Shown: positions 1 through 64,000, counted from the first letter of the stretch. The stretch: DNA of 64,000 nucleotides from Candidatus Latescibacterota bacterium (GCA_965223905.1 CBDCXV010000010.1:224001-288000), one strand, 5' to 3'. Notes: generated from the letters alone by a model not told the origin. Numbers and translations are program-made.

Positions 1-1
1 G

Positions 2-235
2 GGGAGCGAGCAGCAGCGCGCCAAGCAGCGGTGGCTCGTCCGCTGGAGCGCCTTTCATCGCGCCGTCGCCTTTTCCGAGATGGTGTCCCACCGATTCCTC
101 GACGGGGAAGGTTCCAGGCAGCGCACCGAGTTCGCCAACGGAGTCGCCGCGGAATTCGACCTCGCGGAGAACCGCTTCCGCATCGAGGGTGCCGGCGGCT
201 TCGACGGAGCCTGGGAGGTGCCCCCGGAGCTGTGA
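2..235 (+). CDS. C-terminal end of a gene entering from the left, possibly a glycoside hydrolase (DUF5696/GH129-like)
   Basis: Frame 2 is open from the window edge: ...AFSEMVSHRFLDGEGSRQRTEFANGVAAEFDL...PPEL*, with GC-rich third positions. The family call rests only on the EMxSHxFLD/RQRTxF motif. Confidence 0.45.
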   Translation, partial: GSEQQRAKQRWLVRWSAFHRAVAFSEMVSHRFLDGEGSRQRTEFANGVAAEFDLAENRFRIEGAGGFDGAWEVPPEL

Positions 236-633
236 GGCCGGGGCCGCCTGGTCCCACATGCCCGGCCTCTCTACTACCGGTTGGAGAGCTGCGGTTTCGG
301 GTTGCGGCGGCCGCAGCCCGGGCTGACCGCACCTTTCTCGATCACGGGAGCACCGCCGGCCGAGGCTTCGAAACGGTGCTCCAGGCCCGAGACCGGCTTT
401 CGCGGCATTGACCGGCTTCAGTTCCTACATTTGGCGCCGATTCGACTGCGTACTCCCAAAAAGGCAGTGCAAGATGGAGTACCGCCGATTCGCCCCGGTC
501 GGCGACACGAAACGGCCGGAGGATATCCGCGCTCCGCTCCGACGGCAGTCTCGGTGTCTGCCTCGGGGTGCGCGTCTGGCACGGCCGGGATCAACGAGCC
601 GTACCGACCCATAGCGAACAGGAGGTATTCCGT

Positions 634-1884
634 TTGGAAAAGGTTGAACTGGCGGTGATCGGTTGCGGCGGCATGGGCGGCCGCCACCTGAGCGGGTTGA
701 ACGAGTTGTTGAGCACCCCATTCGCCAACATCGAGCTGGTGGGGTTGTGCGACATCAACCGGGACAACGCCGTAGTGGCCGCGGCGCAGGTCGAACAGAT
801 GATGGGGTTCAGGCCCCCCGTCTTCACCTCCGTCGAAGAAATGAAGGCGGCCGTTCCCGGCCTTCGGGCCGTCGACGTCGTCGTCGATCCCTGCTTTCAC
901 GAAGAGGTGGTGTGCCAGTCCCTCGACCTCGGCCTCCACGTCATGGTGGAAAAACCGATGGCGATCACCGTCAAAGGGTGCCTGGCGATGATGGAGGCCG
1001 CCGAACGCAACGGCCGCCTGCTGTCGGTCGCCGAGAACTTCCGCCGCGACCCTTCGGCGAGGCTGGTCAACCACCTGCTGCGGGAGGGCAGGATCGGCAC
1101 CCCGTACATGGCCACCTTCCACCACCTGAGCGGCGGCGACAGGGTTTTCATCACTCCGTGGCGCCACCTGAAGGACCGGGGCGGCATGGTCCTCGACGTC
1201 GGCGTTCACTTCACCGACCTGATCCGCTACCAGCTCGGCGACATCGAGGAGGTGTACGGAGACGTGCGCCTCGTCGAGCCGGTGAGAAAGAAGCCGGAGG
1301 GGACCGGAATCCAGAACGAGTTCTACCGCAAGCGCCTCGAGGCGATGGCGGCCCAGTACCCGGCCACTGCCGAGGACGTGTCCATCGCCAGCATGCGCCT
1401 CGAAAGCGGGGCCTTCGTAAGCTGGATGGTCGGCATCGGCGGGCACGGGGACTGCGGCGGCGAGATGATCTTCGGCGATGAGGGCGCCCTGCGCGGCTTC
1501 GGAACCCGGGGGGGAAGTACCTGCCTGGTCAGGACCGGTGAGGAGGAAGTCCCATACGAAGAGCTCATGGCCTCTGCCGAGGGGCTGGAGCTCGAGCCCC
1601 TGGCCGCCCACTTCTTCCCCGACAAGGTGACCGGGGAAAACATCGACTTCAGGCTGCTGGCCCTGGAGTATTTGGAACTCGGCGAAGCGATCCTGAACGG
1701 GCGCCAGCTCGAGGTCGACGGCGTCGAGGGGATGAAGGACGTCGCCGCGGTCTACGCGATCTTCGAGTCTTCGGTGGCGGGCCGTCCGGTGAAGATGAGC
1801 GAGGTGGAGAGCGGTGAGCTCAGCACCTACCAGGACGAGATCGACGCCGCCCTGAAGACGACTTTCCGAAATCGTCGGCCATGA
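634..1884 (+). CDS. Gfo/Idh/MocA family oxidoreductase
   Basis: IGCGGMG Rossmann motif, HVMVEKPMA, DVGVHFTDL. TTG start at 634 follows AGGAGG. Confidence 0.9.
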   Translation: MEKVELAVIGCGGMGGRHLSGLNELLSTPFANIELVGLCDINRDNAVVAAAQVEQMMGFRPPVFTSVEEMKAAVPGLRAVDVVVDPCFHEEVVCQSLDLGLHVMVEKPMAITVKGCLAMMEAAERNGRLLSVAENFRRDPSARLVNHLLREGRIGTPYMATFHHLSGGDRVFITPWRHLKDRGGMVLDVGVHFTDLIRYQLGDIEEVYGDVRLVEPVRKKPEGTGIQNEFYRKRLEAMAAQYPATAEDVSIASMRLESGAFVSWMVGIGGHGDCGGEMIFGDEGALRGFGTRGGSTCLVRTGEEEVPYEELMASAEGLELEPLAAHFFPDKVTGENIDFRLLALEYLELGEAILNGRQLEVDGVEGMKDVAAVYAIFESSVAGRPVKMSEVESGELSTYQDEIDAALKTTFRNRRP

Positions 1885-2074
1885 CGTTCAACTCTACCCA
1901 ATCCCCCCATCGCTCCCCCCCGCGGCCGCGGAAAGTAAGGAAACCCATCCGCTCCCGGCTCCGGCTGCGATGGCGGAAACTCAGGCGGAAGATGCCTTCA
2001 TCTGCGGCGTCACCCGCCCCAGGTCATCCAAAATCGCCGGTAGTTTTCGAAACCCGGAACCACCCTGGAGATTC

Positions 2075-3055
2075 ATGAAACGAGTCGCCAAACCAGCAGG
2101 CCGGTTCAACGTCGTCATCGAAGAGGCTCCGATCCCGCAGCCGCGAGCGGACGAAGTACGCGTCCGGGCGATCCGCAGCCTCATCAGCCGCGGCTCGGAA
2201 ATCGGGGCCCGCTACACCCGGGAGCACGCCATAGATCCCGAGCGCATGGGGTACTCCCTCGCCGGGGTCGTCGACGAGGTCGGGCCGGATGTCCAGCACC
2301 TGCGCGAGGGGGACCGCGTCGTCGCCGTCGCACCCCACGCCCAGTACGTGGTCAGGCCCGCGGGCCCGAGGGGACCCGGTGAGCAGGCCAGGGTCGTGCC
2401 GATGCCGGACGATCTCGGATTCGAAGCTGCGACCTACTTCCCTCTTTCCGGGGGGGCCGTGGCCTGGACGGAGATCGAACGGATTCAGCCGTTCGACACG
2501 GTAGTCATTCTCGGACAGGGCCTGGTCGGCAGCCTGATGCTGCAGGTGGGCAAGGCCAACGGAAAGGGGCGCTTCATCGCCGTCGACGCGCTTCCCGAAC
2601 GGTGTGCCCTCGCCGCGGGGCTCGGAGCCGACCACGTGATCGACGCGGCGGCCGAAGACCCGGTGCGAGCGGTGCAGCGGCTCACCAACGGCGCCGGGGC
2701 CGACATCGTCGTCTACGCCGTCGGCGGCCCCGCGGGACCGAAGGCCTTCGACCAGGGCCTCGACATGCTCGCCGTCGGCGGCCTGCTGCACCTCATCGGC
2801 CTGTACGAGGACCAGCCCCTGCCGCTCTCCTCCGGGAAGATCCAGAGGCGGCGCCTCCTCGGCGGCTACTACCGCCAGATCGTGGACCCCGGCTGCGCCC
2901 GCAGGGCGATGGAGCTGCTGGCATCCGGCGCCATTGGGGCGGACCGCATGACCAGCCACCGCTTCCCGTACCGGAATGCGGCCGACGCCTTCGACCTGCT
3001 CTACAACAGACCGGGGGAAGCGATGGGGGTCCTGCTCGACTGGGAGGCGGAGTGA
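2075..3055 (+). CDS. MDR-superfamily (zinc-binding alcohol dehydrogenase-like) oxidoreductase
   Basis: [16 protein letters not shown] and ILGQGLVG motifs. GGAG RBS before ATG 2075. Confidence 0.85.
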
Positions 3056-3074
3056 AGTCACTCCGGAGCAGCGA

Positions 3075-3518
3075 ATGAGCGCGCTTGCCGACTGGGTTTC
3101 CCAGTATTGCTCCTCGGAACAGTTCGCGCTGTTCGAATCCGAATCGAAACGCGCAGCCGAGCTGTTGCTGTCCGTCTGGTGCGACGAAGCCGGCGATGAC
3201 CCTTCCGTCGAGGGATTCGAGGCCGGCCTGAAGAGGGTAGCCAGGCTCGACCTGCCTCTTGCGAGCCGCAAGGCCTTCCCGGAACTGCTCGGCGCCTTTC
3301 TCGAATACGTCACCTCCACCGGGAATTCGCCGCAGGAAGGACGCTGGCTGAGCTATCTGTCCCAGGTCGAGCGGCGCTACGCCGAGAGCTTTCGCGATGA
3401 CGGCTCCGTTCGCGGGGAGACGTACCGCAAACCGTATGAAAGCGTCGGCCGCAACGATCCCTGCCCATGCGGGAGCGGGATGAAGTTCAAGAAGTGCTGC
3501 ATCGGTTTGTTGTCCTGA
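3075..3518 (+). CDS. SEC-C metal-binding motif protein
   Basis: C-terminal [19 protein letters not shown]. Start uncertain. Confidence 0.8.
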
Positions 3519-3639
3519 GCCTCCTCTCGAATAGATCACCTGCTGCAAACTGCTTTATGTTTCCTGTCTCGCGTTTTTTCCGGCGGTGCGGCTTTTCGGT
3601 ACGCACCTGTCACATTCCAACCGACCTCAGGGAAGAGAG

Positions 3640-4632
3640 ATGAGCGAAAACGAACAGCACCAGCCTGTAGCCGAGTGGATTTCGTACCGGGAAGAGATCC
3701 GCGTTCTGGACTGCACGATCCGGGACGGGGGCCTGATGAACGACAGCCAGTTCGAGGACGAGGTCGTCCGCGGCGTGTACACCGCCTGCGTCGAGGCCGG
3801 GGTCGACTACATGGAGATCGGCTACATCAACTCCCGCGAACAGTTCCCGCCCGGCGAGTTCGGACCCTGGCGCCACAGCCGCGAAGAGGACATCCGCCGC
3901 ATCGTCGGCGACAACGACACCGGCCTCAAGCTGTGCGCCATGGCCGACGCGGAGAAGAGCGACTACAAGGAGGATATCCTGCCGAGCGACCAGAGCGTCC
4001 TCGACATGATCCGCATCGCCACCTACATCCACCAGATTCCGCTGGCGCTGGACATGATCCGGGACGCCTGCGACAAGGGGTACGAGACCACCCTCAACCT
4101 GATGGCGGCGTCGACGGTCCAGGAAAACGAGATGGACGAGGCCCTTGCCCTGCTGATGGAATCCCCGGTCGGCAGCATCTACGTCGTCGACAGCTTCGGC
4201 TCGATGTACGGGGAGCAGATCGAATTCCTGATGGACAAGTTCCTCGGCTTAACCAGGGGCTCGAGCAAGGAGATCGGCATCCACTGCCACAACAACCAGC
4301 AGCTCGCCTTCGCCAACACCGTGCAGGCGATCGTCAAGGGGGCCAACATGCTCGACGCCAGCGTCGCCGGGCTCGGGCGCGGCGCCGGCAACTGCCAGAT
4401 GGAGCTGCTGATCGGCTTTCTCCACAACCCGAAGTACCGCCTCCGCCCCATCCTCAAGTGCATCCAGGAACACATCGAGCCGTTGCGCTCCAAGCTGCTG
4501 TGGGGATACGACTACCCCTACATGCTGACCGGAATGCTCAACGAGCACCCGCGTTCCGGCATGGCCTTCAACCAGTCGGAGGACAGGGGGGACATCATCA
4601 AGTTCTACGACCAGATCACCGCCGAGGAGTGA
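3640..4632 (+). CDS. DRE-TIM/HMGL-like aldolase catalytic-domain protein (4-hydroxy-2-oxovalerate aldolase-like)
   Basis: LDCTIRDGG, VDSFGS, HCHNN and GLGRGAGN motifs. Confidence 0.85.
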   Translation: MSENEQHQPVAEWISYREEIRVLDCTIRDGGLMNDSQFEDEVVRGVYTACVEAGVDYMEIGYINSREQFPPGEFGPWRHSREEDIRRIVGDNDTGLKLCAMADAEKSDYKEDILPSDQSVLDMIRIATYIHQIPLALDMIRDACDKGYETTLNLMAASTVQENEMDEALALLMESPVGSIYVVDSFGSMYGEQIEFLMDKFLGLTRGSSKEIGIHCHNNQQLAFANTVQAIVKGANMLDASVAGLGRGAGNCQMELLIGFLHNPKYRLRPILKCIQEHIEPLRSKLLWGYDYPYMLTGMLNEHPRSGMAFNQSEDRGDIIKFYDQITAEE

Positions 4633-4744
4633 GCCCGCCCGCGGGCGCCATCCCCGGGGCGATTTCGAGCTTCGCTGTCACCCGGCCCCCTTCAGCGCAG
4701 GCCGCAACCATACACCTTCGACTTGGCCGCACGGAGCACCGGTT

Positions 4745-5407
4745 ATGAGCAGCCGCAACAACTACATAGACGCAGCGCTCTACGACTACATCCTCGCCAA
4801 CTCGCTGCGCGACACCCCGCTGCTTGCCCGGCTGCGCGAGGAGACCGCGGCGAGGCCGGGCGGCATGATGCAGATCTCACCCGACCAGGGGCAGTTCATG
4901 GCCCTGCTGGTCAAGCTGACGGGGGCTACCCGGATCCTGGAGATCGGGTCCTTCACCGGGTACAGCGCCCTCGTCATGGCACAGGCCCTGCCCGAAACCG
5001 GCAGGCTGACCGCCTGCGATGTAAGCGAGGAATACACGTCGACGGCGCGCCGCTACTGGCAGGAAGCGGGGGTGGCCGGCAAGATCGACCTGCGACTGGG
5101 GCCGGCGGCCGATACCCTGTCCGCCCTGCTCGGCGACGGCGCCGCCGGCAGCTACGACCTCGCCTTCATCGATGCCGACAAGGTCAACTACGGTTCGTAC
5201 TACGAGAGCTGCCTCGAGTTGCTGCGCCCGGGGGGACTGATCCTGATCGACAACGTGCTCTGGAACGGCCGCCCGGCGCGCCCGGAGGAAGTGGACGAGG
5301 ATACGGTGGCCATCCGCGAGCTCAACGCCGCCCTCCACCGCGACGAGCGCGTCGACCTGTCGCTGCTGTCGATCGGGGACGGCCTGACGCTGGCGCGCAA
5401 ACGCTAG
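4745..5407 (+). CDS. Class I SAM-dependent O-methyltransferase (caffeoyl-CoA OMT-like)
   Basis: MQISPDQG, LEIGSFTGYS, FIDADK, DNVLW and GDGL motifs. Confidence 0.92.
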   Translation: MSSRNNYIDAALYDYILANSLRDTPLLARLREETAARPGGMMQISPDQGQFMALLVKLTGATRILEIGSFTGYSALVMAQALPETGRLTACDVSEEYTSTARRYWQEAGVAGKIDLRLGPAADTLSALLGDGAAGSYDLAFIDADKVNYGSYYESCLELLRPGGLILIDNVLWNGRPARPEEVDEDTVAIRELNAALHRDERVDLSLLSIGDGLTLARKR

Positions 5408-5560
5408 AACCTGATTGCCTTCGCGCGCAGTTTTCGGGTGACTTCCGCCCGTCTCGGTGCGTCGCCTTCGCTCCCAGTACTCACTCCGTACGACGCTGCG
5501 CCTCGCGGGCCCGGGGCTTCGGTGCCCGCGTTCGTACGCTTGCGTACCCGGGCAGGGCAC

Positions 5561-6334
5561 CTAGCCGCGGAACGAGGGGTCCTTGTCTTCGACCAGGCGC
5601 ACCAGCGCGTCGAACTCCAGCTGGCCGGTGTCGGCGGCGCAGCGCGCGAACTCCCGCATCTGGCGCGCCGAGCGCTCGACTGCTTCCTGCGGAGGGTACT
5701 GCAGCCGGCCGCAGGCCATGGCGTCGAGCTGAACCCGGCAGGCGCTTTCGAGGCGGTACAGGTAGAGGAAGGCCTCGGCGATCGTGCGGCCGACCGACAG
5801 CAGGCCGTGGTTGCGCAGGATGAGGGCGTCGGCGCTGCCGAGGTCGCCGGCCAGCTTCTCCCGCTCCTCGAGCAGGAGCATGGAGCCCTCGAAGTCGTGG
5901 TAGGCGAGGTTCCCGTGAAAGCTCATCCCGTTCATGCTGACCGGAAGCAGCCCGCACTCCAGCGCGGCGACCGCCATGCCGGCGCGCGTGTGGGTGTGCA
6001 TGACGCAATGCGCGTCTTCCCGGTGCTCGTGGATGGCGCTGTGGATGACGAAGCCGGCCGGATTGAAGGAGTACTCGGAAGGCTCGACGAGGTTGCCGTC
6101 GAGATCGATCTTCACCAGGCCGGAGGCGGTGATCTCGTCGTAGCGCAGGCCGTACGGGTTGATGAGGAAGTGGTGCTCCGGTCCCGGCACCCTCATCGAG
6201 ATGTGGCCGTAGATCAGCTCGCACCAGCCGAGGTGGTCGAAAATCCGGTAGGCCGCGGCGAGCTGGACGCGCAGGTCCCGCTCGGCGGCGTAGGCTTCGT
6301 TGGTCTCGAATGTCGCCGGCAGCGTCGTGGTCAT
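5561..6334 (-). CDS. Class II aldolase/adducin family protein
   Basis: HISMRVP, GFVIHSAIH, HTHT and LRNHG motifs. Confidence 0.92.
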   Translation of the reverse strand: MTTTLPATFETNEAYAAERDLRVQLAAAYRIFDHLGWCELIYGHISMRVPGPEHHFLINPYGLRYDEITASGLVKIDLDGNLVEPSEYSFNPAGFVIHSAIHEHREDAHCVMHTHTRAGMAVAALECGLLPVSMNGMSFHGNLAYHDFEGSMLLLEEREKLAGDLGSADALILRNHGLLSVGRTIAEAFLYLYRLESACRVQLDAMACGRLQYPPQEAVERSARQMREFARCAADTGQLEFDALVRLVEDKDPSFRG

Positions 6335-6456
6335 GGTCGTCTCACTTGTTCCGAAGTCCGCGGCCGGACGCCCCTCCCGGGCGCGGCCGATTGGCGTTTT
6401 CCTGAGTATATCCCTTCTGCCACGATCCCGCCAAGCTCCCCGAGGGAGGTTTTTCA

Positions 6457-7587
6457 ATGGTAACCGACAACCGCAGCGCCGGCCCCTGGAAGCCGGTAGA
6501 GCGCGAGGGCTACGATCCGCTTCCGATCACCGCCCTCAAGGTCCACATGCTCGACGATCCGCATTCCGGCACCCGCGACGGCCTGCTCCGGATCCTCACC
6601 GAGGACGGCATCGAGGGCTGGTGCAACGAGATCGACGCGGAGACCGCGCGCGTGATCACCACCCGCTTCCGCGAGCACCTGGTCGGCCGCGACGCCCTCG
6701 GGCGCGAGCGGCTCTGGCACGACCTGCTGATGTTCGAGCGCCTCACCTGGCCGCCGAAGAAGCTGCGCGGCGCCATCGACACCGCCCTCTGGGACATCGC
6801 CGGCAAGCGGCACGGCCTGCCGGTCTGGCGCCTGCTCGGGGCCTGCCGCGACAAGGTGCCGGCGTACCGGACCCAGTCCGGCACCCTGGGCCCGGAGGGA
6901 CTGAGGATGGACCACTTCCTCGATTTCGCCCTGCAGGTCAAGGAAGAGGGGTACCTCGGAAGCAAGGACCACTGCTACGCCGGTCCCAGGTTCATGATCG
7001 ACCTCGCGGGGGAACTGCGGGATGCCGCGGGGCCGGATTTCCACCTGATGCACGACGCCGTCGGCTACTACGACGTCAAGGAAGCGATCCGGGTCGGCAG
7101 GGCCCTGGAGGAGCACGAATTCACCTGGTTCGAGGAACCGCTGCGCGACCATGACTTCACCGGGTACAAGCAGGTGCGCGACGCCCTGGAGATCCCCGTC
7201 GTCGCCGGCGAGTACTTCCCCCACCAGCTGCACAGCTACGCGCAGATGGTGGCCATGGGGGCGGTCGACACCCTCAAGCCGGCGATCGACATGGGGGGAA
7301 TCACCGAGATGCTCAAGCTCGCCCAGCTCACCTTCGCCTTCGGAGCCACCCTGCACGTGTCGGCGCACGGCCACATGTGGGGGTTCTCGTCGATCAACGT
7401 CAACGGCGCCATCGAGAACGGGTCCCTGCTCGAGGTGCACCCTCCGTTCGAGAGCCACACCAACCCGGCGATCAGGAACCCCCTGCGCATGTCCGGCGGC
7501 TACGTCGAGATGCCGGAAGCTCCCGGTCTCGGGGTCGACCTCGACTGGGACGCGATCGAGGACATGACCGTCGAGGTGATCGAGTAG
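6457..7587 (+). CDS. Mandelate racemase/muconate lactonizing enzyme (enolase superfamily)
   Basis: IDTALWDIAGK, LMHD, WFEEP, VAGE and PGLGVD motifs. GGAGG RBS. Confidence 0.9.
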   Translation: MVTDNRSAGPWKPVEREGYDPLPITALKVHMLDDPHSGTRDGLLRILTEDGIEGWCNEIDAETARVITTRFREHLVGRDALGRERLWHDLLMFERLTWPPKKLRGAIDTALWDIAGKRHGLPVWRLLGACRDKVPAYRTQSGTLGPEGLRMDHFLDFALQVKEEGYLGSKDHCYAGPRFMIDLAGELRDAAGPDFHLMHDAVGYYDVKEAIRVGRALEEHEFTWFEEPLRDHDFTGYKQVRDALEIPVVAGEYFPHQLHSYAQMVAMGAVDTLKPAIDMGGITEMLKLAQLTFAFGATLHVSAHGHMWGFSSINVNGAIENGSLLEVHPPFESHTNPAIRNPLRMSGGYVEMPEAPGLGVDLDWDAIEDMTVEVIE

Positions 7588-7657
7588 GTTGCCGGCGGAT
7601 CACCTCGGGGAGCCCCATGAAACCCAGCTGCGGAAAAACACCCGAACGAGGAGAGCC

Positions 7658-8611
7658 ATGAATACCCTGCCGCTGTGCGATCCCCACTTCCACATGTGGG
7701 ACCTCGACGACCGCCCCAACCCGAACCTCGGTCCCGAAGCCGAAGAGCTGATGCGGGCTTACCGGGCAGCGGATTACGACGCCGATGCCGCTAGCCTTCC
7801 CCCGCGGCTGAACCTGGTTTCGCGGGTCCACGTCGAAACCGTGGTCGGGCAGATGGAGGGGGGCCCCGTGGTGGACACGGTCTCCGAGACCGGGTGGGTC
7901 TGCGCCCAGCTCGAGGCGACGCAGGCGGAGCGGCCTTCCTACGTGGTCGCCTACCTCAATCTCGCCGGCGATCCCGCCGCGGCCGAGCGCACCCTCGAGC
8001 GGCATATCGAGGCCTCCTCCTCGCGGCTGCGCGGAGTGCGCATGATCCTCAACCACCACCCCGACAACCCGGACCTCACCTGGCCGCAGGTCGCCGGCGG
8101 CGAGCTGATGCACATTCCCCAGTTCCGCGAGGGCCTCGAGTTGCTCGCCGGCCGCGGCCTCTCGTTCGACCTCTCCTGCAATCCCCACCAGATCCCCGGG
8201 GCCGTCAGGGTTTTCGCCGACTTCCCCGGGCTGCGGGTCGTCGCCAACCACCTCGGGTTCCTCCACGACGGCGAGGACGCCGCTCACGAGGAGCTGTGGC
8301 GCGACGGCATCGAGGGCCTGGCGTCGCTGCCGAATGTCTGCATCAAGCTGTCGATGCTGTGGTTCGCCCGCGCCGGGTTTCACAGCGACCCGGGAAAGCA
8401 GGCCAAGGTGCGGGATCTCGTCCGCGAGGTGATCGACGTCTTCGGCCCGGAGCGCTGCATGTTCGCCAGCAACTACCCGGTCGACAAGATTCGCGGGATC
8501 TCGTTCTCGAATCTGTACGGGCTTTTCCTGGACTGGACGCAGGACCTGGAGGAAGACGAGCTCAGGGCCCTGTTCCACGACACCGCGGCGCGCGCCTACA
8601 ACCTCGATTGA
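7658..8611 (+). CDS. Amidohydrolase_2 family protein (sugar lactonase-like)
   Basis: DPHFHMWD, NHLG, IKLS and FASNYPVD motifs. Confidence 0.9.
   Translation: MNTLPLCDPHFHMWDLDDRPNPNLGPEAEELMRAYRAADYDADAASLPPRLNLVSRVHVETVVGQMEGGPVVDTVSETGWVCAQLEATQAERPSYVVAYLNLAGDPAAAERTLERHIEASSSRLRGVRMILNHHPDNPDLTWPQVAGGELMHIPQFREGLELLAGRGLSFDLSCNPHQIPGAVRVFADFPGLRVVANHLGFLHDGEDAAHEELWRDGIEGLASLPNVCIKLSMLWFARAGFHSDPGKQAKVRDLVREVIDVFGPERCMFASNYPVDKIRGISFSNLYGLFLDWTQDLEEDELRALFHDTAARAYNLD
8563..8611 (+). repeat. 49-bp direct repeat, left copy (3' end of the amidohydrolase gene; attL-like)
   Basis: CAGGGCCCTGTTCCACGACACCGCGGCGCGCGCCTACAACCTCGATTGA is identical to 13540-13588. Confidence 0.95.
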
Positions 8612-9085
8612 GCAGGGACACCTAAGACCAAGGGCACCCCATTGCATTCAATTCAATTAGGTAAAGGTCGAGGCGACTTCAAGTGCTAAAGGCACGCACG
8701 GACCAGAATAGATCCCTGAAGATCGTTTGCGGGACCTTTGGCGGGCTCTCAGTACCGTTGGGTTTGCGGCGGGAACGAATCCTTGCCCGTCCCTGGATCA
8801 ACCCGGGACACGAAGGGGCTTTCGGCGCATCGACACGGGCCCCGCCGGTGACAGTCGGCAAGGCAGATCAGATGACCTACTATAACTGAGGCCCCGCCCG
8901 GATTGAGGCTCAGAGCAGGCAGGATCCTCAGGCGACCCCTACATGCCGCCCATTTGTTGACCTCTTCGGAAACACGCACCGGCCTCGACTCATGAAGGTG
9001 TAGATAGGTTTTTTACCCCGTACAGTTAACGCGGTCGCAAGTTTCGCTAGCACCTCGACTGTACCGCCATCATTATTTCCCAGTT

Positions 9086-10480
9086 TCAAGCTGTAGTACC
9101 TGTTGGTCCCCCATGCTCCCAAAGGTCACCGACGACAGGTCCCCGAGGGTAATTCAAACCTGATCGCCGAATGATCGCTCCACGCGATAAAGGAACTTGG
9201 GCCCCCTTCTCGCAAACAAGGTTGAACTGACATGACGCGCAATGCGGCCCAACACATGCGGGAAACCCTTCACTAGCCGCGAGCCGTCTAGCCCACCGCC
9301 TTAACGCAAGTGTTATCTGACGGACGTCTTGCGCTGCAAACATAAACCGTTCCTCCTCACCGGTCGGGAGCATAATTCGACGAGCAATCACCGAACCCAA
9401 ATTGAATTCCAGCAGAACCGCTGCACTGTAAGCTGCAATCTGTAGCCAATCAGGAATCCGGGGCCGGGATGTCAACTCTCGATTCGAGGCTTTATAGTCG
9501 ATTACCTCGATTATGCCTGATGGGTCGAGCGCGACCCGATCGATCCGACCTACAAAGATCATGCCTTCACCTAGCTTCATCCGGACAGCCTTTTCAACGG
9601 CGATCGTTCTGAACTTCTCATTTCGAAACACAACGTCATAGTGAAAGGCTAGTATGTCCCTGCCCGCGTCGTACAGACGTTCTGCCGTGTCACCCTCCAC
9701 CTCATTGGGCAGCGTTTCCGCCAACCTGCCTTTGAACCAGCTAATGACCTCGTCCTTGACAGGGCCGTCGCCCATAGCGCCATACAGCCATGCAAGCGTC
9801 TCGTGCAGACGACTGCCAAGGAACATCTGTTCTGATTCCACAATCTCGGGAACGCGATCAACATATTTCAGCTGGTAAGAAAGGGGGCAAACCTCAAAGG
9901 ATGCCAACTGCGAAAAGGAAAGCTCACTCGGGATGTTGTGGGACCTGTTGTGGGACCTTGTGTTCTTGACATCACACACTGTCTCCCACGCCCAACGAAT
10001 TGCAGACGCAAGGTATGATGGGCTATAGTTCTCCGACGAAAGGGTAAGGTCGGCAGGAACCAGCCGTAACCTGGACTCAGTCCAACGAAGTTGGGACGCC
10101 CACGACCCGCCAGCCTGAGGTCGGCTCCACCCCGAACGCTCCCGAATGCGGCGTATGGCCGTACCGATACTGCAGTCTAGCAGCACAACGAAGGAGGTAA
10201 GTCCATGCAAGCGAATCCGCTCGATGATCTCTTCAAAGTCCCTAGAGGCGCCGCTGCACTCAAAAATGACCGGCGATGAAGACGCCGACGATGTGATTTG
10301 TTCAGCGATGGCAGATGGACATTCTTCAGGAGTATGCAACCGCCGAAAGTCCTCAACGGGAAAGTAGCGTGCGCCCAACGACGATGCGAGCCTCCGACAT
10401 ACCGCGGATTTCCCGGCACCTATTTGGCCGATGACCACAAGAACCGAGTCACTAATACCCTTTAGCTCGTCCCTATGCAT
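9086..10480 (-). CDS. P-loop nucleotide-kinase-like domain fused to a PD-(D/E)XK (Cas4/RecB-like, 4-Cys) nuclease
   Basis: Walker A GQIGAGKS. Nuclease part has SFSQL..FEVCP, GSRLH, GRIDRV, IDYK, QIAAY and HCASCQFNLVC. ATG 10480 overlaps the upstream stop. Confidence 0.85.
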   Translation of the reverse strand: MHRDELKGISDSVLVVIGQIGAGKSAVCRRLASSLGARYFPVEDFRRLHTPEECPSAIAEQITSSASSSPVIFECSGASRDFEEIIERIRLHGLTSFVVLLDCSIGTAIRRIRERSGWSRPQAGGSWASQLRWTESRLRLVPADLTLSSENYSPSYLASAIRWAWETVCDVKNTRSHNRSHNIPSELSFSQLASFEVCPLSYQLKYVDRVPEIVESEQMFLGSRLHETLAWLYGAMGDGPVKDEVISWFKGRLAETLPNEVEGDTAERLYDAGRDILAFHYDVVFRNEKFRTIAVEKAVRMKLGEGMIFVGRIDRVALDPSGIIEVIDYKASNRELTSRPRIPDWLQIAAYSAAVLLEFNLGSVIARRIMLPTGEEERFMFAAQDVRQITLALRRWARRLAASEGFPACVGPHCASCQFNLVCEKGAQVPLSRGAIIRRSGLNYPRGPVVGDLWEHGGPTGTTA

Positions 10481-11387
10481 CGTCGCCCTTAGACCTTGGT
10501 GCTCTAGAGCCAATTACCTTCGACAGTGTGTCGTTGAACAGCTTGTCGGAAAATCCGGCGCCAAACCCAAAAACCACAAAAAACCCAAGCCGGGCAGGGG
10601 CATCATCTGGCAGTTTTATTGGGAAAAAACCCGAGAGCAGCATGGACACGACGAATAGAGCGGCGCATGCCCCAAGACAAGCTCTAGCACCCATGTCTGA
10701 CCTAAAGAGCTGGGAGAACTCATAGCGCACTCGTTCGCTTCGGACACTCTTGAGCCGGGAGAAAACAGCACCCATACCGCCTGACAGGACACCTGATCCC
10801 AGGGACATGAGCGTCGATGCCCAACTCGGGATCTCAAATGTCGAAATCATGAAGCAAACCACAAGCAATACAAGAAGGATGGAAATAATCCAAATGGCCA
10901 GTCTGTTGACATCACGGGTTACAGTTGCACGTTCTTCGTTCAGCCGGTTATATCGTGACGCCGATTCCTGCAACTCCAAGGTAAGTTGCCGTAGGCGCTG
11001 GCGGACGGTCTCCTCTTGAACTATCTGGCCATTGATCGAGATGAGACTTGAGATGTCCTCCTTCCATGCGTCACGTCGGCCCTCGTCAAAGCGGTACAGG
11101 GTTTCCCTGAGTCGCACCCATGTCGGATAAAGCAAGACCTCCGGCTTGAGCAGGCATAGTTCTGCTTCGACCTCGTGGATCGCAAGGACACGTTGGCCAT
11201 GGTCCTCCAGCGTTGAGACCTCCTCCAGCCTGAGCTGAATCTCCTGTAAACGCTCATCAAGACGTTCCCCTTGGGCGGTCAACTGCATTGCTTGCGCTAA
11301 CTCACTTCGCAAACGCGACAAACGCGCATCTAGCTCTGCATCGACTGGCTTTAGTTCGCCCGATCCTGTAGATCTTCGACGCTTCAT
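10473..11387 (-). CDS. Coiled-coil + ~4 transmembrane-helix protein (putative membrane effector)
   Basis: Charged helical N-terminal half, then four hydrophobic segments with GGMGAVFS and FGAGFSD motifs. ATGA overlap with the RT stop. Confidence 0.8.
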   Translation of the reverse strand: MKRRRSTGSGELKPVDAELDARLSRLRSELAQAMQLTAQGERLDERLQEIQLRLEEVSTLEDHGQRVLAIHEVEAELCLLKPEVLLYPTWVRLRETLYRFDEGRRDAWKEDISSLISINGQIVQEETVRQRLRQLTLELQESASRYNRLNEERATVTRDVNRLAIWIISILLVLLVVCFMISTFEIPSWASTLMSLGSGVLSGGMGAVFSRLKSVRSERVRYEFSQLFRSDMGARACLGACAALFVVSMLLSGFFPIKLPDDAPARLGFFVVFGFGAGFSDKLFNDTLSKVIGSRAPRSKGDDA

Positions 11388-12973
11388 TCCGCTACTCGCA
11401 GCAAGGCCTCCCTGAGCTCGAACCCCATCGGGCCCGAGAATGGAACGGTTGGTTCGCTATGGTTGTCTGCCGGCGGGTAAGCGTGTTGTGACTTACCGTC
11501 CGCCATTGCAGGCAAGGCTGCCAATCCACGCACGGTATGGCTGGTGTCTTTGGCAGTGAGTTCAACCAAGAGTCGCCGATGTTCCGGGATGAGCCACATA
11601 AACTCGATTGCAATTCTTCGCGCCATCGGGGACCGTGAATCCGTCAACAGTGGGAAGATTTGTTTCGCGATTGCCGAGCGTTCATGTTTTGGTTGCTGGG
11701 CCATTAAACAGGCATGCAAGAGCACTAAGGCATATGGATGAAGGTTTCCGCAGGCGGAATAAGACATGTCCTTCAGCGCGTTACGAGTGGACACATCGGG
11801 GGGCTGGTCTGCACTGAGAAGCGCATGCAAAAGGCAAATGGATTCGCTGTCCGTCACTGCCCGCGCGATTTGCTTGACTGCTTGGATCCCCGTACCACTT
11901 GGCCAGTTAAGGATGCGAAGGTAGGACGATATTTCCTTTTCAGCGGTTGGGAAACGCGTTAGGTCATCGATGGCTTGTGTGGCTAGTACCGAAGAATGTA
12001 AGTGTGAAGCCAAGGTGTAGATCCTCTTCCACAGTCGGGCGTGTTCCATCGACTGCCCCCGATCCGTCTCGACAAGCTTCTTAAACGCATCACCCTGCGA
12101 TCTTGACAGGGGTCCGCGCGAACTCGCCATCATTAGGCTGGTGACCATTCGGTGTTCGTACGTGAGTACTTGACGTTCGAAAGCCACTAGCGAGCTCATT
12201 ACCCGTGTCTTGCCCTCATTTATCCGAAGTCCTATTGGTTCCAGTGCGGTGGACAGTGCCATCAACGCGCCCTCGACCGCGCCCGAGTCTACGGCGATGA
12301 AAAAGTCGTCAACCCACCTGAGGTGTCCAGCGATTGCCGGCTCGCGAACGAGCTGTTCGTCGACCGGTCCTAGGACAAGGTCCGCTATGATCCAAAACAG
12401 GCTGTCTTGCGTAACGGGGAGTCCCGAACGAGTCTTACCGAGGTGGTCCGGGATGGAATTGATATCTCCGATCGTGTGGAGAGCCCTTTCGATTATCTCT
12501 TCTTCGAGCTGGGCATCCCGTAAGGCGAATTCAATTCTGCAAATCGGGATGGACGCAAAATAGTCTTGGACATCAGCGACAACTACAGTCTTGCCTCCTA
12601 CCAGCATGTGGCGGATCCACATCGGGACGGTATCCGACCAGAGTTCGTAAAGCTGTCCTTCCATACATTTCAGCCACAATTGCGAAGCAGAAACGGAGTG
12701 TGGCAGCGCGAGATCCCGCTCATCCATTTGCTCCGCGATCACTTGGAGAGCTACGGAGGTTACGAAGTCGGGGACCACTTCTAAACGTGTTCCGCCGCCT
12801 TGTTTTGGGAGAGTAATCGACTCCAACTCCACAGGGCTTGACGTGGCGAAGTTGCGTGCCCCGGATTCCCCGTCAAACTCAGCGTAGCCCAGTGGGTCCG
12901 CAAGCAGGCTTTTTGCCCACCTCTGTCGGCAGACCTCAATTGCAGCCAACACATCAGCTATCCTGTTGTTCAT
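11384..12973 (-). CDS. Reverse transcriptase, UG/Abi (DRT-like) type, with alpha-helical C-terminal extension
   Basis: LPKQGGGTR, ADVQDYFASI, GLPVT, RWVDD and GLRINEGKT occur in canonical RT order. Start is at 12973 or 13048. Confidence 0.9.
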   Translation of the reverse strand: MNNRIADVLAAIEVCRQRWAKSLLADPLGYAEFDGESGARNFATSSPVELESITLPKQGGGTRLEVVPDFVTSVALQVIAEQMDERDLALPHSVSASQLWLKCMEGQLYELWSDTVPMWIRHMLVGGKTVVVADVQDYFASIPICRIEFALRDAQLEEEIIERALHTIGDINSIPDHLGKTRSGLPVTQDSLFWIIADLVLGPVDEQLVREPAIAGHLRWVDDFFIAVDSGAVEGALMALSTALEPIGLRINEGKTRVMSSLVAFERQVLTYEHRMVTSLMMASSRGPLSRSQGDAFKKLVETDRGQSMEHARLWKRIYTLASHLHSSVLATQAIDDLTRFPTAEKEISSYLRILNWPSGTGIQAVKQIARAVTDSESICLLHALLSADQPPDVSTRNALKDMSYSACGNLHPYALVLLHACLMAQQPKHERSAIAKQIFPLLTDSRSPMARRIAIEFMWLIPEHRRLLVELTAKDTSHTVRGLAALPAMADGKSQHAYPPADNHSEPTVPFSGPMGFELREALLRVAE

Positions 12974-13400
12974 GAACCTGTCGTAACGTTTCTGGGCTAT
13001 AGCCTGGTTATAGCCGATCGTGAAGGCAAGCGTAAGCACGAGCGGCATCTAGTGCTGCCGGCACATCGCTTGGTCGGGTGCCTTCCTCATCGAGCAGGGT
13101 AGCTGTCGGCGTTTGGCGACGTCGATTCCGAGGGTGTACATGGGACGCTCCCTGCCAAAAAGGGGCTGAAGTTGCCCAAGATCGGGTGACGCTAGCGGGC
13201 ACGTCTTCGTAGCCAGATCAGGGAACTGGGTCCTTGTCGCAGGGGAACCTGCTCGAGGAAAAAATCAGTCAAACCCCAGCAGACTCGCTGGAGACAGGAT
13301 CGCTTCAAGTCCAGAACCAAGCAAGCGCACCTTACGTGCTCAGGTATCCTCGTACGAGGAACGCCCATGGCTGGTTCACTCGTCTCGAAACTTCCGTAGA
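12974..13400 (-). ncRNA. Candidate structured ncRNA upstream of the RT
   Basis: No convincing ORF. Long-range stem 13083-13098/13248-13260, hairpin 12995-13015 and other short stems. The position matches that of DRT-associated ncRNAs. Ends are unknown. Confidence 0.35.
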
Positions 13401-13539
13401 TATCTGTAGGGAAAATAAGCCACTTTTTTGCCCCTCAATCAAAAGCGCTAAACGCACGCACGGGGTCAACTTCGGGGCGGGGTCGACAGCCCTATCCCGG
13501 CTGACAGCGGCGGATCGAGGGCGGATCGGTCAGAGAGGC

Positions 13540-13588
13540 CAGGGCCCTGTTCCACGACACCGCGGCGCGCGCCTACAACCTCGATTGA
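13540..13588 (+). repeat. 49-bp direct repeat, right copy (attR-like)
   Basis: Identical to 8563-8611. Confidence 0.95.
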
Positions 13589-13607
13589 CCTGACCGCCGC
13601 CCCGCGG

Positions 13608-14780
13608 TCACAGGCCCTGCAGCTCGATCTCCTGCTTGCGGTGGCAGGCGGCGACGTGCGGAAACCCGCCCTCGCTGCCGGTCTCCTCGAGCGCCGGCTC
13701 CCGGCTCCGGCAGAGGTCGACGCCGTGCCGGCATCGGGGCGCGAAGGCGCAACCCCCCTCCACCGCATCGGAAGCCCCCGGTTCCCCCGCGGCATCGGCG
13801 TCCTCCTCCCCGGCGACCCTCCAGGGAGCGTGCGGGTCGGGCGGCGGGGGCCGCGTGCAGCAGGGTGGCGGTGTCAGGTTGAGGATCTGCGCCTGCACGC
13901 TGACGTCGAGAGCGGAGACCGGCTCGTCGGCGACGATCAGCGAGGGGCTAACCGCCAGGGCGCGGGCGATGCCGATGCGCTGCCGCTGGCCGCCGCTGAA
14001 GGCGTGGGGGTAGCGGCGGATGTAGCGCGGGTCGAGCCCAACCCGCTCCATCAGCTCGGCGACGCGGCGCTCGCAGCGGCCGCGGTCCCAGCCCCGGGCC
14101 CTGAGCGGCTCGGAGATCAGGTCCATCACCGGCATGCGGGGGTTCAGGGAGGAGTACGGGTCCTGGAAGATCATCTGGATGTCGCGGCGCGCCTCCACGA
14201 TCTCGCCGCCCTCGAGCCGAGCCAGGTCGACCACCTGTCCGTCGCCGCGCCGGAACAGGATGCGGCCCGCGGTCGGGTCGAGAGCGCGCAGTATCAGGCG
14301 CCCGGTGGTGGTCTTGCCGCAGCCGCTCTCCCCGACCAGCCCCAGGGTGTGGCCCGCGTCGAGGCGGAAGCTGACGCCGTCGACCCCCCGGACCGTTCCC
14401 GCGACCCGGCGCAGCAGCCCCCGCCGCACCGGGAAGTGCTTGCTATGGCCCGGCCGCACCGCGGCGCGCCCCGGCATCTCCCGTTCGCAGACCTCCCCCA
14501 CCTTCTCCCGGCAGCGGGGGTGGAATGGGCATCCGGACGGCAGCGCATGGGCGCTGGGAACGCTCCCCTCGATCGGCTCGAGCTTTTCCGCCCTGGCCGC
14601 GAGGTTGGGTATCGAGCGCAGCAGGGCCGCGGTGTACGGGTGCGCCGGGGCATCGAAGATCCTCTCGACCGGGCCCTCCTCGACGACGCGGCCGAGGTAC
14701 ATCACGTAGACGTAGCTCACCGTGTGCGCGACCACCCCGAGGTCGTGGGTGATCAGCATCAGCGCCAGGTCGAGCTCCGC
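13608..14780 (-). pseudogene. Decayed oligopeptide/dipeptide ABC ATPase pair (OppD C-terminus joined to an internally deleted OppF)
   Basis: ITHDLGVV...HPYT...GCPFHPRC is followed by [16 protein letters not shown] and DEPVSALD. The D subunit lacks its N-half and the F subunit lacks its H-loop region. Confidence 0.8.
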
Positions 14781-14998
14781 CGCGGATGGCGCGCATCTCC
14801 CTGCCGCCGGGGTCGAGCCGGGCGAGGTCGACCGCGGATCCGCCGTTCCCGGGCCGGAACAGCATCTCGCCAGCCCCCCCGTCAGGGCCGCCGGAGACAC
14901 GGAGAGGAAACCGGTGAGCCTCGTCCGCTTCCGACGTCCTGTCCTGCCCTGCGGCCCCTCTCGCGGGGCGTGATGCCTGGATCAGTCAATGGCTCCTG

Positions 14999-17677
14999 TC
15001 ACCGCAGCAGGGTCATCTTGCGTACGATGGCTTTGTCTCCTGCGGTGAGCCGGTAGAGGTAGACGCCGGCGGCCACGGGGCGGCCCTGCTCGTCGCGGCC
15101 CTCCCAGAAGACCTCGTGTATCCCGGCCTTCAGGGTGCGTCCGGGCAGCAGGGTCTTCACCACCTGCCCGGCGAGGCTGTAGATGACCAGGGAGGCCTCC
15201 CCGGTTTCGGTCAGCTGGAAATAGAGGGTCGTACTGGAGTTGAAGGGGTTGGGGGCGGCCAGGGCGGCCAGTCCTTTCATCCCGGTCATTGCCAGCTGCC
15301 CGGCCAGGGCCTTGGCCGCGGCCGAGTGGGTGCGGCCGGTGGCCCGCGCCGACCAGCCGCTGGTGCCTTCGGCGTTGCGGGCCCGCACCCGCACCGTGTA
15401 TCCGGTGTGGGAGGACAGTCCGGTCAGCAGGGTGCCGGTGGCCGAGCCGCCGGCCGTCAGCGAGGACCAGATGCCGTAGCTGTCGCAAAAGAAGACCTCG
15501 TTGGTCTTGCAGTAGTGCACGTCGTTGCCGCTGAGCGCCGGCCGGCCGCGGTTGTCCGGGGCCGTCCAGCTCACCTCCAGGCGCTCATGGCCCATGTTGT
15601 CCGGCGCGCTCACCCTCACCCCGGAGGGCGGGTCCGGCGGCTCGGACACGTCGGTTACCGTCACCCTCACCGTTCGCTCCGCCTGCAGCGACCCGTCGCT
15701 GACCTCGAGGGTCACCTGGTGGGACCTCCCGGCCTCGTAGTCGGGCGCCGTGTCGAAGGTGAGGGTGCGCGTCGTGCCGGTCCCCTCCAGCTGGAAAGCG
15801 CTCGCCTCCGTACCCGTCCTCGACCAGGTGATGGCGTCGCCGTCCGGGTCCCTGGCCGTGTACCGGCCCACCGGGCCGCTGCCGTTCTCGGCGAAGGAGA
15901 CGCTGGTGGGGCCACTGGTGAAATACGGGCCCCGGTTGGGCTGGACCGGGGTCGCCGAGGCGCGGGCCGCCGCACCCGCCCCGGCCGCGTTGCGCGCCCG
16001 CACCTCGAAGCGGTAGCGAGTGCCGTTGCTCAGCCCGGTCACCGTCCGGGTCGTATTCGTGCCCACCCCGGTCCAGCCCGACCAGGAGCCGCTGCCGGCC
16101 CGGCGCCGGTACTCGTAGCCCGTCAGGGACAGGCCGCCGTCGGAGACCGGCGCCCGCCACGACAGCGCCACCTGCCTGTTGCCGGCTTCTGCGGTGAAAT
16201 CCCTCGGCACCGACGGCACGGTGACCACCGGGGCGGTCTCGCCGCTGGCCGCCGCCTTGTCCGGCCCGTGCCCGTCGTCGTAGTCCACCCGCGCCCGCAG
16301 CTGCTTCCCCACATCCGCCGTCACCGGCGTGTAGCGGGACGTGGCCGCAATGGGGTAGCGCGCCGACCGCTCGATAGGCACCCACCCCGAACCCGCGTCC
16401 GCCCGCCGCTGCCACTGCCAGGCCACCGCCTCCAAGTGGCCGTCGACGTCCGTCAGGGTGGCCGTCATCCGCTGATCCACCTCCGGCGACGCCGTCGACA
16501 GTCGCACCGTGCCGGGGGTGTCGGCCGGCCTCACCGACGACGTCGCCGCGCTCTGCGCGCTCTTGTTCGGACCGTGCCCGTCGGTGTAGCCGACCGTGGC
16601 CCGCAGCTGCTTGCCCCGGTCGGCGGCCACCGGCGTGTAGTGGGACAGGTCCACAATGGGGTAGCGCGGCGACCGCTCGATAGGCACCCACGCCGAACCC
16701 GCGTCGGCCCGCCGCTGCCACTGCCAAGCCACCGCCTCCAGGCCGCCGTCGAAGTCCGTCAGGGTGGCCGTCACCCGCTGATCCACCTCCGGCGACGCCG
16801 TCGACAGTCTCACCGTGCCGGGGTGGTCCGTGTCGTCGACCAGGGTTACCGTCGCGCTCGCCGGCGTGCCCGCCTCGACCCTCTCCGGCAGAGCCCCGAA
16901 TCCCACAAGCACCGTCTCGTCATCCTCGTCGTCGTCCTCGGTCGCCGTGATCGTAAACGACTGCGAGGTCGTGCGGCCCGAAAACGACAGCGTGTCTTCC
17001 ACCCCCGGCCACGTCACCGTGTAGTCCCCCGACGCAGGGTCTCTCGTGATCGGGACCTTCACCAACTGTTCCGCCTCTGCCGACAGCCGCACCGTCAGCG
17101 TCGCCGCGGCGCCCCCTTCACTCGCCGAATACGTCGAATCGCCGTAGGTGACCGTCAGCGGCGGCCACGTCACCGCGTCGGTGGCCGCGCTCTGGGCGCT
17201 GTCCGGGCCGTGGGCGTCCGTGTAGCTCACCGTCGCCCGCAGCTGCTTGCCGACATCGGCGGCCACCGGCGTGTAGCGGGACAGGTCCGCAATGAGGTCG
17301 GGGTTGCGCGCCGACCGCTCGATAGGCACCCACCCCGAACCCGCGTCGGCCCGCCGCTGCCACTGCCAAGCCACCGCCTCCAAGTGGCCGTCGAAGTGCG
17401 TCAGGGTGGCCGTCACCCGCTGACCCACCTGCGGCGTCGTCGTCGACAAGCTCACCACGGGCGTGCCCACGTCGTTGTCGACCAGGGTCACCGTGGCGCT
17501 CGCCGGCGTGCCCGCGCTCACCTCCTCCGGCAGATCCCCGAACCCCAGAAGCACCGTCTCGTCGACCGTGTCGTCATCCTCGGTCGCCGTGACCGTAAAC
17601 GTTTGCCGCTCCGCGCCCGAAGAAAACGACAGCCCTCCGTCCGTCAGCCCGGCCACCGTGAAGTCCCCCGACGCGAA
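14999..17677 (-). pseudogene. 5'-truncated large repetitive secreted/surface protein (Calx-beta-like, Ig-like repeats, Fn3, cadherin-like, FlgD-like C-terminal sorting domain)
   Basis: Repeats TATEDDD...ATVTLVD (x2) and WQWQRRADAGS (x3), Fn3 motifs YRFEVRARN and YTVRVRARN, cadherin APDYE, and C-terminal PNPFNS...GVYLYRL. The coding signal stops abruptly near 17677 and there is no signal peptide. Confidence 0.8.
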
Positions 17678-18053
17678 TTGAAAAATCATGGGGGCGATGA
17701 TTTGCTCGATCGCGGGCTGAAAATCGAGGAACTGGACAGTGAGGGGGTCCTTCACGCCCTTGGCTTCCGGCGAAAGCAGCCGTCTCTTTCGCTTCCGCGA
17801 CAGCTTTGCCCTTGCCTTGCGGCAAGGAACGGTTGGACCCTGCTCACCGGCGACCGTACGCTTCGTGAATTGGCCAGCGAGGAGAATGTCGATTGCCACG
17901 GGGTTCTTATGGCTTCTCGACCGCATGTTCGAGGCTGCAGCTCCCAGCGCCAGCAAGCTGTACGCAGGCCTGGAAGCGATCAGTTCGCACCCTCGGTGCA
18001 GGCTACCCAGGTCGGAAACCCGCAAGCGTCTCGTGCGCTATTCAACCACTTGA
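17675..18053 (+). pseudogene. 5'-truncated, frameshifted PIN-domain protein
   Basis: Joining frames gives ...[30 protein letters not shown]...CHGVLWLLDRM...RCRLP, the LLTGD-type PIN C-terminal half. Confidence 0.6.
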
Positions 18054-18102
18054 TCAATCGGCGTTAGCACCCGCACCGATTGACCTGAGAAGAGAGAAAG
18101 AC

Positions 18103-21021
18103 ATCGACCGCAAAAAGCTCATAGAAGTCGCCCTGCCCCTCGACGCCATCAACGCCGCGTCGGCGCGGGAGAAGTCGATCCGGCACGGGCACCCGAGCAC
18201 CCTGCATCTCTGGTGGGCGCGCCGGCCCCTGGCCGCGGCGCGGGCGGTGATCTTCGCGCAGATGGTGGACGATCCCTCGGCCTGCCCCGAGGAGTTCCCC
18301 ACGGAGGCGGACCAGAAGCAGGAGCGCGAGCGGCTGTTCCGCCTCATCGAGGAGCTGGTCCGCTGGGAGAACACCACCAACGAGAAGGTGCTGGAACGGG
18401 CGCGGGCGGAGATCCGCAGGAGCTGGCGCCGCACCTGCGCCGACAATGGCGGGCATCCGCGCGCCGCCGAGCTGTTCGACCCGGACAGGCTGCCGGCCTT
18501 TCACGATCCCTTCGCAGGCGGCGGCGCCCTGCCGCTGGAGGCGCAGCGCCTGGGGCTGGAAGCCCATGCCAGCGATCTCAACCCGGTGGCGGTGCTCATC
18601 AACAAGGCGATGATCGAGATCCCGCCGAAGTTCGCTGGCAGGCCGCCGGTCAACCCGGTAGCCCGGCCCGGAGGGTCGTCGGCCAAGGCGTCGCTGCTCG
18701 AGCGCGGCTGGACCGGCGCCCAGGGGCTCGCCGAGGACGTGCGCTACTACGGGCAGTGGATGCGCGACGAGGCGGAGCGGCGCATCGGACATCTGTATCC
18801 GCCGGTGGAGGTCACCGCGGAGATGGTGCGGGAGCGGCCCGACCTCAAGCAGTACCAGGGCCGCAAGCTGACGGTGATCGCCTGGCTGTGGGCGCGCACG
18901 GTGAAGAGTCCGAACCCGGCCTTCGCCGACGTCGAGGTGCCGCTGGCCGCGACTTTCATGCTGTCGACGAAGCGGGGAAAGGAGGCGTATGTCGAGCCGG
19001 CGATCGAGGGGCGCGGGTACCGGTTCGCGGTGAAGGTGGGGGAGCCGCCGGATGCCGAGGCGGCCAAGGCCGGGACCAAGTCTGGAGGAAGTGGCAAGCC
19101 ATTTCTCTGCCTCCTCTCGAGTACCCCCATGCCGTTTGAATACTTGCGGTCGGAGGCAAAATCCGGGCGGATGGGTGCCCGTTTGATGGCCATTGTCGCC
19201 GAAGGAGACCGAGGGCGCGTGTATCTGACGCCAACGGCGGAGCACGAGGCCATGGCAGAAGAGGCAGAACCGCAATGGACACCTGATACGAATTTACCGG
19301 AGCGGGCGCTGGGCTTTCGAGTACAGGAATACGGCATGATTATGTGGCGCGACCTTTTCACTCCCCGCCAACTCGTCGCCCTGACCACCTTCTCCGACTT
19401 GGTGGCGGAAGCGATGGAACAGGCCAAGCAGGATGCCGCCAGCCCCGACCCGAACGAGGACAGCATCGGCCTGAATGAGAACGGGGGTGGGACCACAGCC
19501 TATGCCGAGGCAGTGGCTGTGTATCTGGCGTTTGCTGTGGACAAGATGTCCGACCGGCACTCAATGTTGGGTAGGTGGGATCCGACTCCAACTGCTAGTG
19601 GCGTTATCAACACCTTTAGTCGCCAAGCATTACCGATGACCTGGGATTTCGCGGAAGGCAACCCGTTCAGTAAAGCATCAGGTAATTTCCACGGTGGGAC
19701 TGGTTGGATCGCCAAAGTTGTCGATATGTCACTCCCGGCCACTAGAGACGGTGTTGCAAGCAATCAGGATGCATCTGTTCAGAGTGTCTCAAGAGACAAA
19801 GTCGTTTCTACCGACCCGCCCTACTACGACAACATCGGATACGCCGACCTGTCAGATTTTTTCTACGTCTGGCTGCGCCGCTCGTTGAGATCAACTCTTC
19901 CTGGTCTCTTCGCAACGATGGCCGTCCCGAAGGCGGAAGAACTGGTCGCTACACCATACCGACATGGGAACATGGAAAAAGCGGAAGCATTCTTCCTCGA
20001 CGGCATGACCAAAGCGATGCTCCGCCTCGCCGAGCAGGCACACCCCGATTTCCCGGTTTCCATCTACTACGCCTTCAAGCAGTCCGAGACCAAGAGCGAC
20101 TCGGGGATTTCCAGTACCGGCTGGGAGACCTTCCTGGCTGCGGTAATCCAGTCAGGCTTTGCCATCACGGGCACATGGCCGATGCGTACCGAACTCGGCA
20201 ATCGTATGATTGGAATGGATACAAATGCCCTCGCCTCCAGCATCGTCCTCGTCTGCCGCCGGCGCCTGCAAGATGCACCCCTGGCCACCCGACGCGAGTT
20301 CGTCGCCGCCCTGAAGGCCGAGCTTCCCGCGGCCCTCGCGCATCTGCAATCCGGCAACATCGCCCCGGTCGATCTCGCCCAGGCCGCCATCGGCCCCGGA
20401 ATGGGGGTCTACACCCGCTACGCCAAGGTGCTCGACGCCCAGGGCAACCCCGTGTCCGTGCGCGACGCCCTGGCGCTGATCAACCATACCCTCGACGAGG
20501 TCCTGGCCGAGCAGGAAGGGGAGTTCGACGCCGACACGCGCTGGGCCCTGGCCTGGTTCGAGCAGCATGGCTTCAGCGCCGGCGAGTACGGCGTGGCCGA
20601 AACCCTGTCCACCGCGAAGAACACCAGCGTCGCCGGCATGGTGGAAGAGGGCATCTTGGAGTCAAAGGCCGGGGAAGTGCGGCTGCTGCGCCCCGAGGAG
20701 TTGCCCGAGGACTGGGACCCGGCCGCCGACCGCCGTCTTCCCGTCTGGGAAGTCGTCCACCACCTCGTGCGGGTTCTGGAGTCCGCCGGTGAAACCGGGG
20801 CCGCCCGCCTCGTCATGCAACTGGGCGGCGTCGCCGAAACCGCCCGCGAGCTGGCCTACCGACTGTACGCAATGTCCGAGCGCAAGAACCGCGCCGCCGA
20901 GGCGCTGTCCTACAACGCCCTGGTTCAGAGCTGGCCCGAGATCGCGCGCCTGGCGCAGCAGGAGGCGCCGGCCGAGCAGGGCGGGCTGTTCCGGGATGGC
21001 GAACTGGGAGGGACAATATGA
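18103..21021 (+). CDS. DUF1156 domain DNA adenine methyltransferase
   Basis: [20 protein letters not shown], motif I DPFAGGG and motif [10 protein letters not shown]. Start uncertain; the frame is open from 17893. Confidence 0.9.
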
Positions 21022-21054
21022 ACGGATTGTTATTTCCGAAGGGAGTAACCGGGT

Positions 21055-22191
21055 CTGGCACGTACATTTTCCCACGAATTTGACCCCCCTCAGTCCAGCC
21101 CTGTTTCTGGACGGAAAGTACAGCTTACTGTTCAGGAGATCGAGGACGCGGGGACACGTGAAGTCGTCCAAAGTCAAGGGCCGAAATTCGGCCCCTGGGA
21201 ATTCCTCGATACCCTGCTTCAACCTGGAACTCCTTTTTTTGTTTTCCGAGAGCCTCTCGGCCAAGCACGTGAAGTCAAGGTCGCTCTATTTGGGCTACTT
21301 GGCCGCTTCGTCGCCCGCGCCTATCTCCAACGATACTTCGGTCTCTCCATTTTCTACCATCCCAACCTTTCAAACCCCGAGCTCGATGGCAAGAGGCAAA
21401 TCAAAATCTGCAGGGTCAGAGATGGTGACCTCCCAGACTGGGTTGCCTGTGATTCCTCTTTCAATCTGTTCGTTGCCGAAGCCAAAGGGAGTCATGAATC
21501 GGGAAGGGCAACGCGAGTCCTCAACAGGGCCTGGAAGCAAACTGAGCGCATCGATGTCTTGGTGGGCGGAACCCGCGCTCCCGTCAAACGGCTGGCAATC
21601 GTAGCACGCTGGGGAATGGCCATGGGGGGGCCACGTGAGCCTTGGCTCAGGGTACAAGATCCCATCGACGAGGGCGATCCGCTTGGACCTGATGACCGGG
21701 GCGCGATTTTCGTGGGTCTATTCCGCCATCATGTTGCCAACATCATGTCGGGTCTCGGTCAGGCAGAACTTGCAGAGTTACTTCGTGACCTCACGAAGGA
21801 GGGCGTCCTGCGCAATGGTCAGGAAGAAGGGGCTAAACAAGAACAAGCGAAGGGCTTGGTGGACACAGCTGTAGAAGATTTTCATCGGCTCGCTGACGGT
21901 ATAGGAATACGGAGAGCTGACTTAATCGGCAGATTCGTCACTCGCGGTTCGCTGCTAATCGATGCTCCCAGCGTTTCGCGCGCCAATTTGGAAGTACTCT
22001 CTCGTCTCGGTCTGCGTCCTGTGGTGGTTGGTTTCGATAGTGAACTGGTGCGCCTCGCGGTCGAGGGCGATCCGTCATCCATTCGAGAGGCCCTTGCTGA
22101 TCACCAACGGCTTACAGTTGCGGACAGGGCGCGAAGCGACGGAGCGGGTTTCTGGATTATCCCCCTCGACGATGCAGCAGCACGCCCGTAG
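21055..22191 (+). CDS. Putative PD-(D/E)XK nuclease-fold protein (~378 aa), only partly covered by the ORF track
   Basis: Frame is open from 21049 to 22191. AAGGGAG lies 9 nt before CTG 21055. Motif DLPDWVA...FVAEAKG...AWKQ. Confidence 0.65.
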   Translation: MARTFSHEFDPPQSSPVSGRKVQLTVQEIEDAGTREVVQSQGPKFGPWEFLDTLLQPGTPFFVFREPLGQAREVKVALFGLLGRFVARAYLQRYFGLSIFYHPNLSNPELDGKRQIKICRVRDGDLPDWVACDSSFNLFVAEAKGSHESGRATRVLNRAWKQTERIDVLVGGTRAPVKRLAIVARWGMAMGGPREPWLRVQDPIDEGDPLGPDDRGAIFVGLFRHHVANIMSGLGQAELAELLRDLTKEGVLRNGQEEGAKQEQAKGLVDTAVEDFHRLADGIGIRRADLIGRFVTRGSLLIDAPSVSRANLEVLSRLGLRPVVVGFDSELVRLAVEGDPSSIREALADHQRLTVADRARSDGAGFWIIPLDDAAARP

Positions 22192-22218
22192 AACACCAAC
22201 GGATAAGAGAACCAGCAA

Positions 22219-25534
<3,316 letters not shown>

Positions 25535-25683
25535 TCGACCGGAATCGCTCGGAGGTAGAGACAGCTCCGAATGAACCGCGCTTCCGACCCTCACCACCCA
25601 TTACGGCCCCTTCCCGTCGCCGTAGCCGCTTCAGTCCCTGTCATCCAAGGCCTCACCGCCTTGGGAGCTAACCCGGCCCCTTT

Positions 25684-25731
25684 GGTAGTGTCTCGTCGGG
25701 AAATTTGGGTAGTGTCTCATCGGGAAATTTG
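25684..25731. repeat. 24-bp tandem repeat x2
   Basis: GGTAGTGTCTC(G/A)TCGGGAAATTTG occurs twice with one mismatch. Confidence 0.85.
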
Positions 25732-25810
25732 CCACCAGAGCAGGTGGGAGCCGTCATGAGGCGTCCGGCTCGACACATTAACTGATCCGAAAGAGAGGAA
25801 TCGATTCGCC

Positions 25811-26632
25811 ATGGCCATCGTGATGTTCACCAAGAGCGTCAAGGACCACACCGTTCCGCAGCTGATCGAGCTCGCCCACGAGCTAGGCCTCGAGGGGTAC
25901 GACCTCTGCGTGCGTCCGGAGTACCCGATCAACCCGGACAACGCCGCCACCGAGCTGGCCGGGGCGGTGCGCGCCCTCGGCGAGTACGGGCTCTCCGTCC
26001 CGATGGTCACCGGCAACTTCGACCTGCTGCTTCCCGACGACGAGACCGCGGAGCCGATCCTGGGGGCGATGGACGCCGCCAACGTGCGCATGCTGAAGCT
26101 CGGCTACTTCAAGTTCGATCCGCTGTCGCAGGAATACTGGACCGAGGTCGACCGCATCCGGACCGCCTTCGACGGCTGGAGCCGGCTGGCGCAAAAACAC
26201 GGGGTCAAGGTCTGCTACCACACCCACTCGCGCGGCTGCATGGGCCTCAACGCCGGCATGATGGCCCACCTCGTGCGCGACTTCGACCCTCGGCACATAG
26301 GGGTCTACCTCGACCCCTGCCACCTCGTGGTCGAAGGGGAGGAGTTCCCGACGGCGACCGCCATCGTCGGGGAATACCTGTCGATCCTCGGCCTCAAGGA
26401 CGCCCTGCTGGTGCGCGGGGAACGGAACGGCCACGGCAGCAAGCAGGTGCGCTGGGTGGAAGCGGGCCGCGGCATGGTCGACTGGACCGGCGTCTTCGCC
26501 GAGCTGGACCGCCTCGGTTTCGACGGCCCCCTGTCCGTGCACTGCGAGTTCGAGATCCCCGAGGACGGGTACAGGGCCGCCTTCGAACGGGAGGTGGCGT
26601 TCTTCCGCGAGGTGCGCGCCCCCCGGGCTTAA
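25811..26632 (+). CDS. Sugar phosphate isomerase/epimerase TIM-barrel protein
   Basis: GYDLCVR, YHTHS, YLDPCH, LKD and GRGMVDW motifs. Confidence 0.85.
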   Translation: MAIVMFTKSVKDHTVPQLIELAHELGLEGYDLCVRPEYPINPDNAATELAGAVRALGEYGLSVPMVTGNFDLLLPDDETAEPILGAMDAANVRMLKLGYFKFDPLSQEYWTEVDRIRTAFDGWSRLAQKHGVKVCYHTHSRGCMGLNAGMMAHLVRDFDPRHIGVYLDPCHLVVEGEEFPTATAIVGEYLSILGLKDALLVRGERNGHGSKQVRWVEAGRGMVDWTGVFAELDRLGFDGPLSVHCEFEIPEDGYRAAFEREVAFFREVRAPRA

Positions 26633-26727
26633 CCTTCGGTCAGCCGCACGCGGCCGTCCTCGACCAGGCGGCAGATTCCCTGAGCCGACCTCGACGCCCT
26701 GCCGGTCAACCACCTGGTAAAGGTGCG

Positions 26728-27465
26728 TCAGGGAGAAGAAGGGACGCTGGTGGCGGTCGACTGACCCGCCTCTGGCTGGCGCCCCGACGCCTTCAGTCTC
26801 CTGAACAGCTCGAGATGCCTGGCCCCCTGCTCCTTCTTCCCCTGCTCGAGAAGCAGCCGTCCCAGCCGGTAGTGGGCGGAAGCATGGTCCGGGGACAGCT
26901 TCAGCGCCTTGGCGTAGAGCCCGGCGGCGCGCAGGCCGTTGCCCCGCTTTTCCGAGATCAGCCCGAGGCGGTAGTAGGAGGATCCGAAGTCGGGAACGAC
27001 CTCTATCGACTGCCGGTAGTAGCGCTCCGCCTCGTCGAGGAGGTTGCGGCGCTCGCTGATCACCCCGAGGTCGAAGTACGGCTTGGCCCTGCGCAGGCCG
27101 AGCTCGATCGCCCGTTTGTACGCCTTCTCGGCGCGGTCTCCGTCGGTCAGCAGCATGTAGGCCTTGCCCAGGTGCATGTAGAAGAGGCCGTTGTCCGGCT
27201 CCAGGGAGATCGCCCGGCGGATCGGCTCCAGCGCCTTGCCGGGCTCCAGCCGCAGGGCGTGGCAGAGCCCGAGCCTGGCATGGGCGTTGGCAAACCCGGG
27301 ATCCAGCTCGGTGGCGCGGCGGTACTCTCCGGCGGCGAGGAGGTAGCGGCCGGCGCGGAGGTGCGCCTGCCCGCGCTCGTAATGGCCGGCCGCCGACTCG
27401 GAGGAGCCGCAGCGGAGCAGCGAGGCGGCGAGGAGAAGTGGGGCCACTGCAAGGAGGGCTTTCAC
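26728..27465 (-). CDS. Tetratricopeptide repeat protein with signal peptide (possible lipoprotein)
   Basis: GTG start after GGGAG, hydrophobic leader ending LLRC, about six TPR units (A...LDP..ANAHARLG). Confidence 0.8.
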   Translation of the reverse strand: MKALLAVAPLLLAASLLRCGSSESAAGHYERGQAHLRAGRYLLAAGEYRRATELDPGFANAHARLGLCHALRLEPGKALEPIRRAISLEPDNGLFYMHLGKAYMLLTDGDRAEKAYKRAIELGLRRAKPYFDLGVISERRNLLDEAERYYRQSIEVVPDFGSSYYRLGLISEKRGNGLRAAGLYAKALKLSPDHASAHYRLGRLLLEQGKKEQGARHLELFRRLKASGRQPEAGQSTATSVPSSP

Positions 27466-27765
27466 GCCGCCCACTCCCCTCGCCGGCCCGGGCGGCGTCC
27501 CGCAGGCTTCCCCCACCTTTCTGGTACAGGACTCGCCGAGCGCCCCGGACCGGCCAGAGTGGCGCCCCGCACGCCCCCCGGCCCTTCTCCGGCAGGGATC
27601 TCCGAGCCCCCCGCCACGGGCGGAACCCGGTTCGGGGCGGACCCGGGGACCGGCAGGAATTGCATTTCCGCAAATTCTCGGCTGGTCATGGCAGCAACAG
27701 TGTCGCGCCGAGCCGGCCGGGTCAAGACCGCCTCTCGCTGCCCTGAATCCGTAGATTTCGGGAAA

Positions 27766-28590
27766 ATGAACTTCGACAAGTCGATCGACCCGCATCGCCC
27801 GCTCTACCACTTCTCCCCGCCTCTCGGGTGGTGGGGCGGCGGTCCGGACGGGACCATCCATCACGACGGTGAGTACCACGTCTTCTACCAGTTCGACCCC
27901 TACATGGGCTCGACCTCCGGCAACGCCTCCTGGGGGCATGCGGTCAGCCGCGACCTCGTGCACTGGGAGCATCGCCCGGTCGCCATCGGACCCACTCCGT
28001 TCGGCGCCGGGCGCTACGCCGCCTTCGCCTGCTCGGACCTGGTGAAGAGCCTGGACCGCTCCCGCCTTCCCGCCATCCTCTACGACCGCGAGGTCTGCTT
28101 CAGCGGTTCCGCGGTGATCGACCGCGGCGTCCCCACCCCCGTCTACACCGGCATCCTTCCCGGCCTCCAGGACGCGCCTGTGATGCTGGGCAGGTCGCAG
28201 TGCATCGCCACCAGCGACGACGGCATGCAGCTCACCGCCTGGCACGACCCCCACGTCTGGCGCGAGGAGGAGACGTGGGTACATGGGACTGGGGTGCGGT
28301 TTTCTCGGCGTCGGGGGAGCCGTGCTGCTCTGCCGGTCCCCCGACCTGGTCTCGTGGGAATACATGCACCCCCTCTGCGTCGGCGCCGAACCGGGGTACA
28401 ACCGCTGGCTTGTTCCGGACTTCTTCCCGCTCGGGGACAGGCACGTGCTCCTCGCCACGGCCACCTCGCGAGGCCGCTCCGGCAAGGCGATCTACATGGT
28501 GGGCGAGTACCGCGACCACCGCTTCACCCCGGAAGTCGAGGGCTACCTCGACACGCACCCGATGGCCTGCTTCCCGCGAGCCTCAGGGTG
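27766..28590 (+). pseudogene. Glycoside hydrolase family 32 fragment (frameshifted, truncated)
   Basis: HRPLYHF, YHVFYQ, WGHAVSRDLVHW, FSGSA and HDPHVW. Frameshift near 28280; ends before the TA module. Confidence 0.7.
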
Positions 28591-28786
28591 TGGCGCAGGA
28601 GGTCGATCTTCTTTCCCCAGGAATGAGAGCCTGGCAACCGGCTCCCGCCGGGCATCGACGACACGGACCGGGCGAGTCACCCCCATCCAGAAAAGAGCAC
28701 GTCAGGCCGCGGGCCGTCCTTCCGTGCCTGGAACCGTCCCTGAACCTGCAATTGATCTCTACCCATATAACCATATCCTTACCCAT

Positions 28787-29026
28787 ATGAAGACGACGAT
28801 CGAGCTTCCCGATAATCTCCTGCGGGCAGCGAAGGCCATGGCGGTCCGCCGCGGCACCACTCTGAAGGCCATCATCACACACGCTCTCGAACGAGAGGTG
28901 CACGATGGCGCTTCAACGCCGGCGGTCTTCGAATTGGACGAAGACGGTTTGCCGCACCTTCCTCCACGGGGTGCCCGCGTGACCGCCGAAATCGTCGGCA
29001 GGCTGCTGGACGAGGAGGCCGGGTGA
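28787..29026 (+). CDS. VapB-like ribbon-helix-helix antitoxin
   Basis: MKTTIELPDNLLRAAKAMA. GTGA overlap with the PIN toxin. CCATAT repeats just upstream look operator-like. Confidence 0.8.
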   Translation: MKTTIELPDNLLRAAKAMAVRRGTTLKAIITHALEREVHDGASTPAVFELDEDGLPHLPPRGARVTAEIVGRLLDEEAG

Positions 29027-29454
29027 ACCTGCTGGACGTGAATCTCCTCGTCGCCCTCTGCGACGCCGATCACGTCCACCATCGGCCGGCCGCGCAATGG
29101 TTCCGCGCACACAGGGCCGAAGGCTGGGCAACCTGCCCACTGACGGAGAACGGACTGCTGCGGGTCATGGGTCACCCCGGGTACCCGGGCGGGCCCGGGT
29201 CGCCTGAAAAGGTCCGGCTTCTGCTCCAGCGCCTGCGCTCGGTTCCCGGGCACCTGTTCCGGGAGGACAGCATCTCCGTGGCCGACAGTCGCACGCTGCC
29301 GTCACTGCAGGGCATCACCTCGAAGTAGCTCACCGACATCTACCTGCTTGCCCTGGCCGTCCATCGCGGCGGCGGTTTGGCAACCCTGGATTCTCACATC
29401 GATCCCTCACGAGTCCCCGGCGGGCACCGGACCCTGGTTCTGATCCAGCACTGA
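29023..29454 (+). pseudogene. vapC: VapC-family PIN toxin with internal TAG
   Basis: LLDVNLLVAL...TCPLTENG...SK*LTDIYLLALA...LATLD. Stop at 29326-29328; the frame continues to TGA 29454. Confidence 0.8.
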
Positions 29455-29707
29455 TCTTTCTGCGCAAGCACCGGAGTTCCTGCCGGCACCTGCGGCTGGG
29501 AGGGGTACGCCTGCGCAATCGGGAAGGGGGCGGGACCAGGCCGTAAAGCCATGCAGAAGTGGCGGGCCAATGGTCCAAGCCGGCGCAGGGGCCGCAATGG
29601 ACGCTCCCGGCGGTCCCGGCCTATCTTGGGCCTGCACCGGTTCCCAGGCGAGCATCGCAGCTCCATCCGCCGCAATGCAGGCAGCCCCGAATCCCACAGG
29701 AAGCACC

Positions 29708-30082
29708 ATGGCACTGACCATCATCCGCACCGTCCGCCCCAGCCCCGAATGGCAGGATACCCTCATCCGCCTGCGCCAGGGACAGCGGGTGGTGATCGAC
29801 ACCGAGGAGGTCTGGTCGCCGGACATGCGCAACCAGACCGTATGGTGCGGGGCCGACGGGGTGTACAACCTCCCCGCGGACGAGGGGTACCTGATGCCCG
29901 GGGCCAACGTCGGCATGCTGATCGCCCGCGTCGGCGACGGGCCGCCCTTCGCCGTCGGCAGCCGGCACGACTTCCTCTGCGACCGCGACGGCCTGCTCCA
30001 CCTGGCGATGAACGAGAACCCCGAACACAACAACCAGGCCGGCAAGCTCTCCTCCCAGATCATCCTGTTCGGGGAAGAGTGA
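29708..30082 (+). CDS. Small beta-rich protein, possibly LecA/PA-IL lectin-like
   Basis: WQDT...GMLIARVG..PFAVG...GLLHLAMNE...NNQAG pattern. Confidence 0.55.
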   Translation: MALTIIRTVRPSPEWQDTLIRLRQGQRVVIDTEEVWSPDMRNQTVWCGADGVYNLPADEGYLMPGANVGMLIARVGDGPPFAVGSRHDFLCDRDGLLHLAMNENPEHNNQAGKLSSQIILFGEE

Positions 30083-31134
30083 CCGCGACCGAGCTGTCAG
30101 CCGGGGTCTGGAGGGTCGACCTCAACGGCGGCCGCCGCGTCGTCGCCAAGCGCCAACCGTTTGCCGGCCTCACCCGGGGCCGGGCCGACGACCTGCTCGC
30201 CGTCGAGCAGCGGGTTCTGACCCTGCTGAAGGAGCGGAATTGTCCGGTGCCGCAGGTTGTCGGCGCCGATCCGGCCGCGGGCTTCATCTTCTTCGAGCAC
30301 CTGGGAGACGAAACCCTGGACGATGCCGTCCGCAGCGCCGGCCCCGACCGCCTCCAGCGGTTGCGGGAGCGGCTCGTCAGCGGATTCCTGCGGCTCGAGC
30401 AGGCCTTCGCCGACTGCCGGCGGGAGCTGGAGCAACACGTCTCTCCCGCTGCCTCCCGCGACCGGCTCCCGGCCGCCCTCGACCAGGCCCGCGACGGCGC
30501 CCGGGACGGTCTGCAGGGGCTCCTGCGCCGGTGCGGGCGGGCCTCCGGGGCTGATCTCCTTGAGCTCGAGGAACGGCTCGACGAGCTCTGCTCCCGGCTC
30601 GCCGGGGAGGAGGCGAGCCTCGGCAGCACCGACTACAACGCCCGCAACGTCGTCGTCGAACCCGGCAGCGACGCCGTCAGCTTCATCGAGTTCGCAAAGA
30701 TCGGCTGGGACTGGCCGGAGCGCCGGCTTGTTCAGTACGCCACCGGCCTGGGGGCGGGCGCGGAAGGGGGCTTCGCCGGCCTCCTCGACCGCACCGCGGC
30801 CGGCCAGTACGCGAGCTCCGCCCCCGGAGACCGGGCTTGCAGGGGGTTCGCCCTCGACGGCCACCACCTGCTCTTCCACCTCAACGCCGCGGCCAGGCTC
30901 TGCGGCGCCCTGGATCGTCCCGGCCTGGAGCCGAACCGCGCGCTTCTGAAGTCTGGCGGCAGCCGCGGCTGCGCCTGCGCCAGCTCTGCGAGGCCATCTC
31001 CTTCCCTCTCGGCGACGACTCCCTGGCCACCGGCTTCAGAAGCCGGTTCGCCAACCTCCTGTCCCGGGAATGGACCGGACACGATGCGGGCGGCCAACGG
31101 GTCCGGGGAACCCGGAGTGAAGAGGAACCAGTGA
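30079..31134 (+). CDS. Aminoglycoside phosphotransferase-like kinase (probable frameshift near 30950)
   Basis: VVAKR, VPQV, FEHLG, STDYNARNVV and FIEFAKIGWDW motifs. GTGA overlap with the upstream gene. Confidence 0.65.
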   Translation: MTATELSAGVWRVDLNGGRRVVAKRQPFAGLTRGRADDLLAVEQRVLTLLKERNCPVPQVVGADPAAGFIFFEHLGDETLDDAVRSAGPDRLQRLRERLVSGFLRLEQAFADCRRELEQHVSPAASRDRLPAALDQARDGARDGLQGLLRRCGRASGADLLELEERLDELCSRLAGEEASLGSTDYNARNVVVEPGSDAVSFIEFAKIGWDWPERRLVQYATGLGAGAEGGFAGLLDRTAAGQYASSAPGDRACRGFALDGHHLLFHLNAAARLCGALDRPGLEPNRALLKSGGSRGCACASSARPSPSLSATTPWPPASEAGSPTSCPGNGPDTMRAANGSGEPGVKRNQ

Positions 31135-31183
31135 ACGGACCGCCTGTTGTCACCCTCCCAACCCCTGATACAGGAGCGCAACC

Positions 31184-31462
31184 ATGAGCGAATCGGACAA
31201 CCTCGACTTCAAACCCCGGGCCCGGGGACTCGTGATCGGCAGCATACCCTGGCTCGCCCGCATAGCGGACAAGGCGCGCGCCTGGCACGGCGGGCGCATC
31301 GGCGACTACGTCTTCCCGTGACCTGCCGACCAGCGCTTTCTGGAGGAAGCGGAGCTGCAGTCGGAGGAGTTTTCGGAGATGGTGCTGGCGAGCGCCGACG
31401 ACGACGAGTTGATCGCCAGAATGAAGGAACACCTCGGCGGGCGGACCGTTAAGGGTCCCTGA
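31184..31462 (+). CDS. DUF5069-like protein, candidate selenoprotein (in-frame TGA at codon 46)
   Basis: AGGAG RBS. MSESD...WLARIADKARA...GDYVFP-TGA-PADQRFL...; the frame continues 46 codons past the TGA. A hairpin follows the TGA. Confidence 0.65.
31334..31351 (+). promoter_or_regulatory. Putative bacterial SECIS hairpin
   Basis: CGCUUUC-UGGA-GGAAGCG stem-loop starting 12 nt after UGA 31319-31321, with G in the small apical loop. Confidence 0.45.
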
Positions 31463-31471
31463 GCGCTGGCC

Positions 31472-32269
31472 GTGCTGGAGGACCGGATAGCCGTCGTCAC
31501 CGGGGCCGGCCAGGGGATCGGGCTGGGCGTCGCCCGAGCGCTGGCCGCCCAGGGGGCCTGCGTAGTCATCGGCGAACTGGTCCCGGAGCGCGGTGAAAAG
31601 GCCGCGGCCGGCATTGTAGCGGAAGGGTACCGCGCCGGGGCGATACAGCTCGACGTCAGCCGGCCGGAGTCCTGTTCCGCCCTCGTCGACGCCGTGCTGG
31701 GGGAGCACGGCCGCATCGACATCCTCGTCAACTGCGCCGGCATCTTCACCGCCCACCGGTCGGAGGAGTTCCCCGAGGAGGACTGGCGGCGGCAGATCGA
31801 CGTCCTGCTGAACGGCGTCTTCTTCACCACCCAGGAGGTGGTCCGCCGGGCCATGATCCCGCAGCAGTCCGGCAGCGTCGTCACCGTCGCCTCGATCGGC
31901 GGCATGGGCGGGTGGCCGATGCGGGCGGCCTACAACGCCGCCAAGGCCGGGGTCATCGTGCTCAACGAGGTGCTGGCGTCCGAGTGGGCACGGCACGGCA
32001 TCCGCCTCAACTGCGTCTCCCCCGGCGTCACCCGGACCGGGATGATCGAAAAGGTGATGGCCTCGGGCGCTTCCTCCATGGACCGCTACCGCAACCGCAC
32101 CCCTCTAGGACGGATCGCCGAGGTCGAGGAGATCGCCAGCGCCGTCCTCTTCCTGGTATCGGACCGCGCCTCGTACATCACCGGGGAGAACCTGCGCGTC
32201 GACGGCGGCTGGGTGCCCTGGGGCAACCTCGAAGCCGTCGGCTTTCCCGAAGATGACGGCAGGACTTGA
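31472..32269 (+). CDS. SDR family NAD(P)-dependent oxidoreductase
   Basis: TGAGQGIG, NCAG, YNAAK and VDGG motifs. Confidence 0.92.
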   Translation: MLEDRIAVVTGAGQGIGLGVARALAAQGACVVIGELVPERGEKAAAGIVAEGYRAGAIQLDVSRPESCSALVDAVLGEHGRIDILVNCAGIFTAHRSEEFPEEDWRRQIDVLLNGVFFTTQEVVRRAMIPQQSGSVVTVASIGGMGGWPMRAAYNAAKAGVIVLNEVLASEWARHGIRLNCVSPGVTRTGMIEKVMASGASSMDRYRNRTPLGRIAEVEEIASAVLFLVSDRASYITGENLRVDGGWVPWGNLEAVGFPEDDGRT

Positions 32270-33027
32270 CTTCGCCGGCAGGACCGTGGTCGTCACCGGC
32301 GCCGGCGGCGGGCTCGGCTCGGACATGGCCCGCCGCTTCGGCGAGGCCGGGGCTTTCGCGGTGGTCGCCGACATCGACGCGGCAGCCGGCCATGCCGTCG
32401 CAGAGGAGTTGCGCGGCGACGGCATCGAGGCCGTGTACCGCCGGCTCGACGTGCGCGATCCGGCGTTCCAGCGCCGGCCTCGTCGAGGCGGTGGCCGGCG
32501 AGCGCGGCCGCGTCGACGTCTGGGTCAACAACGCCGGGGTGGCCCACAAGGGGCCGGCTGAAACCCTGCCGCAGGAGCAGTGGCGGGAGAGTATCGACGT
32601 CATGCTCTCGGGCGCCTTCTACTGCGCCCAGGCGGCGGCCCGCCCCATGCTGGAACAGGGACGGGGCGTGATCGTCAACGTCGCTTCCATCATCGGCTGC
32701 TTCCCGATCGAGCAGCGCGTCGCCTACGGCACCGCCAAGGCGGGACTGATCGCCCTCACCGAAGCCCTCGGGATCGAGTGGGCGGACCGCGGGGTGCGCG
32801 TCGTCGGCGTCGCCCCGGCGGTGGTGATGACGGAGATGGTGCGCAAGGGGCTGGCCGAGGGCACGGCCACGGTCGCCGCGTACGAGCGCCGCACCCCGAT
32901 GCGAAGGCTCGGCACGAAACGCGAGGTCTCCGATGCCGTCCTCTACCTCGCCAGCGACGAGGCCTCGTTCATTACCGCCGAGACCCTGAAGATAGACGGG
33001 GGCTGGGGCGCCTATTCCTTCTTCTGA
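32253..33027 (+). CDS. SDR family oxidoreductase (frameshift near 32465)
   Basis: TGAGGGLG in one frame; NNAG, YGTAK and IDGG in the next. Confidence 0.8.
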
Positions 33028-33039
33028 GAAAGGGCATTT

Positions 33040-33517
33040 GTGAAAGTCGCCGGAGCGGCGCACACGTCGTACACGGTTTCGACCTGGCGCGGTCCAAGCA
33101 GTTCTACTGCGGCCTTCTCGGCTGCGAGGTGCTGTGGGAGCGGGAGATCGTCGAGACCTATTTCCGCGCCATCGTCGGTTTTCCCGATTGCGTGGTGAAG
33201 GCGGCGCAGCTGCGCATTCCCGGATCGGACCACGTGCTCGAGCTGTTCGAGTACGCGCATCCGCGCGCCGCCCCGCGGTGCCGCCGGTCAACCACCCGGG
33301 AAGCTCCCACATCGCCTTCCTCGTCGACGACATCCACGCCGCCTGCGAGGAGCTCGGGGCCCGGGGGGTGGCGATCCGCTCCGACCCGGTGGAGGTCGAC
33401 TACGGCGCCAACAAGGGGGCCTGGGGGGTGTACATCGAAGACCCGGACGGCATCCCCATGGAGCTGTTCCAGCCCCGCGTTGACCGGCGCCGGCACCGCG
33501 AATCACCGCCCTGTTGA
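33040..33517 (+). CDS. VOC/glyoxalase family protein (frameshifted)
   Basis: AHTSYTVS/DLARSKQFY, LELFEY, HIAFLVDDI and YIEDPDGIPMEL spread across frames. Confidence 0.75.
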
Positions 33518-33626
33518 CACCGCCGCCACCCCAGCCCCGTTCCGTCCGCCTGATTTCGCGGCCTAGCGGGAATCCGCGCCGGACTCGCCCGGACTCGCGA
33601 CGACGCCATTTGCCGATCGGGAACCG

Positions 33627-34385
33627 ATGACCCTCCGCTTCGCCTGCAGCAGCCTGACCTGGCCCCACGAGGAGCTCGAGCGCAATCTCGCCCTGCTCGC
33701 CCCAAGCGGCTACGAAGGGTGGGAGACCCGCGAGCCCCTCGACATCCTCGGCCCGCCGCGGCGCCTGCTGCGCCTGTGCGCCTCCGCCGGCATCGAGATC
33801 GCCGCGGTGACCGGGCCGAACGTCACGCGCTCGACCGCGGACCCGGCGCAGCAGATCTGCAAGCGCCGCATCGAGTACGCCGCCGACCTCGGGGTCGGGC
33901 TGTTCATGACCAAGGGACCGGGGCACGGAGAGGTCTCGCCGGCCCCGGACGGAGAGCTCGACCGCATCGCCGCGGTGTACGAGGACCTCGCCGAGCACGG
34001 GGACCGGCTCGGGGTCGCGGTGACCTACCACCCGCACGAGAACCACTTCGTCGACAGCGCCGGCGAGTGGCGGCGGTTCATGCCGCGGCTGCGGGTCTGC
34101 CGCTTGTGCCTCGACGTGATGCACGCCGTGCTGTGGGGGTGGGATCCGGCCGCGGCGGCGCGGGAGTTCGCCGGCCGCATCGCCTACGTCCACCTGCACG
34201 GAAGGAAGGGGAAGGAGCCGGCCGACCTCGACGACGGTCCCTTGTGCGACTACGCCGGGTTCCTGTGTACGCTCGAGGAGGAGCTAGGGTTCTCGGGGTG
34301 GGTGGTGGTCCTGCCGGGGGGCCGGCGGCCCGCGGAGGAGAGCATCCGCCGCAACCGCGACTACCTGCGCGGCCTGGGATACTGA
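33627..34385 (+). CDS. Sugar phosphate isomerase/epimerase TIM-barrel protein
   Basis: GYEGWE, YHPHE, LDVMH and YVHL motifs. Confidence 0.8.
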   Translation: MTLRFACSSLTWPHEELERNLALLAPSGYEGWETREPLDILGPPRRLLRLCASAGIEIAAVTGPNVTRSTADPAQQICKRRIEYAADLGVGLFMTKGPGHGEVSPAPDGELDRIAAVYEDLAEHGDRLGVAVTYHPHENHFVDSAGEWRRFMPRLRVCRLCLDVMHAVLWGWDPAAAAREFAGRIAYVHLHGRKGKEPADLDDGPLCDYAGFLCTLEEELGFSGWVVVLPGGRRPAEESIRRNRDYLRGLGY

Positions 34386-34479
34386 GCGGGAACCCAAGGC
34401 CGCCCGAAGCAACGGAAAGGATCCGCCGATCTCGGCCACGGCCCGTAGTCGACTACCTGCGCGGCCTGGATACTGAGCG
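34358..34479 (+). repeat. ~30-bp direct repeat of the upstream gene's 3' end
   Basis: CGACTACCTGCGCGGCCTGG(G)ATACTGAGCG at 34358-34388 and 34450-34479. Confidence 0.85.
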
Positions 34480-34728
34480 AATCGCCCCAAAACCCCGGGC
34501 CGCTCGAGTACGAACGGAAACCGGTGGGCTACGGTTTCCCTCTGCGCCGCCCTCATGCCTGCGGCCCCGGCTGCAACGGGGTTCCACAAAGCCGCGGATC
34601 ATCTCCGGACAAGGGCTGCCGCGAATCTCCCCCGGCGAAGAACCGCTTTATAGCGACCGGCCGCATCCGCCGCCCAATCGATCCCACGACCGTCCGGCTC
34701 CACTGTGTGTAAAGGGGCGAACCCCCCT

Positions 34729-35763
34729 TCAGCGCCGGATCCGGGCGAGCTTGGCCTGGAAATCCTCCCGGTCGAGCACCTCCCTGTTGACCAGGGCCGC
34801 GGGGATCTTCCCCGCCATGATCTCCTGCGCCTGGGCGAGCTTGCCGCTCCAGGCGGTGGTGTAGTACTCGTCGGTGTGGCAGAGCGAGTGCGGGGAGACG
34901 ACGACGTTCTCCATGCGCAGCAGCGGGTTGTCCGGGTCGACCGGCTCCTGCTCGAAGACGTCGAGGCCGGCCCCCCGGATCGTCCCCTGCCGCAGCGCCT
35001 CGATCAGGGCCGGCTCGTCGACGACGGAGCCCCGCGAGGTGTTTACGAGGTAGGCGGACGGCTTCATGCGCCGCAGCTCTTCGGCGCCGATCAGGTGCCG
35101 CGTCTCGCCGTTCAGGGGCACGCAGATGCAGACGAAGTCCGACTCGGCCAGCAGGCGGCCGCGGTCGACCAGCTCCACCCCGAGGCCGTCCAGGGCTTCC
35201 GGTCTCGCGTACGGATCGCAGGCCAGCAGCCTCATGGCGAACGGCTGCGCCAGGACGAGGACCTCGCGCCCGATGTTGCCCACCCCGATCACTCCCAGGG
35301 TCTTCCCGGTCAGCCCTTCCCCCTTGTAGTCGGCGCGATCCGCCCAGCGCCCTTCGCGGGTGACCCTGTCCTTGTTTATCAGCTTCGTAGCCAGGGCGAG
35401 GATGTGGGTCATGTTGGTCACCGCCATCGGCCGGCGCACGGCGTCGGGAGCGGTGCAGAGCATCACCCCGGCCCCGGTCAGGGCGGCGACGTCGATGTGA
35501 TCGTACCCGACCCCCATGAAGAGCACGGCGATCAGGCGCTCGCTGTCGGCGACGGAGCGGGTCGTCCACGGGACCCCGGCGGAGATGACCATGTCGCAGT
35601 GGGCGACCTGCCCGGGCGCGATCTCCGGCAGAAGCTCGGCGAGCACCTCGTGCTCGACCCCTGGCATGCGGTCGAAGAGACCCAGCCCCTCCCCAGGTAT
35701 TATGAGGTTCTCCCCGGCGTCGAACAGGTCTCGGGTGATGGCGATTCGCACAGTGTCGCTCAT
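34729..35763 (-). CDS. D-isomer specific 2-hydroxyacid dehydrogenase (phosphoglycerate DH-like)
   Basis: GVGYDHID, GVGNIG, NTSRG, LDVFEQEP and SPH motifs. Confidence 0.92.
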   Translation of the reverse strand: MSDTVRIAITRDLFDAGENLIIPGEGLGLFDRMPGVEHEVLAELLPEIAPGQVAHCDMVISAGVPWTTRSVADSERLIAVLFMGVGYDHIDVAALTGAGVMLCTAPDAVRRPMAVTNMTHILALATKLINKDRVTREGRWADRADYKGEGLTGKTLGVIGVGNIGREVLVLAQPFAMRLLACDPYARPEALDGLGVELVDRGRLLAESDFVCICVPLNGETRHLIGAEELRRMKPSAYLVNTSRGSVVDEPALIEALRQGTIRGAGLDVFEQEPVDPDNPLLRMENVVVSPHSLCHTDEYYTTAWSGKLAQAQEIMAGKIPAALVNREVLDREDFQAKLARIRR

Positions 35764-35771
35764 GGTGTTTC

Positions 35772-36350
35772 TCAGTCCGTTTCAGTGGGAGTGTCCAGCA
35801 CCCCGAGCTCGTCGAGGCGGCGGAGCCAGCGCTGGTGCCGCTGGCCCGGAAGGGAGCGCCAGTGTTCCCCGTACATCCGGCGTTTCTTGCGGGTGAAGAT
35901 CTGGTGGTTTCCCCGCATCTGGCTGACCACCGCCTCGGTCGCCTGCGGGGATTCCGGGTCCTCGTAGTAGACGATTACCCCCTGGCGCCGCCCCGCGGCC
36001 CCGCCGAACGAGGCGTGCCAGAGGCCGACGTCGAAGGCGAGCACGTCGCCCGGCTGCGATTCGAAGACGTGGGCCGGCATCTGCACCGGGGGAATCCCGT
36101 ACGCCTCCCCGGGATCGCTCACGACCATGCCGTGCAGGGGTTGGCGGTGCGAGCCGGGGATGACGCGCAGGGCCCCGGTGGCGCCATCGAGCCGGTCGGG
36201 ATAGTCGAACTCCTCGTCCTCCAGCCAGGCCGCCATCCCGGAATCGAACTCCTCGCTGAAGCGCTCCATCTCCTCAGGGGAGAGCAACTGCCTGAAAACC
36301 AGGAACCCGAAGGTCTCGAAGTGATTGAGCTGTTGTGCGCCGAGTCGCAT
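35772..36350 (-). pseudogene. Phytanoyl-CoA dioxygenase family protein, internally deleted
   Basis: FETFGFL, GALRVIPGSH and PGDV..F...WH are present, but the HxD iron-binding segment is missing. Confidence 0.65.
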
Positions 36351-36493
36351 GATTACCCTTTTGCGTTGGCGGCCGCCTTCCGGCCGCCGTCGATTTTCCG
36401 CAACACCGGACCTGATTGCAAGCCCGGCGCCGCGGCCTCCGCGGTCGCCCCTTCGAGCGGCTTGCAGACATCACAACGAACGAGGAGACGGTC

Positions 36494-37534
36494 ATGAGCG
36501 ACCTCAAGGTCGGCATAGTGGGACTGGGCTGGGTTGCCGGCGCCCACATCGAAACCTTCAAGTCGGTAGAGGGGGGCAGCGTCACCGCGGTCTGCTCCCG
36601 CAGGGAACACGACGAGGCCGACCTGGCAGCGCAGTTCGGCACCCCGCTGAAGGCGTACACCAGCTTCGACGAGATGCTGGCCGACGGCGACATCGACGTC
36701 GTCGACATCTGCACCCCCCACCCCTTCCACGCGGAGCAGGCGATCGCCGCGGCGCGCGCCGGCAAGCACCTGATCATCGAGAAGCCGGTCTGCCTCACGT
36801 ACGAGGACCTGGTGGCGATGGGGGAGGCGATAGGCGAGAGCGGCGTCGAGGTCTGCGTCTGCTTCGAGTGCCGCTACAGCGCCCACTTCACCCTGATCCG
36901 CTCGGTCATCGACCAGGGTCTGCTCGGCGACCTGCATTTCGCCGAGGTCGACTACTACCACGGCATCGGGCCCTGGTACGGGCAGTACGGCTGGAACGTC
37001 AAGAAGGAGATGGGAGGCAGCTCCCTGCTGACCGCGGGCTGCCACGCCCTGGACGCCTGCCTGTTCTTCATGGACGGCAGCGTCGAGGAGGTGTCGAGCT
37101 ACCAGGTGATGTCGAAGGGGGCGGACTTCGCGCCCTACGAGTACAACACCACCAGCGTCAGCACCCTGAAGTTCGCCGGCGGCGAAAAGCTCGCCAAGGT
37201 CACCTCCTGCATCGACTGCCTGCAGCCCTACTACTTCCACATCCACCTCGTCGGCAGCGAGGGCAGCCTGCTCGACAACCGGATCTACTCGAAGAAGCTG
37301 AAGGGTATGGTCAAGGACAGGTGGAGCATCCTCGAGACCTCGCTTATCGATTCGGGGGACGTCAGCGACCACCCCTACCAGCCGCAGTTCCAGGCATTCG
37401 TCGACGCCATCGGCAGGAACGAGGCCATGCCGCTGACCGACTGGGACACCGCCTCCGAGTCCTCGCGGGTAGTGTTCGCCGCGGACCTCGCCGCGGCCGA
37501 AGGCCGGCCGGTGGCGATGTCGGAGCTGGCCTGA
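36494..37534 (+). CDS. Gfo/Idh/MocA family oxidoreductase
   Basis: [19 protein letters not shown] and GCHALD motifs. AGGAG RBS. Confidence 0.92.
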
Positions 37535-37765
37535 AGGTCTAGGCCCGGTTCCGGCCGCTGCGGATTCGGGGTGCCGGATCGGCTGATTGACCGATTCGCC
37601 GATCCCGGAACAGGCGGGAAAACCGGGAAATCGCCCACGGGGAGGGCGGCTTTGATTCGGCGGCTCGCAACGGGCCCGGGCTGACGCGAAATGGAGAGCA
37701 CAGGCCCCGGCAGCCTGCGCGCACAGTTCCGCGCGAACTCGGCAGACCGCCCATTGGACGCGCGA

Positions 37766-38950
37766 TCACTCCATGGAGACGAGGTAACCTGTCAGGCCGC
37801 CGGCGAGAATCAGCCAGGCCGGGCTCATGCCGGTGCAGGTGGTGATGAGGAAGGCCATGCCCGCCATCCACCAGGAGAACCCGCCGGTCAGAGAGGCTTC
37901 GGCCAGCTTCACGGTCACCGCCAGCATCAGCCCGGTGGCGCCGGCGTTCACGCCGTCGAGGAAGGCGCCGGCCAAGCGGGACTCGCGCAGCCGCGGGATC
38001 AGCGGGTTGACCGCGGCGACGTAGAAGAACGAGGGCAGGAAGATGGCGACCGTCGCCACCAGGGCTCCCCAGGGGCCGGCGATCACGTAGCCGATGAAGG
38101 TCGCCGTCGACAGCACCGGGCCGGGGGTGAACTGGCCCACGGCAACCGCCTCCATCAGCTGCTCGCCGGTGATCAGGCCGAGATCGTCGACCAGGCCGCC
38201 TTCGAGGAAGGCGATCAGCACGTAGCCGCTGCCGAAGAGGACGGCCCCGACTTTCAGGAAGAAGAGGCCGAGTGCCCACAGCGGCACCGATGCTGCGGCT
38301 CCGCCCGCGGCCATGGCGGCCGCGGAAATCGCCGCGGCCCGCGCCGGCACGGCTCCCAGGGCCGCGGTCAGACCGGCCCAGACCGCGGGCCCGGCCGGGT
38401 TCCGGATGCCGAGCCAGAGCATCCCGAGGAGGCCGGCGGCGAGCAGGGCCACCACCTCGAATCCCTGTCTGTAGGAGACCGCGGCAACCGCGATCCCGAT
38501 CAGCGCCAGGCGCCAGTCCCGGGCCGCGGTGCGCCCGAGCCGGAGGAGGGCCGCGGCGATGACGGCGACGACCACCGGCTTCACCCCGGCGAGGACCGGC
38601 TCCAGCTCCGGCAGGGTCCCCCAGCGCACGTACACGGCGGCGAGCACCCCCGTGACGAGGACCGCCGGGAGAATGAAGCAGATTCCCGCGGTCAGCAGTC
38701 CGGGCCAGCCGCCGCGGCGGTACCCCACGTGGATCGCCATCTCGGTCGAGTTCGGCCCCGGGATCAGGTGCGTCGCCCCGAGGAGATCGAGGAAGCTTTC
38801 GCGCGACAGCCACTTGCGGCGCCCGACGACCTCCTCCTCCATCATGGCGATGTGCGCCGCGGGGCCGCCGAAACCAATGGTCCCCAGCTTCAGGAAGAGG
38901 CGGGCAATCGCCCCGACTGCAACCGGACGTGGCTCCTTCGTCTCCGTCAT
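37766..38950 (-). CDS. chrA: Chromate efflux transporter
   Basis: GFGGPAAH, PGPNSTE, FGSGYVL and TPGPV motifs; two-domain CHR layout. Confidence 0.92.
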   Translation of the reverse strand: MTETKEPRPVAVGAIARLFLKLGTIGFGGPAAHIAMMEEEVVGRRKWLSRESFLDLLGATHLIPGPNSTEMAIHVGYRRGGWPGLLTAGICFILPAVLVTGVLAAVYVRWGTLPELEPVLAGVKPVVVAVIAAALLRLGRTAARDWRLALIGIAVAAVSYRQGFEVVALLAAGLLGMLWLGIRNPAGPAVWAGLTAALGAVPARAAAISAAAMAAGGAAASVPLWALGLFFLKVGAVLFGSGYVLIAFLEGGLVDDLGLITGEQLMEAVAVGQFTPGPVLSTATFIGYVIAGPWGALVATVAIFLPSFFYVAAVNPLIPRLRESRLAGAFLDGVNAGATGLMLAVTVKLAEASLTGGFSWWMAGMAFLITTCTGMSPAWLILAGGLTGYLVSME

Positions 38951-39228
38951 CGGCAGTGAAACCCCGTTGTCATCAAAGGTGCCTGGTGTCGCGCTCCTTC
39001 CGGCGTCGATTCGGCCGAACCAGCATCAGGGGAAATCGACCCGTTGTCCAACCACATCATCCGTGGATTCGACCTCATTGCTCTTTCTGGGGCTCCTGCG
39101 GTCCGGGCCCTTCGGCGTGGGACGGCTCGCCGGAAAATAACCCGGGCCTTCCCCGGCTCAAACTGCTCCTCACCCCTGTTTTCCATAGTCTTGTCGCCCA
39201 CTTCTTCCCCTGACCAGGAGCTGGTTCA

Positions 39229-40201
39229 ATGTCGATCAGGACAGGTGCCGCCCAAACCGACATAACCCCTGCCGGCCCGGTGTGGATGGCCGGGTACGGG
39301 GACCGCGACCGGCGCTCCGAGGGGATGTACCAGCCCCTGGGCGCCGGGGCGATCTATCTCGGGGGAGCGGCCGACGAGGTGGTGCTGATCGCCGCGGACC
39401 TCATCGGCTTCGACCTCGCGTACGCGGCGCAGGCGAAGCAGCGGATCGCCGCGGCCACCGGCATGCTGCCGCGGCAGGTGGTGCTGACGGCGACGCACAC
39501 CCATTGCGGCCCGCTCTTCTACCCGATGATGATGCCGGGCGAGCCGGAGCTGGAGTACGCCGGCGTTCTTCAGCACCGGATGCGCCGGGGACGTGCGGCC
39601 CTGGTACAACCCCGGGGGAGCCGACTTCCGGCGACCTGGGATCGCCGAAGTCGCCGCGGCGGGAAGCGGCCTCGCCGAGGAAGTGCTGGCCGGCAGGGCC
39701 TCCTCGCTGCCTGTCGATGCGGGCGGGCTGAAGATCGCCGGTGACTTCCACCTGCTCCCCTACGCGGATCTCCCCGACGCACCTCACCTCGGCCGCTTCG
39801 CCGCCCGGGAACAGGGGCAGCGCCGGAGGTGGGCGGAATACGTGAAGGGGCTGCTTGCGCAGGGACCGCTGCCGGAGGGCTGTCCGCACGAGATCCAGGT
39901 GCTTCAGCTCAACCCCGGATTCCGGGTCCTGTTCCTGGGAGGGGAGGTGCTGAGCGAGATCGGCCTGCACCTGAAGCGGGCGCTGTCCCCGGCGGTCACC
40001 GTCGCCGCGGCCTGCAGCAACGGCCTGATCGGGTACATCCCCTCGAAGAACGCCTGGCCGTTGGGCGGGTACGAAGTCGCCAGATCCCACTACTACTTCC
40101 GCCTGCCGGCCCCGTTCACCGAGGATGTCGAGGACCGGCTGGTGGAGGCCACCCTCGGCGTCGTGGAGTCGATGCGCCGGGCACCCCGCCTCCTTCCATG
40201 A
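39229..40201 (+). pseudogene. Neutral/alkaline ceramidase-like protein, frameshifted and internally deleted
   Basis: DITP...MAGY, ATHTHCGP and C-terminal GEV...NGLIGYIP...GGYE. The middle is missing. Confidence 0.7.
39896..40174 (+). repeat. 279-bp imperfect direct repeat, copy 1 (3' part of the ceramidase-like gene)
   Basis: Matches 43673-43951, with many synonymous differences. Confidence 0.9.
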
Positions 40202-40227
40202 ACCACCCATCCAGCCGTCGCGCAGGA

Positions 40228-40264
40228 GTTTCAATCCGCTCCCCTCACTGAAGCGAAGGGAGAT
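40228..40264 (-). CRISPR. Single orphan CRISPR-like repeat (37 bp), no array
   Basis: Minus strand ATCTCCCTTCGCTTCAGTGAGGGGAGCGGATTGAAAC: internal palindrome and ATTGAAAC end, with an AT-richer leader-like tract upstream. No second copy seen. Confidence 0.5.
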
Positions 40265-40698
40265 GGTAAATTTTGGGGGATTAATTACTTGAGTGCGCAA
40301 CCCAACGCCTTGGGAAGCAAAGGCTTAGGGCTTTTTTCCGGTATGGCGTGGGGGGAAGGGGCCAGCGGGAGCAGGAGAGGCGGTCCTATATTGGGGACTC
40401 TATACTGACTTGACCAACCCCGGAGTAAAGAGGCCTAAGCCGCTCCAACCAGACGGCTTCGGCCGGACCTCCGGTGGCACTTTCCGGGTTTTACGGGTCC
40501 CTCCAAGTGCCGGTCGAGGCGTTCGTTCAAGGGTGCGATGTCCTGACGAATCTCTCGCTTGAACTCGTTGATGTCGGCATGGATCAAGCTTCAGAGGGCC
40601 AAACCTACTCCCACTACCAGGGCCTGGGTGAGGTATTGCTCAATAATCCTGTCCGCTAAAAGTCCCTCTTTCCGTAGGTCCTTGCCTTCAATCGTTTC

Positions 40699-42855
40699 TC
40701 ATTTCAGATAGAGCAGCCTCCGCGTATCCGTGCCTTCACGATACGCAAGGCGTGCCAGATACACCCCGGATGACACTTCACTTCCTTCCTGGTCGCGGGC
40801 GTTCCAGACCACATCAAAGAAACCAGACCCCAGGGTTTCATTCACCAGAGTGCGCACACGCTGTCCCAACGTATTGTACACCTCGAGGCGCACTGGTCCG
40901 GGAGCAGCTATGCGATAGGAAATTTGGACGACAGAGTTGAAGGGGTTGGGTGCAATCGCCTCCAATGCACTGACAGCAGGCTCCGAGTATTCGGCCCGGG
41001 ACGCAACCGTAGGGACCGCAGCGAAAGAATCCAAGACATGGGCAGGAATGTCCCAGAGCAGAACCGTTTTGGAGCTGGCGCTGGCCAGAGTTCTGCCGTC
41101 CGGCGAAAACGCCAAGGCACTGACCCTACCCAGATCAGGCGGGCCGTTCATTGTAGCTCTATGGTGACCGGTTTGAAAATCCCACAAGCGAATGATCGTG
41201 GCTTCATCCCAAAATTCAGAGCCATGCCCGATGGCCAGGATTCGTTCGTCCGGGGAGATGGCCATGTGTCCCCTGTCAGGGATCGAAAACTCTATGCTAT
41301 CGCTATATATGGTGGTCGCATCGTACTTAACGTTTCCCACCGCCCGTCTCATGCCGTCCGATGCCCAAACAGAGTCGTCTACCCTGGTATCAGTGTCGAT
41401 AGCGCTAGGAGGAAGGTCCATCATTTTTGGCGAGGCTTTATTCTGAAGATCAACTCCGCTCAGTTTCACGCCCCAGCACAAGATTAGATCGTCACCCGAC
41501 AAAAAAACAAAATGGCCGCAATAACCCCGAACGTTTTCTCTGGTTGCCAGGAGTTCACCTGTTTTAGTGTCCCACAAGTAGATATCGTCATCGCCTGTTC
41601 CCGTAGCCAGCTTGCTTCCGTCCGGTGAAAACGCAGCGGAAGTGCCACTGTACGCGTTGAACCAGTACTCATCATGAACCAGCTTCAGGAGAACATCGGG
41701 CGGATCTGCTTCCATGTTCCACAGGAGGTATATTGCATCATCGGCTCCACTGGCCAACATGTTGCCGTCAGGCGAAAACGCCAAGTGAAGGATGGGATGG
41801 TCGTCATGACCTTTCAGGGTAGCCTGGAGCACCCCGGTGTCAGCGTCCCAAATGCGAATACCGCCATCCTCGCCTCCACCGGCCAAGACATCCCCGGGTG
41901 GGGAAAACAACAGGTTCGTAATCGAACTTGAAACGCTATCGAAGCGGGCCCGAAACTCCAAATCGGGCACCGAATCGTCCGAAATTTCATGGCACGGGGG
42001 ACACGGATCGGACGGCACAAAGTGCCAAGAATCTCTTGGAGGGTCAATCGGCGACAGAATGAAATCCGAAATCAGGGACGCATTTCCCCTTTGGGCTTGG
42101 TCGCTGCAAAAGAAATAAGAAGACGTGTCGTTCTCCCCGGCGTCGCGGTAGAACCATCCAAGGCCAATGATTTTGCCTTCTTCGAGCTCGCTCTGAACGG
42201 AAGCCTCTGGGTCGTTCCAGATTAAGTCGTCCCACAAGGTCCAGGACGACTCGGATACATAGAGGAGGTGCTCTCCTGCAGTTTCGAAGAATTGATGTGC
42301 AAGGTCCATGTACTCCGGCTGGCCGTGCCAAGTAGCCGCAGAGATCCAGTGCAAGGGGTTCGGGGCCCCAATAACGCCAGGCAAATCAGGCAAGCGAATC
42401 TGATACGATTGCGCCCAGCGGCCGTCGAGAAGAAGCAGCTCGTCATCCGTGTAATCTTTATCCCTGTCCAGGGAAAACGAGATGAGTTCGCCCCCGTGAT
42501 CGCCATCCAGTTGAAGGAAAAAGATGTCCCCCGGATGGTCTGGCGTTCCGGTAATAAAATCGTCGTCTTCCCGCCGTTCCAATATGTAGATTTTGTTCTC
42601 CGAATCGCTCCAACTGACGATGATCTCAGAGAAGATTCCATAGTCATACGGGGGGTCGCCACGTTGGTCGCTGCAAATTTGGTAAGCAAAAAGTTTGTAG
42701 TTGTCCTGAATGTCGAACCACTCGTCCCAGAACCCATCAATTACGGGCTCCTCCCCAACAGGCCATTGAAAAACCGGGTGGACCAGATGCTCCGGCGCAT
42801 GCCCAATCGCCGGATATGCAATCGCAAGAATGACCACGAGCACGGTGCTTTTCAT
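40699..42855 (-). CDS. Secreted protein with WD40 repeats and FlgD-like C-terminal sorting domain
   Basis: Signal peptide MKSTVLVVILAIAYPAIG, multiple AFSPDG...LWD repeats, PNPFNS...SGVYL. Lower GC than the flanks. Confidence 0.85.
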   Translation of the reverse strand: MKSTVLVVILAIAYPAIGHAPEHLVHPVFQWPVGEEPVIDGFWDEWFDIQDNYKLFAYQICSDQRGDPPYDYGIFSEIIVSWSDSENKIYILERREDDDFITGTPDHPGDIFFLQLDGDHGGELISFSLDRDKDYTDDELLLLDGRWAQSYQIRLPDLPGVIGAPNPLHWISAATWHGQPEYMDLAHQFFETAGEHLLYVSESSWTLWDDLIWNDPEASVQSELEEGKIIGLGWFYRDAGENDTSSYFFCSDQAQRGNASLISDFILSPIDPPRDSWHFVPSDPCPPCHEISDDSVPDLEFRARFDSVSSSITNLLFSPPGDVLAGGGEDGGIRIWDADTGVLQATLKGHDDHPILHLAFSPDGNMLASGADDAIYLLWNMEADPPDVLLKLVHDEYWFNAYSGTSAAFSPDGSKLATGTGDDDIYLWDTKTGELLATRENVRGYCGHFVFLSGDDLILCWGVKLSGVDLQNKASPKMMDLPPSAIDTDTRVDDSVWASDGMRRAVGNVKYDATTIYSDSIEFSIPDRGHMAISPDERILAIGHGSEFWDEATIIRLWDFQTGHHRATMNGPPDLGRVSALAFSPDGRTLASASSKTVLLWDIPAHVLDSFAAVPTVASRAEYSEPAVSALEAIAPNPFNSVVQISYRIAAPGPVRLEVYNTLGQRVRTLVNETLGSGFFDVVWNARDQEGSEVSSGVYLARLAYREGTDTRRLLYLK

Positions 42856-43309
42856 GGCTCTGACTCCTCTGAGAACGGCAGGAATTCGGTCCAGTCGGCC
42901 GCCCACCTGTTCGGCTATTCCTTCCAAGCGGCCAATTCGAGATCGGTTCGTTTCCATCATGGTCGATTCATTCGGGCGGTTCCGTCGACAGGTGGAACAG
43001 GGCCTGCGACCTGGCGGCCCTTCGGTGCACGTCCTGGGGTAAGCGGTCCCATATGTCCCGACGCCGGGCGGCGGCTCCAGGGGCTGGTCGTCCCGTAGGG
43101 CTTCGGCGGCGTCCTCTGGCAATTGTTCAGGCACTGGCATTCCTCCGCAGATCCAGAACTTCTTCGTAAAGCGGATCGAGTGGAATCGCTGAACATTTTT
43201 CTCAACGCCAAATATGGTTCGGCAAGGCTCTCCGTAAAGGCCACGAGAATCAAAGACAACTCATCGGGAATTACCAGCCAAAGCACCCCGCGAAAGTTGT
43301 TCTTGGGGT

Positions 43310-43456
43310 ATCGAATGCCCAGGCAATTGCTTCGAGGCGCACCCTCCGAACGAGCGAGTCGAAGGCGCCGGTATCGACCAGGGATTTGCCGGTCCAGCTT
43401 CGCTGCGGGTCCGCGGGATTGCGGATCGTTACGTCAATCAACATAGATCGCGCCAA
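43310..43456 (-). pseudogene. Clan AA aspartic protease N-terminal remnant
   Basis: VTIRNPADP..W...LVDTGA motif, then similarity is lost. Confidence 0.55.
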
Positions 43457-43672
43457 TGGTGGTTCTTCTCTCGAGTTGGTTTCGGGTAGCTGCCATGGTT
43501 CGGTTTCAGTTCGCCCCCCTTACCAGAGAAAGGGTAGGCCATGTTTCCTGCCGGGGGTACTTCAGACTCCAGGCCGCGCTGAGCTGAATGGTTCAGCGAA
43601 ATGAATAAGGTGCCATTCCGTTCACTGCACAAAAGCGTTGTCGCTACTGCGGCTGGTCCCGAAGCGGGTGCC

Positions 43673-43957
43673 CAAGTGCTCCAGCTCAACCCCGGGTTCC
43701 GGGTCCTGTTTCTGGGAGGGGAGGTGCTGAGCGAGATCGGACTGCACCTGAAGCGGGCGCTGTCCCCGGCGGTCACCGTCGCCGCGGCCTATAGCAACGG
43801 CCTGATCGGGTACATCCCCTCGAAGAACGCCTGGCCGCTGGGCGGGTACGAAGTCAAGGGATCACACTACTACTTCCGTTTGCCTGCTCCCTTCACCGAC
43901 GACGTCGAGGACCGGCTGGTGGAAGCGGCCCTCCGCGTCGTCGAGTCGATGACCTGA
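43673..43957 (+). repeat. 279-bp direct repeat, copy 2 (displaced 3' end of the ceramidase-like gene)
   Basis: QVLQLNPGFRVLFLGGEVLSEIG...VVESM is duplicated. Confidence 0.9.
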
Positions 43958-44026
43958 CCGTCAAGGAGGATCAGCCCGGCGCTCGTGAAGCCGCGCGGTC
44001 TTTCCGAGGAACCCAGAAAAAAATCG

Positions 44027-44803
44027 CTAACGGCAGGAAGCGAGAATCTCCCCGCTCAGCACCGTCGGGCACCAGAACTTCTCGATGTACTCGACCACCA
44101 GCCGCGTCCCCTCGTCGTGGCTGACGTAGGGGGGCATCGCCGGATCGTACATCGCGTCGGTCAGGTCGCGGACCAGGACGATGTTCTTCCCCCAGCGCAC
44201 CATCTGCTTGATCGCGAAGCCGCGGTTGAGGACGCACATGTTGGTGTGCACCCCCATGATCAGCAGGTTGTCCACACCCCGGTGGTGCATGCAGCTGAAC
44301 ACCTGCCTGCCGTCGTCGCTGACCAGGTCGGCGCCGTCGTCGATGTCGATGCCGGGGTGCTGCCGCGTCCAGGCGGTGCCGTCCCGGTGTGGGTCGTGGT
44401 ACTGCCGGTCGATCGCCTCGGTGTCGGAGCCCCCGTCGCTGGAATCGACCGGTTGCGGCGGGTCCTCCCGCTCGAGGTCGGGCGGCGGGGCGACCGGCTC
44501 GGCGTCGAGAACGCGCTGCCGCGCCGGCGTGCCGGCGTAGAACTCCATGGTGCTCGAAGGGGCGTGCACGATCTGCACCCCGGAAGCGCGCGCCGCGGCG
44601 ACCACCTCGTTCATGCGCGGCACCATGGCGTCGACCCGTTCCGAGGCGCCGCGGCTCCAGTGCTTGTTCCAGACGTCGCACAGCAGCAGCGCGGTCGCGG
44701 CGAAGTCGTATTCCGCTTCGGTGGCGACCACCTCCCAGCGGGCGCGGCCCCCCTCGTCCTGCCCGAGCCGCTGTTGCCGCAGATTCAGATGAAGCTTGTT
44801 CAT
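44027..44803 (-). CDS. Isochorismatase/cysteine hydrolase family protein
   Basis: ALLLCDVWNKHW, HAPS, GVHTNMCV and RDLTD motifs. Confidence 0.85.
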   Translation of the reverse strand: MNKLHLNLRQQRLGQDEGGRARWEVVATEAEYDFAATALLLCDVWNKHWSRGASERVDAMVPRMNEVVAAARASGVQIVHAPSSTMEFYAGTPARQRVLDAEPVAPPPDLEREDPPQPVDSSDGGSDTEAIDRQYHDPHRDGTAWTRQHPGIDIDDGADLVSDDGRQVFSCMHHRGVDNLLIMGVHTNMCVLNRGFAIKQMVRWGKNIVLVRDLTDAMYDPAMPPYVSHDEGTRLVVEYIEKFWCPTVLSGEILASCR

Positions 44804-44804
44804 T

Positions 44805-45695
44805 TCAGTCCCCTCCCGTCGCCGCAGGTTCAGAAACCGGAAGCGGTTCCCCCCCTTTGCAGACCTCGGGGAAATGGGGGCCCGCGGCGCTCATCGGCCC
44901 GCCGTCGGCCACCTCGACGAACTGCTTCATCAGGTGTTCCCCGCTCGCGTCGAAGACCGCGTCCCCGGTCATGTAGTGAATCGCTATGGCCCGCCGCGGC
45001 CGCTCCGACCTGTTGAACGGCGACCCGTGCCAGTTGAGGCTGTGGTGGAAGGAGACCTCCCCCCGTTTCACCGGCAGCGGCCTCGGCCTGACCTCGGAAA
45101 TCTCCGCTCCCTCCGGCGGCGAGAACCCGTCGATATCCCCGAATTCGTCGAGCTGCGTCAGTGCCCCCTGGGTGCGCAGGAACTCGATCTGGTTACCCCA
45201 GCGGAAGCTGCCGGGAACCATCCACATGCAGCCGTTCTCCTCGTCGGCGTCGTCGAGCGGCACCCAGGCCGACACCGGGGTCATCGGCTTGATGATCGGC
45301 CACAGCGGCGCATCCTGGTGCCATCGGGTGGAGCCGCCGCGCGCCGCGGGTTTGTACTGGATCTGGTCGTGCCAGACCATCAGGTCGGGATGGCCGGTCA
45401 GCTGACTCACCGCCCGCACGAGGAAGGGGTGGGACATCAGGCGCCGGAAAGCGTCCGAGGCTTCCCAGATATTGACGATCTGCCACACCGGATGCCCGCT
45501 GACCCCGCCGCCACGAGCCCCCATGTCGCGAAAGGAAACCGGCTGCGGGTCCCCCGGACCGAACCCGTCCGGACCGATGTCGAGAATGCGGTCGAGCTCC
45601 GCCCCGAGCTCGTCGACCTCCTCCAGCGACAGCGCCTTGCCCGCGTTGATGAAACCGTTGCGCTCGAACTCCTGCATCTGCTGCTCGCTCAGCAC
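44805..45695 (-). CDS. Phytanoyl-CoA dioxygenase family protein
   Basis: WHQD, NGCMWMVPGS, HHSLNWHGS and RRA motifs. AGGAGG RBS before GTG 45695. Confidence 0.9.
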   Translation of the reverse strand: MLSEQQMQEFERNGFINAGKALSLEEVDELGAELDRILDIGPDGFGPGDPQPVSFRDMGARGGGVSGHPVWQIVNIWEASDAFRRLMSHPFLVRAVSQLTGHPDLMVWHDQIQYKPAARGGSTRWHQDAPLWPIIKPMTPVSAWVPLDDADEENGCMWMVPGSFRWGNQIEFLRTQGALTQLDEFGDIDGFSPPEGAEISEVRPRPLPVKRGEVSFHHSLNWHGSPFNRSERPRRAIAIHYMTGDAVFDASGEHLMKQFVEVADGGPMSAAGPHFPEVCKGGEPLPVSEPAATGGD

Positions 45696-46179
45696 GTTGT
45701 TCCTCCTGAATCGAGGTTCGTTTCCGGGATGGCGGTCTCTGCGGAATCTCCTTGCCCGTGCCTGCCGGACGGCCATTTGGCCTGCCCCGCGGATCCCGCG
45801 TCGATAATTGTCCGTCGCCCAGGGGGAAACCGCAATGCCTCCGGGGCCGGAAGCTCCGGGTTTCACGGTGGATCGGGCTTGGGGGATTCCCTGAAAAAAA
45901 GCTGTCGGGGAAAATGGAGCGACTCCGGGGCCCTGCCGGGCCGTTTGCCTTAGAAGCGTTGGCCCTCCGCCGGCGCTGGTCCCTCCTTCAACTGGGGGAC
46001 CCTTCGCGGGCATGTTTCACCTTCCCCCCGGGTGCTGCCCCAGACTTCTGGATGCTCCGCTGCACAGTTTCGGCCGACGGCTGCCGTGTCCGGCCGATTA
46101 TGGGAATACTTCCTTCCCTGGGTTTCCTCCGGGGGTAAATCGTTGACGGGGGCGCCAATGGCGCCTTTATTGGGTTGGC

Positions 46180-46524
46180 ATGCCCACCTGCCTGCAAACT
46201 GTGGTCGAGACGCCCGCTTACCTCGCGGCGGCCAAGGGTGTTCTGTCAGAAACCGAACGGTCCGAGGTCGTCAACACGGTAGCCTTGGACCCAGAAGCAG
46301 GAGTGGGGCTCGGTGGCGGACTCCGAAAAGTGAGGATCTCCCGCCAGGGATCCGGAAAACGCGGTGGGGCGCGTGTAGTATTCCTGTTCTCCGGCAGAGA
46401 CATTCCCGTATTCCTGCTTACTGTCTTCGCCAAGAACGAGAAAGCGACCCTCACTACCCGAGAACGAAAAGCGCTGATCGCTGCCGCAAAGCAGATAGTC
46501 GACAACTACAGGAGGTCCGAATGA
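46180..46524 (+). CDS. RelE/HigB-like toxin
   Basis: GGLRKVR...GKRGGARV...LLTVFAKNEK motifs; toxin-first arrangement. Confidence 0.85.
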   Translation: MPTCLQTVVETPAYLAAAKGVLSETERSEVVNTVALDPEAGVGLGGGLRKVRISRQGSGKRGGARVVFLFSGRDIPVFLLTVFAKNEKATLTTRERKALIAAAKQIVDNYRRSE

Positions 46525-46823
46525 GCAAGGCATTCGACAAGGTCCTGGCCGGGCTTGGTGACGCCCGCGCCTTCCTGGACGGCGAGCGGGAGGGGTTCGC
46601 GCTGCATGAAGTTGCAGTTCCCGAACCGGATGTCGTGGCAATCCGGGGAAAGACGGGACTGTCTCAGCTCGCCTTTGCAAAGAGCATCGGTGTTGCGCTG
46701 GGCACTCTCAAGAATTGGGAGCAGGGCCGGCGGCGCCCCGAGGGACCGGCGCGAGTGCTTCTCGCGCTGATCGAAAAGCGGCCGTCGATCGTTCAGGAAG
46801 AGCTCGGCGCCAGATTTTCCTGA
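46521..46823 (+). CDS. HigA-like XRE HTH antitoxin
   Basis: GLSQ..FA..IGV..GTLKNWEQGRRRP. ATGA overlap with the toxin. Confidence 0.88.
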   Translation: MSKAFDKVLAGLGDARAFLDGEREGFALHEVAVPEPDVVAIRGKTGLSQLAFAKSIGVALGTLKNWEQGRRRPEGPARVLLALIEKRPSIVQEELGARFS

Positions 46824-46896
46824 TCTTGGGCACGATGGCATCGGTATTCCCAAGAAACAACCCGGATCCGGAAATTTCGATTCGCAGCCAGCCTAA

Positions 46897-47790
46897 ATGA
46901 CCCCGAACACTAAATATGATCCCCATTACATAAGCTGCTTCTACGACGACTACGGGGAACGCGAATGGGAAAGGTTCGAGCGGAGTGCGGCGGACCGGGT
47001 CAATTTCCGCGTCCACCTCCACCATCTTCAGCGGTTCGTCAAAGCCGGCGATGACGTGCTCGACGCGGGGGCCGGCCCCGGACGTTTCACTATCGAGCTT
47101 GCGCGCATCGGGACGACCGTCACCGTAGTCGACATATCGCCGGTGCAGTTGGAACTGAACCGGCAGAAATTGAGCGAAGCGGGGTTCGAGCCCAACGTCT
47201 CCGGGCGTTATCTCGCGGACATAGTCGACCTGCGCCAATTCCCCGACGCCGCCTTCGATGCAACGGTCTGCTACGGCGGCGGATTGAGCCACGTGATGGA
47301 CCAGGCCGGAAACGCACTCGCCGAGCTCGTTCGCGTTACGAAACCCGGCGGTTACGTTTTGGTCAGCGTAATGTCCCTGGTTGGCAGCGCCGGGGCGTTG
47401 CTCTCAAAGTTTCCCGACCTGATCGAAGGATTCGGACGCGAAAGCCTCGACAGAGAGCTTGAAACCGGAGATCTATGCGGGCCGACTTCGCGGGGCAACA
47501 GGTGTCACATGTACCGCTGGAGGGAGTTGGAAGCTTTGTTGAGCACGCAGGATTGCGAAATAGTCGAGAAGTCCGCGGCGAATTTCCTGGCCATCCGGAA
47601 CGAAGGTATCCTGACGGTTTTCGAACAGAACCCCGAACTGTACGACTGGTTCCTGCGCTGGGAGACCGAGTACTGCCAGGAGCCGGGAGCAATCGACGGC
47701 GGTACTCACATCATCGCAGTTGTCAGGCGAAGGGACGCCTGTTATCGACACGATTCGAGATCGAGCGGAAGCGTGGGTATAACCGAATAA
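46897..47790 (+). CDS. Class I SAM-dependent methyltransferase
   Basis: VLDAGAGPGRF, VDIS and RVTKPGG motifs. Confidence 0.88.
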   Translation: MTPNTKYDPHYISCFYDDYGEREWERFERSAADRVNFRVHLHHLQRFVKAGDDVLDAGAGPGRFTIELARIGTTVTVVDISPVQLELNRQKLSEAGFEPNVSGRYLADIVDLRQFPDAAFDATVCYGGGLSHVMDQAGNALAELVRVTKPGGYVLVSVMSLVGSAGALLSKFPDLIEGFGRESLDRELETGDLCGPTSRGNRCHMYRWRELEALLSTQDCEIVEKSAANFLAIRNEGILTVFEQNPELYDWFLRWETEYCQEPGAIDGGTHIIAVVRRRDACYRHDSRSSGSVGITE

Positions 47791-47924
47791 CGAGACGAAA
47801 AACGTACGGTCTGTTCTTTTGAGACCTTCTTGATCGCAATTCACGGGCAACAACACGGCGAGGATTCCAGCTCAGCGATGAATGGGGCGCCTCGACCCGC
47901 AACCAGCCAGGGAGGCACGCATAC

Positions 47925-48341
47925 ATGACCCTCAACACTTATCTGCATTTCAACGGCAACTGCCGGGAGGCGTTCGAGTTCTACCGCTCCGTATTCGGGG
48001 GTGAGTTCGCGTTCATCGACACCTTCGCGAACGGTCCTGAGGACTTCGAGGTCCCCGAAGAGGAGCTCGACAACATCATGCACGTCTCCCTTCCCATCGG
48101 CTCGAGCGTGCTGATGGGCAGCGACACCCCGTCGAGCTTCGGGCCTGCGAACATGGGCAACAACTTCTCCATCTCCTGTCTCACACAGAGCCGTGAGGAG
48201 ACCGACGAGCTGTTCGCCGGGATCTCGGAGGGCGGGACCGTGACGTGTCCGCTCGCCGACATGTTCTGGGGGGCGTACTTCGGCTCCTGCACCGACAGGT
48301 TCGGCATCAACTGGCAGTTCAACTGCGAGCACAAGGAATAG
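47925..48341 (+). CDS. VOC family PhnB-like protein
   Basis: YLHFNGNCREAFEFY, IMH, MGSD and FWGAYFG..DRFGINW motifs. Confidence 0.92.
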   Translation: MTLNTYLHFNGNCREAFEFYRSVFGGEFAFIDTFANGPEDFEVPEEELDNIMHVSLPIGSSVLMGSDTPSSFGPANMGNNFSISCLTQSREETDELFAGISEGGTVTCPLADMFWGAYFGSCTDRFGINWQFNCEHKE

Positions 48342-48404
48342 GGATTCCCCCATCCCGCGCCTGCCGCCCGCGCCGCAAGCTCTCAGGCACAGGGTCCATC
48401 TGAC

Positions 48405-48845
48405 TTGGAAGACCTCGAGTTTCACCCGGTCGACGGCGACCGCTGGGACGACCTGGAGCGTCTGTTCGCGGCCAGGGGCAGCCCCCACTACTGCTGGTGC
48501 ATGGCGTGGCGCCCCCTGCCGAAGGGTGCCTCCCGCTCCTACCGCTCCGCCAAGAAGGAGGCCCTGCTGTTAAGGGTCCGGCGGGGCACTCCCATCGGCA
48601 TCCTGGGATATCTCGACGGCGAGCCCGCGGCCTGGTGCTCCATTGCCCCCCGCGACAGCTACCGGGATCTCGGCGGCCGCGCGGACGGGCCGGGGAGCGT
48701 CTGGTCCATCGCCTGCTTCTTCGTGCCGGCCGGCTCCGCGGCAAGGGAATGACGAGGCAGCTGATCGCCGCCGCGGTCGAGCACGCCAGGCGGATGGGGG
48801 CCGCGGTGGTCGAGGCCTATCCCGTCGACCCCGACTCGCCGAGGG
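48405..48845 (+). pseudogene. GNAT acetyltransferase, frameshifted and 3'-truncated
   Basis: CWCMAWR, WCSIAPR and WSIACFFV, then RGKGMTRQLI..VEAYPVD in the next frame. Confidence 0.7.
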
Positions 48846-48914
48846 TCGGCATGGGTTGTCGCCGCCCATCCCCTTCTCGTCTCCTGCCTCATCCTGAACC
48901 AGAAAGCCTGAACC

Positions 48915-49718
48915 ATGTCTGACGAACCCCGCACCATCGAGTTGGAGATCGAAGTTTCCGGCAGCCCCGAAGAGGTGTGGCGCGCCATCGCCACCGGTCC
49001 GGGCATCTCCTCGTGGTACGTCCCCCACACCGTCGAGGAGCGGCAGGGAGGGGCGGCTTCGGCTTCGTTCGGCCCCTCCCCGGAGATGCAGGTCGCGGGG
49101 CGGGTCGCTGCCTGGGAGCCGCCCCGCCGGGTGCTTTTCGACGGCGGCGAGGATGTCGAGGGGCTGGCGTTCGAGTGGTCGGTCGAAGCCGGCACCGGCG
49201 GTTGCTGCGTGGTGCGCCTCGTCAACACCGGTTTCGGCAGCGGCGGGGAGTGGGACGCCCAGTACGAGGGCATGGTAAAGGGCTGGCAGCTGTTCCTGCT
49301 CAACCTCAGGCTGCACCTGGAGCACTTCCGCGGGCAGACCGCCAGGGCGGCGTTACCCACGGCGATGTGGGCAGGACCGCGCGACAAGGCCTGGGCCGCC
49401 CTCGCCGGGGAGCTGGGAATCCCCGCGTCCCCCGCGGTCGGGGAGCGGATCGAGGTCATCGGATCGGGCGCCCCGGCCCTGGCCGGCACCGTCGCCGACG
49501 CTGCCCCGTGGCGGCTCGCCCTGCTGCTCGAGGAACCGGCGTCCGGCACCGCTTTCCTCGCCGTCGAGGGGAGCGGTGAACAGGTCAGTGTCTCTCTCTG
49601 GTCCTACCTCTATGGAGACGAGGGCATCGCCGCCGCTGAACGGGACGAACCGGTCTGGCGGCAGTGGCTTGCCGAACGCGGCCTGCATCCACCATCTCAG
49701 GGTCCTGATCCCGAGTGA
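48915..49718 (+). CDS. SRPBCC (AHSA1-like) domain protein
   Basis: PEEVWRAIATGPGISSW, WEPPRR and KGW..FL..L motifs. Confidence 0.85.
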   Translation: MSDEPRTIELEIEVSGSPEEVWRAIATGPGISSWYVPHTVEERQGGAASASFGPSPEMQVAGRVAAWEPPRRVLFDGGEDVEGLAFEWSVEAGTGGCCVVRLVNTGFGSGGEWDAQYEGMVKGWQLFLLNLRLHLEHFRGQTARAALPTAMWAGPRDKAWAALAGELGIPASPAVGERIEVIGSGAPALAGTVADAAPWRLALLLEEPASGTAFLAVEGSGEQVSVSLWSYLYGDEGIAAAERDEPVWRQWLAERGLHPPSQGPDPE

Positions 49719-49890
49719 AGACGATCTCCTTCTGATCGCCGAGCTCGCCGATGACGCGGCGGCAGCGGCGGTCTCCCTCAACATCGGGGCAGCGGGCGCC
49801 CTCGAGGTCGCCGTGACCGTCCTGATCGAGCCGGAGACCATCGACGAGGCGGTAAACAAGGGCGTCCCCTACCGGGTTCCGGGAGGCTGA
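49715..49890 (+). pseudogene. GYD-domain protein C-terminal remnant
   Basis: EDDLLLIAEL.DD...AAVSL...GA...TVL...IDEA...YRVPG, with no start region. Confidence 0.5.
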
Positions 49891-49921
49891 TTTTTTCGCG
49901 CCGATGCCGGTTGGCTTTAGT

Positions 49922-50680
49922 ATGGATACCCTGAGGCCGCGAATCGCCAAGCTCGCCCTGTCGGGCCTGCTGATCGCATTTCCAGCGTGCGACAGCGGCG
50001 ACGATCCCCCGACCACCTCCGCCGCCTTGGAGTGGGGCTACAACGGGCCCGGCGGGCCGGCAAATTGGGCCTCTCTGTCCGAAGCGAACGCAACTTGCTC
50101 CAACGGTCAGCAGCAGTCGCCCATCGATATTACCGGATACGAGAAGGCCGACGCCGGGCCTGTGTGGTTCTCCTATGGTGGCGACGCCACAGCAGTGCGC
50201 AACGACGGCAGGCAGGTGCATGTCGACTATGCGCCGGGCAACACACTGAGCATCGGCCAAAGGACCTTCGAACTTAAGTCGGCGCACTTTCACGCACCCT
50301 CGGAACATCTGATTGACGGCAGGAGCTACGCGGCGGAACTACACTTGGTCCACGCCAACGCCGACGGCGATCTGGCAGTGGTTGGGGTGGTGTTCACGCT
50401 GGGAGAGCCCAGCCCCGCAGCGCAGGCAATTCTCGAGGCGGCCCCGGCTGCGGGCAGCACCGTAACTCCAGGGACTGCGCTCAACGCTGCCGGTTACGTG
50501 CCGGAAGACCTCGGTTATTACCACTATGGAGGCTCGAAGACGACCCCTCCCTGCGATGAGCCGGTGAGTTGGTTCGTGATGCGGGAGCCGAAGACCATAT
50601 CGGAGAAACAGGTACTCAACCTGCAGGCATTGAGCGGCGGGCCCAACAACCGCCCCGTCCAGCCCGCGGGCAGCCGTTGA
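49922..50680 (+). CDS. Alpha-class carbonic anhydrase (probable lipoprotein)
   Basis: WGY, QSPIDI, HFHAPSEH, ELHLVH, GSKTTPPC and NRPVQ motifs. Signal peptide ending in Cys. Confidence 0.92.
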   Translation: MDTLRPRIAKLALSGLLIAFPACDSGDDPPTTSAALEWGYNGPGGPANWASLSEANATCSNGQQQSPIDITGYEKADAGPVWFSYGGDATAVRNDGRQVHVDYAPGNTLSIGQRTFELKSAHFHAPSEHLIDGRSYAAELHLVHANADGDLAVVGVVFTLGEPSPAAQAILEAAPAAGSTVTPGTALNAAGYVPEDLGYYHYGGSKTTPPCDEPVSWFVMREPKTISEKQVLNLQALSGGPNNRPVQPAGSR

Positions 50681-50843
50681 CCCAATGCGGTCATGGTTCC
50701 GCAAAAAGCTCAGCCGGGTATACCCGCCGATGGGCTTTTCTCTGGACGAGGAATGGAAGGGCCGGCAATGGCCCTGCCAGAGCCGCTGGCTTCGCCGCGA
50801 CGACCCCGGAACAGATTCGGCCGTCGTTCCCGGCCCGCAGCCG

Positions 50844-51272
50844 TCAGCCCAGCTGCAGCAACTCCAGCCAGTTGCCGTCGGGGTCCTGCAGGTAGCAGCC
50901 GATGCGGCCGGGCGCCAGCTCGGCCGGCGGGTTCATCACCCTGGCGCCGCCCTGCTCCAGGCGCCGGAAGGTCTCCTCGATATCCTCGACCTCGAAGGCG
51001 AGGTGGGCCGCTCCCAGCACGTTCCGCTCCTCCGAGGGCCTTGCGGCCGGGGCCGGGTTCAGGTACTGGATCAGCTCGAGGATGTGCCCGCCCCCGAGGT
51101 CGAGGACGGCCGACCGCAGCTCGGTGCCCTCGTACCCGACGACCTGGTCGACGCCGGGTCCCTTCCGCCCGTACTCGCTGATCACGCTCAGTCCGACCAC
51201 GTCGCGGTAGAAGGCGACCGCGGCGTCGCGGTCGCGGACGACGAATCCGGTGTGGTTCAACGCTTTTATCAT
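50844..51272 (-). CDS. VOC/glyoxalase family protein
   Basis: NHTGFVVRD, LELIQY, HLAFEV and DPDGNWLEL motifs. Confidence 0.9.
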   Translation of the reverse strand: MIKALNHTGFVVRDRDAAVAFYRDVVGLSVISEYGRKGPGVDQVVGYEGTELRSAVLDLGGGHILELIQYLNPAPAARPSEERNVLGAAHLAFEVEDIEETFRRLEQGGARVMNPPAELAPGRIGCYLQDPDGNWLELLQLG

Positions 51273-51518
51273 GTTTCCACTCCTGTCGGCAGTCGGCGCA
51301 GCAGCTTGGTTTCCGGGCGCCTGATTGCGCGTGAATCAGGTCCGCCGTCGTCTCGTTCTCGAACCTGCCGAGGCTCATCGCTATGCGCCCGGCAAGTGGT
51401 GGTGAATCACCGAAACCCGGAAAACCAGGAAGCCCGGCCCGGACCCGGGCGGCCGCCCAGAGGCTGTCCTGAAGCCTTTCGGGGTCCGCCCGGAGAACCG
51501 GCCGCCTCCGCGGCCCGA

Positions 51519-52460
51519 TCACTCCGGGAAGCGGTCGATGCTGGAAAGGGCGTGCGCGAGGCGCCGCCGCAGGGCCGCGACCCTCTCCTCGTCCCACTCG
51601 TAAAACCCCTTTCCCGACTTCACCCCGAAATCTCCGCGGGCAACCATCTCCTTCAGCACCGGGAAATTCTCCGGGCTGTTGTCGAGGTCCGGGAACAGCT
51701 CGTCGATGATGTGGGAGATGGTGTCCCAGCCGGCGAAGTCGAAGACCTCGAGGGGGCCGGCGACCGCGAGGCGGCGGCCGAAGCTGGTCCTGACGACGGC
51801 GTCGACGTCCTCGGGTGTGGCGATCCCCTGGTCGACGATGGCCAGGGCTTCGCGCAGCAGCGCGAACTGCATGCGGTTGCCGATGAATCCCAGCGACTCC
51901 TTCTGCAGCACGATCGGGCGCTTGCCCGCGGCCTCCAGAAAGCCGCAGAGGACGGCGATGGTCTCGTCGCTCGTCTCGGGGCCGCGCACCACCTCGACAA
52001 GGGGCACCAGGTAGGCCGGGTTCCACCAGTTGGCGACCACCACCCGGTCCGGCCTCCGGGTCGAGGGGGCGAGCTGGCTGGTCATATACGAGGAGGTGTT
52101 GCTAGCCAGCACCGCCTGCGGCGGGCAGCAGCGGTCGAGGTCGGCGAACACCTGCTGCTTGAGCGCGAGGTCCTCGTACACCGCCTCGACGACAAGGGCC
52201 GCCTCGGCGGTGGCCTCGGGCAGCGAGGTGGTCGTGCGGATGCGCCCGGGAGCCGCCGCGGCCGCGGTCTCGTCGACGATACCCTGGTGCCGCAGGGTAT
52301 CGAGCGCGGCCCGTATGTCGGCGAGGGCCTTTTCAAGCTGCTCCCCGGAGGTGTCGTGGAGCGCCACCTCGAAGCCGGCCACGGCGAACTGCAGGGCGAT
52401 GCCGTGGCCCATCAGCCCGGCGCCGATGACGCTGACGTTCCCTGCTTCTTCAACTTTCAT
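51519..52460 (-). CDS. 3-hydroxyacyl-CoA dehydrogenase family protein
   Basis: GAGLMG, EAVYEDL..K, SNTS, GFIGNR and KSGKGFY motifs. Confidence 0.92.
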   Translation of the reverse strand: MKVEEAGNVSVIGAGLMGHGIALQFAVAGFEVALHDTSGEQLEKALADIRAALDTLRHQGIVDETAAAAAPGRIRTTTSLPEATAEAALVVEAVYEDLALKQQVFADLDRCCPPQAVLASNTSSYMTSQLAPSTRRPDRVVVANWWNPAYLVPLVEVVRGPETSDETIAVLCGFLEAAGKRPIVLQKESLGFIGNRMQFALLREALAIVDQGIATPEDVDAVVRTSFGRRLAVAGPLEVFDFAGWDTISHIIDELFPDLDNSPENFPVLKEMVARGDFGVKSGKGFYEWDEERVAALRRRLAHALSSIDRFPE

Positions 52461-53248
52461 CGATTGACGTCCCTCACTGTGTCTGTGCCCCCGCTCGGCG
52501 ACCGCCTCGCCCGCGCAGTACGACGGAGACCTGATGCGCTGACCGCGTTGCCTTCTCCAACCGCCCCCTCTCTATCCCTTGCCCTGAAGATCGTCGGGGC
52601 TCGTCGTTCCCCCGCTTCCGCAACCCATCCCGGGAAATTCGGTCAGGCTGCGATTTCGCCAAAATGCCAACCTTTCAGGGCCCCGACGGCCACCCAGCGC
52701 ACGAAGCAGGGCTGAAAGAGGTCGTCGGTCACCTTGACCTGCCGATCGCGGTGGGTGTGCATGGTCCGCCGCGGGTCGTCGTGGGGACACGGTCGAGCTC
52801 GTGGCCGGTGATCCCGAGCAAGGTGTCCTGCGTCCACAGGGTTATGGTGATACGTCCCCGGATGCGGTATCGCGGGGACCGGCACAGGAGAGCGGCCCTG
52901 CCACGGCGCGGAGGACGAGAAGCCGCGCATGGCTGGCGGCGCTGCCAACGGAGGTTGTAATTAGCCGCTCTTTGGTTGACTGAACGGGGACATCTGTCCT
53001 GTCCGGCAAGTACCCGGCGCCGGGGGTTGCATCTTCCGCGCTTCCTCGCGGAACCGGCGAGTTCCAGGGCCAGAATCGGGGACAGGGAACCTGAAGAAAG
53101 CCTCGAAACGACGCGGTGTCGGACGAGGCCGAAGGGCTGAACTCCACTGCGACAAAGGGCGGTCTTCCCATTACCCGGCCCCGTGGAGCCGCGGCGTTGT
53201 CCCTACCCTGTTTCCGGGACCGGCACCTGAAGATAGCGAGGCGAGGTC

Positions 53249-53929
53249 ATGCCGGAGGTGAAGGAGCTGAGGTTCACGGCTCACGAGCAGAAGGGGGAGG
53301 TCTCCGCACTGTACCTCCGGCCCAGCGGTGCCGCGGCCCTGCTGGTGCTGGGGCACGGGGCCGGCACCAACATGCGCCACCGCTTCATGGAGGAGCTGGC
53401 GCAGGCCCTGGCGGCTGCCGGGGCGGCGACCTTCCGCTACAACTACCCGTACTCGGAAAAGGGGGGCGGCGGCATGGATGGCGAGAAGGTGCGCCTCGCC
53501 ACGGTGCGCGCCGCGGTGGCCGCGGCCGCCAGGCAGGCCCGCGGCCTTCCCCTGTTCGCCGGCGGACACTCCATGAGCGGGCGCATGACCTCGATGGCCG
53601 ACGCGCAGGAGCAGCTCGATGGCCTGCGCGGAATCCTCTTCTTCGCCTTCCCCCTGCACCCGGCGGGCAAGCCGGGAAGCGAGCGCGCCGCCCACCTCGA
53701 CAAGGTGACCGTGCCGATGCTTTTCCTCTCCGGCCCGCGCGACGCGCTGGCCGAGCTCACCCTGCTGGAGGCGGCCGTGAAGAAGCTCGGCGAGCGCGCG
53801 AGCCTCCACCTCGTCGACACCGCGGACCATGGCTTCAAGGTGAGGAAGCGCGGCCGCTCCTCGACCGAGCCGGTGATGGAGGAACTGGCGCGGGTGGCGG
53901 CCTCGTGGATGAAGCAGCAGAGCGCCTGA
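53249..53929 (+). CDS. Alpha/beta hydrolase family protein
   Basis: HGAG, GGHSMSGR, FPLHP and ADHGF motifs. Confidence 0.88.
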   Translation: MPEVKELRFTAHEQKGEVSALYLRPSGAAALLVLGHGAGTNMRHRFMEELAQALAAAGAATFRYNYPYSEKGGGGMDGEKVRLATVRAAVAAAARQARGLPLFAGGHSMSGRMTSMADAQEQLDGLRGILFFAFPLHPAGKPGSERAAHLDKVTVPMLFLSGPRDALAELTLLEAAVKKLGERASLHLVDTADHGFKVRKRGRSSTEPVMEELARVAASWMKQQSA

Positions 53930-54035
53930 AGCGGCTGGCGGACCCGGACCTGCGTTCCGCCCTCGGATCGGCAGACCGGCAAATGGGTGTTCACCGCCGA
54001 TCGCCCACACTTACCGAAACCGAAAGGATAACGAT

Positions 54036-55187
54036 ATGAAGACCTATCGCGTCGGCATTCTGGGTTGCCGCGGCCGGGGTACCGCGGCCGCCCGGGCCTA
54101 CCACGCCCACCCCCGCACGGAAGTCGTGGCCCTGTGCGATCTCAAGCCGGAGCTGCTCGAAACCCTCGGTGAAGAGCTCGGGGTATCCCCCCGCTTCACC
54201 GATCTCGACGAGATGATCCGGCAGAGCCAACCCGACATCGTGGCGATTCCGACCGCCACCGAGTTCCATTTCGACCTCTGCATGCGGGTGCTGGAGCACG
54301 GGGTGCACATCGAGGTGGAGAAGCCGATCTGCGTCGACCTCGAGCAGGCGGACGCGGTGCTGGCGAAGGCCGGGGCGAAGGGGGTGCGCACCGCCGTCCA
54401 CCACCAGGGGCGGACCGGGCCCGCCATGCAGGCGATGGCCCGGGCCCTGCGCGAGGGTCGCATCGGCACCCTCCGCCACATCGTCGCCAGCGGCAAGGGG
54501 TACTACGGCGGCTACGGGCTGATGAACATCGGCACCCACCTGCTGAACGGAGTCCTCGAGCTGGCCGGGCCCTGCCGGCGGGTGACCGCAAGCGCCCTGA
54601 CGGACGGCCGCCCGATCTCCCCCGGGGACGTGGTGCCCTCCCCCAGCGGCATGGGGACGATCGCCGGAGAGCACATCACCGCGGTCCTGGAGTTCGAGGG
54701 GAACACGACGGTCTCGCTCCTGCAGCAGCGGTTTCCTGCCGTCGATTCGACGGCCTACGGGCTGGAGGTGTACGGCACCGAGGGACGGATGTTCTGGAAG
54801 AGCACGGGGGCCTGGTGGCTGCCGGTGCCCCACTTGGTGCCCGGGCAGGACAGTGGATGGGAGCCGCTGGAGCTGGAGCACCCCGACCACTTCGATCCGG
54901 AGAAGTCGTCGGCCGAGGATTACGCCTTCACCGGCGAGTACGTGCGCGCCCTCGACGAGGGGCGGGAGCACCTGTGCAGCGGGTCCGAGGGCCGGCACGT
55001 GCTGGAGATGCTGATGGGGATCTTCGAATCGGCGGCCTACGGAAGGCCGGTGGACCTGCCCCAGCAGGGGCGGGACCATCCGCTGCGGCGCTGGCGCGCC
55101 GAGGCCGGGTTGGAGCCGCCGGCGCCGATGCCGCGGCTCTACTGGGATTGGCTCGCCGCGGAAGACAGGCGCCTGGGCAGAGGCTGA
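54036..55187 (+). CDS. Gfo/Idh/MocA family oxidoreductase
   Basis: GILGCRGRG, VEKP and NIGTH motifs. Confidence 0.88.
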   Translation: MKTYRVGILGCRGRGTAAARAYHAHPRTEVVALCDLKPELLETLGEELGVSPRFTDLDEMIRQSQPDIVAIPTATEFHFDLCMRVLEHGVHIEVEKPICVDLEQADAVLAKAGAKGVRTAVHHQGRTGPAMQAMARALREGRIGTLRHIVASGKGYYGGYGLMNIGTHLLNGVLELAGPCRRVTASALTDGRPISPGDVVPSPSGMGTIAGEHITAVLEFEGNTTVSLLQQRFPAVDSTAYGLEVYGTEGRMFWKSTGAWWLPVPHLVPGQDSGWEPLELEHPDHFDPEKSSAEDYAFTGEYVRALDEGREHLCSGSEGRHVLEMLMGIFESAAYGRPVDLPQQGRDHPLRRWRAEAGLEPPAPMPRLYWDWLAAEDRRLGRG

Positions 55188-55380
55188 GGAGAGCCGGCCT
55201 ACCCAGCAGTGCCGGGGTAAAGGGCGCTCCGGGGCGGTGCTGCCTCTCAGTTTGCGACACGCCTCGGAAGCACCGTTCCCTTGCCGTTCGGCCAGGGGAC
55301 CGGGCCGGCACTATGGGGGCCGGTGGTGCGTGAGCCTGGCCCGCTTGGAAGTGCTTGTCCCCAGGTGAACAGCCGCCGGA

Positions 55381-56652
55381 TCAGCCTGAGGCGTCTGCGG
55401 GGACGTCCACTCCCGTCTCCCCTTCCGAGCGCGCGATGATGGCGGCGCCGCAGGAATCGCTGAAGACGTTGACCATGGTGCGGAACATGTCGAGCGGCCG
55501 GTCGATCGCCAGCATGAAGCCGACGATGAGATCGACGTTCGGTCCGCGGAGGCCCACCGACTCCAGCACGATGAAGATGATCACCAGGCCTGCCGACGGC
55601 ACCGCGGCGGCCCCGATGGAGGCGAGCAGCGCGGTCAGGACCACGATGGCCTGCTGGCCGAAGGCGAGGTCCGCCCCCAGGGCCTGGGCGATGAACAGCA
55701 CCCCGACGCACTCGAAGAGCGCGGTCCCGTCCATGTTGACCGTGGCCCCCATCGGCAGCACGAACGACGCCGTGCGGTTGGAGACGCCGACCTTGCTCTG
55801 AACCGTCCTCATGGTCACCGGCAGAGTGGCCCCCGACGAGCTCGTCGAGAAGGCCACGACCAGCGGGTCGATCATGTTGCGGAAGTGGATGCCCGGGCGG
55901 ATGCGCCCCAGCAGCAGGAGCAGCAGCGGCAGGGTGACCAGGATGTGGATGGTCAGGCCGGTGGCTATGGTGGCGCAGTATTTGGCCAGGGGCCCGAAGG
56001 CCCCGAGGCCGAACTTGGCCACCGCCGCGGTCATCAGCCCGAAAACCCCGAGCGGCAGGAAGCGGATGATGCCTCTCGTCAGCGCCATCATCACCTCGAA
56101 GGCCGCTCCGAAGAAGCCGGCCAGCAGCTCCTGGTGCGGGGACCGCAGGCTGGCGATCGCGATTCCCAGCAGGATCGAGAAGAAGATCACCGCCAGCATG
56201 TCCCCCTGGGCCGCGGCGGCGAGGAAGTTCTGCGGAACGATGTCGAGCAGCAGCTCGACCGGGGAGCCCGGGGTCTCCAGCTCCGGAAGCGCCGCCCCCT
56301 CGGCGGCCCCGAGATCCGCACCGGCTCCCGGGCGGATGAGGTTGACGAGGGCAAGGCCGGCGAAGATCGCCAGGGCGCTCGACAGCACGTAGTACCCCAG
56401 GGTCTTGCCGAACAGCCGCCCCAGGACGCGCCCCCCTCCTACCGAGGCGATGCCGCTGACGATGGAGGCGATCACGAGCGGGATGATGACCATGCGCAGC
56501 AGCCGCATGAACAGGGTGCCGAGCCAGCCCACCCAGGCCGCGGCGGTTTCGCCGCCCAGAAGGCCGGCGGCTACTCCCACGACCATCGCGACGAGCACCT
56601 GCCAGTGAAGTTGCCGGTACCACGAGAGGGTGATGTTCCTGTTTTCGGTCAT
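55381..56652 (-). CDS. Dicarboxylate/amino acid:cation symporter (DAACS)
   Basis: FSTSSS, ATVNMDG and DRPLDMFRT..NV..D motifs; many TM segments. Confidence 0.93.
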   Translation of the reverse strand: MTENRNITLSWYRQLHWQVLVAMVVGVAAGLLGGETAAAWVGWLGTLFMRLLRMVIIPLVIASIVSGIASVGGGRVLGRLFGKTLGYYVLSSALAIFAGLALVNLIRPGAGADLGAAEGAALPELETPGSPVELLLDIVPQNFLAAAAQGDMLAVIFFSILLGIAIASLRSPHQELLAGFFGAAFEVMMALTRGIIRFLPLGVFGLMTAAVAKFGLGAFGPLAKYCATIATGLTIHILVTLPLLLLLLGRIRPGIHFRNMIDPLVVAFSTSSSGATLPVTMRTVQSKVGVSNRTASFVLPMGATVNMDGTALFECVGVLFIAQALGADLAFGQQAIVVLTALLASIGAAAVPSAGLVIIFIVLESVGLRGPNVDLIVGFMLAIDRPLDMFRTMVNVFSDSCGAAIIARSEGETGVDVPADASG

Positions 56653-56789
56653 ATCGATTGTCCCCGGGGTATCAGTGCGGTTTTCGGCGCCGGTCCATAT
56701 TCCGGTCCATATTATAGTTGAGCATTGACCCTCCATTCAGCAGAAAGAGCCGGCCTTCCCTGCCGGCGCTCCGGAGGTGCCGAATCCTC

Positions 56790-56969
56790 ATGAACGAAGC
56801 CTCGGCGCGCATCAAGATCAACAAGCTGCTCGAAGCAGCCGGATGGCGTTTCTTCGCCGAGGGAGACAACCCCGCCAACATCCGCCTCGAACCGAGCGTC
56901 ACGATCGCACCATCCGACCTCGACGCGCTGGGCCGCGGCACGCTGACGCCGGACGACAAGGGCGGCTGA
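56790..56969 (+). pseudogene. Type I restriction HsdR-like N-terminal remnant
   Basis: NEASARIKINKLLEAAGWRF...NIRLE, truncated after ~50 codons. Confidence 0.6.
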
Positions 56970-57009
56970 TGGTTACTCGCACCCCGCAGCAGGCCCGGCG
57001 GGGATACCG

Positions 57010-59319
57010 ATGCCGGTAGACGCCGAGACCCTGTTTTGCGCCGTGGTGCCGCCGCGGGTTCGGCGCGAATTGGCCGGGGCGGTTGCCCTCGACGAGGAGA
57101 TCCGCCTGGCGGTGGCCACTGATATCAAGCTCGACGGCCAGTACGGCGAGGCCTGGCTGTTGGCCACCGGCGACCAGCTGGTGGCCTTCAGCCCCGACGG
57201 CCGCGGATCTCCCACCATCGTCCGTCTTCCCCTGGGGGAAATAAACGGGGTGGAGGTGCGCGAGGATTGGGGCACCGCGGCCCTCAAGGTCCGCACCGGG
57301 GAGCAGGGCGCCACCATGGCCGTGTTCTCCAAGAGCCTGGTGCCGGCCTTGTCCGAATTGCCCGGTCGCCTGGAGAAGCTGGTCGAGGAAGCACGCCCTG
57401 CGGCCGCGGCGGGGCAGTTGCTCAAGGGCCGCCTGGCCGGGGCGCGCGGCGGGCGCAAGCGCTGCGACCGCTGCGGTCAGGTCATTCCGCGCCACTACGG
57501 CATCTGCCCGGCCTGCCTGGAAAAGGGCAAGCTGCTGTTCCGGCTGCTGGGCTATGCCAGGCCGCACTGGAAGGCGATCGCCGCGAGCCTGTTGCTCATG
57601 GTGGCCGGCACCACCATCGGTTTGAGTCAGCCGCTGCTCCAGGGCATCCTCATCGACGGAGTCCTCGACGGCGGCGCCGGGGTGTCGGACTTCGATATTC
57701 CCGGGTTCTCGCCCCTGTCCGGGGAAAACCCGCGGGCCGCCCTGGGCTGGCTGGTGGTCTTGCTCCTGCTCGTTTTTGTCTCCCGCAGCGGACTGTCGGC
57801 CCTGCGCGGCTATATCATGGCCCGCATCGGCCAACGGGTCACCTACGGCCTGCGCAACGAGGTCTATACCCATCTCCATGCGCTTTCGCTCAGTTATTAC
57901 AACAAAAACGAAACCGGGCGGATCATGGCCAGCGTCACCCAGGACGTGGGCCGCCTGCAGGACTTTATCAGCGACGGCTTGCAGGAAGCCATCCGCGACG
58001 TTCTCACCCTGGTCATCATTTGTATCATCCTCTTTGCGCTCAATCCCGGCCTGGCGGCCCTGGTGTTGCTTCCCACCCCCTTGCTGGTGCTGGCGACGCT
58101 GCGCTTCGGACGGCGGCTGCACGCCATGTACCGGCCCTTGTGGCGCCGGTGGGCGGGTGTAAGCGCCCTGCTCGCCGATACCATCCCGGGGGTGCGGGTG
58201 GTAAAGGCTTTTGCCCAGGAACAGCGGGAAGTGGGCAAATTCGAGACCCACAGCCTCGCCCTGCTCCGGGGCGAGCTCAAGGTGGCCTGGATGCGCAGTC
58301 TGTTCAGCCCGGTCATGACGTTCATAACCTCCATCGGCACGCTCGTTATCTGGTGGGTCGGAGGCCACAAGGTGTTGGACGGGGAGTTGCCTTTGTGGGC
58401 ATTTGTCGCCTTTACCGGGTACATGTGGCAATTCTACGGTCCGGTGGAAACCCTGTGCCGTCTCAACCATCGCTTCCAGCGCGCCGCCACCTCGGCCGAG
58501 CGCGTCTTTGAAGTGCTCGACACTCATCCGGAGGTGATCGACCAGCCCGGGGCTATGACCATGCCGCCCATCGAGGGCCGGGTCGAATTCCGTGGCGTGC
58601 ATTTCGGCTATGAAGAAGACAAGCCGGTCATTGAAGATTTGAATTTCGTGGTCGAACCGGGCGAAATGATCGGCCTGGCCGGCCACAGCGGCGCCGGCAA
58701 GAGCACCTTGATCAATCTCATCGGCCGCTTCTACGAGCCGCAGGAGGGGGCCGTCCTCATCGACGGCCGCGACACCCGCGCCGTGGCGCTCAAGTCGCTG
58801 CGCGAGCAGATCGGCGTGGTCCTGCAGGATCCCTTCCTGTTCAACGGCTCGGTGGCCGAGAACATTGCCTACGGCCATCCCGAAGCCTCACTCGAACAGA
58901 TCGTGGCCGCGGCCAAGGCGGCCAATGCGCACGACTTCACCATGGACATGGCCGACGGGTACGATACCCTGGTGGGCGAGCGCGGCACCCGCGTATCGGG
59001 GGGCGAGCGGCAGCGACTGTCCATTGCCCGGGCCATTCTGCGCGACCCGCGCATTCTCATCCTCGACGAAGCCACCTCCAACGTCGATACCCAGACCGAA
59101 GCGCAGATCCAGGAGGCTTTGGAGCGGCTCGTCAAGGGGCGCACCACCTTTGCCATCGCCCATCGCCTGTCGACCCTCAAGAACGCCCACCGCCTGCTCA
59201 TTCTCGAGCAGGGCAGGCTGGCCGAGATGGGAACCCACGACGAGCTGATTGCACGGGACGGCATCTACGCCAATCTGTGCCGCATGCAGACTGAAATGTC
59301 CAGACTGAGGGCCTGGTAA
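57010..59319 (+). CDS. ABC exporter (fused permease + ATPase) with N-terminal extension and CxxC...CxxC motif
   Basis: GHSGAGKST, SGGERQR, LDEAT and IAHRL; TM domain; CDRC...CPAC. Confidence 0.92.
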   Translation: MPVDAETLFCAVVPPRVRRELAGAVALDEEIRLAVATDIKLDGQYGEAWLLATGDQLVAFSPDGRGSPTIVRLPLGEINGVEVREDWGTAALKVRTGEQGATMAVFSKSLVPALSELPGRLEKLVEEARPAAAAGQLLKGRLAGARGGRKRCDRCGQVIPRHYGICPACLEKGKLLFRLLGYARPHWKAIAASLLLMVAGTTIGLSQPLLQGILIDGVLDGGAGVSDFDIPGFSPLSGENPRAALGWLVVLLLLVFVSRSGLSALRGYIMARIGQRVTYGLRNEVYTHLHALSLSYYNKNETGRIMASVTQDVGRLQDFISDGLQEAIRDVLTLVIICIILFALNPGLAALVLLPTPLLVLATLRFGRRLHAMYRPLWRRWAGVSALLADTIPGVRVVKAFAQEQREVGKFETHSLALLRGELKVAWMRSLFSPVMTFITSIGTLVIWWVGGHKVLDGELPLWAFVAFTGYMWQFYGPVETLCRLNHRFQRAATSAERVFEVLDTHPEVIDQPGAMTMPPIEGRVEFRGVHFGYEEDKPVIEDLNFVVEPGEMIGLAGHSGAGKSTLINLIGRFYEPQEGAVLIDGRDTRAVALKSLREQIGVVLQDPFLFNGSVAENIAYGHPEASLEQIVAAAKAANAHDFTMDMADGYDTLVGERGTRVSGGERQRLSIARAILRDPRILILDEATSNVDTQTEAQIQEALERLVKGRTTFAIAHRLSTLKNAHRLLILEQGRLAEMGTHDELIARDGIYANLCRMQTEMSRLRAW

Positions 59320-59322
59320 CCC

Positions 59323-59839
59323 ATGCAACAGCGCTATGGTTTAACCGATGAAGTGACCTATCTCGACCCGGACAAGGCGCGGTTTTTCATCGACGCCTTC
59401 GAAGACCTGAACCTGGAGCTGGCCGGGGGTGGGACCTATGCCGGGGTCCGGGTCAAGCGGGCTTTTCCGCTGACCCGCGATGACTGCTTTATCGTCGTCC
59501 AGGACCGCGAGGGCGGGGAAATCGGCTCGTTGGCCCGGCTCGACGAGCTGGACCGGGCCAGCCGCCAGGTGGTGGAAGGAGAGTTGGAGCGCGCTTATTT
59601 CACCCCGCGCATCCAGCGCATCACCAAGGTGACAGTGGCCTACCGGGTGCCGCGCTGGGAGGTGGAGACCGACCGCGGGCCCCGCGCCTTTGAAATCTAT
59701 TCCAGCCGGCGCGATATCCGCCATCTGGGCGGCGGGCGGGTACTGGTGCAGGACGCAACCGACGGCAACCGCCTACGAGATTCCCGACTACCGGCGCCTG
59801 GAGCCGGCCAGTCGGGCCCTGGTCGAGGAAATGGTGTGA
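59323..59839 (+). CDS. DUF1854-like protein (frameshifted near 59760)
   Basis: RAFPLT, EIG, YFTPRI..I, WEVETDRG and DGNRYEIPD once frames are joined. Confidence 0.75.
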
Positions 59840-60132
59840 CAGGTGAGTTTCGACTACCTGCGAAATTTGACGCGTCCGCCGGCAGCAGGGCCGTTCCCTT
59901 CCCCAAAAGCAGGAATCCCACCCGGTCCTGGTCGCTGTCGTTGCTGCCGCTTCCACTGGATCGCCGCCCCGCCCTCTCGGGCCCGAGCGAACTGAGATCA
60001 TGAACGAGCAAACTGGCGGCGTGCAGGCTGCCCCCCACCTTCTTCGCCGACTCCGGCCGAGTATCGCCTCCGAGGTAGGGGACCCGCGACGTTGAGGACT
60101 CGGCGACAACCTGCTGCGCTTCAATCAGGCAC

Positions 60133-60314
60133 CCCTGGTGGGAAGGAGAGGCCATGCCGCCGCAGCCGGCGACCCGCCGGCACCTGCCGTGGACCATGAG
60201 CGAGACCTTCTTCTCCGACTCCGGCCTCCCGCCCGCCCTCGGCGACAACCCTGCGTTTCAATCCCTGGTGGGAAGGAGAGGCCATGCCGCCGCCGCCGGC
60301 GACTCGCCGGCACC
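60133..60314 (+). repeat. 52-bp direct repeat from duplication of the ATPase gene 5' end
   Basis: CCCTGGTGGGAAGGAGAGGCCATGCCGCCGC... at 60133-60184 and 60263-60314. Confidence 0.85.
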
Positions 60315-61681
60315 CAGATGCGAGGCGCCTCGATTCCGGGATCGCTGTCGTCGTCGTCCGGGGACCGCGCCAGATCGGCAAGACCACGGCGCAGTTCCAG
60401 ATGATCCAGGACCTGCTCGACGAGGGGGTGAACCCGAGGCGGATCCTTCGCGTCCAGTTCGACGACCTCGAGACCCTGGGCAGGTTGCCGGAACCGATCC
60501 TGCGCATTTCGGACTGGTTCGAACGCCGCGTTGCGCCGAAGCGCTTCAACAGCCTGGCCAGCGACGGCGAGCCCGCCTACCTGTTTTTCGACGAGATCCA
60601 GAACCTGAAACGCTGGGACGTGCAGTTGAAGTCGCTGGTCGACAACGCTTCGGTCAGGGTGGTGGTCACCGGAAGCTCGGCTCTGCGCATCGAGCTGGGG
60701 CGCGACTCTCTCGCCGGCCGCATCAATACGATCGAGGCTGGGGTTCTGTCTCTCACCGAGATCGGCGCCCTGCGCGGCCTGGGACCGCCGGCCCCCTTCC
60801 TCCGGGACAACGGCCTGGCGGACCTTCTGCAGAAGGGGTTCTGGGCCGGCCTGCGGGAATACGGGATCGACCATGGGGGATTCCGCGAGGAGGCTTTCCT
60901 TCATTTCTCCGAACGCGGCGGCTATCCCCTGGTCCATCGCGAGAAGGACATGGAATTCGCCCAGCTCTCGGATCAACTGAACGAGACGGTGATCAAGAGG
61001 GTCGTTCAGCACGATCTGCGCACCGGGGAGCGGGGCCGCAAGCGGGACGGGAATCTGCTGGAGGAACTGTTCCGGCTGGTCTGCCGCTACGCCGGTCAAA
61101 CACCGAGGACGGCCACCCTGGCCGAAGAAGCCCGGCTGTCGCTGGGTGCGAACATCGGCCCCCATCGCGTCACCCAGTACCTGAAATTCCTCGGCGATAC
61201 GCTCCTGCTGCGCCTCGTGCCCCCTTTGGAGATTCGGCTGAAGCGCCGGCGGGGCAGTCCGAAGCTCTGCCTGGTCGACCACGGGCTCAGGGCGAGCTGG
61301 CTTCAGGAGCGGATCCCCCTGGTGCCGGGGCTGCTTGCGCAGCGCCCCGAGCTCACCACCATGGCCGGCCACCTGGCGGAGTCTGTTTTCGGCTCGGTGG
61401 CAGCGACGATCCACGGCCTCGACATCGCCCATTTTCCCCCGCGAGGCACCGACCAGGAGGTCGACTTCGTTCTGACTGTCGGCAGCACCCGTATCCCGGT
61501 GGAGATCAAGTACCAGAGACGGATCGATTCCTTCCGGGACACCCTGGGCCTGCGCTCCTTCCTGGAAAAATCGGTGAACAACGCCCCGTTCGGGATTCTC
61601 GTTACCCAGGACAACTCCGGAACGGTCGACGATCCGCGCATCGTCAGCCTGCCGTTGTCGACCTTCATGATGCTCCGCTGA
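60196..61681 (+). CDS. AAA_14-type ATPase with C-terminal DUF4143 domain (5' end frameshifted)
   Basis: NPWW, GPRQIGKT, FDEIQ, TGSS, GGYP and EVDFV...VEIK motifs. Confidence 0.85.
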
Positions 61682-61791
61682 ACCGCGGCCCCCGCGGCGA
61701 GGCGCCTGCTCGCTACCGGCAGCGCCGCCCGGCCGCGGGCCCGCCAAGGGTTCGCCCGGGACATCACGGCACTTCATTTGAGAGGAAGGGC

Positions 61792-62442
61792 ATGCCCTAT
61801 ACCGTCTATTTCGCCGGCGACCTGTTCGACCACAAGCACCTCATCGGCAACGCCCTCCTCGCCGAGGCGATCGCGCGCCATTCCGACCGCCGCTACACCT
61901 GCGTCACCCCGCAGGACCTCGAGCAGTCCACGGGGCGGGCAGCGGACATCCGCAACCAGGACCTCAAGCAGGTGATGGCCTGCGACCTCGGGCTGTTCAA
62001 CTTCGACGGCACCGACCTCGACTCCGGCACGGTGGTCGAGTTCATGATGGCGAAGTTCCTCGACATTCCCGCGGTGGTTCTGCGCTCGGACTTCCGCTCC
62101 TCCGGGGACCAGGACAAGGACGGCGACGACTGGAACCTGATGTGCTCCTTCTACCCGCGCGTGCGCCAGGTCCGGTTCAACGCCATGGCCTGGTACCAGG
62201 AGGCGCGCGCCGGCGCCGCGGACACCGGCGACTGCCCGGGCCGCCTGTACGCGCGGGTCGCCGCCGCGGTCATCGAGCAGCTGGACGCCGTCCGCGCCGA
62301 GCCGCCCGTGATCGATAGCGGCCGGCAGCAGGAGCTGTACCGCTGGGCGACGCGCTTTCCCGGAGGGGGCTTCGAGGCAGCCTGCGGCCCCGGTTTCGCC
62401 GAAGAGGTGATCGAGTCCAAGCGCCGCAAGGGGCTGCTCTGA
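61792..62442 (+). CDS. Nucleoside 2-deoxyribosyltransferase family protein
   Basis: VYFAGDLF, PQD, DSGTVVE, SDFR and NLM motifs. Confidence 0.88.
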   Translation: MPYTVYFAGDLFDHKHLIGNALLAEAIARHSDRRYTCVTPQDLEQSTGRAADIRNQDLKQVMACDLGLFNFDGTDLDSGTVVEFMMAKFLDIPAVVLRSDFRSSGDQDKDGDDWNLMCSFYPRVRQVRFNAMAWYQEARAGAADTGDCPGRLYARVAAAVIEQLDAVRAEPPVIDSGRQQELYRWATRFPGGGFEAACGPGFAEEVIESKRRKGLL

Positions 62443-62556
62443 GGGCTGTCTCCCCCCGCCCGGAGATGCCGTTGAAATCGGCCGGGTCCCCAGGTCCCCG
62501 GCCGGAGTTTCTCCGGGCCATTCTTGCATATAAATCAAACAAATCAATTTTTTCCA

Positions 62557-62584
62557 TTGATAATTTCATATTTCTTAATATAAT
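62557..62584 (+). promoter_or_regulatory. Sigma70-like promoter
   Basis: TTGATA-16 nt-TATAAT in an AT-rich tract, followed by AGGAGG at 62608. Confidence 0.7.
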
Positions 62585-62619
62585 TAACGGTACCTATTTG
62601 AATTTTCAGGAGGTTTGAT

Positions 62620-63012
62620 ATCAAGGACTGGAAAGAGCTGACCGACCTGACCAAGGGGGCGCCAATCCTCGTGGAGCGGGTCCTGCTGCCGGACAGCGGC
62701 ATCGCGATCGAAGGGCAATTCGAGCCACCCGCGCTTGCCCGTCTTTCCGCGGAGGACCAGGTATTCGTTACCGCCTTCGTCCAGGTCCACGGCTCGATCA
62801 AGGAGATGGAGCGGATATTCGGCATCAGCTACCCGACGGTGAAAAACCGGCTCAACCGCCTTGGGGAGCAGCTGCAGCTCGTCGAGACCGTTCACCGGGC
62901 CGGGGGACCTGCCGGGCAACCACGCCCGAATCCGGAATCGGTGGAGGTGCTCGACAGCCTCGAAAGCGGCGAGATCGACGTCGAAGAGGCGGTGAGGAGG
63001 CTCTCCGGGTGA
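62620..63012 (+). CDS. DUF2089 family HTH protein
   Basis: IEGQF...GSIKEMERIFGISYPTVKNRL and a SHOCT-like tail. The RBS points to an in-frame ATC at 62620. Confidence 0.85.
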   Translation: MKDWKELTDLTKGAPILVERVLLPDSGIAIEGQFEPPALARLSAEDQVFVTAFVQVHGSIKEMERIFGISYPTVKNRLNRLGEQLQLVETVHRAGGPAGQPRPNPESVEVLDSLESGEIDVEEAVRRLSG

Positions 63013-63287
63013 TCCTGCCGCCTGCCTTCCTCAGGCTGCACCTGCGCACTGACGAGCGCCGTGTCCGGCTCTGGCTCCCGCTGGTGCTGCTGTGGCCGGT
63101 GGGTGCCGCGATACTGCTGCTGGCGACACCTCTCGCGGTTCTCGCCGCGGCGCTTTCATGGCATCGCGGTTGGGGCCGCCCCATCCTGCGGCTCATCCCC
63201 CTGCTTCTGTACCTGATTGCCTCGCTGCGCGGCCTGCGCCTCGACCTGGCCTCAGGCGGGGACCGGCTGTTCCTCTCCATCGATTAG
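63009..63287 (+). CDS. Small hypothetical membrane protein
   Basis: GTGA overlap; hydrophobic RLWLPLVLLWP segment. Confidence 0.7.
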   Translation: MILPPAFLRLHLRTDERRVRLWLPLVLLWPVGAAILLLATPLAVLAAALSWHRGWGRPILRLIPLLLYLIASLRGLRLDLASGGDRLFLSID

Positions 63288-63296
63288 GAAGGCGTG

Positions 63297-64000
63297 ATGA
63301 CTGAAGAACAGCGAAGAGTCCTCGAGATGCTCGCGGAAGGGAGGATTTCCGTGGACGAGGCGGAGCGTCTTCTGAAGGCGCTGCAAGACTCCAGCCGCCG
63401 CGATACGGGCGGGCAGAACGAACTCGGGGGCGAAGAATGCGATGACCGGGAAGGCGAGCCGTCCATGCACAGCGACACCTTCGAGGTGGGCGCCAACCCG
63501 CGCCTGGAAGTGCGCGGTTTCAACGGCCGCGTCCGGGTCACTGCCGGCAGCCCCGGTTCGATTCGCGTGCGGGCGAAGCTGAAGAACCCTCACCTGGTCG
63601 AGTACAGCGCTGTTCAGGAAGGCGACCTCGTCACTGTCGAGGCCAGGCCGGCACGCCGGTCCGGGGGGCTCCTGTCCGGCCTCTTCGGGGAAAACACCGG
63701 AGCGAACATCGAGGTGGTGGCGCCGGTCGCCTCCCGCGTCGAACTGGAGACCAGCAACGGGCCCGTAGAGCTGATGGGAACCGAGGGGGGCGGAAGGTTG
63801 CAGACGGCAAACGGACGCATCAAGGTCGAGAGCTCAAAGGGGGATCTCGACGCGAAGAGCAGCAACGGCGCGATAACGATCAGGACCTTCCAGGGGGGCC
63901 GCGGAGCTGGCCACCTCGAACAGCCGCGTGGCCATCGAGGACGCGCACGGCCGCTTCGATGCCCGGACCACCAACGGGTCGATAAAGTTTCAGGGGAGCA
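63297..64000 (+). CDS. SHOCT-like + DUF4097 beta-strand repeat protein (partial, runs off the window)
   Basis: EQRRVLEMLAEGRISVDEAERLL, then TSNG/TANG/SSNG/TTNG repeats. Frameshift near 63900. Confidence 0.8.
   Translation, partial: MTEEQRRVLEMLAEGRISVDEAERLLKALQDSSRRDTGGQNELGGEECDDREGEPSMHSDTFEVGANPRLEVRGFNGRVRVTAGSPGSIRVRAKLKNPHLVEYSAVQEGDLVTVEARPARRSGGLLSGLFGENTGANIEVVAPVASRVELETSNGPVELMGTEGGGRLQTANGRIKVESSKGDLDAKSSNGAITIRTFQGGRGAGHLEQPRGHRGRARPLRCPDHQRVDKVSGE

Follow-up and report, generated by a model that had tools for sequence, protein, structure and literature searches.

A mobile three-gene operon as a candidate anti-phage system: a Class 1 UG/Abi-type reverse transcriptase with membrane-protein and kinase–nuclease partners

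An operon of three genes (positions 9086-13400) from a Candidatus Latescibacterota bacterium (GCA_965223905.1 CBDCXV010000010.1:224001-288000, the 64,000-nt stretch of DNA analyzed as a whole and referred to as the window) encodes a reverse transcriptase (RT), a membrane protein, and a P-loop kinase-like domain fused to a Cas4-like nuclease. By analogy with its structural relatives, the operon is reasonably likely to be an anti-phage system of the abortive-infection type, based on a hitherto unclassified Class 1 UG/Abi RT clade and making untemplated, protein-primed DNA. A Class 1 DRT-like system composed of an RT, a membrane protein, and a kinase–nuclease is so far undescribed and unnamed: as originally predicted, no named system in the model libraries and literature searched has this three-gene combination. 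The trio is carried on a mobile islet of ~5 kb, with the following features.

8558..8611, plus strand: direct repeat copy 1 (identical core 8564-8611), formed by the native 3′ terminus of Amidohydro_2 (gene at 7589-8611)
8681..8960, minus strand: diverged IS91-family 3′ remnant downstream of the nuclease gene, with short matches to IS91-family copies in the same genome
9086..10480, minus strand: kinase–nuclease fusion, 464 aa (Pfam PDDEXK_1, 2.4e-29; AF2; Foldseek)
9161-9928, minus strand: predicted Cas4/AddB-type PD-(D/E)XK Fe-S nuclease domain, ~residues 185-440
9956-10480, minus strand: P-loop kinase-like domain, ~residues 1-175, shikimate/adenylate-kinase-like
10473..11387, minus strand: membrane protein, 304 aa (ORF; Pfam, NCBIfam, and PADLOC gave no family above threshold)
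11384..12952, minus strand: predicted Class 1 UG/Abi-type RT, 522 aa (fold, motifs, RT models)
13076..13464, minus strand: IS110-family remnant, comprising the left non-coding end and the first ~25 transposase codons, frameshifted; most of the supposed leader
13443..13539, minus strand: IS91-family remnant, comprising the 3′ end of the transposase gene and the element end, abutting repeat copy 2
13535..13588, plus strand: direct repeat copy 2 (identical core 13541-13588; alignments to congeners begin at 13540)

The GC content is ~52-59% across 8400-13600 versus 65-75% in the flanks, and the direct repeats, 54 nt long with 96% identity and with the final 48 nt identical, correspond to a duplicated Amidohydro_2 3′ end. 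The RT and membrane protein genes overlap by ATGA at 11387-11384, and the membrane protein and kinase–nuclease genes overlap by the 8 nt ATGCATAG at 10480-10473. These junctions were read directly and, together with the ORFs, GC profile, and repeats, they confirm the predicted arrangement of three overlapping minus-strand genes in a low-GC, repeat-bounded islet. The further claim that the islet holds nothing else of substance stands for genes, but IS91-family and IS110-family remnants are also present. The site is empty in two congeners, with the flanks joined and the repeat present once, and the islet is also missing from one natural-population contig. The islet has no integrase; its insertion is precise, strain-variable, and repeat-flanked. 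An amidohydrolase gene lies on one side and an ABC-transporter gene on the other, and there is no defense island at this location.

The RT ORF spans 11384-13048, and the database protein begins at 12952. The AF2 model of the RT (pLDDT 84.5, pTM 0.84) consists of an RT core with palm and fingers (~residues 1-255) and a C-terminal α-helical repeat domain (~residues 255-480), and a C-terminal α-helical (HEAT-like) repeat domain joined to the RT is described for Class 1 UG/Abi RTs (PMC9226505). All of the best PDB matches found with Foldseek, which extend over 450-520 columns, are Class 1 enzymes: UG15/DRT4 (9l9s and 9vdv), DRT6 (9wy8), AbiK (7z0z/7r06), Abi-P2 (7r08), and AbiA (8oz7). The DRT6 structure 9wy8 matches the model with TM 0.54/0.56, and the DRT6 chain is also the top PDB sequence-profile match (E 1.3e-10). 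DRT2 and DRT9 match at TM 0.30-0.33 versus 0.48-0.54 for Class 1 enzymes, Abi-P2 excepted, and retron RTs reach a TMq of only 0.31-0.36, again lower than Class 1 enzymes apart from Abi-P2. The polymerase motifs are intact, with the catalytic Asp215-Asp216 of the WVDD motif encoded at 12305-12310, and Tyr102, Asp127, Asp215-Asp216, and Lys248 are invariant in 30 sequences. Tyr102 sits 113 residues N-terminal to the catalytic Asp pair, in a loop modeled with low confidence. The RVT_1 match is weak (16.3 bits), yet many DRT RT models match, and the best model is a DRT/Abi-type RT for every one of the 30 family members. The modeled fold, the motifs, and these matches support the original assignment: the RT is a UG/Abi-type enzyme with a Class 1 fold. 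One RT homolog carries PF13646.

The RT family falls in no PADLOC group. UG13a (Mestre et al. 2022, PMC9226505) is the top PADLOC RT model for 30/30 members and comes next when 1.84 billion proteins are searched with the RT family profile, but membership in UG13a was rejected: the family and its wider relatives score 54-80 bits over part of the model (~159-445 of 589), versus full-length scores on RT_UG13a of 302-333 bits (9-579) for UG13a-like proteins, which are ~600-650 aa long. The main text of the same paper gives no partner genes for UG13a and rates its defense association as inconclusive. DRT8 (UG7) is described there as a Class 1 RT with a neighboring PD-(D/E)XK-like nuclease, whereas the partners here are the kinase–Cas4 fusion and a membrane protein. 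Assignment of the RT to UG7 was also rejected, the Drt8 model matching with 53.6 bits over 135-278 of 493 and a best E of 1.6e-19 among the 30 members.

According to the abstract of PMC13174585, the Class 1 RTs studied make untemplated products, and together with PMC12783706 and PMC12632851 this source describes the members studied as making untemplated, protein-primed DNA with no ncRNA. AbiK, Abi-P2, and AbiA are reported to be protein-primed, template-independent polymerases (PMC12632851; compare the title of Figiel 2022), and DRT4 and DRT6 are reported to make constitutive, protein-primed, random single-stranded DNA (ssDNA) that host exonucleases break down and a phage DNA-binding protein stabilizes (PMC12783706). 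DRT4 (UG15) and DRT6 (UG12) match the RT structure best, along almost its full length, sharing both the RT core and the α-repeat domain; the PADLOC Drt4 and Drt6 models give only ~40 bits on the RT family. Each is a stand-alone gene that depends on exonucleases of the host and lacks an effector gene of its own, whereas the operon described here encodes its own nuclease and a membrane protein. AbiK, Abi-P2, and AbiA share the same two-domain architecture by Foldseek but are only ~12-13% identical and are stand-alone or, for AbiA, carry a HEPN domain.

The AF2 model of the kinase–nuclease has a pLDDT of 89.6, and its Foldseek matches are the ACE1 Cas4-family nuclease (9iab/9iac), AdnAB, Exo5, SSO0001, and shikimate kinase (2iyx), a fold resembling nucleases that act on ssDNA ends. 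Invariant across 35 sequences, down to 30% identity, are the Walker A G..GK, the Asp of GRxDR, ExxDYK, Q...Y, and Cys198 with CxxCx5C; the invariant residues of the nuclease domain are Cys198, Asp314, Glu325, Asp328, Lys330, Gln347, Tyr351, Cys414, Cys417, and Cys423. The PD-(D/E)XK motifs and the four cysteines of an Fe-S cluster, as in Cas4, are therefore both present, and the fold, the cluster, and QxxxY are shared with Cas4, Argonaute-associated ACE1, and the AddB-AdnA nuclease domains. The protein differs from these in its fused P-loop kinase-like domain and in its context: the islet contains no cas1/cas2, CRISPR array, or Argonaute, and neither cas genes nor a repeat array adjoin it. Identity as a true Cas4, the CRISPR adaptation nuclease, was rejected on this context and on the TIGR00372 cas4 score (9.4e-11, 41.9 bits, under the cut-off of 65). 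Because cleavage by PD-(D/E)XK nucleases leaves 5′ phosphates, there is no obvious need for the P-loop domain to act as a polynucleotide kinase.

The membrane protein belongs to no known family in Pfam, NCBIfam, or PADLOC, and the Atlas returned only unnamed clusters. It has a helical cytoplasmic N-domain (~residues 1-160) followed by a C-terminal hydrophobic region. The prediction of four transmembrane segments is secure for two, which exceed the Kyte-Doolittle threshold of 1.5; the other two are Gly/Ser-rich, conserved, and hydrophobic but weaker. The mean column identity in the core clade is 50%, making the protein as conserved as the RT and nuclease, and its gene is translationally coupled to those on either side.

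The RT, membrane protein, and kinase–Cas4-like nuclease together are, judged from gene order and co-occurrence, a conserved module. A Pseudomonadales genome (L001) encodes all three genes in the same order, with 49% identity for the RT. Among metagenomic homologs, 35 of the 46 distinct RT-contig sizes recur among the nuclease or membrane protein matches, and 16 are found in all three lists; outside L001, equal contig sizes between match lists served as a proxy for adjacency. The synteny search suggested with the original prediction thus found the partners co-occurring with the RT. Cluster members provided two further gene links, and the NCBI locus tags of the nuclease and membrane protein, F4X40_06180 and F4X40_06185, are adjacent. 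In a divergent clade, nuclease cluster P0132 shares six of the eight contig sizes seen for RT cluster P0236, and RT cluster P0231 pairs in the same way with nuclease cluster P0125; this link covers the RT and nuclease only. The membrane protein reading frame is split in L001, where the RT and nuclease are intact, and so it may be dispensable or the L001 copy may be decaying. The trio is absent from 60/60 relatives, from 167/167 other genomes of the phylum, and from 400/400 and 200/200 genomes around the host of L001. Its distribution is patchy, horizontal, and strain-variable, and its character is accessory and mobile. A relative of the RT is found in Methanobacterium.

By analogy with AbiK, Abi-P2, DRT4, DRT6, and DRT1, the RT would make ssDNA without a template, using one of its tyrosines as primer and probably working as an oligomer. 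The candidate priming residue is the invariant Tyr102 in its flexible loop; DRT4 has Tyr125 and Asp240. The Cas4/AddB-type nuclease would continuously remove or trim this DNA from single-strand ends, gated or helped by the P-loop kinase-like domain, a task corresponding to that of the host exonucleases in DRT4/DRT6 and DRT10. The DNA would accumulate when a phage protein covers it or inhibits the nuclease, and the membrane protein, acting through its conserved cytoplasmic N-domain, would then damage the membrane and halt the infected cell. We infer the defense role of the family from its relatives, and this division of labor, in which the RT makes DNA, the nuclease restrains or processes it, and the membrane protein kills, by analogy with DRT4/DRT6 and DRT10. 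Similar logic is reported for DRT10 (UG17), where an RT product, the host SbcB exonuclease that sets the threshold, an SSB-like trigger, and a SLATT transmembrane effector are described (10.64898/2026.04.29.721553). DRT10 differs in being a Class 2, ncRNA-templated system whose nuclease is a host gene, and RT_UG17 gives ~29 bits here. A SLATT effector was rejected for the operon, there being no SLATT family among the Pfam matches of 31 membrane protein members at E ≤ 0.05 or in PADLOC. More tentatively, the operon may be a self-contained DRT in which a Class 1 clade recruited a Cas4-type ssDNA-end nuclease, with the fused P-loop domain reading nucleotide state or modifying the DNA end, and a new membrane-effector family that senses the RT-made DNA. 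Such recruitment would place synthesis, threshold-setting degradation, and killing in one 4-kb operon, a circuit that, if real, would be portable across bacterial phyla and possibly archaea, should the Methanobacterium RT relative have the same partners.

The wiring could be the opposite, although we consider this unlikely: the kinase–Cas4 nuclease would kill by degrading phage or host DNA, RT-made DNA or an RT–DNA adduct would silence or activate it in the manner of a retron or toxin–antitoxin pair, and the membrane protein would be a sensor or anchor, with the P-loop domain as a nucleotide sensor gating the nuclease. An ATPase paired with a nuclease is a common effector design in defense systems, and the invariant nuclease catalytic residues, the split membrane protein in L001, and the RT–nuclease linkage of the divergent clade are all consistent with such an arrangement. 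However, Cas4/AddB/Exo5-type nucleases, to which this one is likened by fold matches only, need free ssDNA ends and would be poor general toxins, and the equal conservation of the membrane protein in the core clade and its coupling to both neighbors weigh against this wiring. It is improbable that the accessory RT–nuclease module serves a cellular role outside defense, such as a DNA damage or stress response. The inconclusive rating of UG13a, the closest group, and the position of the islet outside any defense island would fit such a role, as would the reported contribution of a bacterial PrimPol-RT to the oxidative DNA damage response (PMC12439943), but all Class 1 UG/Abi enzymes with solved, matching structures are anti-phage proteins, and the distribution is patchy and mobile.

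Two other readings turn on the DNA around the genes. No credible ORF is present in the approximately 580 nt upstream of the RT, where the original prediction saw a long structured non-coding leader; some DRTs are reported to require an adjacent ncRNA, and the stretch could accordingly be a template or scaffold for the RT, as in DRT2, DRT9, DRT10, or retrons. This is very unlikely. Folding of the 582 nt at 12953-13534 gave z = -0.84 against shuffles and that of the inner 346 nt gave z = -0.31, Rfam returned no match at E ≤ 1, and there is no recognizable conservation with the regions upstream of the RT in L001 and L002, L001 having only ~65 nt between a Peptidase_C15-like gene and the RT. The RT structure also groups with the untemplated Class 1 enzymes rather than with DRT2/DRT9. 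Read from 13464 to 13076, the stretch is 73% identical (324/443 columns; ~390 nt) to G000:C10:1628596-1629035 of the same genome, which leads into an intact transposase (DEDD_Tnp_IS110 1.9e-26, Transposase_20 1e-16), and it retains both the IS110-family left end and a short N-terminal transposase reading frame. The supposed leader is, on these matches, debris of IS110 and IS91 insertion sequences rather than a component of the system, contributing at most a promoter; a retron was rejected on this debris, the Rfam result, and the low TMq of retron RTs. The RT and nuclease might otherwise serve to mobilize the islet, an RT and an endonuclease being the classic retrotransposon pair, and the precise, strain-variable, repeat-flanked insertion without an integrase fits this. 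Such a retroelement is nevertheless very improbable: the RT fold, with its α-repeat domain, is of the Abi/DRT type, the RT is single-copy in its genome, the module in L001 has no flanking repeats, and IS91-family ends on both sides of the islet together with the IS110-family remnant suggest an ordinary transfer route. Downstream of the nuclease gene, 8960 to 8910 and 8764 to 8710 match IS91-family copies (typed by Pfam Y2_Tnp, 1.2e-20, and Zn_Tnp_IS91) with order and orientation kept (best E 2.6e-8), and the motif at 8701 to 8681 recurs at 13463 to 13443. The parent elements of the IS91-family ends and IS110-family remnant have >40 copies or fragments in the genome. IS91-family remnants adjoin all kinds of genes there: among 10 large neighboring ORFs screened, one belongs to a defense family (TmtA), or 2/11 when a GmrSD_C gene on L016 is included.

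Three ORFs lie on the minus strand of window 9086-13048, in a stretch of low GC content: ~52-59% from 8400 to 13600, compared with 65-75% beyond it and a genome mean of 63.8%. Gene starts were set by public protein clusters, and for the reverse transcriptase one of these, P0001, spans 94% of the 554-aa ORF. The features are the following:

8558-8611 and 13535-13588: direct repeat of 54 nt, 96% identical with the last 48 nt identical, bracketing the islet
11384-12952, minus strand: REVERSE TRANSCRIPTASE (RT) gene, 522 aa
10473-11387, minus strand: membrane-protein gene, 304 aa
9086-10480, minus strand: kinase-nuclease gene, 464 aa

Both gene junctions that the original prediction described are present in the DNA: an ATGA at 11387-11384 is common to the RT stop and the membrane-protein start, and the second junction, the 8-bp stop/start overlap, is ATGCATAG at 10480-10473. 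The direct repeat corresponds to the 3' end of an Amidohydro_2 gene. Two congeneric genomes have this gene leading directly into an ABC-transporter gene and contain the repeat once, so that the islet is a clean insertion of ~4.9 kb; the proposed low-GC islet bounded by direct repeats was recovered together with its empty site. Promoter and terminator scans gave results at or below chance. Beside the islet, 13608-14900 holds a 430-aa ORF with an oligo_HPY C-terminal domain ahead of an ABC_tran domain, which suggests either a fusion or a pair of neighbouring ABC ATPase genes that were read as a single frame.

Pfam gave only a weak RVT_1 match to the RT. Among PADLOC RT models the best was RT_UG13a (79 bits), followed by UG33, Drt8, UG36, Drt6, Drt4, UG21, UG9, and AbiP2, and UG/Abi-type models were best in 30 of 30 members of the RT family. 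The AlphaFold2 model of the RT, made with 30 homologues (pLDDT 84.5, pTM 0.84), has an RT core followed by a helix stack at ~residues 255-480. Foldseek against the PDB matched this model to UG15/DRT4, to DRT6 (TM 0.54/0.56), and to AbiK, Abi-P2, and AbiA, all over 450-520 columns, whereas the RTs of group II introns, retrons, DRT2, and DRT9 ranked below these Class 1 enzymes by E-value and below all of them except Abi-P2 by TM-score. Class 1 is defined in the text of Mestre et al. 2022 (PMC9226505) as an RT fused to an alpha-repeat domain, and the predicted fold matches that definition. The PADLOC models and the Class 1 structural matches agree on the UG/Abi-type RT that had been claimed. Asp127, Asp215-Asp216 (in the WVDD motif), and Lys248 are invariant. 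Tyr102 is also invariant; it sits in the only loop of the RT core that was modelled with low confidence, 113 residues ahead of the catalytic aspartates compared with 115 in DRT4, and because of this loop position and near-DRT4 spacing it is a candidate priming residue.

Membership of UG13a was considered for the RT and rejected. UG13a-like proteins of ~600-650 aa score 302-333 bits on the RT_UG13a model over nearly its whole length, whereas the RT family, like its wider relatives, reaches 54-80 bits, with matches confined to the palm and first helices. An exhaustive RT profile search of 1.84 billion representatives returned 30 at E <= 1e-30, after which scores fell to ~110 bits, the level at which the UG13a-like protein clusters P0262-P0264 and P0267 appear among the matches. 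We read the RT family as a putative separate Class 1 clade beside UG13a, set apart by profile scores.

The kinase-nuclease matched PDDEXK_1 in Pfam (2.4e-29) and several P-loop kinase families weakly, and cas4 in NCBIfam below cut-off. In its structural model (pLDDT 89.6, pTM 0.88), the C-terminal domain resembles ACE1 (an Argonaute-associated Cas4-family nuclease), the nuclease domains of AdnAB/AddAB, Exo5, Cas4 SSO0001, MGME1, and Dna2, and the N-terminal domain resembles shikimate, gluconate, and adenylate kinases; in a profile search, the shikimate kinase alignment spans the whole N-terminal domain. Across 35 sequences of >=30% identity, the invariant or nearly invariant positions are the Walker A Gly/Lys, Glu-Cys-x-Gly, two lid arginines, the GRxDR aspartate, ExxDYK, Q...Y, and Cys198 with CxxCx5C. 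The Walker A lysine is Lys24, and Asp314 and Lys330 belong to the nuclease. Matches to both folds uphold the proposed fusion of a P-loop kinase to a Cas4/RecB-like nuclease, and since the motifs are conserved in both halves, both domains look catalytically alive, as judged from the alignment. The membrane protein matched no family in Pfam, NCBIfam, or PADLOC, and an Atlas search returned unnamed clusters only. Its alignment (31 sequences) consists of a conserved helical N-terminal half and a hydrophobic C-terminal half with conserved Gly-rich motifs. Two of the four transmembrane segments originally proposed are clearly membrane-spanning by hydropathy; the other two are weaker. A complex prediction for the RT with the N-terminal domain of the membrane protein (residues 1-165) scored 0.09 against a mark of 0.32 and weighs neither way.

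A homologous locus in a Pseudomonadales genome (L001) carries the trio with its gene order unchanged, and its RT is 49% identical to that of the islet. There, the RT and nuclease genes are intact and the membrane-protein gene lies in two frames (L001:9452-10457; 9452-10111 and 9666-10457), the result of either a frameshift or an assembly error. The homologues number 47 for the RT, 87 for the nuclease, and 82 for the membrane protein. Beyond L001, the size of the longest contig of each protein cluster served as a fingerprint of co-occurrence, a proxy in which gene order is not read: by this measure 35 of 46 distinct RT contig sizes recur among nuclease or membrane-protein matches, 16 of the 46 appear in all three lists, and 6 of the 11 unmatched RT contigs are shorter than 4 kb. 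Cluster members add two further links (51,220 and 6,438,990 nt), and the NCBI locus tags F4X40_06180 and F4X40_06185 denote the nuclease and the membrane protein. In a divergent clade, the RT cluster P0236 (343 bits on the family profile) has six of eight contig sizes in common with the nuclease cluster P0132, itself 40% identical to the islet nuclease, and P0231 has the contig size of P0125. Eight other wider RT relatives had no partner match among incomplete contig lists. Chance equality of so many four- to seven-digit sizes is unlikely, and the linkage is old and conserved. By source name, relatives come from Gammaproteobacteria, Chloroflexota, Gemmatimonadota, Nitrospinaceae, and Thioalkalicoccus, with one RT relative from Methanobacterium.

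The long structured leader of the original prediction is not supported. The 582-nt stretch that separates the RT start from the repeat is no more stably folded than shuffled sequence (z -0.84; inner part z -0.31), matches no Rfam family, and gave no meaningful alignment with the DNA upstream of L001, where only ~65 nt precede the RT, or of a metagenome locus (L002). A search of the islet's own genome found 13464 to 13076 to be 73% identical to C10:1628596-1629035, where an intact IS110-family transposase gene (Pfam 1.9e-26, 1e-16) has its non-coding left end and its first ~25 codons; the islet stump loses the reading frame just past the start codon, beyond which the homology ends. IS110 left ends have a bridge-RNA role; that of the intact copy likewise has no fold excess (z -0.99). 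On the fold scores, the lack of an Rfam match and of conservation, and the IS110-family origin, the leader was rejected as an ncRNA.

In sum, the RT has a Class 1 fold and live motifs, a nuclease of the ssDNA-end type is fused to a P-loop domain and both look live, the membrane protein is conserved, the genes are translationally coupled, and no ncRNA is conserved. Class 1 enzymes are described as making untemplated DNA (PMC13174585; PMC12632851). According to PMC12783706, DRT4 and DRT6 constantly make protein-primed random ssDNA that host 3'-5' exonucleases remove, until a phage DNA-binding protein shields it, whereupon it accumulates and the cell dies; the same text places the priming tyrosine at different sites in AbiK, Abi-P2, AbiA, and DRT4. 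For DRT10, SbcB is described as restraining the cDNA, with a SLATT membrane protein as the proposed effector (10.64898/2026.04.29.721553). By analogy, the three-gene operon would itself encode all three roles, namely DNA synthesis, possibly primed by the RT's own Tyr102, restraint by a nuclease, and an effector; for the trigger, the parallel with DRT4 and DRT10 would predict a phage protein that is SSB-like, binds DNA ends, or inhibits the nuclease. We think it somewhat more likely than not that the operon is a Class 1 DRT-like defence system with two dedicated partners; should it be one, the chances that the nuclease acts as restraint rather than as effector are roughly even. In DRT4, DRT6, and DRT10 the nuclease is a host housekeeping enzyme, whereas the islet operon has dedicated nuclease and putative effector genes of its own.

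Named DRTs run to DRT11, a UG5 RT-nitrilase, in the literature searched. That literature yielded no DRT12 to DRT14, has UG13 as a prokaryotic-RT group in Mestre 2022 (PMC9226505) alone, and gave nothing relevant for an RT or DRT combined with Cas4, kinase, PDDEXK, and transmembrane. Neither PADLOC 2.0 nor NCBIfam release 20 contains a model of the membrane protein, or of the kinase-nuclease as a DRT partner. The claim that no described system unites these three proteins accordingly holds for the sources searched; what is new is the Class 1 clade and its partner set, not a principle. Studies of DRT4, DRT6, and DRT10 point to constant DNA synthesis by antiviral RTs, with exonucleases setting the alarm threshold, a circuit that is hard to isolate because the threshold nuclease is a host housekeeping enzyme. 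An operon with its own nuclease and effector would allow the whole loop to be rebuilt and dissected with three genes, and would enlarge the set of known defence parts by an RT clade not yet classified, a kinase-Cas4 fusion, and a membrane-protein family that has no name. If the function is not defence, the operon would still give the first hint of the working partners of UG13a-neighbouring RTs.

Transposon remnants flank the islet on both sides. Adjoining the repeat, 13539 to 13487 derives from the 3' end of a transposase gene of the IS91 family, and downstream of the nuclease gene, 8960 to 8681 is a more diverged IS91-family 3' end. The element, typed by Y2_Tnp and Zn_Tnp_IS91, occurs in the genome as >40 copies or fragments, most of them without the 5' part and with a sharp common 3' boundary. 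It is ~1.7 kb long, with fragments 3-7 kb apart in GC-mixed regions, and clusters occur, for example, at C10:343-384 kb, 546-561 kb, 1.36-1.48 Mb, and 1.60-1.65 Mb, C1:928-967 kb, and C11:525-553 kb. Such a pattern resembles arrays generated by one-ended (rolling-circle) transposition; IS91/ISCR elements are known for one-ended, gene-capturing transposition. Given IS91-family ends on both sides and the IS110-family stump, the islet is cargo with an ordinary transfer route, and its 48-nt repeats may have arisen when a circular product of IS91-type transposition inserted by homology. At a second locus in the genome (C10:1626194-1629886), a GmrSD_C restriction-type gene precedes an IS91-family 3' remnant, after which comes an intact IS110-family element that starts at about the end of the IS91-family unit; as both loci have this order, the IS110-family element may target the IS91-family end.

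A defence-island argument from IS91-family neighbours was not supported: one of 10 large neighbouring ORFs had a PADLOC match (TmtA), and with the GmrSD_C gene counted in, two of 11 match a defence family. The other nine of the 10 encode an AcrB-type pump, a beta-helix protein, a HAD/nucleotidyl-transferase protein, two DUF6785 proteins, a CHU_C protein, a GHL10 protein, an amidohydrolase, and one protein without a family, and because most neighbours are not defence genes, the IS context is no argument for defence. The TmtA (Tiamat) match (534 bits) is a 1611-aa ORF at C10:1469447-1474282 that ends exactly where an IS91-family fragment starts.

The module is present once in its genome, and no copy was found in any of 60 relatives, any of 167 further genomes from the phylum, or any of the 400 + 200 genomes around the host of L001. 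A plasmid collection held no RT or nuclease homologue and a phage collection no nuclease homologue. Scans for further loci found none in viral contigs, one in genome contigs, and six in metagenome contigs, where the only close relative was L002, which ends after the RT. The family is rare in reference genomes and recurrent in metagenomes, and so escaped defence-island screens. Public-run contigs from two studies contain the islet, one identical over 4988 nt and one with 9 differences over 4750 nt; among the sequencing runs listed, no RNA run held it. The empty site was found as a 440-nt contig joining 8562 to 13540 (window 8457-8562 joined to 13540-13874; sequencing run X4) in the sample that holds the 9-difference variant at low depth; word depth there was 3.1 for the islet contig against 36-39 for flank contigs, contig depth being a rough guide only. 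With islet and empty-site contigs in one sample, the islet is strain-variable in nature, polymorphic among near-identical strains, and the distribution of the module is shown to be accessory and mobile. A back-joint from 13531 to 8923 was rejected as a circle junction and read as cross-mapping of other IS91-family copies (depth 23.4 in X4, the islet itself being without depth). A database contig of 5053 nt, close to the size of the islet (8612-13534), encodes all three proteins at 99-100% identity; it could represent the islet in excised or circular form, or simply a contig broken at the repeats during assembly. Elsewhere in the genome, C10:1988744-1989151 resembles an RT weakly, as a second match to the family profile (E 5.6e-4) in an open frame of 445 aa.
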